The notes beneath the pieces are model-generated. The model saw only the letters and a program-made list of their open reading frames with translations, was not told where the DNA came from and ran no database searches. DNA of 64,000 nt, from positions 43,607,112 through 43,671,111 of the forward strand of contig JARDVH010000106.1 in the NCBI GenBank assembly GCA_030324005.1. Reading direction: 5' to 3'. The stretch comes from Negaprion brevirostris (lineage: Eukaryota). Of this stretch, positions 1-64,000 are shown in pieces. The position numbers and the translations under genes are program-made. Position 1 is the first letter of the stretch; each line of letters starts with the position of its first letter.

Positions 1-885
1 ATGTGAGGGAATGAGAGGCAGTGGTATGTCATGGGGAAATGGAGGTTGGGTGAGGGTATGGAGGATGAAGGTTGAAATTTAGGGGGCTTTAAAACCATGT
101 TGGAATTTGGACTGTTGTGTTGGAAAGCTGAGGTGGGCCTTCTGAAACCAGTCATCCACACTTCTCACGCAGTCCATCATGGTTTTGCCAAATACACTGT
201 AAACTTGACCAGTCGATGAAAAGGCAAAAATCCCTCAAAGTCACAGATGAATTGGATGTGCATTTCATGAGCTATGATGCATGCAGGTCAGGTTTTCCCA
301 AGCCTAGGTGAAAATTTGGCCCAGAGTTCTTAGTTCTGTCACTTCATGCCTTTCTCAGAAAATTATCTATCTTTGGACAACACCATGCCTTATCAAGTGA
401 TATACTTTTTGCAAAGAAAACTGCTGTAATTAAAGCAAAAGTTGTTATGAATTGGAAATTCCTTGAAGCTGCTCCCTCTCTGCTCTTGTTACTTCACATA
501 TTGTAAATGGAGTAGTCAACACATGTCTGTAATGTAAGCCTTAGTGGAACAGGGGCAGCTTGAAGATGTATCTGATTTATGACTAACTTATTCTCTCAAA
601 ATCTCTGCATAATTCAGTTTTCAGTTTGCTTGACAAAATAAAACATTACTGAAAAGGATTGAAGCAGTCCTGGGTTGAATAAAAAATTATAGCCAAAATA
701 TCTAGTGCTAAACTTAAATTCTCTTTCAGTGCAGAAAGCTGATTATTTGAACAGTCCTCATTTGTCATTTTCATTTAGAATATCTCAAGTATGTAAGAGT
801 GGTGCAACATCAAATTAGAACGGTAAAGCGATACCAAAAATGGTATTTAATAATATTATAGCAAGTATATGAAATTTAAAATGGA

Positions 886-1040
886 GTTGCCATTTTGTTA
901 GTACCTTTCATAACCTTAAGATGTTCCAAAGCAGCTCGTAGCCAATGAAGTAATTTTAAAGTGTAGTCACTGTTATAATGTAGGAGCACAGCAACCAATT
1001 TGCACACAGTGAAGCCTCACGCAGAGCAGTATGATAACGG
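886..1040 (-). mobile_element. Deu-domain SINE fragment (SacSINE1/AmnSINE1-like), 3' part
   Basis: gccaatgaagtaattttaaagtgtagtcactgttataatgtagg...caatttgcacacag is the reverse complement of the Deu-domain/tail consensus as I recall it. Confidence 0.7.
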
Positions 1041-1984
1041 TTTACATGTTGCGGCAGTGTGATATCTAATGGCATCTGCTGTTGGGTAGCTTGGTGCCTG
1101 CACCCTTTAGCTCAAAACATTTTTTGTCCAATTAGTTGCTGTGTGAGCAAGTGCATAGCATTGAGGGAAACATGACTTCTGGGAGTCCCTGTAAGAAGGA
1201 CAAGCAACTGAGTACCTCTTTAACCAAACCAGTTGAAGGATCGAGGAGTCAATTGTACATGGATTAAGGTGAGTGAATCCAACAGCAAGTCAGATATCTT
1301 TTAAAAAAAGGGTTGTTAGTTAGAGGCAGAAATAAAAAGTAAAATCTAAAATTTTTTTTAAAATTTAAATATCCCAACAATTAGTACTGTACCTGAAGGA
1401 ATGTGATCCTGACACTGCTAGTTTTTAGAGCCAAAGGGATTGATTGTCAGTAATTAACAATTAACTAGTTAAGCTTATGTTTGAAATGACAAGACTTGTT
1501 GTAAACTTGTATCCATTGCTCAAATCCAGGAACTTCATGATAGTCAGTTCATCGTAATGGTGAGGGGAAAAAGTGAAAAGCTATTTTCGCAAAGCTAATA
1601 GTGCAGTAGTGCATCTTGCACAGTAACCATTGGATATTCACACTGAACATGTGCATCTATTACTCACCTTGAAGTTGTACAATTTACACAAACAACAGAG
1701 CTCCATTAGGTTCTCAAAGCAAAATCTTAATTAGAAAACAAAGGGTGGAACTTTCCGCAAAAAAATTATGACGTAAACNNNNNNNNNNNNNNNNNNNNNN
1801 NNNNNNNNNNNNNNNNNNNNNNNNNNNNNNNNNNNNNNNNNNNNNNNNNNNNNNNNNNNNNNNNNNNNNNNNNNNNNNNNNNNNNNNNNNNNNNNNNNNN
1901 NNNNNNNNNNNNNNNNNNNNNNNNNNNNNNNNNNNNNNNNNNNNNCCAACCCCCCCCCCCCCCCCCCCCCCCCACCCCCCCACT

Positions 1985-2320
1985 TTCCAGGACCAACTGC
2001 CGCATTCCTTTGGTAGTCCCTCAACAATCTGTACCTTCTGCCACTCACTAATTCCAATCTCTCAATGGATGCTTTTAGAACCGTTCTTAGCCTTTATCAT
2101 CACCACTTACGTTTCCTTTGTCCAAGTACAGATCCCCAACCCAGCCCTCCATAGTATAAATCTTGTCCAATTTTCTTTGCCTTCAGCTCTAATGAAGAGT
2201 CATCCTGACTCGAAGCGTTGGCTCTTTTCTCTTTCCACAGATGCAGTCAGACCTGCCGAGTTTCTCCAGCTTTTTCTGTTTTTGTTTCAGGTTCCAGCAC
2301 CTGTAGTATTTTGCCTTTAT
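1985..2320 (+). mobile_element. Penelope-like pLTR (family A) with decayed minimal hammerhead motif at 2185-2223
   Basis: TATAAA, then AGCT-CTAATGA-A-GAGTC(ATCCT)GACTC-GAAGCGTT-GGCT, then the tail cagatgcagtcagacctgccgag...ccagcacctgtagtattttgc. The tail is shared with copies at 15632, 32300 and 33400. Confidence 0.7.
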
Positions 2321-2551
2321 CAAGAGATATAGAAGTCTTGCACCTGAAGGTAGCTAGAACTGAAGAAAATTAAAATAGTCGTGAAAGGATTGATATAATT
2401 TTGTGGGGTTCCAACAGAAGTACGTAACTCTAAGATCATTGGGGGAAAAAAGAAAGTAAAACTGAGTGCATATCATGTGTTGTTAGAAAAATGTTAAAAG
2501 TTCGGTAAGTCTTTTACATGCTGATCCTTCCATGCCAACACTATATTTAAT

Positions 2552-3107
2552 AAAGCCCACCAAAGCCTCACTTTCTCAGAAGACTAAGAAAATTTGGCAT
2601 GTCAGCTTTGACCATCAACAACTTGTACAGATGCACCATAGAAAGCATTCTTTCTGGTTGTATCACAGCTTGGTATGGCTCCTGCAATGCCCAAGACTGC
2701 AAGGAACTACAAAAAGTCATGAATGTAGCCGAATTCATCATGCAAACCAGCCTCCCATCCATTGAATCTGCCTACGTTTCCTGCTGCCTTGGAAAAGCAG
2801 CCGACACAATTAAGGACCCCACACACCCCNNNNNNNNNNNNNNNNNNNNNNNNNNNNNNNNNNNNNNNNNNNNNNNNNNNNNNNNNNNNNNNNNNNNNNN
2901 NNNNNNNNNNNNNNNNNNNNNNNNNNNNNNNNNNNNNNNNNNNNNNNNNNATTAAATTGATTTTTCTCTACATCCTAGCTATGACTGTAACACTACATTC
3001 TGCACTATCTCGTTTCCTTCTCTATGAACAGTATGCTCTCTGCATAGTGTGCAAGAAACAATACTTTTTACTGTATGTCAATACGTGTGACAATAATAAA
3101 TCAAATT
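2552..3107 (+). mobile_element. Rex1/Babar LINE 3' end (5'-truncated, spans a gap)
   Basis: ORF 2599-2829 reads MSALTINNLYRCTIESILSGCITAWYGSC...KDPTHP, the typical Rex1/Babar RT C-terminus. The 3' UTR ends acaataataaatcaaat. Confidence 0.85.
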
Positions 3108-3489
3108 AGAATAAAGTTTGCTTTTGTTTAAAAATGTGAAATCTTAAGGCATAGTTCTAGTCGATTAAAATTAGCTGCTCAGATTTCTCCTTTAAATTTG
3201 AAAGATCCCAGTTGGATTGTAACAGTGAACTCTCAACTTTTATATTAATAAAGGGCAATTTAAAAACTGATAATGGTAATATAAATGAAAATGAGGAAAT
3301 GTTAAATAGGAACTTCCTCTACAATAAATATTGTTGCAAAGAGGATGGCATGTCAAACATCCAAGGAAACTAATACTGAATCAGGGACACAGCCTCATTT
3401 GAATTAGCAGTCAAATTGACAGTTATAGCATATGAAATACAAAACATCCCTCAATTCCTTTGTCAATAATTCTAAATATTGAAGATTCA

Positions 3490-3760
3490 AATTTCTGAGA
3501 AGAAAATTCTTACTGCAGTCCAAAATGGCTGACCCCTTATCCTAAGCCAAGTTCTGCAGCTGGGGTAAACAGTCTATCAGCATCATGTTTCATTGCACCT
3601 TTGCATTCTTCTAAACTCAAAAGAAACAGGCCCATCTACCTAATCTTTCCCCAAAGAATAGCCCTTTCACCCCAGGAATCAATTCACTGAATTTTCATTG
3701 TAGCCCCTCAGACCTTTTCTTTCCTTAGGTAAAGAGACCAAAACTGCGCACGGTACTCCG
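3490..3760 (-). mobile_element. Decayed CR1 LINE 3' fragment
   Basis: gaccccttatcctaag, ccaggaatcaa and gagaccaaaactgcgcacggtactcc match the CR1 3' region seen at 62364-63005. Confidence 0.65.
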
Positions 3761-3765
3761 TATAT

Positions 3766-3880
3766 GGGGCAGGATTCTCCAGTAGTTGATGCCAGTGGGA
3801 TTTCCTGGTCCTGCTAGCAATGTACCCCTGCCCATATATTCTTGGCACCGTGAGGTTGCTTCAATGGGAAATCCCAAATG
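3766..3880. mobile_element. Partial short Harbinger-type MITE
   Basis: Starts ggggcaggattctcc with internal gtgggatttcctggtcc and tcaatgggaaatccc, resembling the copies at 34239, 44233, 51598 and 53410. Confidence 0.45.
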
Positions 3881-6104
3881 TCAATCTGGATCTTTTTAGA
3901 AGATGATTGAATAATACTGGCAAAATTTATGGGCACCAATTTGCTAAATTGATAGAAAAGAACAAAGGTCAGGACTGAGTTGCTGACTGTATGCTGAATT
4001 GGCGCAGACATTTCACATAAGTAGCTATTCTTATCCAAAGGGAATGCATTTTTGACTCGCACTGTGATGCTGATTGATTCAATAGAAGATGATTAAGAAT
4101 TAACCAAGCCTTATTTCCTTAATTACAAACAATTTGCCATGACCCACTTGCAGTAGAAAAGCTACTGAGAATGCAGACATGATGCTGACGCATTAATGTA
4201 TTAGTATGAACAATAAGAATTCTCAAAGTAATTAACAAGATTTTGGTTTACATTTCTCCAGCCACACCCTAGAAAATGTGTTTAACATGTCAGTTAGACT
4301 GCAGAGGCCCTTTTGAAAGCAAATCTGTAGAGATTCGCTCCTGCGGGAAGAACAGAGCTGCTTTCACCGACTGGTGAGAAGTGGATTCCATCAACCATCT
4401 TACCTCCTGCCAAATATAATCTCTCACTTCTATGCCATCATCAAAGAGCGTTAAAGTCCGTTTGCCAGCACTTTGCCAAATCCACTTAACAGCTGAGTTA
4501 AAGTTTGCTTGTTAAAATTTTAATTAAAACCTGTACATACTAACCGAAGTGTGAATGCATTTTGTGACATTTAAAAATGTGATTTTAGCTATTGCTTCTA
4601 ATAGTATTAGGAAATGAATTACATAATGCTTCTAAAGTTATTTAGTAGCAAGAAAAGGAGCAGCTTAAATTAAGTGGACGAATAACACCTTGCTATTTGC
4701 CACCAAAATTTCCTTTTTCATCACTAGTCTATTTAGAGCAGTGGGAAATAAAGTCAAACTTCATGTCGGTGGACAAAGACTTTTGGAACAAAACCTTCAC
4801 AGAAATGTTTATTCTTTAAATTCTGGTCAGGCCCAAGGATGGGGAGCGATCAACGCCTAGCAATAACTTATTTCCTTGGATTTCCCCACACTTCCCTATA
4901 GGCCTCCTTCTGCCTATGCCTCATTCCATTGGAGTTTGTACCAGGATGGGTGATCCTGGTCAAATGTGAAGAATTTTCAAACATGCTGGTTTAAGACTTC
5001 AGCGAAACGTGCAGCCAACAGCTTGTGTGATTCTTATTGTGGCATACTGAGGGGTGAGTCTAACTGCTCAGATCAGTAAATAATGTGAAATGTGGTCATA
5101 TCCTACTGCTTATCAATCTCGGCATGAGTGTAGAAACTGCCCAACAGGATACAACTATCAATTAATTGACAAGTGTATCCAAGGTCAGGTGAAGTTCCTT
5201 ATTTTAAATTTTCATGGCAGTGCCCAAATGAGCATATCTTGCACGCCAACCTTGTAAATGGGTCGATTCCTCAAAGATGTCAGCCTTATCTTTGCTGGGG
5301 AGAAGTCCAAAACAAGCCAGGGCTGGACTCCAGATGGGCTCCACTTCTGATAAGAAAACCTATCTCTTTTCATTCAGAAGATCAGCTACCTGGTGAACCC
5401 TGTGACATGGGAGACCATTTTTGTTTTTGGTAACATCAAATAGAAACACTCTGATACCAAAGTATATCTGGACTCCAGCCTGATTCACATGCATCTGTAT
5501 TTTGCCTAACTTGGAACCAGAGACACTTGGCTGTTCAGGGCCAACATAAATAGGTAAGTATGTTAGACTAGTTTTCTTTTGAAATTTGACATACTCATCC
5601 AGAAATGCCTGGAAAACAGGAGTCGTGCTGCACATACTCCCTTGAGGATGGCCAGAACATCCAATTGTATGACTTCAGTGTAAGCAAATTGGGCATAAGA
5701 TCATTGGAGTTAGAAACAGATCATGCATCGCTTCTGCACTCGTTTGCTGCTGTAAACAAGATATTAGTTTACTAGAGTTTTGTGAGAAATAATTTTTAGA
5801 TCTCCATATTGTTGTGAGACTGGAGTAAGACTAATGCCTTTTGGCACTGGAATGAGTTTCTACCAGTTCTATTTTATTAGAGGAAAGAAATGGCTGATCA
5901 ACAATAGCCCCATTCCAAGACCTGATGCAAAGGGAAGCAATATATTCAAATCAATTAGCATTTCTACTATGCCTAATAAAACAACTGAAGAACTGGCATC
6001 GAATCAGACACAAATTAATGTCTGTCTTTGTTAAATTTACCATTTGTCATGTGGATTCAAGTAAAACATACTCATGTTACTGCAAACATCAAAAGAGTAC
6101 ATAA

Positions 6105-6560
6105 GGGCAGAATTTTCCCAGATATTGGCAAAGGCTGGTAGCAGGTGGGAAAAGCACCGTTGAAGCCACTGGCAGCATTAGCAACTTTTATCTAGTGTGA
6201 TGCAGGTAGGGCAAGCTNNNNNNNNNNNNNNNNNNNNNNNNNNNNNNNNNNNCTCCCTCAAAGATCCGAGCACCACTTTTAAAGGCTGCCCCTGCACGTG
6301 CGTTTACCAGGAACAGCTGCCATGCACCTTCCCACCTGCCAGTGCCAAGGGCAGTGCCTGGACAGTGCCCAAGCATGGTGGTCTTCTCGATGCACTCACC
6401 TGAGCTCCTCTGTGAGGTCTACTCACTGGGAAAATGTGCTATCTTACTGACCGAAGGAGGGGGAAATCACCCAAATGTTCACATTGGCTTGAAATGTGAT
6501 TTGGATTTTTGAGATTTTTTACTCCTGCCAAACTCACCTGACAACAACAGGACTAGAAAA
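6105..6560. mobile_element. Decayed Harbinger-type non-autonomous element
   Basis: Starts gggcagaattttccca, has a GC-rich core with repeated cagtgcc, and ends actagaaaatc. Confidence 0.4.
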
Positions 6561-6649
6561 TCAAAATGTGTAATAGAAATTCAGCACAGCGAATGGTCAC
6601 TGGTTTAGGGAAACTTGGAGTATTATCAAATGATGATTAAAAGTGAAAA

Positions 6650-6925
6650 GATAAAGGTAATTATTGTCAGAAGAGAACTTAATGGAATAAAAGCTGACAA
6701 ATCCCAAGGGCCTGATGGCCTACATTCTAGGGCTTAAAGAGGTGGCTGCAGATATAGTAGATGCACCAGTTATGGGTTTTCCAAAATTTGCTCGACTCAA
6801 CAACAGTCCCAGCAGGTTGGAAGCTACCAAACATAACACCTTTGCTCAAGAAAGGAGGGAGAGAGAAAACGGTGAACTTCAAGCAAGTTAGCTTGACATA
6901 AGTCATAAGGAAAATGCTGGAAGCT
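6650..6925 (+). mobile_element. CR1 ORF2 internal fragment
   Basis: Frameshifted translation: KADKSQGPDGLHSR...EVAADIVDA...VPAGWKLPNITPLLKKGGREKTVNFKQVSLT. Confidence 0.8.
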
Positions 6926-7029
6926 GAAACTGGTACACTTCACAAGCATTTCACCCTCCTATATATAGAAGTGTTGACTCTGAAGGAACAGCATGAATAG
7001 GTAAGAACTGGGGAATAGTGCATAAATCA

Positions 7030-9535
7030 CACACAAATCCCAAAAGCTTACTACATTCTGCACCCTTTTTGGACAATCTATTAGTTAGCCAGGATATCTT
7101 TCAATCTCACACAGATGACATTGATGCATTTATATTATAAATACAGCTACCGATTGCTGTTGTGGGAAGAATGAAGCATGACCATGATATGCACTTGTTG
7201 ATGTGGCAAATAAAGAAGGATTGATGTTCAACATTCTGAAATGTAACACAACTGTGATTTTCAAAAATGTCCAGTTCTTTCTCATTTCTTGTTTCCCAAT
7301 TGTACTCAAAAATCTTCCATCACTGAGGGTATTGTTGAGAAATGATGTGCTTTCTGATGGCACCGAAGACTACCACTACCTCTTTGAAGCACTAAAACAG
7401 TCATTATCAAAAGCATCAACATTGTCTTCCTAGATTGTAAAATGACAATCACCCTGGAGATAAATGCCTCATAGGATGCAAGTATGCATACTACAAAAAG
7501 GCAAACTTATTGCATTTGCCTCAGAATCTAACACAATCCAACCACAGCATTCAGCAGGAAACATTAGCTTTAGCGTTTTGAATCATGCATTTTCATACCT
7601 TTCTATTTGGTAATAGATCTGAGGTAGAGACCAACCACAAGCCACTAGACATCATTCGACAAAAAACAATTGCCGAGTGCACCACCAAGATTGCAATGTC
7701 TCTTGATCGGGGTTTAAGTTTTGACTGAGATTAGGTACAAGCCAGGTAACTTGAGCATCACGTTGGATGCTCTCAACAGATTGCTTAACCCAGTGAAGAC
7801 AGAAGATGTATCCTGAGAACTACAAGTTAACTTCTTTGACATTGGGTTTGAAAATGTTCTGCAAATTAATCTGTTTTTACAACAGAGATGCCAGCAGCTA
7901 CAAGAAAAAATGGCAAATGATTCTACACAACAGAAATTGGAAAACCATCATCAAAGGATGGTCTTATCCAGCATGCCCATGAACATGGGAGACTATTTGG
8001 CCTTATTGTGATAAGCTGGACATCTCTTAGGAAGTCAATTTTTTTACTGGAATCTTTGCAGCCTGATGTTCTTCAGTAACTTCATCACTCTTACATGGGC
8101 TTAGATCAGACAAGAAGACTCCCAAAATTCTGTTGGCTGGATATAAACAAAGATATTCAAGTTGCCATTCAGAAGTGCAAGGCATGTCGAGAACATGTAC
8201 CCAGTCAGAACAAAGCATCACTAATTCCATAGTAATTTTTTTACCCATCCTTGGTCAAAAGTCACATCCAACCTTTCATGTCCATGTCACTGACTTCATT
8301 GTTGACTAATTTACCAAGTGCCCCATCGTTTGATGATTGCATAATACGTCAAGCAAAACTGTCATGCACACTCCCAAGTACTATTTTCCATTTATTTAGT
8401 GTGCTTAGAGAGATCCATATGGGTATTGGCTGGCAATTTATTGGTAAGCCACTTCATGATATGAGAGAAGTGGAATGTTACATTACCTCTTCTCATCGCC
8501 CAGACCTAGCTGAAAGAATAATTCCCATGTGAAATCCCCAATCTCAAATGTAGATAGACCAAGCAAGATTTAGATATTACAATCAGCGTGATACCTTCAA
8601 ATGCAACTATTCCATCACCAGCAGAGATTGTTTAGCAGACCTGCAGGTATTCATTTACCTATAGTACCTGGTTATTTCAATTCACAAAAAAAACTTGTCA
8701 GGGAAAACTTGGTTTCAGCCCAGACTGGCAGTTCGACTGTTTTGGAAGGGTTTTTTTGTTGTTTTTCATCATTGTTGTTTGTTTTAGAGTAGAACTAACA
8801 TTGGGGAAAAAATAGTTTGGCAAATTCCTTTTGTGATTCCCGAACAAGTGACCAGTTGCACAGAAAGCAATCAATTGTTGCATAATTGAACTTGACCAAT
8901 GTACATGATCAAAATGCAGGTGCATAATTGCCAAGCATACCATATGGGACAACATATTCATATCAGGACCCCACAGAAGACAAGTGAGAGCCAGTCGCAG
9001 TGACAAAGTTTTGCTCAAAACAGAGGTCCATTGAAGTCATGACACACACAGGCACAACGGTGATGTGTAACCAAGTACAAATTGGATCCATTCCAGATCC
9101 TCAACCACCATACAGTACTATTGTTTGCATTTGGGATCTTGTCCTACAATCAAACAATATTCAATAATGAAAATCCCACTGATCACTGAGCAATTGAAGA
9201 AACATCAAGGTAGGTTTACCATGTCAAGATCTTAGCAGGTTACTTTTACACTTTAGAGGCTCCCATTGTTTCATCAGTTGTGCACTAATAAATTAAAGAT
9301 GTATTGTAAATAATTATTTGGAACAGGGAATGCCTCTTTAAAAAGAAAGAGGGATGCCTCTATCGGGATACCAGCATGAAAATGGAAATGTCATCTGATC
9401 CAGCAAAAGTGAAACAACAGCTCAGTGTTTTAGGCTTTACAGCAACGTAAGACTGGGTGAATTTATTATAACCAGGTCAAAGAGAACAATGTATTTACTG
9501 AGTCCTTGAGTGATTGGTGCCTTGTGTATGACACA
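7030..9535 (+). mobile_element. Decayed Ty3/Gypsy LTR retrotransposon (RT, RNase H, integrase remnants, PPT and putative 3' LTR)
   Basis: Broken-frame motifs: RT (LLVSQDIFQ, ANKEGLMFN..KC), RNase H (LIAFASES, FHTFLFG...ETNHKPL), integrase zinc finger (HHSYMG...KCKACREH) and core (HPWSKV, YITSSH, LAER). A purine tract aaaaagaaagaggga at 9340-9354 precedes TG; the candidate LTR is 9355-9535 (TG...CA). Confidence 0.8.
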
Positions 9536-11099
9536 GCAAATAAACTCAGGACTTGAATCATGACAGGTTTTGGTCATTCGTTTTTATTAAATATGTTACA
9601 TACATCTGCCAATCTCTGCCTGTTATCAGCCACAAGGGTGGGACGGTCTAGGTCAAAAAAAAATGTTTCAAGGCCCGTATCAGTGGAGATTATAGTCAGC
9701 TTATATAAATTGCATATCTTTGATTTTAGCTTTCCTGCATCTTTCTTCCAACAAAGGTCTGATGTGGTAAAGTGGCATCCTCTATTCAGTGGTCTATCTG
9801 AGAACGGTTGAAACTCAGCCTATAATAAAATAGAATGATTCCCCAGATTAAGAAGTTGCTTTTGGAATCAAACTCGATGTGATTATTTAGCTGTGTTTCC
9901 ATTATAAATATTCTCCTTGCTGATTGTGATGCAAATATTGAAAGCTTTGCTTTGCACAAGTGCAAAATATCAACATAGATTTAAGGTTAATGCAGTCCTT
10001 GAGACATTGCACAAATCTGTTTATACTCTTTATGAAAATGATGATTAAGCTAACTCGGAGCTACAGGATAACAGCAAGATCCCAGATGCATTTGATGTTC
10101 TCTTGCTCACATTTCAAGAAACCTTCTTGGCTCTAACTGCTTCCTGAAGTATTCCCCAGTGTTCTTTTACAGATTGAGCCACCAATTCAGAGCATGTCAA
10201 ATATATGAAATCATTTAAGAAGAACCGAGTAGTGCAGTGAAGGCAAGAGTTTTTTTATATTGTGGAGGCAGCGATTTTTTTTTTTTTTTTTTTGAAGCTT
10301 TAGAATATTTCTCTTGTGTTGCTGTCTGATGCTTTAACTCCAAAGGCTCCAGTTACAACAAATGCTTTTTAGGTTATTCATCATGGTGGAGGTCAAGAAC
10401 CTCTTCACTATTATTCTGGAGATGTGTGTGAACCTCAGTGGAGGCATACATACATATTCATATCAGCTGAGAAGGGCTGAAATTACCAGATGGTTGTCAT
10501 AATAAATATACAGATGAAGATCCAAGAAATGAGCCTTATTACTAGTATAAGTAAACTGAATATTAGAATAGCTGCAGGGCAGGAATTCTAAGTGCTAAAT
10601 CTGGCATATAAGATGAAGCATCAAAACTGCTACATTGGCATTTTGACCCAAAGTGCTGATGTTCCTGGAGACACAATCTTGAAATATTTTGAATTGTTCC
10701 TTAGGCAAAATATCATTTACCTGTGTATTGTTGTGTGACATAGATATATATTCTGATGTGCTGAAAATGAAAGCACATTTTTGTTTTAAAATCAGAATTA
10801 GGTCTGTACTTTTGTTACTTTTTCCAATTAAATGTAACGTTACACAGTTCCCTCAAACTGCCAGAAAAATTCTCCCATTTGTTGAATTATTTCAACTATT
10901 CATTTAAATATTTTACAAAACAAGTATTTTATTGTAGTGTATTCAGATGAAATAGAAGGGGCTAGGGATTAAATGTGAGAAGTTTATGGTATATGAAAGT
11001 AGAGACAAGGGGTGTGGAACATGGAGATTAAAGTGACCTGGCCACTTCAGAATTTGCACAGCTGATAGGCAGGAATGCAGAAATTGATTACAGGGTTGC

Positions 11100-11540
11100 A
11101 TGAAATCACCATGCCGGATTTGATCTTCAATTCTGCCAGGAAGAATGATAAAGTCAGCCCCTGAGCCCACCCAATCATCAGAGCCACTTCCTCTGCAGCC
11201 TGGCAGCAACAAAAGGGCAGGTGGCCACTGGACCAAACTCCTTGAGCCCCCTTGGGGCCAGAGACACCAGGCTAGTGTCAGTGCCATGGGGAGTGCACTG
11301 TGGGCACTGCCAGGGCACATGGCCTGAAAAGGGGCTGAATAGGAGGTCTGAGGGGGAAGGAGGGGCTCAGAGGGCTCAGGTCAGGTCACACTCATGCCTA
11401 CATGATGTGGGTGAGAGGTTGATCCATTATTTGAGTGGGGGCGAGGATGCCCTCTTTGAGGGGTGAGTGGTGCTCCCCTGATCAGTGGAGGGGGTCTGGG
11501 ACACGATTTCATTTTTTTGGGGGGACGGGGATTGTTCACN
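11100..11540. mobile_element. GC-rich decayed non-autonomous DNA element (Harbinger-type, tentative)
   Basis: GC-rich block with gggcactgccagggca motifs similar to 6340-6375; it runs into a gap. Confidence 0.3.
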
Positions 11541-11813
11541 NNNNNNNNNNNNNNNNNNNNNNNNNNNNNNNNNNNNNNNNNNNNNNNNNNNNNNNNNNNN
11601 NNNNNNNNNNNNNNNNNNNNNNNNNNNNNNNNNNNNNNNNNNNNNNNNNNNNNNNNNNNNNNNNNNNNNNNNNNNNNNNNNNNNNNNNNNNNNNNNNNNN
11701 NNNNNNNNNNNNNNNNNNNNNNNNNNNNNNNNNNNNNNNNNNNNNNNNNNNNNNNNNNNNNNNNNNNNNNNNNNNNNNNNNNNNNNNNNNNNNNNNNNNN
11801 NNNNNNNNNNNNN

Positions 11814-12420
11814 GGTTAAGTTGCAGATGCAACAATTAAAAAAGTTAACAATGTTGTAATGTATTGCTAAGGGAATTGAATGCAAGAGTAGGGAGGTTAT
11901 GCTTCAGTTATACAGGGTACTGGTGAGGTCACAAAAGAAGTATTGTGCACAATATTGGTATCCTTACTTAAGGAAATGTGTAAATATATAGGAAGCCGTT
12001 CAGAGAAGGTTTACTAGATTAATACCTGGAATGGACGGGTTAAAAGAGTAAGAGGCAACTTCACAAACAAGGTTGTGATGGGACTCAACAGTGTGGTAGT
12101 GGAAGAGATGTTTTATCTGTGGGAGAATCTAGAACCAGGAGTCACTGTTTCAAAAATAAGCAGTCGCTTATTTAAAACAGCAATGAGGTAAAAGAAAATC
12201 TGAGGGTTAAGAGACTTTGGAATTCTCTTCCTCTAAAGATGGTTGAGACACAGTCTTTGAGTATGTTTAAAGCAGAGCTAGATAGATTCTTGATAAGCAA
12301 GGAGGTGAAAGGTTACCAGGCATAGGCAGGAATGTGGGTTAAGGTTAAAATTAGATCAGCCATGGCAGAGTAGTTCAAGTGGTCTACTGATTCTCCTAAA
12401 TTGTATGTTTGTATGAAGTA
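11814..12420 (+). mobile_element. CR1 LINE 3' end
   Basis: IAKGIECKSREVMLQLYRVLVR...QYWYPYLRK, then agatcagccatg and a (tgtatgtt)n tail. Confidence 0.85.
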
Positions 12421-12545
12421 TGCTCACAGTTGAGCCACTGGTTCTTGGGTAACAGTTGTGCATTTACTCAGTTCTATGTAATTGCATATCAGTTAGTGCT
12501 AGTCCAGTTTCTCTGGAATCAGCTCTGTAGGGGGTTCAACTAGTC

Positions 12546-12877
12546 TTTTTTTTAAATTAATTCGTGGGACATCGGTGTCGTTGGCTGCACCAGCATTTAT
12601 TGCCCATCTATAGTTAACTTGGGAGGGCAATTGAGAGTCAACCACATTGCTGTGGCTCTGGAGTCACGTAGGCCAGACCAGGTAAGGACATTAGTGAATC
12701 AGGTGGGCTTTTCTGACAATCGACAATGGTCTCATGGTCATCGGTAGATTCTTAATTCCTGATTTTTTTTTTTTTGTTGAATTTGCCGTGGTGGGATTTG
12801 AACCGTAGTCCCCAGACCAGTAGCTGAGTTCCTGGATTTACAGTCTGGTGATAATACCATTAGGTCATCACCTCCCC
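12546..12877 (-). mobile_element. tRNA-derived SINE, second family
   Basis: Full-length reverse-complement similarity to 14672-15043, including a B-box-like ggttcaaatccc and an A-rich tail. Confidence 0.8.
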
Positions 12878-13164
12878 TACTACAAAGGAAACCGACAGCC
12901 AATTGCAGTAGGCTCTTAGCTTTTTCAGGGAATTTCCTATTTACCTTAAGGGTATAACCTCAGCCTGCCCACTGCTATCAAAAGGTCAGAGCCAGGGTGG
13001 AATGTACACTCAAGTTCCTGTTCCTGCTTAATCAGTATCTGATATGTCCAGTCAGATGTCAGCATGATGGATGGAGGCCCATCTGTGGGTTTTAGAAAAT
13101 GACCTTGAGTACCCAAGCACTCTTGTTTAATTTTATATTTTAAGGATCAGACTAGAAACTACAA

Positions 13165-13919
13165 TGTATAATGCAGTTAGTCCAGACTCCAAATGTTGCT
13201 TTTGATTTTGGTATTAGGATGTACATAACGTGTTTTATTCCAGGTATGATTCAAGTGACCCACTAGGAAGATTTTATCACAACAAATTTTCTTATCTTTT
13301 ACCAATCAAAATACTTGGACATGACAGTGTAACAGCTAGCTATCACTGTTGTTCCAGCTTAAAGTAATACCTCATAGACAAACACCCTTTGTCAGAATTA
13401 GCTGGCACAGAAACCAAAGATACCTACTTGATGTTAGATTTCCAGCCTTTTAACACTTTCTGGATAGAGATCCAAACAGCAATTTCTAGAGAAGGATATA
13501 TCCTCAAAACAGTAAAACGTCAGAAGTAAACCTAGTCTCTGGCAGCACCCAATCTCCAGACTTCAGAGACAAAGGAGAAACACTATTCACACTCAAATCA
13601 AAAGCAGGACCTAAAAATGGCAACAGAGCTGGAATTCTCAATGTTAGCCTAGCTTCACCCTGTCACATGGCCATACCTGTCAATCATCCCAAATCAAGCC
13701 CTATTCTGCAAAGTCCCAGGAAAAAAAAACACAATGGCAAAATAGCATTAGTTCAGATTAAAACAAACATTCTACTAATTGGAAGCAATTATGCTACTGC
13801 ACTAACAATACAGGATACCAGCTGTAGAAAAAACAGCTCCAACTGCATAAACTGTTCAAAAAAGGTCCTGAACAAAAACATGACTCAAATACGTTTCTTA
13901 CAGGTACAGTATTGTAACA
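13165..13919 (-). mobile_element. Possible solo LTR
   Basis: TG...CA ends with imperfect inverted termini (tgtataat / attgtaaca) and a minus-strand AATAAA near the left end. No TSD was found. Confidence 0.35.
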
Positions 13920-14671
13920 CTTTCAGGTACAGCTTACTTACTCAAAGGTCTAAGGGAAAGGTGGCCAGGATCTGGATTTGCACTGTTGCTAATGACATAC
14001 AGGCATTGAAATTTCTGCCTACGTGGGGCTATGGGACATCAATTTATTGCACGTTAATTAATATCCTCCCACTGATTCTGAAATTCTGGTGGGTTAGCAC
14101 TGAAGCTGTAATTCCAGTGTAACTGCTGGGGTGAGAATATTAACCTCTGTAAAGCCTAAAAATGAGGAGGCTCCTCTGTAAGTGACATAGAGTTAACAGG
14201 TCAAATAATCTTAAAACCAAATTGTGTCAAAATGCAAATTACTGCTGATCCCAAATGTTACCATTTCCATTTTAAAATATGAAAGTGAAGCCTATTTTAG
14301 GGAAATTCAGCAAATTCCTTGAATGTTGGACTGAAGTACTGAGCATGACAAACATTAATTTTGCTGCTGAACAGCTATTATGTGCTGCGAGTTATGACTG
14401 AGCTCAAGTCCTCAACATTCTCTTTCAAATCATCAGAACATCAAAATCCATATGTGTTGTGAATAAAAATTATATTATGGTAATGCCTCAAAATTGAAAC
14501 CATCTTTGATAAGTTGCAGTGACAAAATGCACTGTTTTTATAAGGCTACAAGAACTACAGAAATACTCTGCTTGATTATAAAAGCATACACAGTTATCTA
14601 AATAGAAATGCTAAAATCAACAACAGTGTATTATGGTAATTAGTTCCACTTCTGTTAGCTGGCATATTTAT

Positions 14672-15043
14672 GGGGAGACGGTGGCATAATGCTAATGTCG
14701 CTTGACTACTAATCCAGAGATCCGGGGTAATGCTCTGGGAACCTGGGTTTGAATCCCGTCATGGCAAATGGTGAAATTTGAATTCACTAAAAATATCTGT
14801 ATGATGACCATGAATCCATTGTCGATTTGTCATAAAATCCCACCTGGTTCATTAATATTGTTTAGAGAAGGAAATCTGCAGCCTATGTCTGACCTGACCT
14901 ACATTTGACTCCAGGCCCACAATAGTATCGTATAGACTCTTAAAATGCCCTCTGAAATGGGCTGACAAACCACTCAGTTGGAGAGCAGTTAGCAATACGT
15001 GCTGAACTAGCCAGCGACACTCGCATCTCATAAATGAATAAAA
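14672..15043 (+). mobile_element. tRNA-derived SINE, second family
   Basis: A-box-like ggtggcataatg, B-box-like gggtttgaatccc, and tail agccagcgacactcgcatctcataaatgaataaaa. Confidence 0.8.
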
Positions 15044-15065
15044 TAATTTGGGACACTGCAGACAA

Positions 15066-15210
15066 CTTTTTAAAAATTAACTTATGGGACTTGGGTGTTG
15101 CTGGCTGAGCCAGCATTTATTTCACATCCTTAGTTGCAAAGAAGGTGGTGGTGGAATGCTTTCTTGAACCTCCTGTAGTCCCTGGGGTGTAGGTACGCCC
15201 ATAGTGCAAC
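15066..15210 (-). mobile_element. 3' end of a LINE sharing its tail with the second SINE family
   Basis: Same tail as the SINE, continuing into gaaggtggtggtg...tgtaggtacgcccatagtgc. On the minus strand this reads as an ORF2-like end (...FKKAFHHHLL). Confidence 0.6.
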
Positions 15211-15631
15211 AACAGTCAGCATCTCAGGTGTTTAATATTATAGCAGTTGTTGGGATCTACAAAGGAATTAAAGAAATATACAAGGACCCAAGGCATTAAC
15301 CAGCGACCTCTGTCTTAAAATCTTTGAATATTTCCCAGAACCTTAGTTCAGCATGTGACCATTTGCAATAAAATTGAAGAGAACAAAGGATTACGTTCAA
15401 GGCAGTTGCCCCGGAACAATGTTTGAACAACTGGAGATGCAGCAGATGCATGTACATGGCTGCAGTGCTGTGCAGAGATTTTTACACTAAGTGCTACATC
15501 AGTCTATCACACATTAAGAAACTCATGAAATTAAAACATTAGATATGATCTTATGAACTGAGCTGATTCAAGTAATTGTTATGGTTTCTGGAGATTTCTA
15601 CAACTATGTGTCATCAGGTGAAGAGAAATTA

Positions 15632-15858
15632 AAAGCAAAAACAACATGCTGGAAAATCTCAGCAATTCTGATGGCATCTGTTGGAAGAGAATAGAGCCAA
15701 CGTTTTGAGTCTAGATGACCCTTTGTCAGAGCTGCTGTGATGAAGGGTCACCTAAACTCAACATTAGCTCTATTCTTTCTCTACCAATGCTGTCAGACCT
15801 GCTGAGATTTTCCAGCATTTTTTTTCAGATTCCAGCATCTGCAGTATTTTGCACTTAT
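15632..15858. mobile_element. Palindromic Penelope-like mini-element (family A) with two inverted hammerhead motifs and a 13-bp TSD
   Basis: The direct repeat TGAAGAGAAATTA lies at 15619-15631 and 15859-15871. Arms of about 90 bp are inverted about 15733. Confidence 0.8.
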
Positions 15859-16794
15859 TGAAGAGAAATTAGAATTTGCTATTTTTCTCTCTTGGAGACT
15901 GTGATGGGGGTTGGAGTGGAATTGCACCTTCAGGCTTTTTATGGTAGTTGAATTAAGTACTGGTGGCTAGAGAAACTAAAATTCTGGAAGACTACTTCTC
16001 CAACCACCTTCCTTTCGCAATCTGCAATTAGCAATCTGCTCCAAAATAAATCAGCTTTCATTACAAGTCACAGTGCTTCCATGGAATTGATAAGCAGCTC
16101 CTTCCTCCCCACAAAGCTGCAAGGAAAAAAATGCTTGATGTATGTTTCTCAATAGTTTGCTTAGTAGGCTTGTTTGGCAATAGATTTTTGGGTTTCTCAG
16201 CCCAAAAATAGCAGGAAAATCAGCAGAAATTAAAAGCACACCAAAATGGAATGCATCACTAAAGCAGGATAGGCCAACAAATAATGATTGTAAGTTAAAA
16301 TATTCTCACCATTTTTAATGTCATTCCTTGGCCAATGACGCAAGCTTTTCCAGTGGTAGAAATAACATCATAAACTGATTGAAGGACATTTTTCCACATG
16401 TATTTATTTCCTTATTGTTTTAAAGGCATCTTTGCTTATGAATATTGTGTGCCATTGCTACAATCTTCTTTAGTGCTTATCTTCATCTTTTTGAGAAATT
16501 GGGATCATTTAGTGTCCATTTTTTGGGCTCTATAATTGACCTTAAGAGTTCCAAAGTGCCATCTGTGTTATGCCCATATGCTTCTGGGACAACTTGTGCA
16601 GGATGCCATATTACTGAACGTGGTAATGTATGCTTACTTAATGGCTACTGAAAGCAGTCAAAGCAGACAGATCATGTCCATCAAAGCGCAACACTAACAT
16701 AAGTCGGCCATTATGAAACTCAGCTTCAGCTGATGCTCTTTTATAATCTCACGGAGCTGAACACATGTTTAGCAGCAGGTTGGACCGGGTTTAC

Positions 16795-18390
16795 GGAGTC
16801 ATAGTTGTACAGCACAGAAAAGGCCCTTAGGTCCATCAGATCTGCACTGACAACCACCACAAGAGTCGCACCAATCCCATTTTCCCTTATCCCATATCCT
16901 TGAATATTATGATGTTTAAAGTGCTTGTCCAAATCCTTTTTAAAGGTTGTAAGGTTTTGGTCTCCACTATTTTCGCAGGCGGTACATTCCAGATTCTCAA
17001 CACCCTCTGAGAATTGTTTTTTCTGAGATCCCCTGTGAATCTCCTGCCCCTTAATGTAAAACTCTGACCTCTTGTGAATGACTGCTCAACTAAGGAGAAC
17101 AGCTGCTTCCTATTCACCCTAATTATACCCCTCATAATTTACACATCATATTCATGACCTTCCCCACTTCCCCACCCAGCCTTCTCTGCTCTAAAGAAGA
17201 CAATCAAAGCCTACCCCGTCTCTCCTTATAGCTCAAATGCTCAAACCCAGACAACTTCCTGGTGAATGCCCTCTCTACCATCTCTCGTGCAATCATATCC
17301 TTTCTATGATGAGATGACCAGAACTGCACACTGTACTCCAGCTGTGGCCTAATCAATGTTCTGTACAGCTTCAACATCGCCTCCTTGCTCTTATACACTA
17401 TGCCACAACTGATAAGAGCAAGTGTCCCATATGCCTTAACTACCCTATTCATCTAGTCTTCTGCCTTCAGGGATCTGTGATTAAATACCCCAAGATCCAT
17501 TTGTTCCTCTGGAGCCTCCTTGTGTCCTGCTATTCATTAAATACACTTTTACAGCGCAGTACATTACAGTGCAATACAGGCCCTTCGGCCCTTTTTGTCT
17601 TGTTACTACTTCCAACATGCATCACCTGGCACTTATCAGGGTTAAATACCATGTGCCACTGCTCTGCCCATCTGACCAACCCATCTACATCTTGTAACCT
17701 ATGACCACCTTCATTATTAATTTGGTTAATAGTGAAGAAGGTCACCAATATTGACACCTACAAATATTGGTGTCATCTGCAAACTTGCTTATCATTCCCC
17801 CATAGTATTATCAACAACACTTGAGTATATAACAAACAATAAGGGTCCCAGTACTGAACTTCCACCGTACGTCACAAGATACTGGCCTCAAACTACTCGA
17901 CCAGCCTTCCTCCTCCACCGCCACCACCAGGGCAGTTTGGAGCTTTCTCACCAAGTTTCCCTGAACTCCATCTGCTTCAACCTTCTCTATCAGTCACCCA
18001 TGTGAAACCTTGCATGCTTTCCAAAATGCATGTAAACTACATCAACTGCACTTAATCACTTTTTTGAAAAATTCTTTCAAATTTGAGGGGCATGACCTCC
18101 CTCTATCTCTAATCAGCCCATGCCTTTCCAATTGGAGAATAACTAACTCTCACCTTCAGAATTTCCTCCAGTAGTTTCCCTATCACTTACNNNNNNNNNN
18201 NNNNNNNNNNNNNNNNNNNNNNNNNNNNNNNNNNNNNNNNNNNNNNNNNNNNNNNNNNNNNNNNNNNNNNNNNNNNNNNNNNNNNNNNNNCTCCAGTAGT
18301 TTCCCTATCACTTACGTGAGACTCATCGGTCTATAATTTTCTCGTTCATCTCTACCACCCTTCGTGAAAAGTGGAGCCATATTTACTGTC
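16795..18390 (-). mobile_element. CR1/HER1-like LINE 3' portion
   Basis: Minus-strand ORFs read KAYGTLALISCGIVYKSKEAMLKLYRTLIRPQLEYSVQFWS and RLQDVDGLVRWAEQWHMVFNPDKCQVMH. The tail is shared with the V-SINEs. Confidence 0.9.
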
Positions 18391-18414
18391 TAGCCTGTCG
18401 TCAAACTGACATTG

Positions 18415-18780
18415 GATGACAACAGTCTGAAATGGTTAGCACTCTGCCTGTCAGCACCAGAGACCTGGGTTCAATTCCAGTTTTGGATGACTATCTGTGT
18501 GGAGCTTGTACGATCTGTGTCTGCGTGAGTTTCCTCTGAGTGCTCCTGTTTCCTCCCACAGTCCAGAGATTTGCAGGTTAACTGAATTGACCATACTAAA
18601 TTGTCCCTTAGTACCCAACAATGTATACGTTGGTGGGGTGGTCAGCAGGATAAATATTTGGAGTTACGGGGAAAGGTTTTGGGCATGGCCTGAATAAGGT
18701 GGGGGAGATGCTCTTTCACAGTCAGTGCAGACTCAGTGGGCTGAAGGACCACCTTCTGCATTGTGGGGTTTCTGTGATTC
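18415..18780 (+). mobile_element. V-SINE (HE1-like)
   Basis: tRNA-like head (tggttagcac...gggttcaattcc), V-domain (gtctgcgtgagtttcctctgagtgctcctgtttcctcccacagtcc) and CR1-type tail. Confidence 0.85.
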
Positions 18781-18849
18781 AACACTGCAGCACTCTGACA
18801 TTGGGTAACAGCTACTTGTGCTGCAATGATAAGTAAGACATTGACCACC

Positions 18850-20180
18850 CACTGGCATTGAGTTTGTAAGTGTGAATTAATTGCATGCTAGGAAGGATGG
18901 GCGTCCAGCCGCTTAAAACCTTGTAACAAATTTGTGCTGGATGCCTCTGTGCTCTTTGATATTGACTGCATATTTTTAACGCACAAAGCATTTTCTTGCA
19001 AAAATCCACCAGCCTTCACCTAAAGGCTGCCTCATTGAATAACACATCTAAGTCCTTGAGATGGAACTCTCATGTAAGACATCTTAAGCTGGTCCCTGCA
19101 TTATCCTTGTTGTATGCCTTGGTTGCAGCTCACCGATAGCTGGTGTCTCACCATGTGCCGATCCTGTCTCTAACTACCCTTTAAATCATGTATAGTCATG
19201 CCGAAGCTGATGGCTGTGTGTGAGTGATGGTATTTTTTTCTTCAGCGCTGTCGTCTTGCTGTTCCATTATTGCCTGGCCAGGTTGCAACTTTTGAGATAC
19301 ATAAAAAGAAAGAGAATCAAGGGAGGTTTGTAGTGCAGGGAGGGGATGATAATAAGATGTGCATACGTGCAAATTTGCAGCTGATAAATCTGAAGAGTGT
19401 GGGATGAGGGGGAGGTAGTGTGTGAGAAGGAGGGTTAGATGTGATTAACTTCAATGATTTTTGCTCCATTTAACTCTGGGAGATCCCCTTTCTTTAAAGG
19501 GTATTAATGATCCAGATGGGTTTTTAACAACAATCGATAATGCTTGTCAATTCTAGATTATTAGATATTGAATTTAAATTCCTTCAGCTGCTGTGATAGG
19601 ATTTAAACCCATGTCCCCAGAGCATTAGTCTGGGCCTTTAGATTACTGATCCTGTGACATTATCACTACATCACCATCTCCTTTTCCTTGATGTACTTGA
19701 TTGATTTTACCATAGGTTCTGATTACTACACCGACACAATGATTGTTTAAATTCATAGTGTTTTCAAGGATTGAAAGTGTGTGGGGTATTAAGATCAACT
19801 TGCCACTCACTACAGACAGTGCATGAGAAAGGGCAGAAAGTCAATGATTGTGTTGCACCGTGTTTGAGTGATGAGCCTGTCAAAGCTAATTAGCTGGAGG
19901 TATGTGGCTGCAATGGGAACTATAAGCAGCCATCATTTGGAATGTACACGACGGAGTATCTAGATATCAGAGTGCCATTGGGTGAAAGGTGGGGGTGTGG
20001 TGCATTGGCCAGAATGAGACACTGTCGATGTGAAGAGTTGAAGATGTCAAGTCAAGATGAATTCACAGACTAACTGCATGAGTCGTTAGACTTCTTGTGC
20101 TGCCAGATCCTAGGACCTAGGCCAATCCAGCTTTGTAACTAGATGACACCCCAAAGGTTCCCATGAAGGCTGTGCAAATG
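18850..20180 (-). mobile_element. Decayed Harbinger-type Myb/SANT-like remnant (tentative)
   Basis: The minus strand near 20080-20120 reads PRIWQHKKSND, resembling the PR.WxQCRKKFNDL motif of Harbinger Myb-like proteins. The block is interrupted by a SINE. Confidence 0.35.
19478..19681 (-). mobile_element. tRNA-derived SINE, second family, 5' half
   Basis: Similar to the head half of 12546-12877 (ggatttaaacccatgtccccagagcattag...catcaccatctcc). Confidence 0.7.
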
Positions 20181-20329
20181 TTTTTTTCAAGTTGTATCAT
20201 GTGTGCAATAGTATAAAAAAGTTAGAGACCATATGTTTAAACTAATTCCCCAAGCACTCTCTTATGATCCTGACCATGAATGTCTTTTAGAATATCTTTG
20301 CGCACTGTTTTTCCCCATTGGGGAAGTGG

Positions 20330-20468
20330 TGGAAGAATTCCCCAGCTGATTATCAGCCCTTTGAACCATGTTGTGAATGAACACCTTCTGTGGCCAACAA
20401 GACCTGCCATTGAAGTCTGAGCTTTTGGACTAGAAGTAGGGGCATTACTGCTGTGCCACAAGACCTCC
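20330..20468 (-). mobile_element. tRNA-derived SINE fragment, third family
   Basis: The minus strand begins ggaggtcttgtggcacagcagtaatgcccctacttc, a tRNA-like head. Confidence 0.45.
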
Positions 20469-20474
20469 TAGTGT

Positions 20475-21148
20475 CTAGTGAATGAATCTCCACAAGATTA
20501 GTATATAGGTACACCAATAATTGGGAAAGCTAATATGCTATCAATCGTTGTTAGGGGAATTGAATACAAATGTCAAGAGATGCTTCAGTTGTATAGCCCA
20601 CTAGCGATCCACATTGGGAATACTGTACAGCATTGGTCACCTTATTTATGGAAGAATGAAAATGTGTTAGAAGCAGGTTTGAGAAGGTTTACCTGGAATA
20701 CCTGGAGTAATACCTGGAATGGATATGTTGTCTTATGAGAAAAGGTTGGGCAGTTTAGACTTGTATCTTATTGGACTTTAGAAGACTAAAAGGTAACTTG
20801 GTTGAAAGGTCTTCATGGTTGATGTGGAGATGATGTTTCTTGTGAAATAATCTAAAACTATGAATAACCCTTTAAAAATAAGGGGTCTCCTATTTAAAAC
20901 GGAGATGAGGCAAAATCTTTTCATTTGGAGAGTCTTCAGATCTGCTTTCTGAAAAAGTGGTGGGAGCAGAGTTTTTGAACATTTTTAAAGCAGAGCTGAA
21001 TAGATCCTTGGTAAAGAAGGGGATGATAAGGTTTTTGAAATATGCAGGATGCAGATTTGAGATTACAATCAGATCAGCCAAGATTTTATTGAATGCCGGA
21101 GCAAGCATGGGGCCAAATGGTCTAATCCTGCTCCTTGTCCGTATGTTA
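20475..21148 (+). mobile_element. CR1 LINE 3' end
   Basis: VRGIEYKCQEMLQLY...QHWSPYLWK, then agatcagcc and tail cctgctccttgtccgtatgtt. Confidence 0.85.
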
Positions 21149-22149
21149 GTAAACCCACAACTGCCTCTGTCTCTTCCCAAGCTGAATTGCTCGCTTCTAT
21201 CAGTGAATATACACAGATAAATTAAGCAAGTGAACCTTCTAACCCCAGCAGCCAATCTCTATAGCTTTGGGTTGTTCCAGAACAGAAATGCAAACCAATT
21301 GTTTTACTGGATATAATTGCTCTCAGTCCACACTCCCCAACTCGACCAAGAGTTTGAGATGTGTTGTGCAGTCTTTTCACGTTTCCAACTTTCGCAATTC
21401 CAACTCTGACCTTTTAAGACCGCAAGTTAATTGTCCATTTCTCTTGTGTTTTCCCTTTAATTCCTAAACCTAAAAGTTGTATTCTAAAATATATAAATTA
21501 TGGTTTGGAGATTCACAATAATGCCAGTAGAAAATTAGAGGCTGCATTGGTCCAAACAGAAGGAAATGACCTTACTGGCCATTTGTTCCGTATCGCTTTT
21601 CAGAGTTGTCTTTGCATGCTGCTGCCTCGACCCTCTCCTGTTATACATTAGTAGGGTCACAAGATCCTGACCATCTTCACCACTAAGGCTTTTCAGCACC
21701 ATATCTCTGACCCCCAATTCCCCCCTGTTCCTTGGTATTTCATGTTTATTATTTAGAATTGCAGCAACCCTTGTCATTGAATACAGATCCTGTTTTAAAG
21801 GGACAAACCGCCTGTAAGGAGGCTGGCTACAATACTTACAAGCAGCTCAACACCATCAGGTTCTCTACCAAATGCAGAGGCACTTCACAGCATGGAAGAC
21901 CTTTGGCCCAGTGCTACAATTATGTAAATAACTTGCCAGACATCAAATCCGGGTGCTGCCCACATTCTCTGGAGCCAGTCGGGGCAGAACCAAATTGTGA
22001 CCCTTGCACTCCAAAAAAAAAAAATGATTTCAGGTTTTAACCCCATTTCTTACAGAAAGGGAATTCAGAGAAGGGTGCATAATAAAATTAGAACAAAGCC
22101 ATTTGCTGCGAGTAACTGAGGTGGCTGCATAGAAGGGGAGCCAATTGAC

Positions 22150-22300
22150 TTTCAAAAAATGATGGACAAATTCAACAAATCAGGCAGCGTCTGTGGAGAG
22201 AGAAACAATTAACATTTCAAGGTCACATGACCTTTCTACAGAACTGAAAAGAGATAGAAATGTGATGAATTACATACTTGGAGAGGGGTGGGGGCGTGAG
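22150..22300 (-). mobile_element. Penelope-like pLTR fragment (family A variant) with decayed hammerhead motif at 22207-22245
   Basis: The minus strand reads AGTT-CTGTAGA-A-AGGTC(ATGT)GACCT-T-GAAATGTT-AATT, followed by ctctctccacagacgctgcctga. Confidence 0.55.
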
Positions 22301-22899
22301 GCAGAATGGTAAGTCAGTGATAGTTTGGAGTTGAGGAGAGATTGATAACCGTGTGTCAGGGGACATGAAACAGAGGGTCTGTTACTGGTGCTCCTACTTA
22401 TCCAATTGTAACCAGCTGATTGCAACTGAAAAACAAGGTGATCACCTCTCCCCAATGATAGCACTGACAGCTGTTTATCTTTGTTGAGAATAATACTGTG
22501 CTCCAGCAATGCCAGAAAAATATTTTTCAAGTGGCACTTCGTATTGTGTGAGGCAACAGTGCCACACTTACATTCCTGCTCTTGTTGGGATTGTGCTGTA
22601 ATGTAAAAGAAGATTAATATATTAAATAAATAGCTGTAGTTTCCACCCCTTTCTTTAAATTGATTATACAAAATGCTGCAGTTGCCCAGTACAGTTTTTC
22701 ACATGTATAGTGACTGTTGTTTAAATATTGTCAGTATGCTGTATATGAGAATTGTGTAACTCGTTTAGATATTATGCTTTTGGTCATGCATTGTACTGTG
22801 CCGTTAATAAATTTTAGTTCCTTGTTTGGTTACTGTCAGCCAATTTAATAGTGTTAGGGCCTTACTAAAATGGCTATAGCCATGAAAAATGCATAAAAC

Positions 22900-23620
22900 A
22901 TGGGTGAATATTACAGCCTCCTGATGTATTTTAATGCAGAAGGCCAACAAACGGTCTCACTGCCCACCTTTTAACTTGTGTCTCATGTTAACAGTGGGCG
23001 GATAAGGTATCAAACAGCCCTTCTCATAGACCCATTTGAGGCCTTTAAGTGAACAATTAGCTGAATTAATGGCTTAATTCTACCTCAACTGTAAGTTGTT
23101 TTTTGTCTATCGGGAAGGCGAAAATAAAGCAGGCAGTCCGACAGCTTGGGCTACTGTCAGGCAGGAAGTGAGGTACCTCTCTTGAGCAGTTCACTCTGCC
23201 TATCAAAGACAGCCCTCCCCAAAATGTTACCCTCCACCCTCTTTCCAACACTGCCTCCACCCCCACCCCCACCCCAAAACAACCCCAGCAATCAACAGGC
23301 CTTTTTAACCAGGCCACCAACCTATCACTTTCCCCTTTGGCTGGGGTTTCATGGTGCCTGTTTGAAAATTTGCAGAACCAGCTGAAGTCTAGCAGCCATT
23401 TTCACTTCTTCGCAGGGACTGGTTGTAGTCCTACCTGATTTGATCAATAGCCATCTAAGCTGAGTTTCCTGTCCCTGAAGAGCAGAAATCCCACTCTACA
23501 CTCATTAATGCTGTCCCACTGTAATATCACTTTTGAGCAACTCCTAGAATCGGGGATGGGCAGAGTAGATAACCCATTGTCTTCATGACCATGTTCTCCC
23601 CACCATGATTTATACCCTAT
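22900..23620. mobile_element. Decayed Harbinger-type non-autonomous element (tentative)
   Basis: Starts gggtgaatattacagcc, ends gatttataccc, and has a C-rich interior. Confidence 0.35.
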
Positions 23621-23977
23621 TGACACAGCTGTACCTGATAAATGCATATATATAAATGATGAATAGATAAATCAATTGCAAATAAATTTTGTGATCAATG
23701 TTATAATTGACTTGGAGCTTGTATGTTATGAGAAATAAATAGGAACCATACCTTGGAATTTGGATTAGTTATGTGCTTAAGTAGACTCTGCCATCTGTCT
23801 TTGAATAATAGATCCAGTATTAGCTGTGTTGTAGGTAGTTAGAATATTTGTAATACAGGACCGCATCAATTCATTTTTTTAGTCCAACAACTCAAATTGC
23901 AGAATAAATCCATTTCCATCTGATATGAAATAACAGTTATTTGATATACATTTCTAGATTTTATGTTTGAATATTGT

Positions 23978-24320
23978 GGGGGGGTACAGTGATTTGTACT
24001 GTTGCTTTACAGTGCCAAGAACCCAGATTCAATTCCAGTCTTGGGTGACTGTCTGTCTGGAGTTTGCACATTCTCCCTGTGCCTACGTGGATTTTCTCCG
24101 GATGTTTTGATTTCCTCCCACAGTCCAATGATGTGCAGGTTAAGTAGGTTGGCCACGCTAAATTGCCCCTTTAGTGTCCAGAGATGTGTAGGTTAGGGGA
24201 ATTAATTGGGTAAATACGTGATGTTACAAGGATAGGGCATGGGTAAGATGCTCTGTCGGACAGATGATGCAGACTCTATGGGCTGAATGGTCTTTTTCTG
24301 CACTGGAGAGATTCTATATT
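23978..24320 (+). mobile_element. V-SINE (HE1-like)
   Basis: Colinear with 18415-18780 and 38779-39087. Confidence 0.85.
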
Positions 24321-24559
24321 TATGTTTGGTCAAAGCTTCCAAATCTTTTGAACCTCTTATCAAGTTAGAATATTCAACCAATCTCCAACATACACTTTAT
24401 ATTAATCAAAGTATTATTTCTGTATCTTGCACGTCAAAAGACTTGAAAGCAAAAAAAGTTACATGGAGTTGAGAATTAGGAATGTCATTTCAGAATTTGT
24501 TAAAGATGCAGTATCCTGGTTTTACACCAAGGTTTGGCAAACTGCTATTAGGATAGAAA

Positions 24560-24842
24560 TATGTTACCAGAATAGCAGAGGGGTTTTAATGCATTTTAAT
24601 GTAGATGTGATGAATTTGTGGAACTCAGTGCTCCACAACGTGCTGGAGTCTAAATCATTAAATGGTTTTGAAAAGGAGATTGATTATAATTTTTGATTAA
24701 AAAATGGATTAAAGGGATATGGGGAAAAGATGGCGAGGTGGATTTGAGACCATGGAGAGATCAGCCATGATTTGTTTAATGACGGAGCAGGCTTGAAGGA
24801 CTGAGTTACCTATTTCTGTTCTTAATTCCAACGTTCCTATGC
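24560..24842 (+). mobile_element. CR1 LINE 3' end
   Basis: VMNLWNSVL...FEKEID, then agatcagccatgat...ggagcaggcttgaagga tail. Confidence 0.75.
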
Positions 24843-25324
24843 GCAATAGTGTGAGGGGCAAAAACAATCAAGGAATGAATGATGGGAAGAATGTGGATAA
24901 ACAAAGTGAGGGGATCATCCTCTACCTTATTCAGTTTGCAAGTGCAGGTAGATAAAGCAATAAGAAAAGACAAGTGTTTGGATTTTATGAACTATACCAA
25001 AGAATGTACAACTTTAAAAACTGATAACGCCCATTATCAAAAGGACGTTGAAGTCATCACTAATGCATGACCTGGAGCTTCCAGTTCCTTGTCATTTCAA
25101 TTTTTTCATGTGCTTCTGTCCCTGACCTGCTACAGTCTTCCAGTGAAGATTAACGCAAAGCTGGTGGAACAGCTTTTGACTTGGCACTAAGTCCTTCCGG
25201 TTTCAACACTTGAGTTCAACAATGTGGGGTCATAACCTTTTGTCTCTGTCTCTGTTTCTGTTTTATTATTGGTTTGACTTTGTCAAGTTTCTTTCTCCAA
25301 TCACATTGATTTGGATAGCTGTTG

Positions 25325-27420
25325 TACCATGAATGATGAATTAATAATACAAATAGAAGTGAATGAGCCTGATATGATGGTTATTTNNNNNNNNNNNNNN
25401 NNNNNNNNNNNNNNNNNNNNNNNNNNNNNNNNNNNNNNNNNNNNNNNNNNNNNNNNNNNNNNNNNNNNNNNNNNNNNNNNNNNNNNNNNNNNNNNNNNNN
25501 NNNNNNNNNNNNNNNNNNNNNNNNNNNNNNNNNNNNNNNNNNNNNNNNNNNNNNNNNNNNNNNNNNNNNNNNNNNNNNNNNNNNNNNNNNNNNNNNNNNN
25601 NNNNNNNNNNNNNNNNNNNNNNNNNNNNNNNNNNNNNNNNNNNNNNNNNNNNNNNNNNNNNNNNNNNNNNNNNNNNNNNNNNNNNNNNNNNNNNNNNNNN
25701 NNNNNNNNNNNNNNNNNNNNNNNNNNNNNNNNNNNNNNNNNNNNNNNNNNNNNNNNNNNNNNNNNNNNNNNNNNNNNNNNNNNNNNNNNNNNNNNNNNNN
25801 NNNNNNNNNNNNNNNNNNNNNNNNNNNNNNNNNNNNNNNNNNNNNNNNNNNNNNNNNNNNNNNNNNNNNNNNNNNNNNNNNNNNNNNNNNNNNNNNNNNN
25901 NNNNNNNNNNNNNNNNNNNNNNNNNNNNNNNNNNNNNNNNNNNNNNNNNNNNNNNNNNNNNNNNNNNNNNNNNNNNNNNNNNNNNNNNNNNNNNNNNNNN
26001 NNNNNNNNNNNNNNNNNNNNNNNNNNNNNNNNNNNNNNNNNNNNNNNNNNNNNNNNNNNNNNNNNNNNNNNNNNNNNNNNNNNNNNNNNNNNNNNNNNNN
26101 NNNNNNNNNNNNNNNNNNNNNNNNNNNNNNNNNNNNNNNNNNNNNNNNNNNNTCCAATCGTGGATTACTAAGGAATTTATGGATACTATCAAATCAAGTA
26201 CACAGACTAGCAGTAGGTCAGAAGGTTGGGCAAGTTTTAGAAACCAGTAAAGGAAAACAAAGGTGTTGGAGTATTAGAAAAATCTAGCAAGAAGTATAAA
26301 AAGAAATAGTAAAAGCTTCAAGCATATATGGGGAAAAAAAAGTGTAATGACATTGAGTGTTAGTCCCTTACAGGGTGAGACTGGGAACTAATAATAGGAA
26401 ACGAGGATATGGCAGAGATTTTGAACAAGTAATTAATTTATCTTCACAGTGGAAATCACAAAAAGCACCTCCAAGAATGGCAGAAAAGCAAGTGACAGAA
26501 GGTGGGAGGAGTACAAAATAATCTCGATCACTAGAAAAAAGTTAGAGGAGAACTAATGAGACTCGAGGCTGACAGCTCCCTAGACCTGTTGGCCTGCATC
26601 TTGAGGTCTTAATCGGAATGTGGCTGCAGGGATGATGGATGAAATTGTTGTAATCTTTTGGAAATTTTCTAGGTTCCAGAAAGGTCCCTGCAGGTTGGAA
26701 AGCACTAAATGTAATACCAAGAAGGGAGGAAGACAGGAACCAGGAGACTATAGGCCAGTTAGGCTAACATCTGTAATTATGGAAATGCTCAAACCTATTA
26801 CTAGGAAGACTAGCAGGACACTTAAAAGTACATGTTATAAGCAGGCAGAGTTAACACAGCTTTGTGAAAAGAAGTTGTGATAAATGTATTAGAGTTCTTT
26901 TGAGGAAGTTACAAGCAGGGTGGATAAAGAGGTACTAGAGGATGGATTTCCAGAAGGCAATTGGTAATGTGGCACATTAGGAACTCTTATCTTGTGCATT
27001 TTCAATGTTTGGGATAATAGGTTAGCATGGACAGAGGACAAAGGCGTTTGATAAGGTGCCGCACAAAAGGTTGTTCCAGAAGGTTAGGGGGCATGGAGTT
27101 GNNNNNNNNNNNNNNNNNNNNNNNNNNNNNNNNNNNNNNNNNNNNNNNNNNNNNNNNNNNNNNNNNNNNNNNNNNNNNNNNNNNNNNNNNNNNNNNNNNN
27201 NAACTGATCCACTTCAGATCAGCCATGATCTTATTGAATGGCGGGGCAGGCTCGAAGGGCTAGATGGCCTACTCCTGCAACAACTACTTATGTTCTTATT
27301 GGTTAATGGACAGGAAGCAGTGTGTAGATTTTCAAGTTATCAGGCTGTGACTAGTGGAGTTCTTCAAGGACCAGTGCTGGGGCCTAAGCTACTTAAATCT
27401 TTATTAGTGACTTGGATAAA
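25325..27420 (+). mobile_element. CR1 ORF2 remnants (endonuclease start to RT) spanning gaps
   Basis: NDELIIQIEVNEPDMMVI, KKGGRQEPGDYRPVRLTSVIMEMLK and AVTSGVLQGPVLGP. Confidence 0.8.
27040..27299 (+). mobile_element. Younger CR1 nested in the older CR1 (interior lost in gap)
   Basis: CpG-retaining KAFDKVPHKRL start and a complete tail ending ttatgttcttat interrupt the host sequence gagga|ttggttaatggacagg. Confidence 0.65.
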
Positions 27421-27959
27421 AAGACAGTCACTGGCCCGATCATCCAATGTCCAGGTGATCATAGATCAGACGTTTGTTGGAAAATGTGCTACAGTCCCTT
27501 TTGGAGGTCACGATGCAAGCACTCTTTTGGAAATTTTCTTGGGAAATTTGTACTTTGGGCAATTTCCCTGTTCTCTGTAAGCTTGTAGAAAAGTCTCCAA
27601 CTCTGAGTTAGACTTGGAGGTTTTGGACAATTCTGATTTAATTACCTGGCTAATTACCCAGGATATGTTGGAAAGGATCCCTCAACTGGTGTCTCAATAA
27701 CTCACTGATCCATGCCATTGTATGTTCTTACCCAGTTACCTCTTCTCTGTAGCTTTGAGAAAGCTTTGGAACATTTTATTTGCAGAATAAGGCAGCAAGT
27801 GCAGTGAAAGAGGGTGTGCCTTGTCTTATGCTCTGGTGTTACAAAGAAGCCCTTTGAGACACGCGTATTCTGCATTTTTGGAGAAACCAGGATCTGAAAA
27901 GCTGAAGCTTCAGTGTGGAGAACAAAAGTTGGAGCAGAATGGAAGTCTGACTCTGCCAC

Positions 27960-28740
27960 TCATCAGAAGATTCAGGTCAATGTATCCAGGTTTTCTGATG
28001 ATACAAAGATGGTGGAAATAGAAGCTGTGTACTCATTGGGGTATTTTAAAAGACTTCTGGATGAGTACATGGGATTTAATGGGATTGAGGGTTATAGGTA
28101 GGCCTAGTAGGTAGGGATATGATCAGTGCAATTTGTGGGCCGAAGGACCTGTTTGTGTTGTAGTTTTCTATGTTCTAAAAGCTGCAAAAAATTAGGTTAA
28201 GAGTGGGCTAAGTTTGCACATGGAGTGCATTGTACTAAGTGAGAGGTTGATAACATTGAACACTGTCTCAATGGGCCCTGTGGCCTTCGCCTGCTCCCAT
28301 TTCTTATCCTGTTCCAACAGTTTGTTTTCATTTCAGATTTTCAGCATCTGCAGTATTTGCTTTTCTGTTAATATTTAGAAGCCAATAAGGTTAATGTAGT
28401 AGAGGGTTTGAACAATTATAAATGAACTTCCTAGTAAATAGGTAGAAATATTTCCTCTGAGTATAAGTTAGTATTGAGAGGTTATTCATCTTAGAATTGT
28501 TAATGTAAGGGCGGTTAGGAGAAATTTGTTTGCACAGTGAACTTTTGGGAATGTGGAATGTCTTGCAACAAGGAATTGTTGAAGAGGAGACAATTCTTTC
28601 TTTTAAGGGAAATATGGACAAATATTTGAACCATATGCTGATATACAGCTTTGAGAAGAGTTTTAAATTGCTTTAGCACATAGCCAACACAGATATAATG
28701 GTCCAAATGGCAGCCATCTATCCTAAAGTATTTCTGGTAA
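27960..28740 (+). mobile_element. Cluster of short CR1 3' fragments plus a Penelope-like tail (28320-28368)
   Basis: SRFSDDTK, FKRLLDEYM, gggccgaaggacctgttt tail and ttcagattttcagcatctgcagtatttgc. Confidence 0.6.
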
Positions 28741-30427
28741 TCTCAATTAAATCATAACAGTACAAGTGCAGCTGGTGTCGAAAATAGCGTTTAATAAAGT
28801 ATTGACAAACAGCAAACTCAACCCATTCAATCCAAGCACCTTGGCCCCTTTTTTTCATGAAATTTTTTTCACATTTTCCCTGACCATCAATAAGTTAACA
28901 TTAATGCCACAGTTAGAATTAAACATGACCACCAGAGATTAGCATTTGGGTGTTTTAGTGCTGTGCATTGTCTGACCTGTAAGTAGTGTTAACACTGCCC
29001 ATCGACTGAACTGTGGGGTGTATTTCTGTGTATTGCTGGAACTCAGGAATCTTGCCTGCAGTGCTACTCAAGTTAATAACTATCTTAACAGAGCTAGAAG
29101 GCTACATTCCCAGCTAGCAGCCTAACTGATATTGACTGAAGCAGATTATATATTCCTGGCAGAATCTGGGTGATGGATGTTTAATTACACCTTCCACTTC
29201 CTTGAGTTGTCTGTATATCTGTGCACGAGAAGAACGACATTGCCCAGGGACACATTCTTTCTTTTTCAAATAGCCCTTAACATGGCAACTGTGGAAAGGC
29301 TATTTTATTTTCAAAATCAACAACACATCTTAGTTTGAGATAGCTTGAAGCATAGAGTTTCATGACCTTCTTGTGTCCTAATTTTTTTTCGTTGCTTCCA
29401 TACTGCCTTCTGATTAAAACATTCAACACAATAAGAGGAACTTTAACACCCTACATCAGGTCGGTTAGAGTTAGGTGGGAAATAAATTTAAAATATCTTT
29501 AAGTTCGGATCTGCCACCATCTGCCCCTCCCCCACACCACTGCCCCAATTTTCATATGAGCCAATCCTGCCCTGCCCATGATCTCTGCCCCACAAACTGT
29601 CTAAATCCCTGAAATCAGGCCAAAACATTTTGCAAATAGCCCCCTTGTAATCCTTGTCTTCAAGTGCAGGAAATCCATTTGTTCCTGGGAGGCAGTCTCT
29701 ACTGCAGTGTTCCCAACCCAGGCAATCAGGAAATAACGGTGAGAAAAACTATTCATGCTGTGGAGTTAAAATTCAACAGCATGACCAGAACTGTTCCCTG
29801 CTTTTCAAAAAAAAAAATTGGGGCTAATGTTTCACTGTTGAAGGGACTGCGCCACAATTTTAGGTCATATTTCAGTCCAATATTATGCTCTTCAGCCTCA
29901 ATGTGGGAGTGGGGATGGGAGGGCAGTTTGAGTCTCCAATTGGGCCTGCCTAAGGTAATAATCTACACATCCGATTGGACATGCTGTGGACGTCTGCCTT
30001 TTCCATGGCACATGCCCGAAAAAGAGCACCCATTCAGGACACTTTAGTCCCACCAATCCCATCAGTGCTGAAGGTCTCAAACGCTTTGTCAAAAATATTC
30101 TGATTTAATTTGCTTTTTTTTGTTCTGTTTATTATTTGGATGTTGTTGCTCCCTACTGAAAAGGGGGCACTTGTTAAATTATTTTTGATTTGGGTTGATG
30201 ACATTTAGCCAGCCTGACTTGACAATTAAGACTTGTAGACACAATGCATGGGCTTTTGGGAAAACATTCCCTTTCAGGAAAACGGTCACCAACAAAAATA
30301 TATTTAAACTAACCATAAATAGAGTAGATTTACAAGCCATGTGCATTAAAATACAGATCTGGGCTGTATGATATAAAGAGATAACATCTATATAAATAAC
30401 TTGACGGCCAAATGGCTGGTATTTAGT

Positions 30428-30582
30428 GTTACCTTGGTAACAAAGCCTATGAATATGTCAGCAACACCTCATGGCAGATGTTTCTACTGTATCTTTAAGA
30501 TTAAATTTGAAAACTAAATGAAGCACCCAGTCTCTAGCGACTCCTTAGCTGCCAACCAATGGTGTTGTATCACCATGGCAAC
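30428..30582. promoter_or_regulatory. Pair of RFX X-box-like motifs (candidate intronic enhancer)
   Basis: GTTACCTTGGTAAC at 30428-30441 and ATCACCATGGCAAC at 30569-30582, in sequence with no recognisable TE. Confidence 0.45.
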
Positions 30583-31519
30583 TGCACTGTCTAGCCAGTA
30601 TGAGACATAGACTGCAATTAAACTACAGTTTCATTCCCTTGCTGCCTTGCTTTCTGATTTATTGCTAAGATGTGCAGTATAATGGTGTTTCCAGACAGGG
30701 ATTATAGAGTACTTCATTTCAATTCACAAATTACACCTCCGGGTTTCCCCAAAATCAAACTAGTTTCTGGAAATAAACTCAGGAATTCTTTCATGCTATT
30801 TGAAAGTACATTCCAAAGATGAGATTAAATGCTGTTGACTTAAAATAATGTTTTGCAGTCAGTCGCACATTTCTTACTGGGTATGGTAGGATGATAACAG
30901 CATTTATCAAACTCCCATTTCCTGATGTAATTAGCTTGCAGTCTGATTAATGGCATGATCTTTAAGATTTGAATTTAATACTGCTAAATCATCAACTTCA
31001 CCTTCGTTTTTTAACTGACTGTCATTTCCAATGTGATCACAATGGATTGTTTGGTCCTTAAAGTCTTAGGATCACAAAGGTTCAATAAAAATAGATGGTA
31101 TTTAATAAGAAATCAATTTTAATCCCAAAATACTGTCAAGAAGACCATGTTTAATTGGAAGAAAACACAATCAAGTGACCTATTTAGATCAATAATAATT
31201 ACTGAAGATTAAGATGGGCTTCATGGTGTCACTTGGATGGGTTACTCCTCTCCAGCTCATGCATCTTGACTCACCCATAAACTCTAACTCTTGCCTAATC
31301 TCTAAACCGTCTTGTTTAAATCCTCAAATATGGCAGCCTCACAGCTCCCAAAGGTAATCTTGCGTATAACACCAAGACCAACCAGATCAGAGTCATCAAT
31401 GATATCCTCTGGGTATGGCCAAGCCGCTTGGTTCCTCCCAACCTATCTTGCGGTATTCAATATGATTAATCAAGCAGTCTGTGTGCTCCAACTCAGATTG
31501 GGAAGAAAAAAAGAGTGGA

Positions 31520-33390
31520 TAAGGTAGATCTATTAGTTAAAGATAATACAATGGCAGTTAAAGAAAAGCATGTAATTGACATTAAGATACAAACCACATG
31601 CAATGAGATCAAGGATAAAAAGGGTTGATTAGGTTAATAGGGTTAATTTACAAACCACTCAGTAGTGGATATAAATTAGAATAAACAAGAGAAATCTATG
31701 AGATGAATAAAAGTGATAAGTGTGGGAGATTTCAACTACCTCAAATTAACTGGCAAGACAAAGGGAAAATGGTGGTATCTTCAGAATATATTTTAGGATG
31801 TTATCTTTACCTAGAATGTCAGAAGCCCAAGAAGAGAGGAATCAATGCTGTGTCTGGTAACAGAGCAGTGAAAGCTAGCAAATGCACTATTGCAGGTTTT
31901 TAAAACAACTAATTATAAAAGAGAATTGTGCCCGAGGACTGGCAGACAACTAATGTTAATCCTAAATTTAAAAAGGGAAATAGAACAAGTCAGTGCTTGA
32001 AAAGTAAGTGGAATCTTTGCTCAAAGATGATATTGAAAAGCTTTAGAAATCAAAAATAAAATAAAACCAGGTGGCATGATTTCTAAAGGGAGTGCAAGAT
32101 TTGATGAACACTACTGAATTCTTTGAAGGAGTAACAGTTGTAGTGGACAATAGTAAGTATAATATATTTGGATTTTTGAAAACTTTTTGATAAGGTATCA
32201 CATTTGTCAAATTGCCTAAATTGGAATCAGGGGACTGGAAGCAAAATGGATAACAATCTGTATTGTAACAAAACAGAAAACCAGTGCAAGGATAAGAGGA
32301 AAACGAAAAATGCTGGAAAATCTCAGCAGTCTGACAGCATCCATGGAGTGAGAATAGAGCCAACGTTTTAAATCAGGATGAGCTTTGTGGTCTGACAAAG
32401 GGTCAGCATTTTCTGTTTTTCTGTTTTCCTGTTTCAGATTCCAGCATCCACAGTATTTTGTCTTTTATCATGGGGATGAAAAGTATTTAATCTGGCTAGT
32501 AAAAAGTGAGAAGTAGTGTTCCAGGGATTGGTGTTTGGACAACTGTTCATAATTTAAATTAATGATTTCAACCCAAAAATTAGGAAGTGATTTCAAAATT
32601 TTTAGACGACACTGAATTGGGAGATATAGTTAATACAATGCAGTAATGCATAGAGGAAGAAATCAACCAACTCAGTAGGACATAATTGGCAAATTAATTT
32701 CAATACAGATAAGTGTAAGGTAATGCATTTTGATGGGAAAAATAAGGTAATTTAGAAGTTGGATAATAATCGTCTGAATGCAGCAGAGGAGCAAAGAGAT
32801 CGTGGGGGTACAGCTAAATAAATCTTGAAATGTAGCAACCCAAGTTAATAAGTCCATCAAAAAAAGTAAGCCAAGCACTTGATTCCTTTGTAATGGGATA
32901 GAACTATAAAGCAGAGAAGCTGTGTTAAGCATATTGAAATTTGGTTAGAATACATTTAGAGTATTGCGCATAATTCTGGTGCCCCATATTATACAAAAGA
33001 TTCAGAGGCACTTGGTGCAAAAATGATTTATAGGGATGATGCCAGAAATCAGAAGATCTACTTTTTAAAATTTGTTTAAGAGGATGTTTCCCTAGAAAAG
33101 AGAAGACTGAGTGATGACCTAAGAGGTATTGAAGGCAACGGAAGGGTTACTAGGATAAANNNNNNNNNNNNNNNNNNNNNNNNNNNNNNNNNNNNNNNNN
33201 NNNNNNNNNNNNNNNNNNNNNNNNNNNNNNNNNNNNNNNNNNNNNNNNNNNNNNNNNNNNNNNNNNNNNNNNNNNNNNNNNNNNNNNNNNNNNNNNNNNN
33301 NNNNCAGGTTAAAATGGGTGAAAGGGGACGTGTATGAAGTAAATGTGCCAGTGTGGACCAAGTGAGATGAGTGGCTGGTTTGTATGCCCT
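31520..33390 (+). mobile_element. Old, internally deleted CR1 LINE
   Basis: GDFNYPQINW-like stretch (gggagatttcaactacctcaaattaactgg), VPEDWQTTNVNPKFKKG, SVPGIGVW and FNTDKCKVMHF. Confidence 0.75.
32300..32469. mobile_element. Partly deleted palindromic Penelope-like mini-element (family A) nested in CR1
   Basis: The left arm matches 15632-15733. The right arm starts tctgacaaagggtca and jumps directly to the tail. Confidence 0.7.
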
Positions 33391-33399
33391 CCCTGGGTG

Positions 33400-33496
33400 C
33401 CCTCTGATGCAGGTCATCCAGATTAGAACTGTTAGCTCTATTATCTCTCAAAAGGTATTGTCAGACCTGCTGAGATTTTCCAGCATTTTTGCTTTG
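33400..33496 (+). mobile_element. Penelope-like family A fragment
   Basis: ctgatgcaggtcatccagattagaactgttagctc...gtcagacctgctgagattttccagcatt. Confidence 0.6.
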
Positions 33497-34459
33497 GGCT
33501 GATTTCTGTGCTGTACACTTAATGGCACCTTACTTCTGTAGTCAAACCTAGTATATTGTTGTTGTATGATTCCAATCCCAAACTATCAATGCATTTCTGG
33601 CAATTCTTGCTTCTGCTGGAGGATCAACATTTGGAACTCCTCAAAGATCTATCCTTGACACTCCCTTCCTCATTTATGCACTTCCCCTTTGTTCCAATAC
33701 CTGTAGGCATTGGCTTAGTTGCTACAGCTGATGCTATCCAACTCTTTCTTTTATCGCAATCGTTTCCATGACCACCTGTCTGATATTAGATTGTGAGTGA
33801 ACCAATATTCACTGGATCAAATAGGCTCTTGTGTTTTGTCTCTGCTCAAATTTCTGCACCATTTTGCCATCAATTCCACCCCCTCCAAGTCTGTTCTCTC
33901 AAAATGAACAAGACTATATTCAGTCTTGGTCTATTTGTTGTTCAACATAGAAATAACCTTCAGAACTTGTGTTCTATTTGGTATGATGATAAATTATTTC
34001 CTTATTTGCATTACGTCTTGCCTCCCCTCCTACCATTCATCCACTAACCTCCTGCATTCCCAACATCCACATATTTCAAATCTCTTAAAACATAGCCATC
34101 TACATCTACCACACAGTAAGTCTCTCAAACCCATTTTCCATATGCTTGATAACTACATTAAATTCAATCCACCAAGAAACTAAAATTCTGGGCCTCAACT
34201 AAAGATTCCTTGGCCATGATGTTATGGGCATTTACGCAGGTGGGATTTTTCCATCCTGCTGCAGTAAACGGAGACTTGGCTGGGTGTCAAATTCTCTGAC
34301 TTCACTGCAGCGGGAGCCTGGAGTGAATGGCTAGTAAAATGATACTCCTCCAGGATATTACTGTATGTATTTGAAATATTTTCTAACCATATGTCCACTT
34401 TTGTGCTCTCCAGTTCTCTGGCCTACACTTTCTATAAATTGGCACCCTCTGTTTTGAAA

Positions 34460-36080
34460 TATAGGGACATAGGCTTAGGAGCAGGAGTAGGCCATTTTGC
34501 TCCTCGAGTCTGCCCCACCATTCAACTAGATCATGCCTGGTTTTCTACACAAAATTCACTTTTCTGCATTATCCCCATCTCCCTTGGTGTCTTTATCATT
34601 TAAAATCTATCAATCATTGTCTTGAATATACTTGATAACTGAGCCTCTACAGTCGTCTGGGGTATAGAATTCCAAAGATTCACAGCCCTCTGAGCAAATC
34701 AATTCTTTCTCAGCTTAGTCTGAAATGGATTGCCCCTTTATTCTGAGCCTTGGTGATAGATCCCCAAGCATGGGCAAAAATATTTCCTTCTGCTCTGTCG
34801 AATCCTGTAAGAACTTGTGTTTCAACGAGATCACTTCTCATTCTTCGGAATCCGAAAGAATAGAACCCTCCTCAATCTTTCATCATTGAACAATCCAGGA
34901 GTTAGCCTGGTGAACCTTCACCATAATCCCTCTATGGCAAGTAAATCCTTGGATAATGAGACCAAAATTGTACACTATATTCCAGTTGTGGTCTCAACAA
35001 GACTCTATACAATTGCAGCAAGACATCTTTACTCCTGTATTCATATCCTCTTGCAATAAATGTCAACATAGCATTTGCCTACCTAATGCGCTTTCTTCAC
35101 CTGCATATTAGCTTTCGATGACCCATGAACAATTATACTGAGGTCCTCCTGGACATCGAGACTGCCCCAATTTCCAACATTTAAGAAATATTTTGTGGGC
35201 CCAATTCTACCCAAAGTGCTAAATTGGTGAGAAAACTGGTGTTAATAATGACTTTGTTTGTTTGTTTTTCAGTGCAACTTCAGACCCGAATCTCCCCACT
35301 CTGAGCTTTTAATGATATTCACAATTGTGACCTATGCATTGCACAGAGGTGGAACTTATTCAGACCAGAGTTTGACAATTCTGGGCCTCTGCAGCAGCCC
35401 TGACCTGTCAGATCACAGTTTGCTGTCCAACTCAATCAGGAATTGCATGTGACCGCCCCCCACACCTTCTCCACTCTGACATATCGGCGACAGTGTTATG
35501 CTGCCGGCCACTCCAGTAGAAGTAGGCCCCGCCCACGGTGTTTTAATGAGATTCACGCTAGTGTACTGCAGGGAACAGAATAGGAGAAAACAAAACAGGA
35601 TTTACTCCAGTTTTTATGAATTCAGCATTTAGAATTTTTTTTGGGAGAATCCCACCCATTGCATTTGGTCCTCGCACCCAAACCATTAACGCAGATTATG
35701 AATAGCAGGAGCCCAAGCACTGATTTTTTTTTTTTGGTGGCACCCCATTAGTCACACCTACCAAGCTGAGAATGAACCATTTATTCCAACTCTGTTTTCT
35801 ATTGTTCAATCTATGCCAGTATATTCCCTCCATTTCATATGCACTAATTTTGTTTATTAACCTCTTGTGTGGGACATTATGGAAACCATATCCACTGGTT
35901 TCCCTCTTACTTATTCTGCTAATTGCATCCTCAAAAAAAAACTCCCAGCAGGTTTGTCAAACTTGATTTCATAAATCCATGTTTACTCTATCCAATCCTG
36001 CCATTATTTCCAAGTATCCAGTTATCACATCCTTCATAAACAGATCCTGGCACTTTCTCTATTCCTGATGCCAGGATGGT
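34460..36080 (-). mobile_element. CR1 LINE 3' portion interrupted by a MITE
   Basis: The tail taggagcaggagtaggccatt starts at about 34476. CR1 body motifs (gaattccaaagattcac, gagaccaaaattgtacac, ccatatccactggtttccc) occur on both sides of the MITE. Confidence 0.8.
35196..35657. mobile_element. MITE with about 50-bp imperfect TIRs and a 3-bp TSD (PIF/Harbinger-like)
   Basis: The left end tgggcccaattctacccaaagtgctaaattggtgagaaaactggtgttaat aligns with the reverse complement of the right end, tgggtggattctcccaaa...tgctgaattcataaaaactggagtaaat. TTG lies at 35193-35195 and 35658-35660. Confidence 0.7.
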
Positions 36081-38778
36081 AAGTCTTTCACCATTTTTGG
36101 CACATCACTTTAGAATGCCTCCACTAAACTTGTTTTTCTTCCTCCCCACCTTTTTAATAGTCTTGTCAAAAGACAGGACTTCAATTTACTGTTTGGTTAT
36201 CTCTCCATTCTGCTCAGTAGCTGCTCCTCCCCTATGAAATGTGATGGGACCTTTTTTCATGTTAAAGTCATTAGCTAGGAACTAGCTGGGAAACCATTTG
36301 TCTCCTTTTTAGGATTGTGAATATGTATTTAAATAAAACCACAGTACTCCAAGTAAAATAATTTATTTCTTCCATTGAATACACCTTCTGGGAAATATAT
36401 TTATATGATTGACAGACCTCAAGTTGTGCATCCAGTGAGGATAAGTGATGTGAATGGGGTACGCTTTTGAGCAAAAAGAATTAAATTGGGGTCCCAAGCT
36501 GTGGTAACTGAGTGAGTAATTTTTACTCTCCTATTAAGTAATACATGTGCAGAATATGAATGATTTGGCACTGGTCCTAGATTCTGCTTCATTCCCATTT
36601 GACCTGACAACTGACATGGGTTTCAGAGACTGCAAAATTCAATCATTTATCATATATAAAATGTTAGAGGTATTCAGTCTAATTTTAATGGAAAAGGCAC
36701 GTTTAATTAACACTTAAATCATTCTGTTGTTATATTTTTTATAAAGTTAGTGTTCATTGAAATGAAGGACACTGTGGAATCAGCTTTTCTTTAAAGCTCT
36801 GGTTGTCATCAAACACTTCCAGATGCAGCGTAGTGAGTCAAAAGTAGTGTGAAAACTACATTGACACCAGGCAATCTCAGAAAGACACTCCTACACCACT
36901 AGTAAGATAATTACATGTCCCACACAAACCTGATTGTCTCCCTGAGTGAAATTGGCAATTAGTGATAAATGATTGGCAGTTTTGTATTTTGGATGTATGC
37001 ATATGAGAAGGTAAGTTGAGACTACCCAAACTCATTTTGCTCAAGTTATTGCTGACAGGAGAAGAGAATTTCATCCCATCAGGCTTGGTTAGATTAAAAC
37101 TCTTACTCTCAGGATCACTAGAAAGGTGCTATGACCAACAGGACCACTCAATCCCATTACCACTGTAAATGCTTTAGTCCACTAATTTCACATCAACTAT
37201 GTGAACAAGGTATGTTTGTGAATTCTGTGCTAGCACTGTTAGGACCCTAAAGCATGGGTCCAACACAGTTAGCTGCAAACCAAATGTAAAAGTCACTGCA
37301 ACCACCAGTCAGGAGCAAGATGCTTTTATTATCTGTTTGCTGATATATGTAGGGAAGTGGTTCCACAAGGCTGGTAATAGGACCACGGCTGCACAGAGCA
37401 CATCAGACAGTAGCTTCATGGCAAATTGGGCATAGAAGCCTAACGTCTTCAGCAATGCTGGAAGCATTCATCATGCTTCAATGAAGGCAGTAAACTCAGA
37501 CATCTGAAAATCTGCACACCAGTTATACACAAGGTTCATTAGGCACTCAGTTGCCTCTGACTAGCTGCTAGGACCCAACATGATGCCTTGGTTTATAAAA
37601 TGTATGCTCGGGAATTTCCCAATCAGTGATTTTTTTAATGATTATGAATGTATTTTCATCTCAAAAAACCTAGACATGCAAGACAGCTGAATTAAAACAA
37701 AGTGACAGAACTGCTGAAGTTTACTGAATTACCAGCTATATCTATATAAATATTTACTGCACAATAATCTTGCCCTTTAGAGAAAAGGGGATGTGCAAGG
37801 GCCGTGGATCCCAAAGGGAGGTAACTCAGCTCAGGTAATCTCTAACCCACGCTATTTTATCATGTTGACTGAATAATCCAAATTTTTCAAATCTTGCTGT
37901 GAAATTTGCACCAAAATAACCTGGACTGATTAGATATTAACTGATGTGGGAAGATGTTTCTGCATGGGCTGCTTTACTTTGTTTTAACTTGCCTTTGGCA
38001 TGTGGGAGATCTTTCAAAAATAGGTGTGGTCCAATTCAATACAATCCATTCAGATTGCCTTTGGAGTGACCTAAAAGGCAGGGAATTCTCTCAGACAAAT
38101 AGACATCATGGAGAAATAAGACATTTTTAGGGAAGGTTCTTTATTGTTTCATTTTGATAACATTTACATATTCTGCTGTTTATTTAAAGTACAAACTAGT
38201 TTGATTACCTTAACCCTCCATAATAGGAATTCCATCGTTTAATATTAGGATTGCACTCTATTGGTACCAAATAGATCAATTACCATTATTGATCAATTGT
38301 TGATCAAATAATCAATTGTATGCAAACTGCATGTTCTACTTCTACCATACATAAACTGTTGCATTCACAAAGGAGATTCTAGTGGTAATTTCCAGACCAA
38401 ACATGAATAGCAAATGGAGATCTTAAAAAAAAATTGTAAGTAATGTAAATTGGCATTACAAGAAAAATAAAGCAATAAATTAGATTATAATTTTACTAGA
38501 CTACAGTTTCTGGACAACAGTGAATGTAAAAAGACCTTTTGATAAAAGGCAATATTCTGATATCGTATCTTATTGTGTAATTATATTGTTGGCATAGAAC
38601 ACCAGTAAGATTTTGAATCATTGTGAATGGCTACTGTAGAAAGAACCATGAGTGTGAATTTTACAGTTCCAGGTACAAAGTGTCATTTGACAGGAAAGAT
38701 AAGAGTCAAACATGAGCAGTAAGTCAGATTGAAGATGCTCTAGACTTTCCAGCCATGAAAATTAATCCTGAGAGATTG

Positions 38779-39087
38779 GCAGCACAGTGGTGAGCACAGC
38801 TGTCTTATAGCACCAGGGTCCTGGGTTCAATTCCAGCCTCGGGTGACTGCCTGTGTAGAATTTGCACATTCCTTCCTTGTCTGCATGGGTTTCCTCTGGG
38901 TGCTCCAGTTTCCTCCCACAGTCCAAAGCTGTGTAGTTTGGGTTGATTGGCCATGTTAAAATGTTCCCAAGTGTCAGAGAGATTAGCAGAATAAATACGA
39001 GGAGTTGGAGATAAAGCCTGGGTGAGATTATTGCCGGTGCAGGCTCAATGGGCCAAATGGCTCCCTTCTGCATTGTAGGGATTCTGA
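38779..39087 (+). mobile_element. V-SINE (HE1-like)
   Basis: ggcagcacagtggtgagcac head, V-domain and tail ctcccttctgcattgtagggattct. Confidence 0.9.
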
Positions 39088-41009
39088 GTTCAGGTGCAAT
39101 AAGCATTGGATGTATTGATGTTTGTGCCTGATTCTCGTGTCTACAATAATATCAAGAAGGACTTTAAATTAGGAACAGATCCCCTAAAATTGTATTTGGT
39201 GTACCTGGTTTGCACTTTTGAAATAGCGGATAAAACATTCCTAAATAGCTTATCAAATATTTTCCAGTATTTTGTTGGAACCTGAAATTATGCCATATGA
39301 TATTATATGCAAAGGCTTTTCTCAGAAATTTCTCTCTTCACTGCTCTAACAAGAGGCATCCATTTCAAATGTGTTAATATTTTGCTAATATAGCAGAGAA
39401 AATTAGACTATTAAACATTTATAGAGTAATGTTTCATGCTGGGACTTCAAGGCGTTGAAGTTAATAAACTGTCTGAAAAATTCTCACTGGATTGGCTGAG
39501 ACAGGAATATGCACTTAGGAAAAGATATTTTTGTAGAACAGCTATTCCTTAACTATTGTGTCATCTATATGATAATGCAACATTATTTTGTACATAATTT
39601 GATCAAATAGTATGGGCATTCCAGAAAACTGAACCCATGTAAAATACGAAACAAGTTGGTTTTCAAGAGTCATATTATACGTGCGTCATATTGACCTAGT
39701 TTGTCTTTATTGTATTTCTTGTGGCCAATGTATGTTACAGAACTGCTCTCTGAAATTGTTCTCCTGTGCTGGATCCATGCCCTGCTGCTGTGGGAATCAC
39801 TTATTTATATTTCATGTAGACTTTATAATAGCTGAGGTGGAAGAGATGGCTCACAAAATATGCACAGTCGTCCCACTACTGGTGTTGGTTTCTGGTTTCT
39901 CTAATTCCTTTTCCAATGGTTGAGAGAAATCCACTCTAGGCCTTGGCAAATCTGTTTTGAGGAGAATAAACACTTTCGCATCTCAGATCTATATGACTAC
40001 TTGTATGCAATAACATTGCTGTATATAGATCAGAAATTTACTGTAAATAACAGTAATGTTATTGATGGTATTTTCCTGGTATAAATGTAGTATCTCATTT
40101 CAAAGCATGAAACAAATACATGCCTATGTAATTTATCTCCAATATTCTATAGAACAGAAAAGGATGGAGAGCAATGTCATTAGCTTTATTTCTGTCTATA
40201 CTTGGTTACTTTGACTCAATTGCATAATAAAACATGAGTACACCATTTAATGTGTTATGATTGCTGTAGAGGCTGAACTTGTAAAAATATATTTGAACAT
40301 CTGGCAACTGACTGGAAAGATCACACTAAACTTCAAGTCTTAAGACTTTAATAAGCAAGAACTTTTACTTCAAACTGCAAAATAGAGCCCATGTATGACT
40401 TTTAACATGATGGACAATGCTTTGTGAACTCTGTCCTTTTGAGTAGGCAGTTGATTCTTCTGGATCCAGTCCAAAGGTATTCTTTGGCCTACTTCATTTT
40501 GCCTTTCCCAGCCAGGTAATCCCAGGACTGATTTTCGTGGTATGGGTTACCCTGAAAATTTTTCCTTTTAGCCAAAGCTAGGCGTATCTTTCAACCTTGC
40601 TTCTTCAATCTGTACAAGTTCCCACCCACCTATTTTCCATGTGGTGAATAATAAAGACATAATTCTCTCTGTTTCAGATCATGCAGGACTGGCTGTCTCA
40701 ATCTATAGTGTCTCTGTGTCTCCATTCCCTTCCCTCCCCAACTCCTCAGATTCTTGCATAGTCCCTTGTCTCTGAATTTTGGGGATATTTTAGAAAGACA
40801 CTGTTATCCAACACATTTCTGTAGACCCTTCCTGCCTCAAAGCCCATCTCCATGGCAACATTAATCACGTGGGCCTTGTAACAAGGTAGAAATTATAATT
40901 ACTCTGGATACCTCTGCGCCATTCTATCTTGGAATTAAATGGACAGTTAAAAGCGTAACCATTTACGTGTCTTGACTTTTGACTATGGCATCAATCTGAT
41001 TAGATGTAT

Positions 41010-42870
41010 GCCTCTTCTGTGTTGAACATTCTGTTGTGGCTATGAGGTCAATTCTTGAGTGGCGGTCCCTTCCATTTCTGGCACAAATGAATAGCACTGT
41101 ACTGAGGTCAACTGATTCTTTTTTCTATCTGGGATTTCTTTTCCACCACCTGGGCAATTCTTTGGTCCCCTGCTTTTTCTCATGCTCTTCCTGACTGCTT
41201 GTCTCTAAGTACGGAAGTCTGAGCTTCCCATGCTATATTCCCAATCCAGTCAGTTTGAAGTCATAGTTGCAGAAATCCTGGTTTTGCAGATATGGCCAAT
41301 CTAACCTGTTGGTTTTGTTCCAATAGCAAGTTCTCCATACAGCATGTCTTTGGGAATGTAGCCATCAGACATTTGACTCTCATGACCCAGCCAACAGAAT
41401 CAGTGCTGATTTGAGAGGAAAAACAAGGTGGAGATCTTTGCATGCCAATATACTTTCATATTTGGCAGTCTGTCTTGCCTGGGACTGCTATTGTGCCTGA
41501 GGCAGCAGAGGTGGAAGCTGTTCAGCCTCATTTCCTGCGTGCGTTATATTTGTTTCATGACTGTAAAAGCGGGAGCTGAGAACACAACCCCTGGTACACA
41601 CAAGGAGCATTGAATTTTTCTTTGGTTTGCTGTTGGTCATCATTTGGCTTCTCAACTTTTGACACATGGCTACAGCCTTGGCAATCATGATGCTGATTTC
41701 AACATCAAGGGAGTGGTTGCTGGTAATTGTTGATCCAAGATTTGTGAAGCTGTCAACGAGTTGCAAAGTGAGATTGTCAGTCGATTGATTGCCTGTTGAC
41801 TGCACTTTTCCTGTAACTGTCAAATTGAGAAAATTGTGTCAACTATGGATCTGCCAGCTTTGAAGATGCACTGTGACCCTGGGTAGATGCGTGATGGCAA
41901 GATCTGCAATCTAGTCTGAGTAATGTAAGCAATGACATTGTCAACAATACTTAACAAGGACATGCTTCTGTCACTGCAATCCCCTGTTTTTGTACAGGTT
42001 GACTATTTCTTCATCTTGAGATACAGGGCTTTCCTTTGAGCAGAGATGCATAAGTCCACAGAGAGTGCAGCAGTGTTTTTGATTATTATTGCAGAGTTTC
42101 AACAAGTATTGATTGGCACAATGCCGAGCAGTCTATTGAGACTTGATTCAGGCATCTGAGAGCATCTAGTTTTTGTTTGCTGGATCTTGTTTGCAGTTCA
42201 TAAGGGCTCTCCTCTTAGTTTTAATAACTGGTTCACATGCCTCTGATTTCTTTTCCCATATGCAGTGATTCCAGAGTTAGCGATGGGGTTGTATAGTTTA
42301 TCCCACTTTAGCACTGCGTTCTGCCTTGAATGTTATTTGGAGGAACCTATTTGAGGATATTGGATTCTTTCTGGGTCAGTGCTGAAGCAAGTGTTGATCT
42401 GAGGATGACCTTGGAGTGGTATAGTTTCCCTGGCTGAAGCCAGACTTTGCCACACACTGGGAAATGGTCAGTGTTACTGTCAGTGCTGTGATAGCTATAA
42501 GTGATGAGAACGCCTTTTTTGAGGGTGGTCCATCTGGTGGTGATAAAGTCTAGCTGATGCCAGTGGCATGATCTCAGATGCCTCCAGGACAACTTGTGGC
42601 ACAGATTGATTTGAAAGTAGCTGTTCCTCACACTGAAACTATGGTCACAGCATAACACCAGCAACCTCTGTCCGCTTTCATTTGCCTTCTCAATTCCTTT
42701 CTTTACCTGTTGGCCAAGTTGTGTAGTTGATGCCCACCTTTGCACTGAAGTTCCCTAGAAGGTACAGTCCCTTGGTCCTGGGAATTTTACTGATGGCAAT
42801 GTCAAGTGTCTCCTTTAATTGACCCCTGATATCTATGGTGGAGGTGAGTGTTAGGGCACAGATGCATAGG
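41010..42870 (-). mobile_element. RTE-clade LINE remnant (APE endonuclease plus RT C-terminus, RT core largely deleted)
   Basis: NESGQRLLVLC...SWRHLRSCHWHQLDFI...DSNTDH (endonuclease) and LQLVDSFTNLGSTITSNHSLDVEISIMIAKA (post-RT region). Confidence 0.85.
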
Positions 42871-43525
42871 NNNNNNNNNNNNNNNNNNNNNNNNNNNNNN
42901 NNNNNNNNNNNNNNNNNNNNNNNNNNNNNNNNNNNNNNNNNNNNNNNNNNNNNNNNNNNNNNNNNNNNNNGATGTAGTAACAGTCTGCCAAATCCAGCAA
43001 CTCACCACAACGCCTTCAAAATCGCTTCAAATTACTTTCAGAATCCTTGCAACATCTTAATTTAATCTAACTTACATTATCTGCAAGCTGGATGCCTGGC
43101 CCTTTAAGTAATGTTAGTGACACGTCCCTCTTGTATCTCTGAATCTTCTTTGGGTGATAAGTGAATGCATTGAATGGACTTGCATAGCTCTTGTATGTAA
43201 TGCATCAGATCAGCTGAACAGCTGTTTGACTTCACAATCTGGGAGGTTTCTGGTGCCCATCTTACTGTGTGCCCTTCCCAGCATAGTCTGCAGTGGAAGC
43301 ACTGTGCATCACAATCAGAGGGTCTTTAACATCTGGAGCACTGGCCACAATGGCATATTAGAGCTGAAAATATTTCAGCCAGTAATTCCTATCTGACAAG
43401 TTGATTGCCGATTATTCATAAAGTAGCCATACAGAAAATGAGAGAAGTCCAGAGTCAACAAAACTCAGTGAAATTCAGATCCAAAGCTCGACTGTAAAAG
43501 AATCAGTCCTCATTTCAATTTTGAT

Positions 43526-43856
43526 CATAGAATCTCTGCAGTGCAGAAGGAGGCCAGTTGGCCCATTGAGTCTACACTGACTCTTACCCAGATTTACTCC
43601 ATAATCCCATGTATTTACCCCACTAATCCCTCTAATCTATACTTCTTGGGACACCTAAGGGGCAATTTAGTGTCATCAATCCACCTAACTGCACATTTTT
43701 GGACTGTGGGAGGAAACTGGAATACCTGGGCAACACCCACTCAGACATGGAGAGAACATGCAAATTCCATACAGACAATCACCCAAAGCTGGAATCGAAC
43801 CTAGGTCCATGGTGCTGTGAGGCAGCAGTGCTAACCATAGTGCCATTGTGCCATCC
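43526..43856 (-). mobile_element. V-SINE (HE1-like)
   Basis: Reverse complement of the V-SINE copies (ggactgtgggaggaaactgga; gtgctaaccatagtgcc). Confidence 0.9.
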
Positions 43857-43914
43857 TGTTTGTTTCCAGGTTTTATGATCTTCATCCTCATCTGTGTTTT
43901 GAGCTGTACTTTTT

Positions 43915-44085
43915 TAATGAATTCATTCAAGCAATGTGTGACTCTCACAGGCTTGGTCAACATTTATTGCCCATCCCTAATTGCCCTTGAAAAGGTGGTG
44001 ATGTATTGCTGCAGTCCATGTGGTGTAGCTACACCTGCAGTGTCATTTAAGGAGGGAGTTCCAGGATTTTATCCCAAAGAGACTA
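43915..44085 (-). mobile_element. 3' end of the LINE sharing its tail with the second SINE family
   Basis: catttattgcccatccctaattgcccttgaaaaggtggtg...gagggagttccaggatttt; the minus strand gives KSWNSL-type ORF2 residues. Confidence 0.65.
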
Positions 44086-44232
44086 AGGGATTTGCCATAA
44101 AATCTTATAGGAAACAGGTAGAACACAATATACCCCATTCCTGTAAAATTGGTGGTAGATACCAATAATTGCTATAGTGAATTCCAAACAGCTAATCCAT
44201 GGCTTTGGACTTTGGAATCCCAATGAGATGGA

Positions 44233-44410
44233 TGGGATTTTCTGACCACCTTGTGGCGTTTTTTCCAGTGGCAGAGGCAGCTTGCGTTTGCCACCAGCAG
44301 GATCTTCTGGTAATGCCTACAGCATTTTGTGTTGCTCACCAGCTATGCTGGTGGCAGGGTGCAGGTCACCTTTGGCATGACTGCAAGATCCCACCGGTGG
44401 GAATGGCAGC
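44233..44410. mobile_element. Short Harbinger-type MITE
   Basis: Starts tgggattttctg with an internal inverted pair caggatcttctgg / caagatcccacc; related to 53410-53597. Confidence 0.4.
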
Positions 44411-45008
44411 AATGCTCTGCTCGATTTTGTATAAATGTACCTCCCTCGGAACAAAAAATAAAGCTGCTTCAAAAAGCATAATTTAGTTACTGAGCAGGCT
44501 GACACAAAAACAAAACTCTCAAATTTTTGATAGCATAAAGAATTTTTTTTTAAAGCCATTAGTCTTAATGCCATTGTAGTTGCTTCAAGATGTATGTGAG
44601 ACAATGATGGAGATTGATCTTCATTAGACGTGAAATGAATGCCANNNNNNNNNNACACATGCACTCTTGAATAGACTGCGAATATCACAACACTGTGATC
44701 AGCGTTCTACATTCTCCCCACATCCCAGGATGCAGTGTTGATTTATCTACCTTGGATAAATGAAAGGATGACTGAATTCTTCTGGAATTCGAAATCCAAG
44801 ATTTTCACATCCTAATCATGATCCACAAGTACCTGAACTATCTAACCTCTGAAATGTTTGTGACCTCACCTGCCATTGTTTGTGAGAATGGAGTGACGTT
44901 CGCTTTTTTTCCTACCATCAGATGTGCTACAAGAATTAAAGTACTAAATGGCTATTTTGATTTTTTTTTTGGATGACATATTTCTGCCTCATAACAGAAA
45001 ACAACTCT

Positions 45009-45222
45009 GAGCTTTCAGAGCACTGCTCCTTCATCAGATGAGTGTAAGGGATGGTGTAGGAGGATATCCGATCAGAAACATTTGGGATCAAGACTTGCCC
45101 ACCTGATGAAAGAGCAGTGCTTCGAAAGCTCACGATTCTAAATAAACTTGTTGGATTTTCACCTGGTGTTGTGGGACTTCTTACTATGCTCACCCCAGTC
45201 CAATACCAGCATCTCCACATCA
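45009..45222. mobile_element. Penelope-like mini-element (family B) with inverted hammerhead motifs
   Basis: Minus-strand core at 45010-45041, plus-strand core CTGATGA at 45103-45109, and a tail ending ccagcatctccacatca. Confidence 0.75.
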
Positions 45223-46269
45223 CTAGTACAGACATGATCACTCCGCTTTTACCGATATTCAGCACTAAACTACCAAGAGATTAGGTTCATTGTTGCTTAT
45301 AAACCACTTGATGTATGTACTCGTTACTATGAAGCTTGACCACTGCCTTGTACTATTCATGCAAATCCCCCAAAACACGCCATACACCAGCACACAGTAC
45401 TTAATGAACAACTGAGTATCAGATGCATACCCATCTCTAAATCACCAGGAGTTGAGCATTTATAACTTACTGCTGCTGGGTAACAGAGATGCAACCTTGA
45501 ACATTGCAATCTCTCAAAATACTACTGAGGAGTGGTATAGATTGGCATGCCATGTCCAGGGAGGGTGTGGGAAAAGGCGTAAGCAGCCAAAAAACCTGGT
45601 AAGGCTGAGGCCCTCCATAGCAGGGCATCAATATTAGGTTTTTTTTGGTTCTATTTCTGACTGGCTGCCAGATATTATTGGGCTATCAATTTTATTCCTA
45701 AGAATGGAGCAGGGCCTGAAGGCCACAGACTTCAGCAATCATGGTAGATGTGAGGGAAGGTTTGGGATGATGTAGGGGGATATCTGATCCAAAACAAGTG
45801 GGATCAAGCCTTCCTTAAGGAACTCGAGTGCTCCTGCCAATCCTGACCCACTGGAAAAATTTGAAAAGGCACTTATTTCATGGAGCAGGCAGCTCCCCCC
45901 TCCCTTTCTCCACAGGTTTTCCTGAGCCCTGGAAATTCCACAATTTTAAATGGACCCCCACATGCAACGTGGAAGCGCAATTTAAATATCTTAATGAAGT
46001 GACCCACCTCTTCTTGTTGTGACACTTGGGCACCCTAATCTCTGCTGCTGTTTTAAAAAAAAAAGCATCTGAATGGGGCCGCATTCAAATATACAATATT
46101 CTTCTTCTAGTATTCCAATTGCAAGATCACTTCCAGGCCAGAAAATTACTCATTCTGATGTACAGTTGGAGAGGCTATACGTGTAATTGACCTGAACAAT
46201 GTCTCCCACCTATGCGTCAGTGATGTGCTAAACCACTTGTCTGAGATTACCAGCCTGTCTGCTCAGCTG

Positions 46270-46752
46270 ACGACACAAATTCAGCACTGAAGGAGTGCTG
46301 CATTATTAAAGGCACTCTCTCTAACCAAGTCCTGAACCAAGACTCTACTTGCCTAATAGAATCCATACAATGCAGAAGGAAGCCATTCAATATATTGAGC
46401 CTGCACCAACAATGATCCCACCCAGGCCCTATCCTCGCAAACCCATATATTTACTCTGCTAATACCCCTGACATTAAGGGGCAATTTTGCATGGCCAATC
46501 AACCTAACCTGCACTTTCTTAGACTGTGGGAGGAAATTGGAGCACCCAGAGGAAACCCACGCAGACGCTGAGAGAACAATCAAACTCCAAGCAGTGACCC
46601 GAGGCTGGGATTGTACCCAGGTGAGGCAGTAGTACTAACCACCATGCTGCCCTTATTCAAATAAGCAAAACAGATCCTATCTGAAGAGGATGAGAGTTTT
46701 CCATAATCTGGGCTCACGTTCATCTCTCGACTAATGCCATAAAAAATTGATT
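46270..46752 (+). mobile_element. Deu-domain SINE split by a V-SINE insertion
   Basis: cagcactgaaggagtgctgcatt...aaccaagactctacttgcc resumes after 46652 as ...cagatcctatctgaagagg...ctgggctcacgttcatctctc. Confidence 0.55.
46356..46652 (-). mobile_element. V-SINE (HE1-like)
   Basis: ggagcacccagaggaaacccacgcagac is the reverse V-domain; tail atagaatccatacaatgcagaagg. Confidence 0.9.
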
Positions 46753-46856
46753 AACAAGAATAAGTTGAATTATTTAGCGTGCTTAAAATACAGGAGGTTC
46801 TTGACAGAAGTGCACTTGGACCAAGATTAACACCGAGTCAAAGAAGGAAAGACATG

Positions 46857-47125
46857 TATGTTGCATTTATATAGCACCTTTCAGACCTCAGTTTGTCTCA
46901 ATGCATTCTCAAACTGAAGAAGAAATTATGTATTGCTGTTGTTGTACTGCAGGAAGTCTGGCAGCCAGTTTGTGCACAGCAAGCTCCTACAAATAGCAGT
47001 GTGATGATCACCATTATAGACAATTTTTATAATGTTTGGCTAAATATTGGGCAGGGCAGCTGGGATAATTTCCCTGCTCTATTTCAGAATAATGCTGTGC
47101 ACTTGTTTATGCCTCCCTGACAGGA
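46857..47125 (-). mobile_element. Deu-domain SINE, 3' part
   Basis: ttgcatttatatagcacctttc tail and ggcagccagtttgtgcacagcaagctcctacaaatagca. Confidence 0.75.
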
Positions 47126-47139
47126 CTGACTATTTTTAT

Positions 47140-47510
47140 ATTCTATTCCTTTACCAATAAATTCCAAAATTTCATTTGCCTTCCTTATTACCTGCTGTCC
47201 TTGCATACTAGTTTCGTGATTCATGCACGAGGACCCCTTCTGTACCAAAACACAAGTTTTTCTCTATTTAGAAAATTTGCCTTTGTATTTTTCCAGCCAA
47301 AGTGGATAAACTTCTCACCTGTCTATGTTAAAACTCCATCTGCCAAATTTTGCTCCATTCACTTGACATATCCATATCCATTTGTAAATTTTTTAATTTC
47401 ATTATCGCAACATACCATCTCACCTATTTGTGTCATCTGCAAATTTGGCTATGGTACCTAGTATCCGTACAGTACCCAAGCACTGAACCCTGTTTTACCC
47501 CACTAGTTAT
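47140..47510 (-). mobile_element. Decayed CR1 fragment
   Basis: catttgccttccttattacctgctg, ccaaagtggataa and tgtgtcatctgcaaatttgg (the minus strand reads KFADDT). Confidence 0.7.
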
Positions 47511-50500
47511 ATATAACCTTCGCAACTATAATACACCAAAGTGTTAAATGGCTGCATACCTTTAAATCCCAGCAACTGCTCTCTCAGGGCTGCCAACATG
47601 TTGTACATTCATGTACTCCAGTTTCAGCAAGCCCTAAATGTGAGGCCTAATCCACAAATTCATCTTGAATATTAAATGAAGATGCAGCAAGTCTCCCATT
47701 TCCATAATGTGACTGTACAAACACTCACCCTTGCATTTATCCCACAGCCTCAATAAGCAGAAAATGTACTCGTATGTGGTGCCTTGGAGAAAGTGTTCCA
47801 AATTATTTTCTGTAAAGTTTAACTAATATTAATGAACCTGTCAAGTAAGGAATATTAAAATTCTTTATTTGGAATGGAGAATTATTTGTTTATAAACCCA
47901 AGTTGATGAGAATCTATGTTGCAATTGTTTTTGGGAGAGATGAAGAAGGAAATAAAGTGGTTTATTCAAGAACTTTAAATATTATTGACGAGGGATTGGA
48001 TTGTTTCATTTTTAAGAATAAGATTTGTATGGGAAATAAGATGAAATGATCATGGTCTGATTCTTCAGATGTATTGGGCACATACCAGAAATAAACTTTT
48101 AGACATACTAATATTCTGGAATGGTAACCTTACATCATGCCAAAAAATAAGTACATTGTATCTGGCTCCTCTGTAAGAAACTACAGGCTGTCACATCCAG
48201 ACTGCAAGGCATCATATTCATAAGCTGGAGGATCCCTTTCGAATGTTCAGAGGAATTGCTCAGAGGCACAGTCTTTCCCAGGGTAATTGCCCTGTGCAGA
48301 GAACAATCCAAAAATGATATTTNNNNNNNNNNNNNNNNNNNNNNNNNNNNNNNNNNNNNNNNNNNNNNNNNNNNNNNNNNNNNNNNNNNNNNNNNNNNNN
48401 NNNNNNNNNNNNNNNNNNNNNNNNNNNNNNNNNNNNNNNNNNNNNNNNNNNNNNNNNNNNNNNNNNNNNNNNNNNNNNNNNNNNNNNNNNNNNNNNNNNN
48501 NNNNNNNNNNNNNNNNNNNNNNNNNNNNNNNNNNNNNNNNNNNNNNNNNNNNNNNNNNNNNNNNNNNNNNNNNNNNNNNNNNNNNNNNNNNNNNNNNNNN
48601 NNNNNNNNNNNNNNNNNNNNNNNNNNNNNNNNNNNNNNNNNNNNNNNNNNNNNNNNNNNNNNNNAAGGTCTGACCTGACTGCAGACTACCCCCAACCACC
48701 ACCACCTCCCCAGCCACCCCTCAGAATCCACATCCCCAAATCCCACCCACTTATGTTCTCCCTGACCTGTTGAGGACTTTTGAACTTGGCTGGATCTTTA
48801 AATGTCCTTGTTTAATGGCAGCTGGTGACATAGAAAAGGAGGCATGGCCTCCTTGCCTTCGACAGTTATACAAGATGCTTGGCCCTTGGGACATGCTGTG
48901 CTGCCCAGATCTCATCAGGACTGTATTAGAAGGTTGGACCACACAGGATGGAAAAATAATTCCAGTTGCGAAAAGTAGAAGTGGAGTGGCAATTTGACAG
49001 ATTTCCATTCCAAGGAAGCTCTGGCCTGATATTTATCACCACCTCCATACCAAATATGCTATAGTATTCTAATAAAATTGCATTACAAGCCAGTATTTTT
49101 AAAAGGATGTTGTGAATGACAAATTCTATCTGGTTATCATTATCCAGGTCCTGCGTGATCAATACGGCATAATATCCCAATGGGTAGCTGCTTGCTAGAC
49201 TAGTTGTACTAATATAGCTTATTATTAATCAAACTAAATGGCCAAACTAATTAAAGTACAGATATATGAAACATAATAAAATTTTATAGTGACAGATTAA
49301 AGGATCTCAGCAATTTACTGCCTGTCATTTTTTCCCCAGGTTTTACTTACTCTTGCAGGCCTTCTCAAGTCGGAAATAGGTTTTTCTAACATTTCTGTTG
49401 TGATTGGTTGCCTAGTGTTGCAGTTCCTGTTGAACACCATTTATGTAATCTATCTCTCTACCACCTCTTGCGCTGAGGTTTGCTGAAAAAATAATTAATC
49501 CTCACATGCTTTGCTGTTGAACAAATTCCCCTTAGATTAAATTCTGCACAAAATATGTATGCAGTCTAATTTCAGTGATCTCATTCTTGATACATTAGCA
49601 AACAGGGAGTTAGTAGTGAGTACATTGCTACACACCTTTTTAGTTGGAGATATTTAAGCCCTGAAGGACTATTAAAATGCTGTATATGGCCATGGAGCGC
49701 TTGATTCCATCATTTGATGTCAGGAAGACTCTTTTTGCAGTAATTAGCATACTGCCTCAAAACATTTGGATTGCAGAGGTTCCTGCATCACTTCTGGCAA
49801 AGAAACTTTATTTCAACCACACAAGAATACCACCTGCTGCATCAGCTATTCTCATTAACAGTGTAAAAGTAACCATATGAGCAAGGCGATATCATTGGTG
49901 CCTTGGGATGTTTCATGAGGCAGCTTGCAGTGATTGCAAAACATAGCTTTTTAAAAAAATATAAAATATAATTTTTTTCCCCTCCTCCCCTTCCTCTCTG
50001 CTTCTGCTAACTCCTTGCTCATGTATGGCACATAAACATCAGTTGCATCCTTCACTCTAGTCACTATTATTTGTGACTGACCATTGACAAGGAAAGTGGG
50101 CAGGTTGTTCAACAAAGGGGAATAGAGAGGTCTCAAAAACAAATCTAACAAGCGAAGAGGGCACTAGTAGGACATGTTTTTATGCCACACTGCGTTAACT
50201 CAACATGATTACAATTACATAGCCCTTCCTTGAAGTGTTTCCCTACCTGTTTGATGCTCTGTAACTATTAAGCTGAATAAATACTTTTTATAAAGAGTTT
50301 CCTTGCTAAGGAGGCTTTAGGCCAATCTATGTCTAACAACCATCTCTGAAAACTCTGCTCACGTTTTGAAAGCTGTGACAAATTCTATCANNNNNNNNNN
50401 NNNNNNNNNNNNNNNNNNNNNNNNNNNNNNNNNNNNNNNNNNNNNNNNNNNNNNNNNNNNNNNNNNNNNNNNNNNNNNNNNNNNNNNNNNTTTGAAAGCT

Positions 50501-51597
50501 GTGACAAATTCTATCAGAGACTGAGATAAACCTTACCATTCTAAAATCATCAGTGAAAACCATTCAACAAAAATGTAGAGGGGTGGGCGGGTGGCTTCCC
50601 CTAAGGACTTTCAGGTGGGGGGTGTGTATGTCGTGTCTGCATCCACGTGCGTCTGTGGCCGTGTCCCAATCTCAGCATTTCCAGCCCCGCGCTGCCAGTG
50701 TGAGCCATGCTTGCAGTATTGTTATGCTCAAAGTGCTGCACAAGTGCATCTGGCCTGTTTTCTCACCTCAGCCTCTGTTTTTCTCACTCTGCGCAAACAA
50801 GGGAAAATTCTGCCTGTTATGTGTGGCCAAACCAACTAAAGGGGTGACAACATTACTTCTACCCATCTTCAGTGAGTGGAAGTAATTATCAGGGCCCACT
50901 GTATAGTAATGATTGGCAATTTTGGCTGAGTTTCCTCTCCTTAACCCAAGGGCCCTGGGACCAAAACTAAAATCTGTCACTCTTGCTTATGATACCAATT
51001 TAGCATACACTGTGTGGATCATGTCTGGAAACTTCTTGGTTTATATGGTTCTGCTATTGACTACGTAAATTCATTGAGCACATCAGAGATGGTGCTGACA
51101 GTTCAGTCTGGTCTTGATCACTTTTTGCAAATGTGGGTAGGATGCAAGTACTTTAAATCAAAAAACTCTTCAAAAAATGTAGCATGTGTACTGAGAATTC
51201 TCACAATCTTGTAATAGCACAAAATTACAGGGTAGGGGTTCTGCTTCTGGCGCAATCTGTGTTTTGGCTGAAAACTGCATCTGTTTTGAGAATTTGTTTT
51301 TCTTAATTTATTGCTAGAAATTTGAATATCATCTGACAGAAAATCTGTCGTGAGCCAGCACAGTCACAGTTTTAGAGCGTAGGTTTACAAATATTACTTG
51401 ATATATTGAAGAGTGGTAACCTGTGAAGGTTTAATTAATACAGTTGAAAATGGGTTTAATCACAAAAAGCATTTTGAATAGCCCTTGATTCACCACCTAT
51501 CACTAATATATTTTAAATTGTACAAAATTGCTTTTATTAAAAAAAAAAAATTTGCACCTATTTTCCAGTTAGATTGGGACAGTGTGTTTGGATACAT

Positions 51598-51721
51598 GGG
51601 CTAGAATTTTCCAGCTGTGCTGCATGGCAGGACTGGAAAATGCACCATGCCAACCAAAACTCCATTGACTTTGGCGAGACCAGAAAATCCTGCCAGCATC
51701 GAGGACATTAAAATCCCGCTC
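51598..51721. mobile_element. Short Harbinger-type MITE
   Basis: Imperfect termini gggctagaatttt ... aaaatcccgctc and an internal inverted pair tggcaggac / atcctgcca. Confidence 0.5.
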
Positions 51722-51999
51722 ATTGAAATATTACTTCAATTCATGTCATACAAAATGTACACAGTTGGCAAGATTTTCCGAGTTTTAGGCAGAGCAGCAC
51801 AACAGGTGGGAAAAAGCCATGTGGAAACCAATGGTGAGTTGGACTGGACCTTTTCCTGCTGTGGGTAAAATAGAGGTGGAATGTGGAATGGGACAATTAG
51901 GTGGCCTCCTCAATGGGCCTCGAGCATCAATAGGGCACCTGATACCTCCACTTCAGCCCGTAAAATAGGAGACAGGTCAGAATGGCATTGAAGGAGGTG

Positions 52000-52122
52000 A
52001 TGATGTGGAGATGCTGGCATTGGACTGGGATAAACACAGTAAGAAATCTCTCAACACCAGGTTAATGTCCAACCAGTTTATTTGATAGTAATGCCACAAG
52101 CTTTCGGAAACAATGTATCGTT
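52000..52122 (-). mobile_element. Single-arm Penelope-like family B insertion with a 13-bp TSD
   Basis: ATTGAAGGAGGTG lies at 51987-51999 and 52123-52135. The body is the reverse complement of 45120-45222. Confidence 0.8.
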
Positions 52123-53409
52123 ATTGAAGGAGGTGGGCAGACCACACATTGCATTTTACAAGCTCCCACCTTCCAATACGCTGGTGAAGAGCCCAATGAT
52201 CCAGCTCCTTTCCATACGCCAGAATTCCCACATTGTATGGGGGAAGGTGCATATTACATTGGTCTGCAAATGGACAGGCAGATTATGATAGGTCAATTAA
52301 AATCATTGCATCCACTGTCAAGTTTTCCAGGATCAGCACTCACTCAATGCTTACTATAGGAGACCCCTGACATTTCTTGACATGGATATTCCATAGCCTA
52401 CATTTTCCAAATGCAGAAGATCACACAGCAATTGATTCAATCCAGATCTGACCAGGTTTAAAACAGTGCAATGGGCAGCCTTGTGCTGTGTCAAGGCATA
52501 GCAATGTTGTTCCTCTTGGAAAGTGGAGTGCTCCAACCTCATCCACACACACTACTGGATTGTCATGCTTCCATCTGTCAGACAGATGGGATATCAAATG
52601 GTGGATGGAAACTCTGTCCCATTTCCATCATATGGGATTTATTGCCACTGGGATAACAGTGCAGGAATTAATCCTACCCTTGTTTGTTCCATTGAAGGTA
52701 TGAGAATTTTAGGCCATGCAGTCGAGCATTTTAACAGGAAACATGATTTGTAACAACTTGGGAGTTGTGCGCTTTGGGGTAACCCAGGTCTGAAATTGGG
52801 ATCCTCTTGACAATTAAGTTGAAAAGCTGCTGACAATTTCAGATGTCATAATGTAATGGTGTATGGTAAATTAAATGTGTTTTTATTTATGATTAATGAT
52901 ATGGCTTTGTTCAGAATTATAATTGACCATTAAATTGAATAGCATTATGAAAGTATTCAGGTGCATTAGAGTATTGTGTCTGCTTGATTAAAAATCCCTT
53001 TTGCATTTAAGTATTAAGATTAAAATTTTAATAGATAAATTCCCTCAGTGATTTAATATTTTATTGACAGTCCAGTCATTTGCTTAGCCTTTTGAAGCAA
53101 CAGAGTAGATAACAATCTGCTTCAAAATGTTTTAATGTATTTGGCTCTGGAGGTTTTGATGTGCTTTGGATTCCAATTATGAATGTTTGGCATAGTTCCA
53201 ACCTTTACTAATGGATTCAGCTCAGCATGGCTTGTTGATGCAGTTGATTGGGCAACTTGAATATTGACCCAGTGTAAAAGATGGAGAAAATGCAAAACAA
53301 GTGATTTGGAGTATAACAAAATTACATTGAAAATTATTTAATATTTCATACTGGTTTGTTTGCACTGAAATCCGTGCACTAATCCAGTGGAAAAAAGCAA
53401 AAACTCCAA

Positions 53410-53597
53410 GGCCGGTATTGCTTCCCCTTCCGACCTCCATACATGTGGGAGCCATTGGCTATCAGTGGGATCTTCTGCTTGCACTGGAATCTGAAATTTT
53501 CTGTTACTTGCCCACCCCATCCCAGGGAACCCTAGCAAGAGTCAATCTCAATGGAACTAGCAGATTCCACCAGTGGGAGAGGCTGGAAAATCCCACT
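53410..53597. mobile_element. Short Harbinger-type MITE
   Basis: cagtgggatcttctg ... cagattccaccagtggg ... ctggaaaatcccac, similar to 44233-44410. Confidence 0.4.
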
Positions 53598-54171
53598 CTC
53601 TGCTATATAAAGGATAGCCCAGATTAAGAGGCTTCAAGTGCAAAACATAAATTTTGGCAATGAAATAATCTATTTTTTGTGAAATTAAAATCACCGTTTG
53701 CTCCATGAAATTTGCAATATCCAATCTTTCAAGGTAAGTTTAAATAATTTGGCACAAGGAGAGATTTTGCATGATTTTAATTTGAATTAACAGATTTGAA
53801 TTAAGCAACCTTGAATTAAGAGTAGACTTGTAATTTGTTAATCTTATTTGATGTGTGAAAAAACTAATGTTCCAAATCACTATGAAGGGAGTTTCAGGCA
53901 GGAGGGTGGTCTCACTTATTTCTTTTTACAACATTTATTAAATAAATGAATTATTAATGCTTTATTGTTTTCTGATAATGTAAGATTTAAGCCATCATTG
54001 TGAATTAAAGCAGTTTATATTTTGCAATTTCAAAATGACTAAAAAGAAGAAATGGTCAGTAAACAAGGGTAGCTTCCCATATTATACAATATATTGGATG
54101 TGGAGATTTTGTTTAAGATGTATACTAATTTGTATATGTTCAAGACTTCAACAGTCTGAACTCATCAACTT

Positions 54172-54327
54172 TTTTCAATTTATTATTGTTACATATATTG
54201 GTATATAGTATAAAGTATTGTTTCTTCGGCCCTATATAGACAAAGCATAGAATATTTAGGGGAGAAGGAAAGAAGAGGGTGCAGAATATAGTGTAACAAT
54301 CATAGATTGAGTTTAGGGAAAGATAAA
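54172..54327 (-). mobile_element. Rex1/Babar 3' UTR fragment
   Basis: Reverse complement of 2955-3107 (tttattattgttacat...aagtattgtttctt...gtgcagaatatagtgtaacaatcatag). Confidence 0.75.
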
Positions 54328-54750
54328 TATGGTCATCGCTGGCAAGGCCAATTTTTGTTGCCCATCCCTAATTGCACTTAAACTAAATACAGTAAAGTCT
54401 CAATACCAGGTTACAGTACAACAGGTTTATTTGGAATCACGAGCTTTCAGAGCGCTGCTCCTTCATTCAGGGGGGGGTGTGGGTTTGGGGGGGTGGGGGG
54501 GGGTGTGGGCGGGGCACTCGTCTGATGAAGGAGCAGCATCTGAAAGCTCTTGATTCCAAATAAACCAGTTGGACTTTTAATCTGGTGTTCTGAGATTTCT
54601 TATTAGTCCAATACCAGCATCTTCACATCTAAAACTAAATAGCTTGCTTGGCCATTTCAGAGGGCAGTTCAAAGTCAACAATATGGCTGTGGATTTGAAG
54701 TGACATGTAGGCAGATCAGGTAAAGATGGCAGATTGCCGTTAACATTGAC
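54328..54750 (-). mobile_element. tRNA-derived SINE (second family, 3' half) split by a Penelope-like insertion
   Basis: ttgcccatccctaattgcactt resumes at 54632 as aaactaaatagcttgcttggccatttcagagggcagttcaaagtcaac. Confidence 0.75.
54390..54631. mobile_element. Palindromic Penelope-like mini-element (family B) with a G-rich spacer and a 10-bp TSD
   Basis: AAACTAAATA lies at 54380-54389 and 54632-54641. The arms 54390-54470 and 54522-54603 are inverted. Confidence 0.75.
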
Positions 54751-54970
54751 CAATGCAATTACTGCAATGCCACCATCTCCTCCCAGCACTCCTTTTCTGC
54801 TGGTATTCATTGATATTTATGAAATAAGTGTACTGTAATCAATCAATGATTTAGACATTCATGAAAATAGATGATAGTGTTTTTCTCATTGTAAATAATA
54901 AAATTGTATTGTTTCATATTTTCAGTTCTCAATGACATGTTTTTAGTCATTATAAATTTGTCCTTTTCAG

Positions 54971-55059
54971 ATTCTGCAGATGAAAGTAAACCTTCCGAAA
55001 GTGCCCAAAACGAAGAGGTTAAAGATGATGAAAAGAAGGCCACCGAGGAAAATGCCTGA
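54971..55059 (+). CDS. GAP43: Terminal coding exon of GAP43 (neuromodulin), phase-1 acceptor
   Basis: Pyrimidine tract and AG (ttgtccttttcag) end at 54970. The frame (x)AT TCT GCA GAT GAA... gives D-SADESKPSESAQNEEVKDDEKKATEENA-stop (TGA 55057-55059). This matches the GAP43 C-terminus as I recall it (mammal [28 protein letters not shown]), with the same intron phase. The downstream UTR also matches GAP43. Confidence 0.9.
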
Positions 55060-55365
55060 AGATGTAAGGTCCCCAGCCCCAGCTATTCTCTCCCCTTTGA
55101 TGTGTGGACCATTCCCCATATGGCTAAAGGCGGGAAAGTTTTCCAGTCAAACCGTGTGGCTTAATTTAAATGTTCTTGGTGTTGTTCTGGCAGTTTGATG
55201 ACCATCATTTGGAATTCTTGCACTGTACAAAATTTCTCTGGCTCTCTGTTTCACTGTATGCAATGTTATTTTAAGAAGTAAAAATGTAAGTGAAAATGGT
55301 ATCCTTTAAATGTGATGGGAATGAATATACATTTGTTTTGAGAATAAAGCAACGTGCCAATTATT
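55060..55365 (+). other. GAP43: GAP43 3' UTR with conserved U/GU-rich blocks
   Basis: Blocks agtcaaaccgtgtggcttaa, ttcttggtgttgttctggcag, atcatttggaattcttgcactgta, aatgtgatgggaatgaa and aataaagcaacgtgccaatta are colinear with the mammalian GAP43 3' UTR as I recall it. The 3' end is estimated from the poly(A) signal. Confidence 0.85.
55343..55348 (+). terminator. Polyadenylation signal AATAAA of GAP43
   Basis: AATAAA lies within the conserved context aataaagcaacgtgccaatta and is followed by GU-rich sequence (ttggtgggt, ttggggttgttcttt). Confidence 0.8.
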
Positions 55366-58300
55366 GGTGGGTAAGGCCTCATTGTGACCCCAACCTTGGG
55401 GTTGTTCTTTATCTTAAACACTATCTCCATTGAATTGATTCAAATATTTAATATTTAATTGCAGTCTAAGTAATCAAACCTTATTTTAATTTATCCAATG
55501 ATTCATGTATATTTGATTGTCATTGTCTCATAACCTTAAACAGAATTGTACTGATGACATGTTGCATGACCTTTGGCAAAATTACATTATGCATTAGGGA
55601 GAGAAATGCATTGATCATTTAATTACTAACCAACTATATTCTGCAGCTATAAACTTTTATGACCAGCTGACTTGTATATTCCTCTTTCTGTGGTGTTTTC
55701 TGTGCTGCCCTATATTCTGCTGCAGTCTTGTTGGTCCATCAGAGAATTTTCACAATTGATCTTCACTATTTAGGTCTGAATTAGAAAAATAATATTTCCT
55801 AACGTTAATGGCAAAGGCTAACATTCCCCCCACTCGTGTTTATCAAGAGAAAATGTCATACTTAAAATAGAAGTTCCTATGAATTTTATGGGAGCAGATT
55901 TAAAAAAATAGAAAAAATGGCAGCTAACGGGACAGGACAGAATTCAAGTACATTGGATAATTTGACTATTTTACATTGTTGTGATTGATGTATTATGGGA
56001 TTTTTGCATGGGTTGTACCTCATTTTACATATACGTATTGCCTCTGTGCATCAAATGCCAGTCAAACTGCATGTTTTTCCAGAGTAGTGCATTTCATTTT
56101 ATTAATTGGGATTCACACTTAAAGATTGCACTTATTGTGTGATGCTTGACAAGGCTATAAATCCATAAAAATATTGTTCTTTGCTATTAGATCTCGTGTT
56201 TCCTAAATAGGTTTCCAATTCCAGATATTCCAATACTTAAATTTACTACACATTCCAGAAGATAAAATGTGCATTTTCTTATAACAGTGCTAACTTGTTT
56301 GGAAACTGTCTCTTGTAATATATTGCAAGGAAGCTGATTCACAATGCTGCCTTAACTTCAGGTCCTCACATCATTCCAAAGACACATTCGTCATCACATG
56401 CAGCATGTATGAATGAATTAGTAAGAGCACTAATCTGAACAATGGGAAAGAGGGTGCTCTTCCTTTCACACACAGGTCAACCTTTACTGAGTTAAGTTGC
56501 CCACCCATATGAAACTACCAGAAGTCAATGTGAGGCCTAAAATCTAAAATTATGTCTGTGCCTAAGAGAAAGCTAGTCACAAGTCAATCCATTTTATTTC
56601 ACCAGCCATTACCCTTCATTATCTCTGAAACCACCTGCACTTACTGACATGTAAGATTGGAACTGCCTGGCAGGCCTGCTAGTGATGAATGAACCAGTGC
56701 ATGTTTTTACAATAATATGTGTTGTGGCACTTGCAATAGTATTCACTACATTATAGAAATATTGTAGTTACAACCTTCATTCACTGCTCTCATATTGAAT
56801 TTTTGTACTTTTTCTTCAAATTTGGTCTACACNNNNNNNNNNNNNNNNNNNNNNNNNNNNNNNNNNNNNNNNNNNNNNNNNNNNNNNNNNNNNNNNNNNN
56901 NNNNNNNNNNNNNNNNNNNNNNNNNNNNNNNNNNNNNNNNNNNNNNNNNNNNNNNNNNNNNNNNNNTGAGCATGTTGAGGAAATGTACTAAAGCAGTCAC
57001 ATGACCAAACATTTTTAGCACGTTTGGGTCTTCCCACTAACTCAAAGATGTCCTTAAGTAATTCCTTTCACTTTTATTCACATCAAAAAATGGCATTGAA
57101 ATGCAAAGTGACATTAGAGAGTCATAAACCCTGCATTAAAGTGATCAAACAAATTAACTTACAGATGTCAGTAAAACAAAACAATTTAAATTCCTAAGCA
57201 TTTAACCTGTTACATTACATGAGAAAACATTTTTAATTAATACACATTGATTATATTCACAATAGATGCTTTTGCGATGGAAAGTTGATTTCAAATTCAA
57301 TTATTTTTGCCAAAAGAAATGGTTTAGTTGCAATACCTTCACATGGCTCTTACTATGCAATTGTGAATGTAATTGTAACATTAATCTGGCTGTAATTTCA
57401 CTTTAACAATGTAAAGACCACGAAGTACAAAAGTTTTTAAAAATGTGCAGTGGGATAACAGCGTTTAGCTAATGTGTGCAGCTTCTGAAATAATGGTTAG
57501 TCTTGATTGTAACTTGTGTGCAGAACTAATTAGGGATCCTTATATTACCTCAAATAATGAACTTTTAATCTAAATGAGCATCTTTGTATAATGTGCCTTT
57601 CCACTTCATTGAAGTAAGCTCGATCGCTTGTGTGCCACTTTCTAACAGCTGCTGCCATTGAAATCTTAAATTGTAGCAAAGTGCATTAGAAAAAGCTACC
57701 GTGTCACCTTCACAATTTACGCTAATTACACATTGTAAAAATTAGTGATTTTTCTAACCATATTTCAAAATGCATAAACATTAAACAAAGAGCATGCTGT
57801 GCAAGATAGTTTGTTACTCACGACCAATATGTACATTGTGTAAATCTGTATTTTAATGACCATTCATCTTAAACATTATTATTACAGATCCAAAGGTCTC
57901 CTCATTAAATATTGGTATCATACAGAGAGAATTTTAAATTATCAATGCATTAAAAGAGGCAGGAACTAGCAGTCCACTTCAAATTCTGATCTATTTGTCA
58001 CCACTTAATAGAAGCAGAAAACTCTCTCGGCTTAGATTGAATACTTTCCCAAAAGTGTGAACTTTACTTTGATGAAAAATAATAACTGAGGCTAGCAGTT
58101 TGGTTACAGTGATCTTAACTGTTAATGAATAAAATTAAAATCGAAGCACAACTCTCATTAAGGAAATTGAGAAGTAACTTTTTTTATTCATTAGTGACTT
58201 CAGTGCAAAAAAGACAATTGCTAAAATATACCCCCATTTCTCTCCAAGCTAAACCATTGCCTGTTGGTGTTTGAATTTGCTGACCAATAATGCTAAGTCA

Positions 58301-61300
58301 ACTTATTCAGAGAGTGACATTAAATAGTCAGATATGCTCACTACATTATAGATGTGACATTCTAAAGCAAATTCTTGATGGCTAGATTCTTTAATCTGAG
58401 AAGTGTTCCTTTTTTGACAACACAAAGATTGTGACACAGTTCCTGCAAAGCTGTGCAAATTATCTTGACTGGCAACTAGCAATTAACAGCCAAGGGATTT
58501 AATTTTTTTTCAGATTTACACAGGAACACATTCATTCACTTTTAGTTTAGAACAACAAAAGCAGAAAATAAACTTCACTGCACAGGATGGATTTCTTTTT
58601 CAATAATGAGCAGCTGTTAAGTTCTTGTATTAAGCACAAAACAGTCAATCTATTTTTGGCTTTGTAAACTATGGGATGGAGATAACATCTGCAGAGGACT
58701 TCACAAAATATTACATTAAATTGAAAACTAATTGAAAATAGATTAATTTTGTGCTAAGGTTGACCATACAGATAAATGCAACTCTCAGCAACTTTGGAAA
58801 TACTGTTGGGATTATTTCATCAGACATCATAGGTTAAATGTTGTGATAACTTTGTACTGTGACCTTCAACATCCACATTTTTGTCAGGGCTGTGGGATAA
58901 TGAAGCGAGAAAATATCACATTTAATAAAAGTTCTACATACAAACATAGATCCTTTTCCTGANNNNNNNNNNNNNNNNNNNNNNNNNNNNNNNNNNNNNN
59001 NNNNNNNNNNNNNNNNNNNNNNNNNNNNNNNNNNNNNNNNNNNNNNNNNNNNNNNNNNNNNNGATTTTTTTTTTAAAAATGGATATTTAATTGGAATATT
59101 AAAAAGCTGAAAAATATCTGTCTAAAATTCTCCTCAATACAATTTGGCTAGAAGTTATTAAAAGGGCACTAAATTTAATATGTTCACCATCATACTCTGA
59201 AATCATGCATTGTCTATGATGCACATTGGCAACCAATACTTACTGTCTGACATAGTTGTTGGATTTCTTGTAATTGTATGTTTCTAGTTTGTATTGACAA
59301 CAAAAAGTTGTGAAATTATTTTTTGTTACCAGTCCATTCTTTAAGCAAGATTGAACATAGATAATTCTTAATTAGTTAATGTCCTCCAGGTTGACTGTAA
59401 TTATGTGCCATGATTACAACCAAAGCTGTTGCCATATTGCCCAGTTGCAAAACTGGAAAACTAGCCTGTCACTTTGAACATATTGTCAAACTTTTTGAAA
59501 CTGTTCCACTTTTCTATTGCATCTATAACTAAACATGATTGTGTTATGTAGTACTTGTCACCATTTTGAACCACGTGTATTAAAATGCAATGAGCCCTCT
59601 GGGAAAAAAAAAACCCTATATAGGCCAGCAAAGGGTTACTGTCTAATTAACTTTACATAAGAAATGTAGAAATTTAAGATAAAAGTCTTGAAGGCACAAC
59701 ACAGTCTGATTTTCTTATATTGGTAACATAGGTAAGTATTGAAAGCTTTGTTGATCTTAGTACAGATAGGTTTTTTGATATAATGGCAAGCTAATTGTAC
59801 TTCAGCATGTGGGCAGACATCACTAAATCACCAGATCTGTTTTATACATACCACCAAAAGCTTTCACTTTAAGCAATCACTTGCATTTCAGTATGTGTCA
59901 GACCTTCAGTAAGATGGCATTTATTTTGTTGTGTCCTTCGTGAAATAATGTCATCTACTTGAATATTTTCAGTGCTTACTGTTATTCAGTCTTGCTTCAG
60001 AGAGGATGGTTGTTCCTAATATCAGAAGTGAATAGCTTTTGTTTGTTCTGCAAGGTCTTTTGCTGAAGACTGTTGTTTACTAATTAGATTTGATAGGGGA
60101 TTGAATTAGCGGGAATTTCAGCTTGTTTTAATAATGATTCTTGCCCGAAAGTAAAAGCATTTAATACATACACTGGTACAGTGTGATTTCATATATCACA
60201 CCAAACAACAACATGGCTATTTAAAAAGGATGTTTTTAACCTACCGTTTTTAAGATGAACACAAACCACAGGAAACATTTAATATTGTTCTTGAAATGAC
60301 TTTTTATAATGCTGTATCAATATTCTCCTAATTATCAATGTGAGCATGTTATGCCTTGCCATTTGACAGACTGCAAGCTTTTGCCATACCAAAAACTACT
60401 GCATTTGATGTCTTCTTAGAATGATATAGTTACAGAGCTAGCAAGAACTAAATACAAAAGAAACCTGTATCATTAAGTGACTACTTTCCAATTTTAATCA
60501 TGTGGTCTCTTAATCCTCACCAAGATTGAATCTTTTTCATGGTTAGATGACTAGAAGTGGGTGTATTTTGTAGCACATATATTTCTATTTGTCTAAGTAG
60601 CAATTTTCAGGTTTTACTCATCAAAACAGAGCAAAGGGGACCACTACAGTTATAATAGTGTGCAGCCATTAACCATATTAGTATGTGATTGCTTAATAAA
60701 GTCTTCACTCGCCACACATGTGGAAAAAGTAGTGGGATTGGTGAAACAGGCCACTGAATGCAGGTGACTGCTTAACAGAAAAAACTACTTGTTGGGGAGG
60801 GGGGTTTTAAAATGGGGACACATGCAGGCCTGTTTTAACTGAGTTTAGAACTCTTGGTCACTATCTTTTTTAACTGTGCTAAGGGAGTGTCCAGATTCTT
60901 CATGCATGCTGGTCATAGGTTTCAAATTGTACTAATGTTGTATTTGCTGGAGCTGTACTTTTGACTTGGAACTAATTGATGCTTGGGCTAATAAATTTTT
61001 TAAAGGCTGCATGTATATTTCCAACTATCTTGCCAGGAAATGAAACTCCAGTAGACAAAACCTGTTGGCAGTGCAATTGCAATGGTTCATTTTTCAATGT
61101 TGCCCTTATGGATATGACAGGTCTGAAGCAATTAAATGACAGGTGGAAGCCATCATTAGCCACCTTATATGNNNNNNNNNNNNNNNNNNNNNNNNNNNNN
61201 NNNNNNNNNNNNNNNNNNNNNNNNNNNNNNNNNNNNNNNNNNNNNNNNNNNNNNNNNNNNNNNNNATGCAATATGGTGCCAATTAGGCTTCAAAGATATG

Positions 61301-62363
61301 CAAATCGAAGTACAGTGAATGGTAGTTCATGAATATAATGAAAAGAAAGTCTGAGTGCCCTGGGTTTTGGTAAATCTAATTGAGCATCATGAATATCAAT
61401 CCTAATCATGCATGAGCATGAAATTGCAGACAAAGTACAACTGTGTTTTAAATGTTGACCATCCTCCGAGCACGAAGTTTGTAGTTGGAAGCATACATTT
61501 CTTTCAGCCTTACAATGCATTTTTTGATTGCCTTCCTGCCTACTTGATTGGCCACTGCCTTACGCAATCCTGATCTACTTGCTTGGTGCTGTTGAGTCCT
61601 TGTGATGTTCTGTAGTGCTTGATTGCTGGTATTTTTGTACTGGTAAATTATTTTTACTCAGCAGTAATGATATTCTGAATTTGTGAGTGTGTGTAATTGG
61701 TGTGGCATCTAAGATGGCTGATGCAGAATGTGGCCTGCCTTTTTTCACAAAATGTCAGAGAGACAGTGGGGAGAATGAAAAAAAAAATAAAAGTCACCAG
61801 TCTTCACAAAACTCAAGTCTTTGGTGTTTCCTTTTCATTATGACTCCTTAGCATTTTATTTAAGAGTGCTTGATTGCTATAAGAGTATATTGATCAGCAA
61901 AAAGGTATACTTGTGTCAGTAAAATCCATTTAACTTCTGATTAAATTACCCATTATTTCTGTCGCATGATGAAAAGCTGAGCAGACAAACTATATGGAGT
62001 TGATTATGGGACTATCAGTAATAGCAGATCCACAAAGCTATAATGGAAGCTAAACTTGAATGAGACTCTTTGCCCCTTGCCCTTTCAACTAAATTAGTAT
62101 TTTTCCTGCCAGAGCTCCAGATACCAAGTCAACTGATCTTGTCAGTTTGTCAACCTTTCAAAAGAAAATCAAAAGTTATCAGTGTGGCATAATTAAATCA
62201 GTTGGAACATAGGACTGAAGTTTATTAGAAAAAAAATCAGTCAAATGCTGCTGTTTGTGCAAGAATTTTAAGGAAAAAAAGCTTGATGATTTTTGAGACT
62301 TCTAGAAACAGTGCATTTTTGTTCAACATTTGTACTGTCACGCCCATCATTTTCTCCTTAAAG

Positions 62364-63005
62364 GAACAAAGAACAAAGAAAATTACAGCACAGGAACAGG
62401 CCCTTCAGCCCTCCAAGCCNNNNNNNNNNNNNNNNNNNNNNNNNNNNNNNNNNNNNNNNNNNNNNNNNNNNNNNNNNNNNNNNNNNNNNNNNNNNNNNNN
62501 NNNNNNNNNNNNNNNNNNNACACAATGTTTTGGCCTCATCTGCTTTCTGTGGTAGTGAATTCCACTGATTCTCTCTCTGGGTGAAGGAATTTCTCCTCAC
62601 CTCAGTCCTAAAAGCTTTACCCCTTATCCTCAAACTATGGCCCCTAGTTCTAGAGTCCCCAACCACTGGGAACGTTCTTTCTGAATCTACCCTGTTAGAG
62701 TTTTATAAGTTTCCATGAGATCACCTCTCACTCTTCTAAACTCAATGAATATAATTCCCAACTGACTCAGTCTTGTCTCATATTACAGGCCTGCTATCCC
62801 AGGAATCAGCCTGGTAAACCTTTGTTGTACTCCCCCTGTGACAAGGACATCCCTCCTCAGATAAGGACATCAAAACTGCACACGGTACTCCAAGTGTGAC
62901 CTCACCAATGACCTATGCAATTGCAGCTATCCCTGTGCTCAAATCCTCTCTCTATGAAGACCAACATAACATTTGCCTTCTTTACTGCCTGCTGTACCTG
63001 CGTTT
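62364..63005 (-). mobile_element. CR1 LINE 3' end
   Basis: (gaacaaa)n tail and minus-strand VGDSRTRGHSLRIRGKAFRTEVRRNSFTQR...WNSLPQKA. Confidence 0.9.
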
Positions 63006-63061
63006 CCAATTTTTGAGCTGTCTGATAAGGGACCTTTTGGGGACGTCTGACATCAGGCAGT

Positions 63062-63470
63062 CAAAGAACAAAGAAAAATACAGGAACAAACTCGTCGCCT
63101 TCCAAGCCTGCACTGACCATGCTGCCTAACTTAACTAAAACCCCCTACCCTTCCGGGGACAATATCCCTCTATTCCCATCTTCATGTATTTGTCAAGATG
63201 TCTGTTAAAAGCCACTACTGTATCTGCTTATGCTATCTCCCCTGGCAACAAGCTCCAGACACCCACCTCTCTATGTAAAATAAAAAATCTGCCTTGTACA
63301 TCTCCTTCTAAACCTTGCCCCTCGCACCTTTATATCTGTGTGCTGTAGTAATTGATTCTCTGGGTCTGGGAGCCCAGAGCCTGGAAAAAGCTGACTATCC
63401 ACTCTGTCCATGCCTCTCATTTTGTAGAGTTCTATCAGGTCGCCCATCATCCTCTATTGTTCCAGTGAGA
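63062..63470 (-). mobile_element. Second CR1 LINE 3' end
   Basis: caaagaacaaagaa tail, ccaagcctgcactgaccatgctgcc and aaaccttgcccctcgcacctt. Confidence 0.8.
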
Positions 63471-64000
63471 ACTTTCTGGAATATCCAAACTGCTGTACGT
63501 AAATGTTCTGACACTACGTGTGTGGGATTGCTAATGATTATTCAGAATAAGGAGAGGGATTGCAGTGACGATGAATGTAAGTGCCATTGCATCTGAAAAT
63601 AAATCTGATAAAATGACTTCTTCAGAACAGCATAGGTGTCAGCCAAAGTCTTTTGAGACACTTATAAAATTGCTTTGAAGTACAACTGTTCAGGAATTTT
63701 AAACTTGAAATGCCAGAGAACAAACGTTAGCACAAGACAGGCATTAGAAATTGAAACACTCAGCCAAAAATAGTGCCAAACCAATTATTTTTAAATATTA
63801 TATTTTGATTATCATTCACAACAAAACACTAATTCCTTGAATGAATTGGTGCTCCCTTGATTATGTATGCCTCACTGTGGCATAGCTATGGATAAGTTAA
63901 TGCTTTGGCGTAATCAATGGGAGAACTTATCAATAAACCTCACAATTCATGCTCTTTGTTGCTTACATTGCAGAAATAATCCATTTTTTGAATCACATTG

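Follow-up and report, generated by a model that had tools for sequence, protein, structure and literature searches.

The 227-bp insert at 15632-15858 of the window (the whole 64,000-nt stretch of Negaprion brevirostris DNA analysed here) is an imperfect head-to-head palindrome, each arm of which holds the remnant of a minimal hammerhead. With a probability of roughly three in four, it consists solely of two head-to-head 5′ ends (pLTR, hammerhead, tail) of an abundant, endonuclease (EN)-bearing Penelope-like element (PLE), and such units are made anew at each landing by priming from both nicked target strands. Functionally, the unit is a dead insertion and one copy of a known insertion type.

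Structure and abundance of the inverted unit

The 13-mer TGAAGAGAAATTA at 15619-15631 has an exact second copy at 15859-15871, with the 227 bp between them. The first-pass annotation had described a perfect 13-bp target site duplication (TSD) around a unit inserted in one event. The duplication is indeed exact, and a single insertion event is supported. The two arms were also correctly described as inverted with almost no spacer. The stretches 15639-15704 and 15760-15825 are 79% complementary, and the symmetry axis, expected at about 15733, lies at 15733/15734, where one base is common to both arms. The arms are unequal in that the plus arm alone has approximately 33 additional bases at its 3′ end. 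The fold of the whole unit is predicted at -113 kcal/mol (z -12.5), and none of 200 shuffles was as good.

At the left end of the insert, contigs of two other organisms pass from the flank into the arm, and about 4% of their letters differ. Since this joint is present there, the insertion is considered old and shared. None of the joints listed, beyond which there are 327 more, represents an empty orthologous site. The window holds several further copies of the element (Table 1). Fragments of the same element type that are more divergent, and older, are found at 22153-22301 on the minus strand and at 28312-28364 on the plus strand.

Table 1 Coordinates of the insert, its parts and related copies in the window
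Feature	Position	Strand	Remarks
Longer copy of the element	1967..2320	+	3′ UTR, TATAAA box, hammerhead arm, tail
Left TSD copy, 13 bp	15619..15631	+	Sequence repeat
Short arm	15632..15733	-	Penelope-like 5′ end; begins with base 1 of hammerhead stem I, ends at the inner ('short') 3′ end; tail absent
Minimal type I hammerhead remnant	15695..15733	-	4-bp stem I, core box, extra A, 5-bp stem II, palindrome replacing stem III
Axis/junction	15733..15734	.	31-nt class (5/35 junctions), near-blunt, one shared base
Long arm	15734..15858	+	5′ end of the same element, extending to the outer ('long') 3′ end
Second hammerhead remnant, more decayed	15734..15769	+	C3>G (15737), GAAA box minus two bases, stem II pair broken (15755)
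One-sided PLE tail, ~33 bp	15826..15858	+	Tail as defined in PMC3846280 and PMC11167929
Right TSD copy, 13 bp	15859..15871	+	Sequence repeat
Second inverted pair	32300..32468	.	Off-centre junction, arms beginning at positions 8 and 85
Solo short arm	33402..33489	+	Start at the hammerhead edge

The unit is far from unique in this genome. When the whole unit was used as a query against the 2.69-Gb assembly, 4999 first-look candidates were obtained. The 40 that were scored are this locus and 39 others, all of the same structure, at 77-86% identity. A blind sample of 60 stretches of 10 kb (494,244 non-N bases) holds 31 arm matches and five head-to-head pairs. A rough extrapolation from this sample to the genome gives about 140,000 arms (94,000-197,000) and 22,000 pairs (7,000-52,000). 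The same arm is found in related subfamilies, with an inverted partner adjoining it in 3 of 29 cases.

Parent element and hammerhead remnants

A walk upstream from the arm crosses a TATAAA box, then a 3′ UTR, and finally enters an ORF. In a majority translation of 22 of the 30 longer loci, and also in single copies, motifs of a reverse transcriptase (RT) are accompanied by a CX4CxxC linker and a GIY-YIG domain that has residues of the CCHH type; the linker is also present in the single copy L147. The Penelope-like origin proposed earlier is supported. The arm is continuous with an ORF for RT, Cys-linker and GIY-YIG, and the autonomous partner that the annotation suggested looking for is directly attached in the longer copies. 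The Pfam match to GIY-YIG is weak (E 0.055, below the cut-off), and nothing was matched by Pfam in six decayed ORF pieces nor in two RT pieces. A stingray protein homologous to the ORF (P0001; 44% identity, E 2.6e-27) has Atlas neighbours in which HTH_animal, GIY-YIG and RVT_1 are present.

In longer copies, the arm lies downstream of the 3′ UTR. In L162, which is 5′-complete, it lies upstream of the ORF: the sequence of this copy opens at the hammerhead edge and reaches the ORF by way of the tail. The arm hence represents both the 3′ pLTR of the element and its 5′ terminus. L162 is interrupted within the RT domain and is directly followed there by another arm in the same orientation. The features of EN+ PLEs are present, namely an RT followed by a C-terminal GIY-YIG, a tail of 30-40 bp at one end, an inverted 5′-truncated copy and a short TSD. 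The Neptune and Nematis clades are characterised by a CX2-5CxxC linker that separates RT from EN (PMC8557442). By this linker motif, and not by a tree, the parent would be a PLE of the Neptune or the Nematis type.

The minus arm reads from 15733 to 15695 as the annotation had stated. Its claim of two minimal hammerheads holds for the layout, which each arm keeps as a remnant, and fails for integrity, as neither arm of this copy has an intact catalytic core. The minus-arm remnant carries G8>A (15724) and G12>A (15706), both of which are CpG decay relative to the family majority, and the would-be cut is predicted between 15699 and 15698. The plus-arm remnant has lost C3, half of the GAAA box and a stem II pair (Table 1). 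The core was compared with column counts over 200 arms. The majority sequence of the family, as given by these counts, shows every part of the minimal core: the core boxes, which had been anticipated for a consensus, the extra nucleotide, stem II and a palindromic 15.2-16.2. For the extra A, the precedent of the CChMVd hammerhead had been put forward. A closer one is offered by PLE hammerheads with a nucleotide after A9 (PMC4209133).

In related subfamilies, the hammerhead pattern has 29 matches vs 0 for a control pattern; N7 and loop II are free to vary between the subfamilies, and stem II has G-U in some and A-U in others. The stem I pairs are C-G (24), U-A (3), C/A (3) and U-G (2), with a Fisher p of 0.034 for covariation, which is modest and was obtained among related copies. 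Both boxes, the site and stem II are retained together in 12 of 121 arms, and two of those keep the palindrome too. Scoring against Rfam, proposed as a check, gave no support: the hammerhead family was unmatched in the window stretch and in four other loci (L006, L139, L206 and L208), two of these four having an intact core. The top Rfam matches were microRNA models, far under their gathering scores. A microRNA identity is dismissed, as these matches mirror the long hairpin only.

Folding predictions give stem I and stem II a pairing probability of 0.000 inside an intact-core palindrome and of about 0.02-0.06 in a lone arm. In the nearest-neighbour model, which cannot inform on the tertiary fold, the dimer comes to -10.1 vs -13.4 kcal/mol for two monomers.

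Another kind of minimal-hammerhead repeat was encountered in the sampled loci. It has different stems, an AGCT palindrome replacing stem III and several intact cores (L033:2034, L089:1527, L114:2351 and minus strand, L184 minus strand). At L089:1645-2134, two divergent arms are arranged in tandem, 361 bp apart, and adjoin a hammerhead of this second kind.

Ends, junctions and origin of the inverted pairs

The 3′ ends fall at two sites, at about 97 and about 133, in all samples. A short arm is combined with a long arm in 47 of 51 head-to-head rows (49 distinct), a share that is inflated, like that of the 31-nt junction class, because 31 pairs come from unit-query loci, 30 of which were selected for likeness to this copy; pairs from blind sampling number five only. 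Two long pairs, L133 and L140, are exceptions. Among ten pairs picked solely for a long arm, no partner extended beyond position 115. TSD-like repeats (score of at least 8; TSDs of 10-16 bp) flank 15 of the 51 rows, or 13 of 49 without two duplicates, vs 0 of 150 mismatched-flank controls. On solo short arms, TSDs were found in 2 of 28 cases vs 2 of 200 in the control, so that they are unable to fix the 5′ end. Their rarity on solo short arms and their frequency on pairs look as if a clean TSD required both strands to be primed.

Among 38 arms from the blind stretches and the window, 15 have their 5′ end between -10 and +15; in 18 it lies further inside, and five reach upstream. In 28 solo short arms, the identity to the element is 0.32 at position -3 and steps up to 0.61 one base later, at position -2, the A that opens stem I. 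Of 36 long copies, 24 have an intact TATAAA box, which starts 30 nt above position -2. This distance is the canonical TATA-to-start spacing. In long copies, the stretch from TATAAA to stem I (about 2150-2190 in the window) resembles a 3′ splice site, and may be compared with the Penelope intron of D. virilis. The 5′ wall might consequently be read as a splice junction or other processing site instead of a transcription start, which would leave the remaining model unchanged. This reading is given a very low probability. Against it, the AG itself is retained in solo arms (identity 0.61 at -2 and 0.54 at -1), these arms have no upstream exon in common, and the spacing of TATAAA is that of a start. 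In its favour are the branch-like motif, pyrimidine tract and CAG above stem I, and the D. virilis intron, which stops at the 5′ edge of helix I (PMC4209133). A transcription start at the wall is the preferred reading.

None of 41 internally starting arms visibly starts at the cleavage site, as judged by eye and with several of them N-bounded. Ribozyme-cleaved RNA is rejected as the template on this ground. Three loci (L033, L042 and L125) each have an arm whose first base is position 36, immediately below the cleavage site, and which lies beside the apparent ends of another small mobile element.

Junction length was defined as the distance between the two stem II anchors. The 35 pairs fall into 13 junction lengths, the most frequent of which (10/35) is a spacer-free perfect palindrome sharing the self-complementary AGCT. 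In the five blind-sample pairs, the axes lie at 54/51, 92/8, 0/-6, 9/43 and 30/24. Arm comparison revealed no lineages specific to left or right arms. The non-CpG distance is 0.140 within copies vs 0.149-0.158 between copies, a value as low being reached in none of 2000 permutations (41 of 48 pairs measurable). The ten copies with the modal junction comprise several subfamily genotypes, mostly matched within a copy. At the diagnostic position 18, the arms differ in 10 of the 33 pairs having C or T on both arms. Furthermore, in L138, L143 and L147, an ORF-truncated copy adjoins a short arm in inverted orientation whose sequence is not a mirror image of that copy. Because of these three copies, two cDNAs are needed.

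The annotation had left two options, recurrent inverted-pLTR products or a distinct non-autonomous family of palindromic, ribozyme-centred units transposing as such. The overall size and the near-stem I axis are common to many loci, and a single junction class accounts for 10/35, as a distinct family would lead one to expect. Nevertheless, such a family is very improbable. The 13 junction classes and the differing axes in the blind sample argue against it, as do the lack of an arm-specific lineage and the mixture of subfamily genotypes within the modal class. Moreover, the unit has no upstream TATA box, its hairpin is predicted to block the ribozyme fold, and the autonomous partner is attached in longer copies. 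The tabulation of axes recommended earlier thus speaks against a fixed-axis family, and the varied junctions and axes agree with recurrent products. The clustering of axes at the edge of stem I is attributed to the template RNA, which likely begins there, rather than to a master copy that fixes the axis. On the varied junctions, the absence of arm lineages, the mixed genotypes and the non-mirroring long copies, considered together, a palindromic master is rejected and the formation of each insertion from two cDNAs is favoured. The two exceptional long pairs, three pairs with internal symmetry and the small size of the blind sample count against this reading.

Both arms could also derive from a single cDNA that runs off the 5′ end of the RNA, snaps back or switches onto itself and self-copies the second arm, with later central deletions diversifying the junctions. 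Subfamily variants are indeed usually common to both arms, and the 26-nt junction class could correspond to a 2-nt hairpin loop. Symmetric internal axes, as in L034 (23/25), L087 (54/51) and L116 (30/24), would fit as well; these three pairs are equally explained by fold-back synthesis or by later central deletion. However, the short end also terminates solo and long copies at the 3′ side, which marks it as a priming site and not as a stop site. The inverted arms in long copies fail to mirror the adjoining sequence, and the differences at position 18 would be unexpected in a self-copied arm. A spacer-free perfect palindrome would probably be difficult to obtain via an intramolecular hairpin. 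On balance, fold-back is unlikely, and priming from both target strands is preferred.

By this preferred route, transcription would be started by the TATAAA box in the pLTR, at the A that opens stem I, and the uncleaved hammerhead would form the first 39 nt of the RNA. The GIY-YIG domain would nick both target strands 10-16 bp apart, as suggested by the TSDs and by in vitro results published for an anole PLE. Each nicked 3′ end would then prime internally, one at the short site (~97) and the other at the long site (~133), and the one-sided tail would be the difference between them. With both primings on the 5′-proximal pLTR, both cDNAs would run off the 5′ end of the RNA after 100-135 nt. They would be joined mostly by annealing of the terminal self-complementary AGCT, and otherwise by sloppy end-joining. 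A transcript of the product is predicted to fold as a long hairpin, blocking the ribozyme fold. Somewhat short of an even chance, the first four bases of the RNA may be doubly used: as the TATA-placed 5′ strand of hammerhead stem I, and as the self-complementary cDNA end that zips together two run-off cDNAs, one per target strand and with different start sites.

Studies on the anole Poseidon element PAc showed that both target strands are cut and extended, that two internal RT start sites bound the tail, and that the main template is uncleaved RNA (Frangieh et al. 2024; PMC11167929). The use of the start sites was equal between the strands in that in vitro system (PMC11167929), which counts against the mechanism proposed here. 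PAc belongs to the Penelope/Poseidon clade and its ORF starts at stem II, whereas the shark element has the CX2-5CxxC linker. The available part of that report contains no model for inverted insertions.

Comparison with described systems

The unit had been put forward as a candidate for an undescribed system. This does not hold, since inverted pLTRs with a one-sided tail and TSD, pairs of hammerheads on opposite strands and an extra nucleotide after A9 are already in print (PMC3846280; PMC8557442; PMC4209133). The report on Pen2a_Av describes an inverted pLTR with a 31-bp tail on one inverted pLTR, TSDs of 8-10 bp and a TATA box (PMC3846280). The shark insertions resemble these EN+ PLE insertions in their inverted 5′-short pLTR, their tail of 30-40 bp on one arm and their pLTR TATA box (PMC3846280; scheme in PMC8557442). 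They differ in TSD length, which is 10-16 bp here, in having both arms minimal with no ORF between, in the accumulation of 5′ ends at the first base of stem I, and in the commonest junction, which shares AGCT.

Minimal hammerheads have been reported in Xena, Poseidon and Neptune elements of fish (Cervera and de la Pena 2014; PMC4209133). The additional nucleotide of PLE hammerheads is described in the same study, together with motifs that occur in pairs on opposite strands and dimers whose activity is low. In contrast to those hammerheads, the two motifs described here abut without a spacer and have mutated cores.

Non-LTR (type I) retrozymes are non-coding, related to the pLTRs of PLEs and equipped with a type I hammerhead, and one chondrichthyan is among their hosts (bioRxiv 10.64898/2026.07.22.740005). 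They form head-to-tail tandems with a complete ribozyme in consecutive units, whereas the unit described here is head-to-head and both of its cores are broken. A non-LTR retrozyme was ruled out, as head-to-tail tandem units with a complete hammerhead are lacking here.

In the literature as searched by title and start of abstract, neither a description of such stubs in sharks nor a twin-priming model for PLEs was found. A shark family that already bears a name, for instance in Repbase or Dfam, may well exist. How tandem and inverted PLE structures arise is called undefined in PMC8557442.

As an object, the copy is ordinary, and its value is the modest one of a mechanistic footprint. Hairpin stubs of this kind could be misread as MITEs or microRNA precursors. 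The rules for their ends, i.e., a 5′ wall at TATA+30, the pairing of a short with a long arm and AGCT-sharing junctions, give specific predictions for the in vitro PLE system that has become available. If true, zipping by the terminal AGCT would account in a single step for two features of PLEs, the inverted pLTR and the one-sided tail, with thousands of footprints in this genome.
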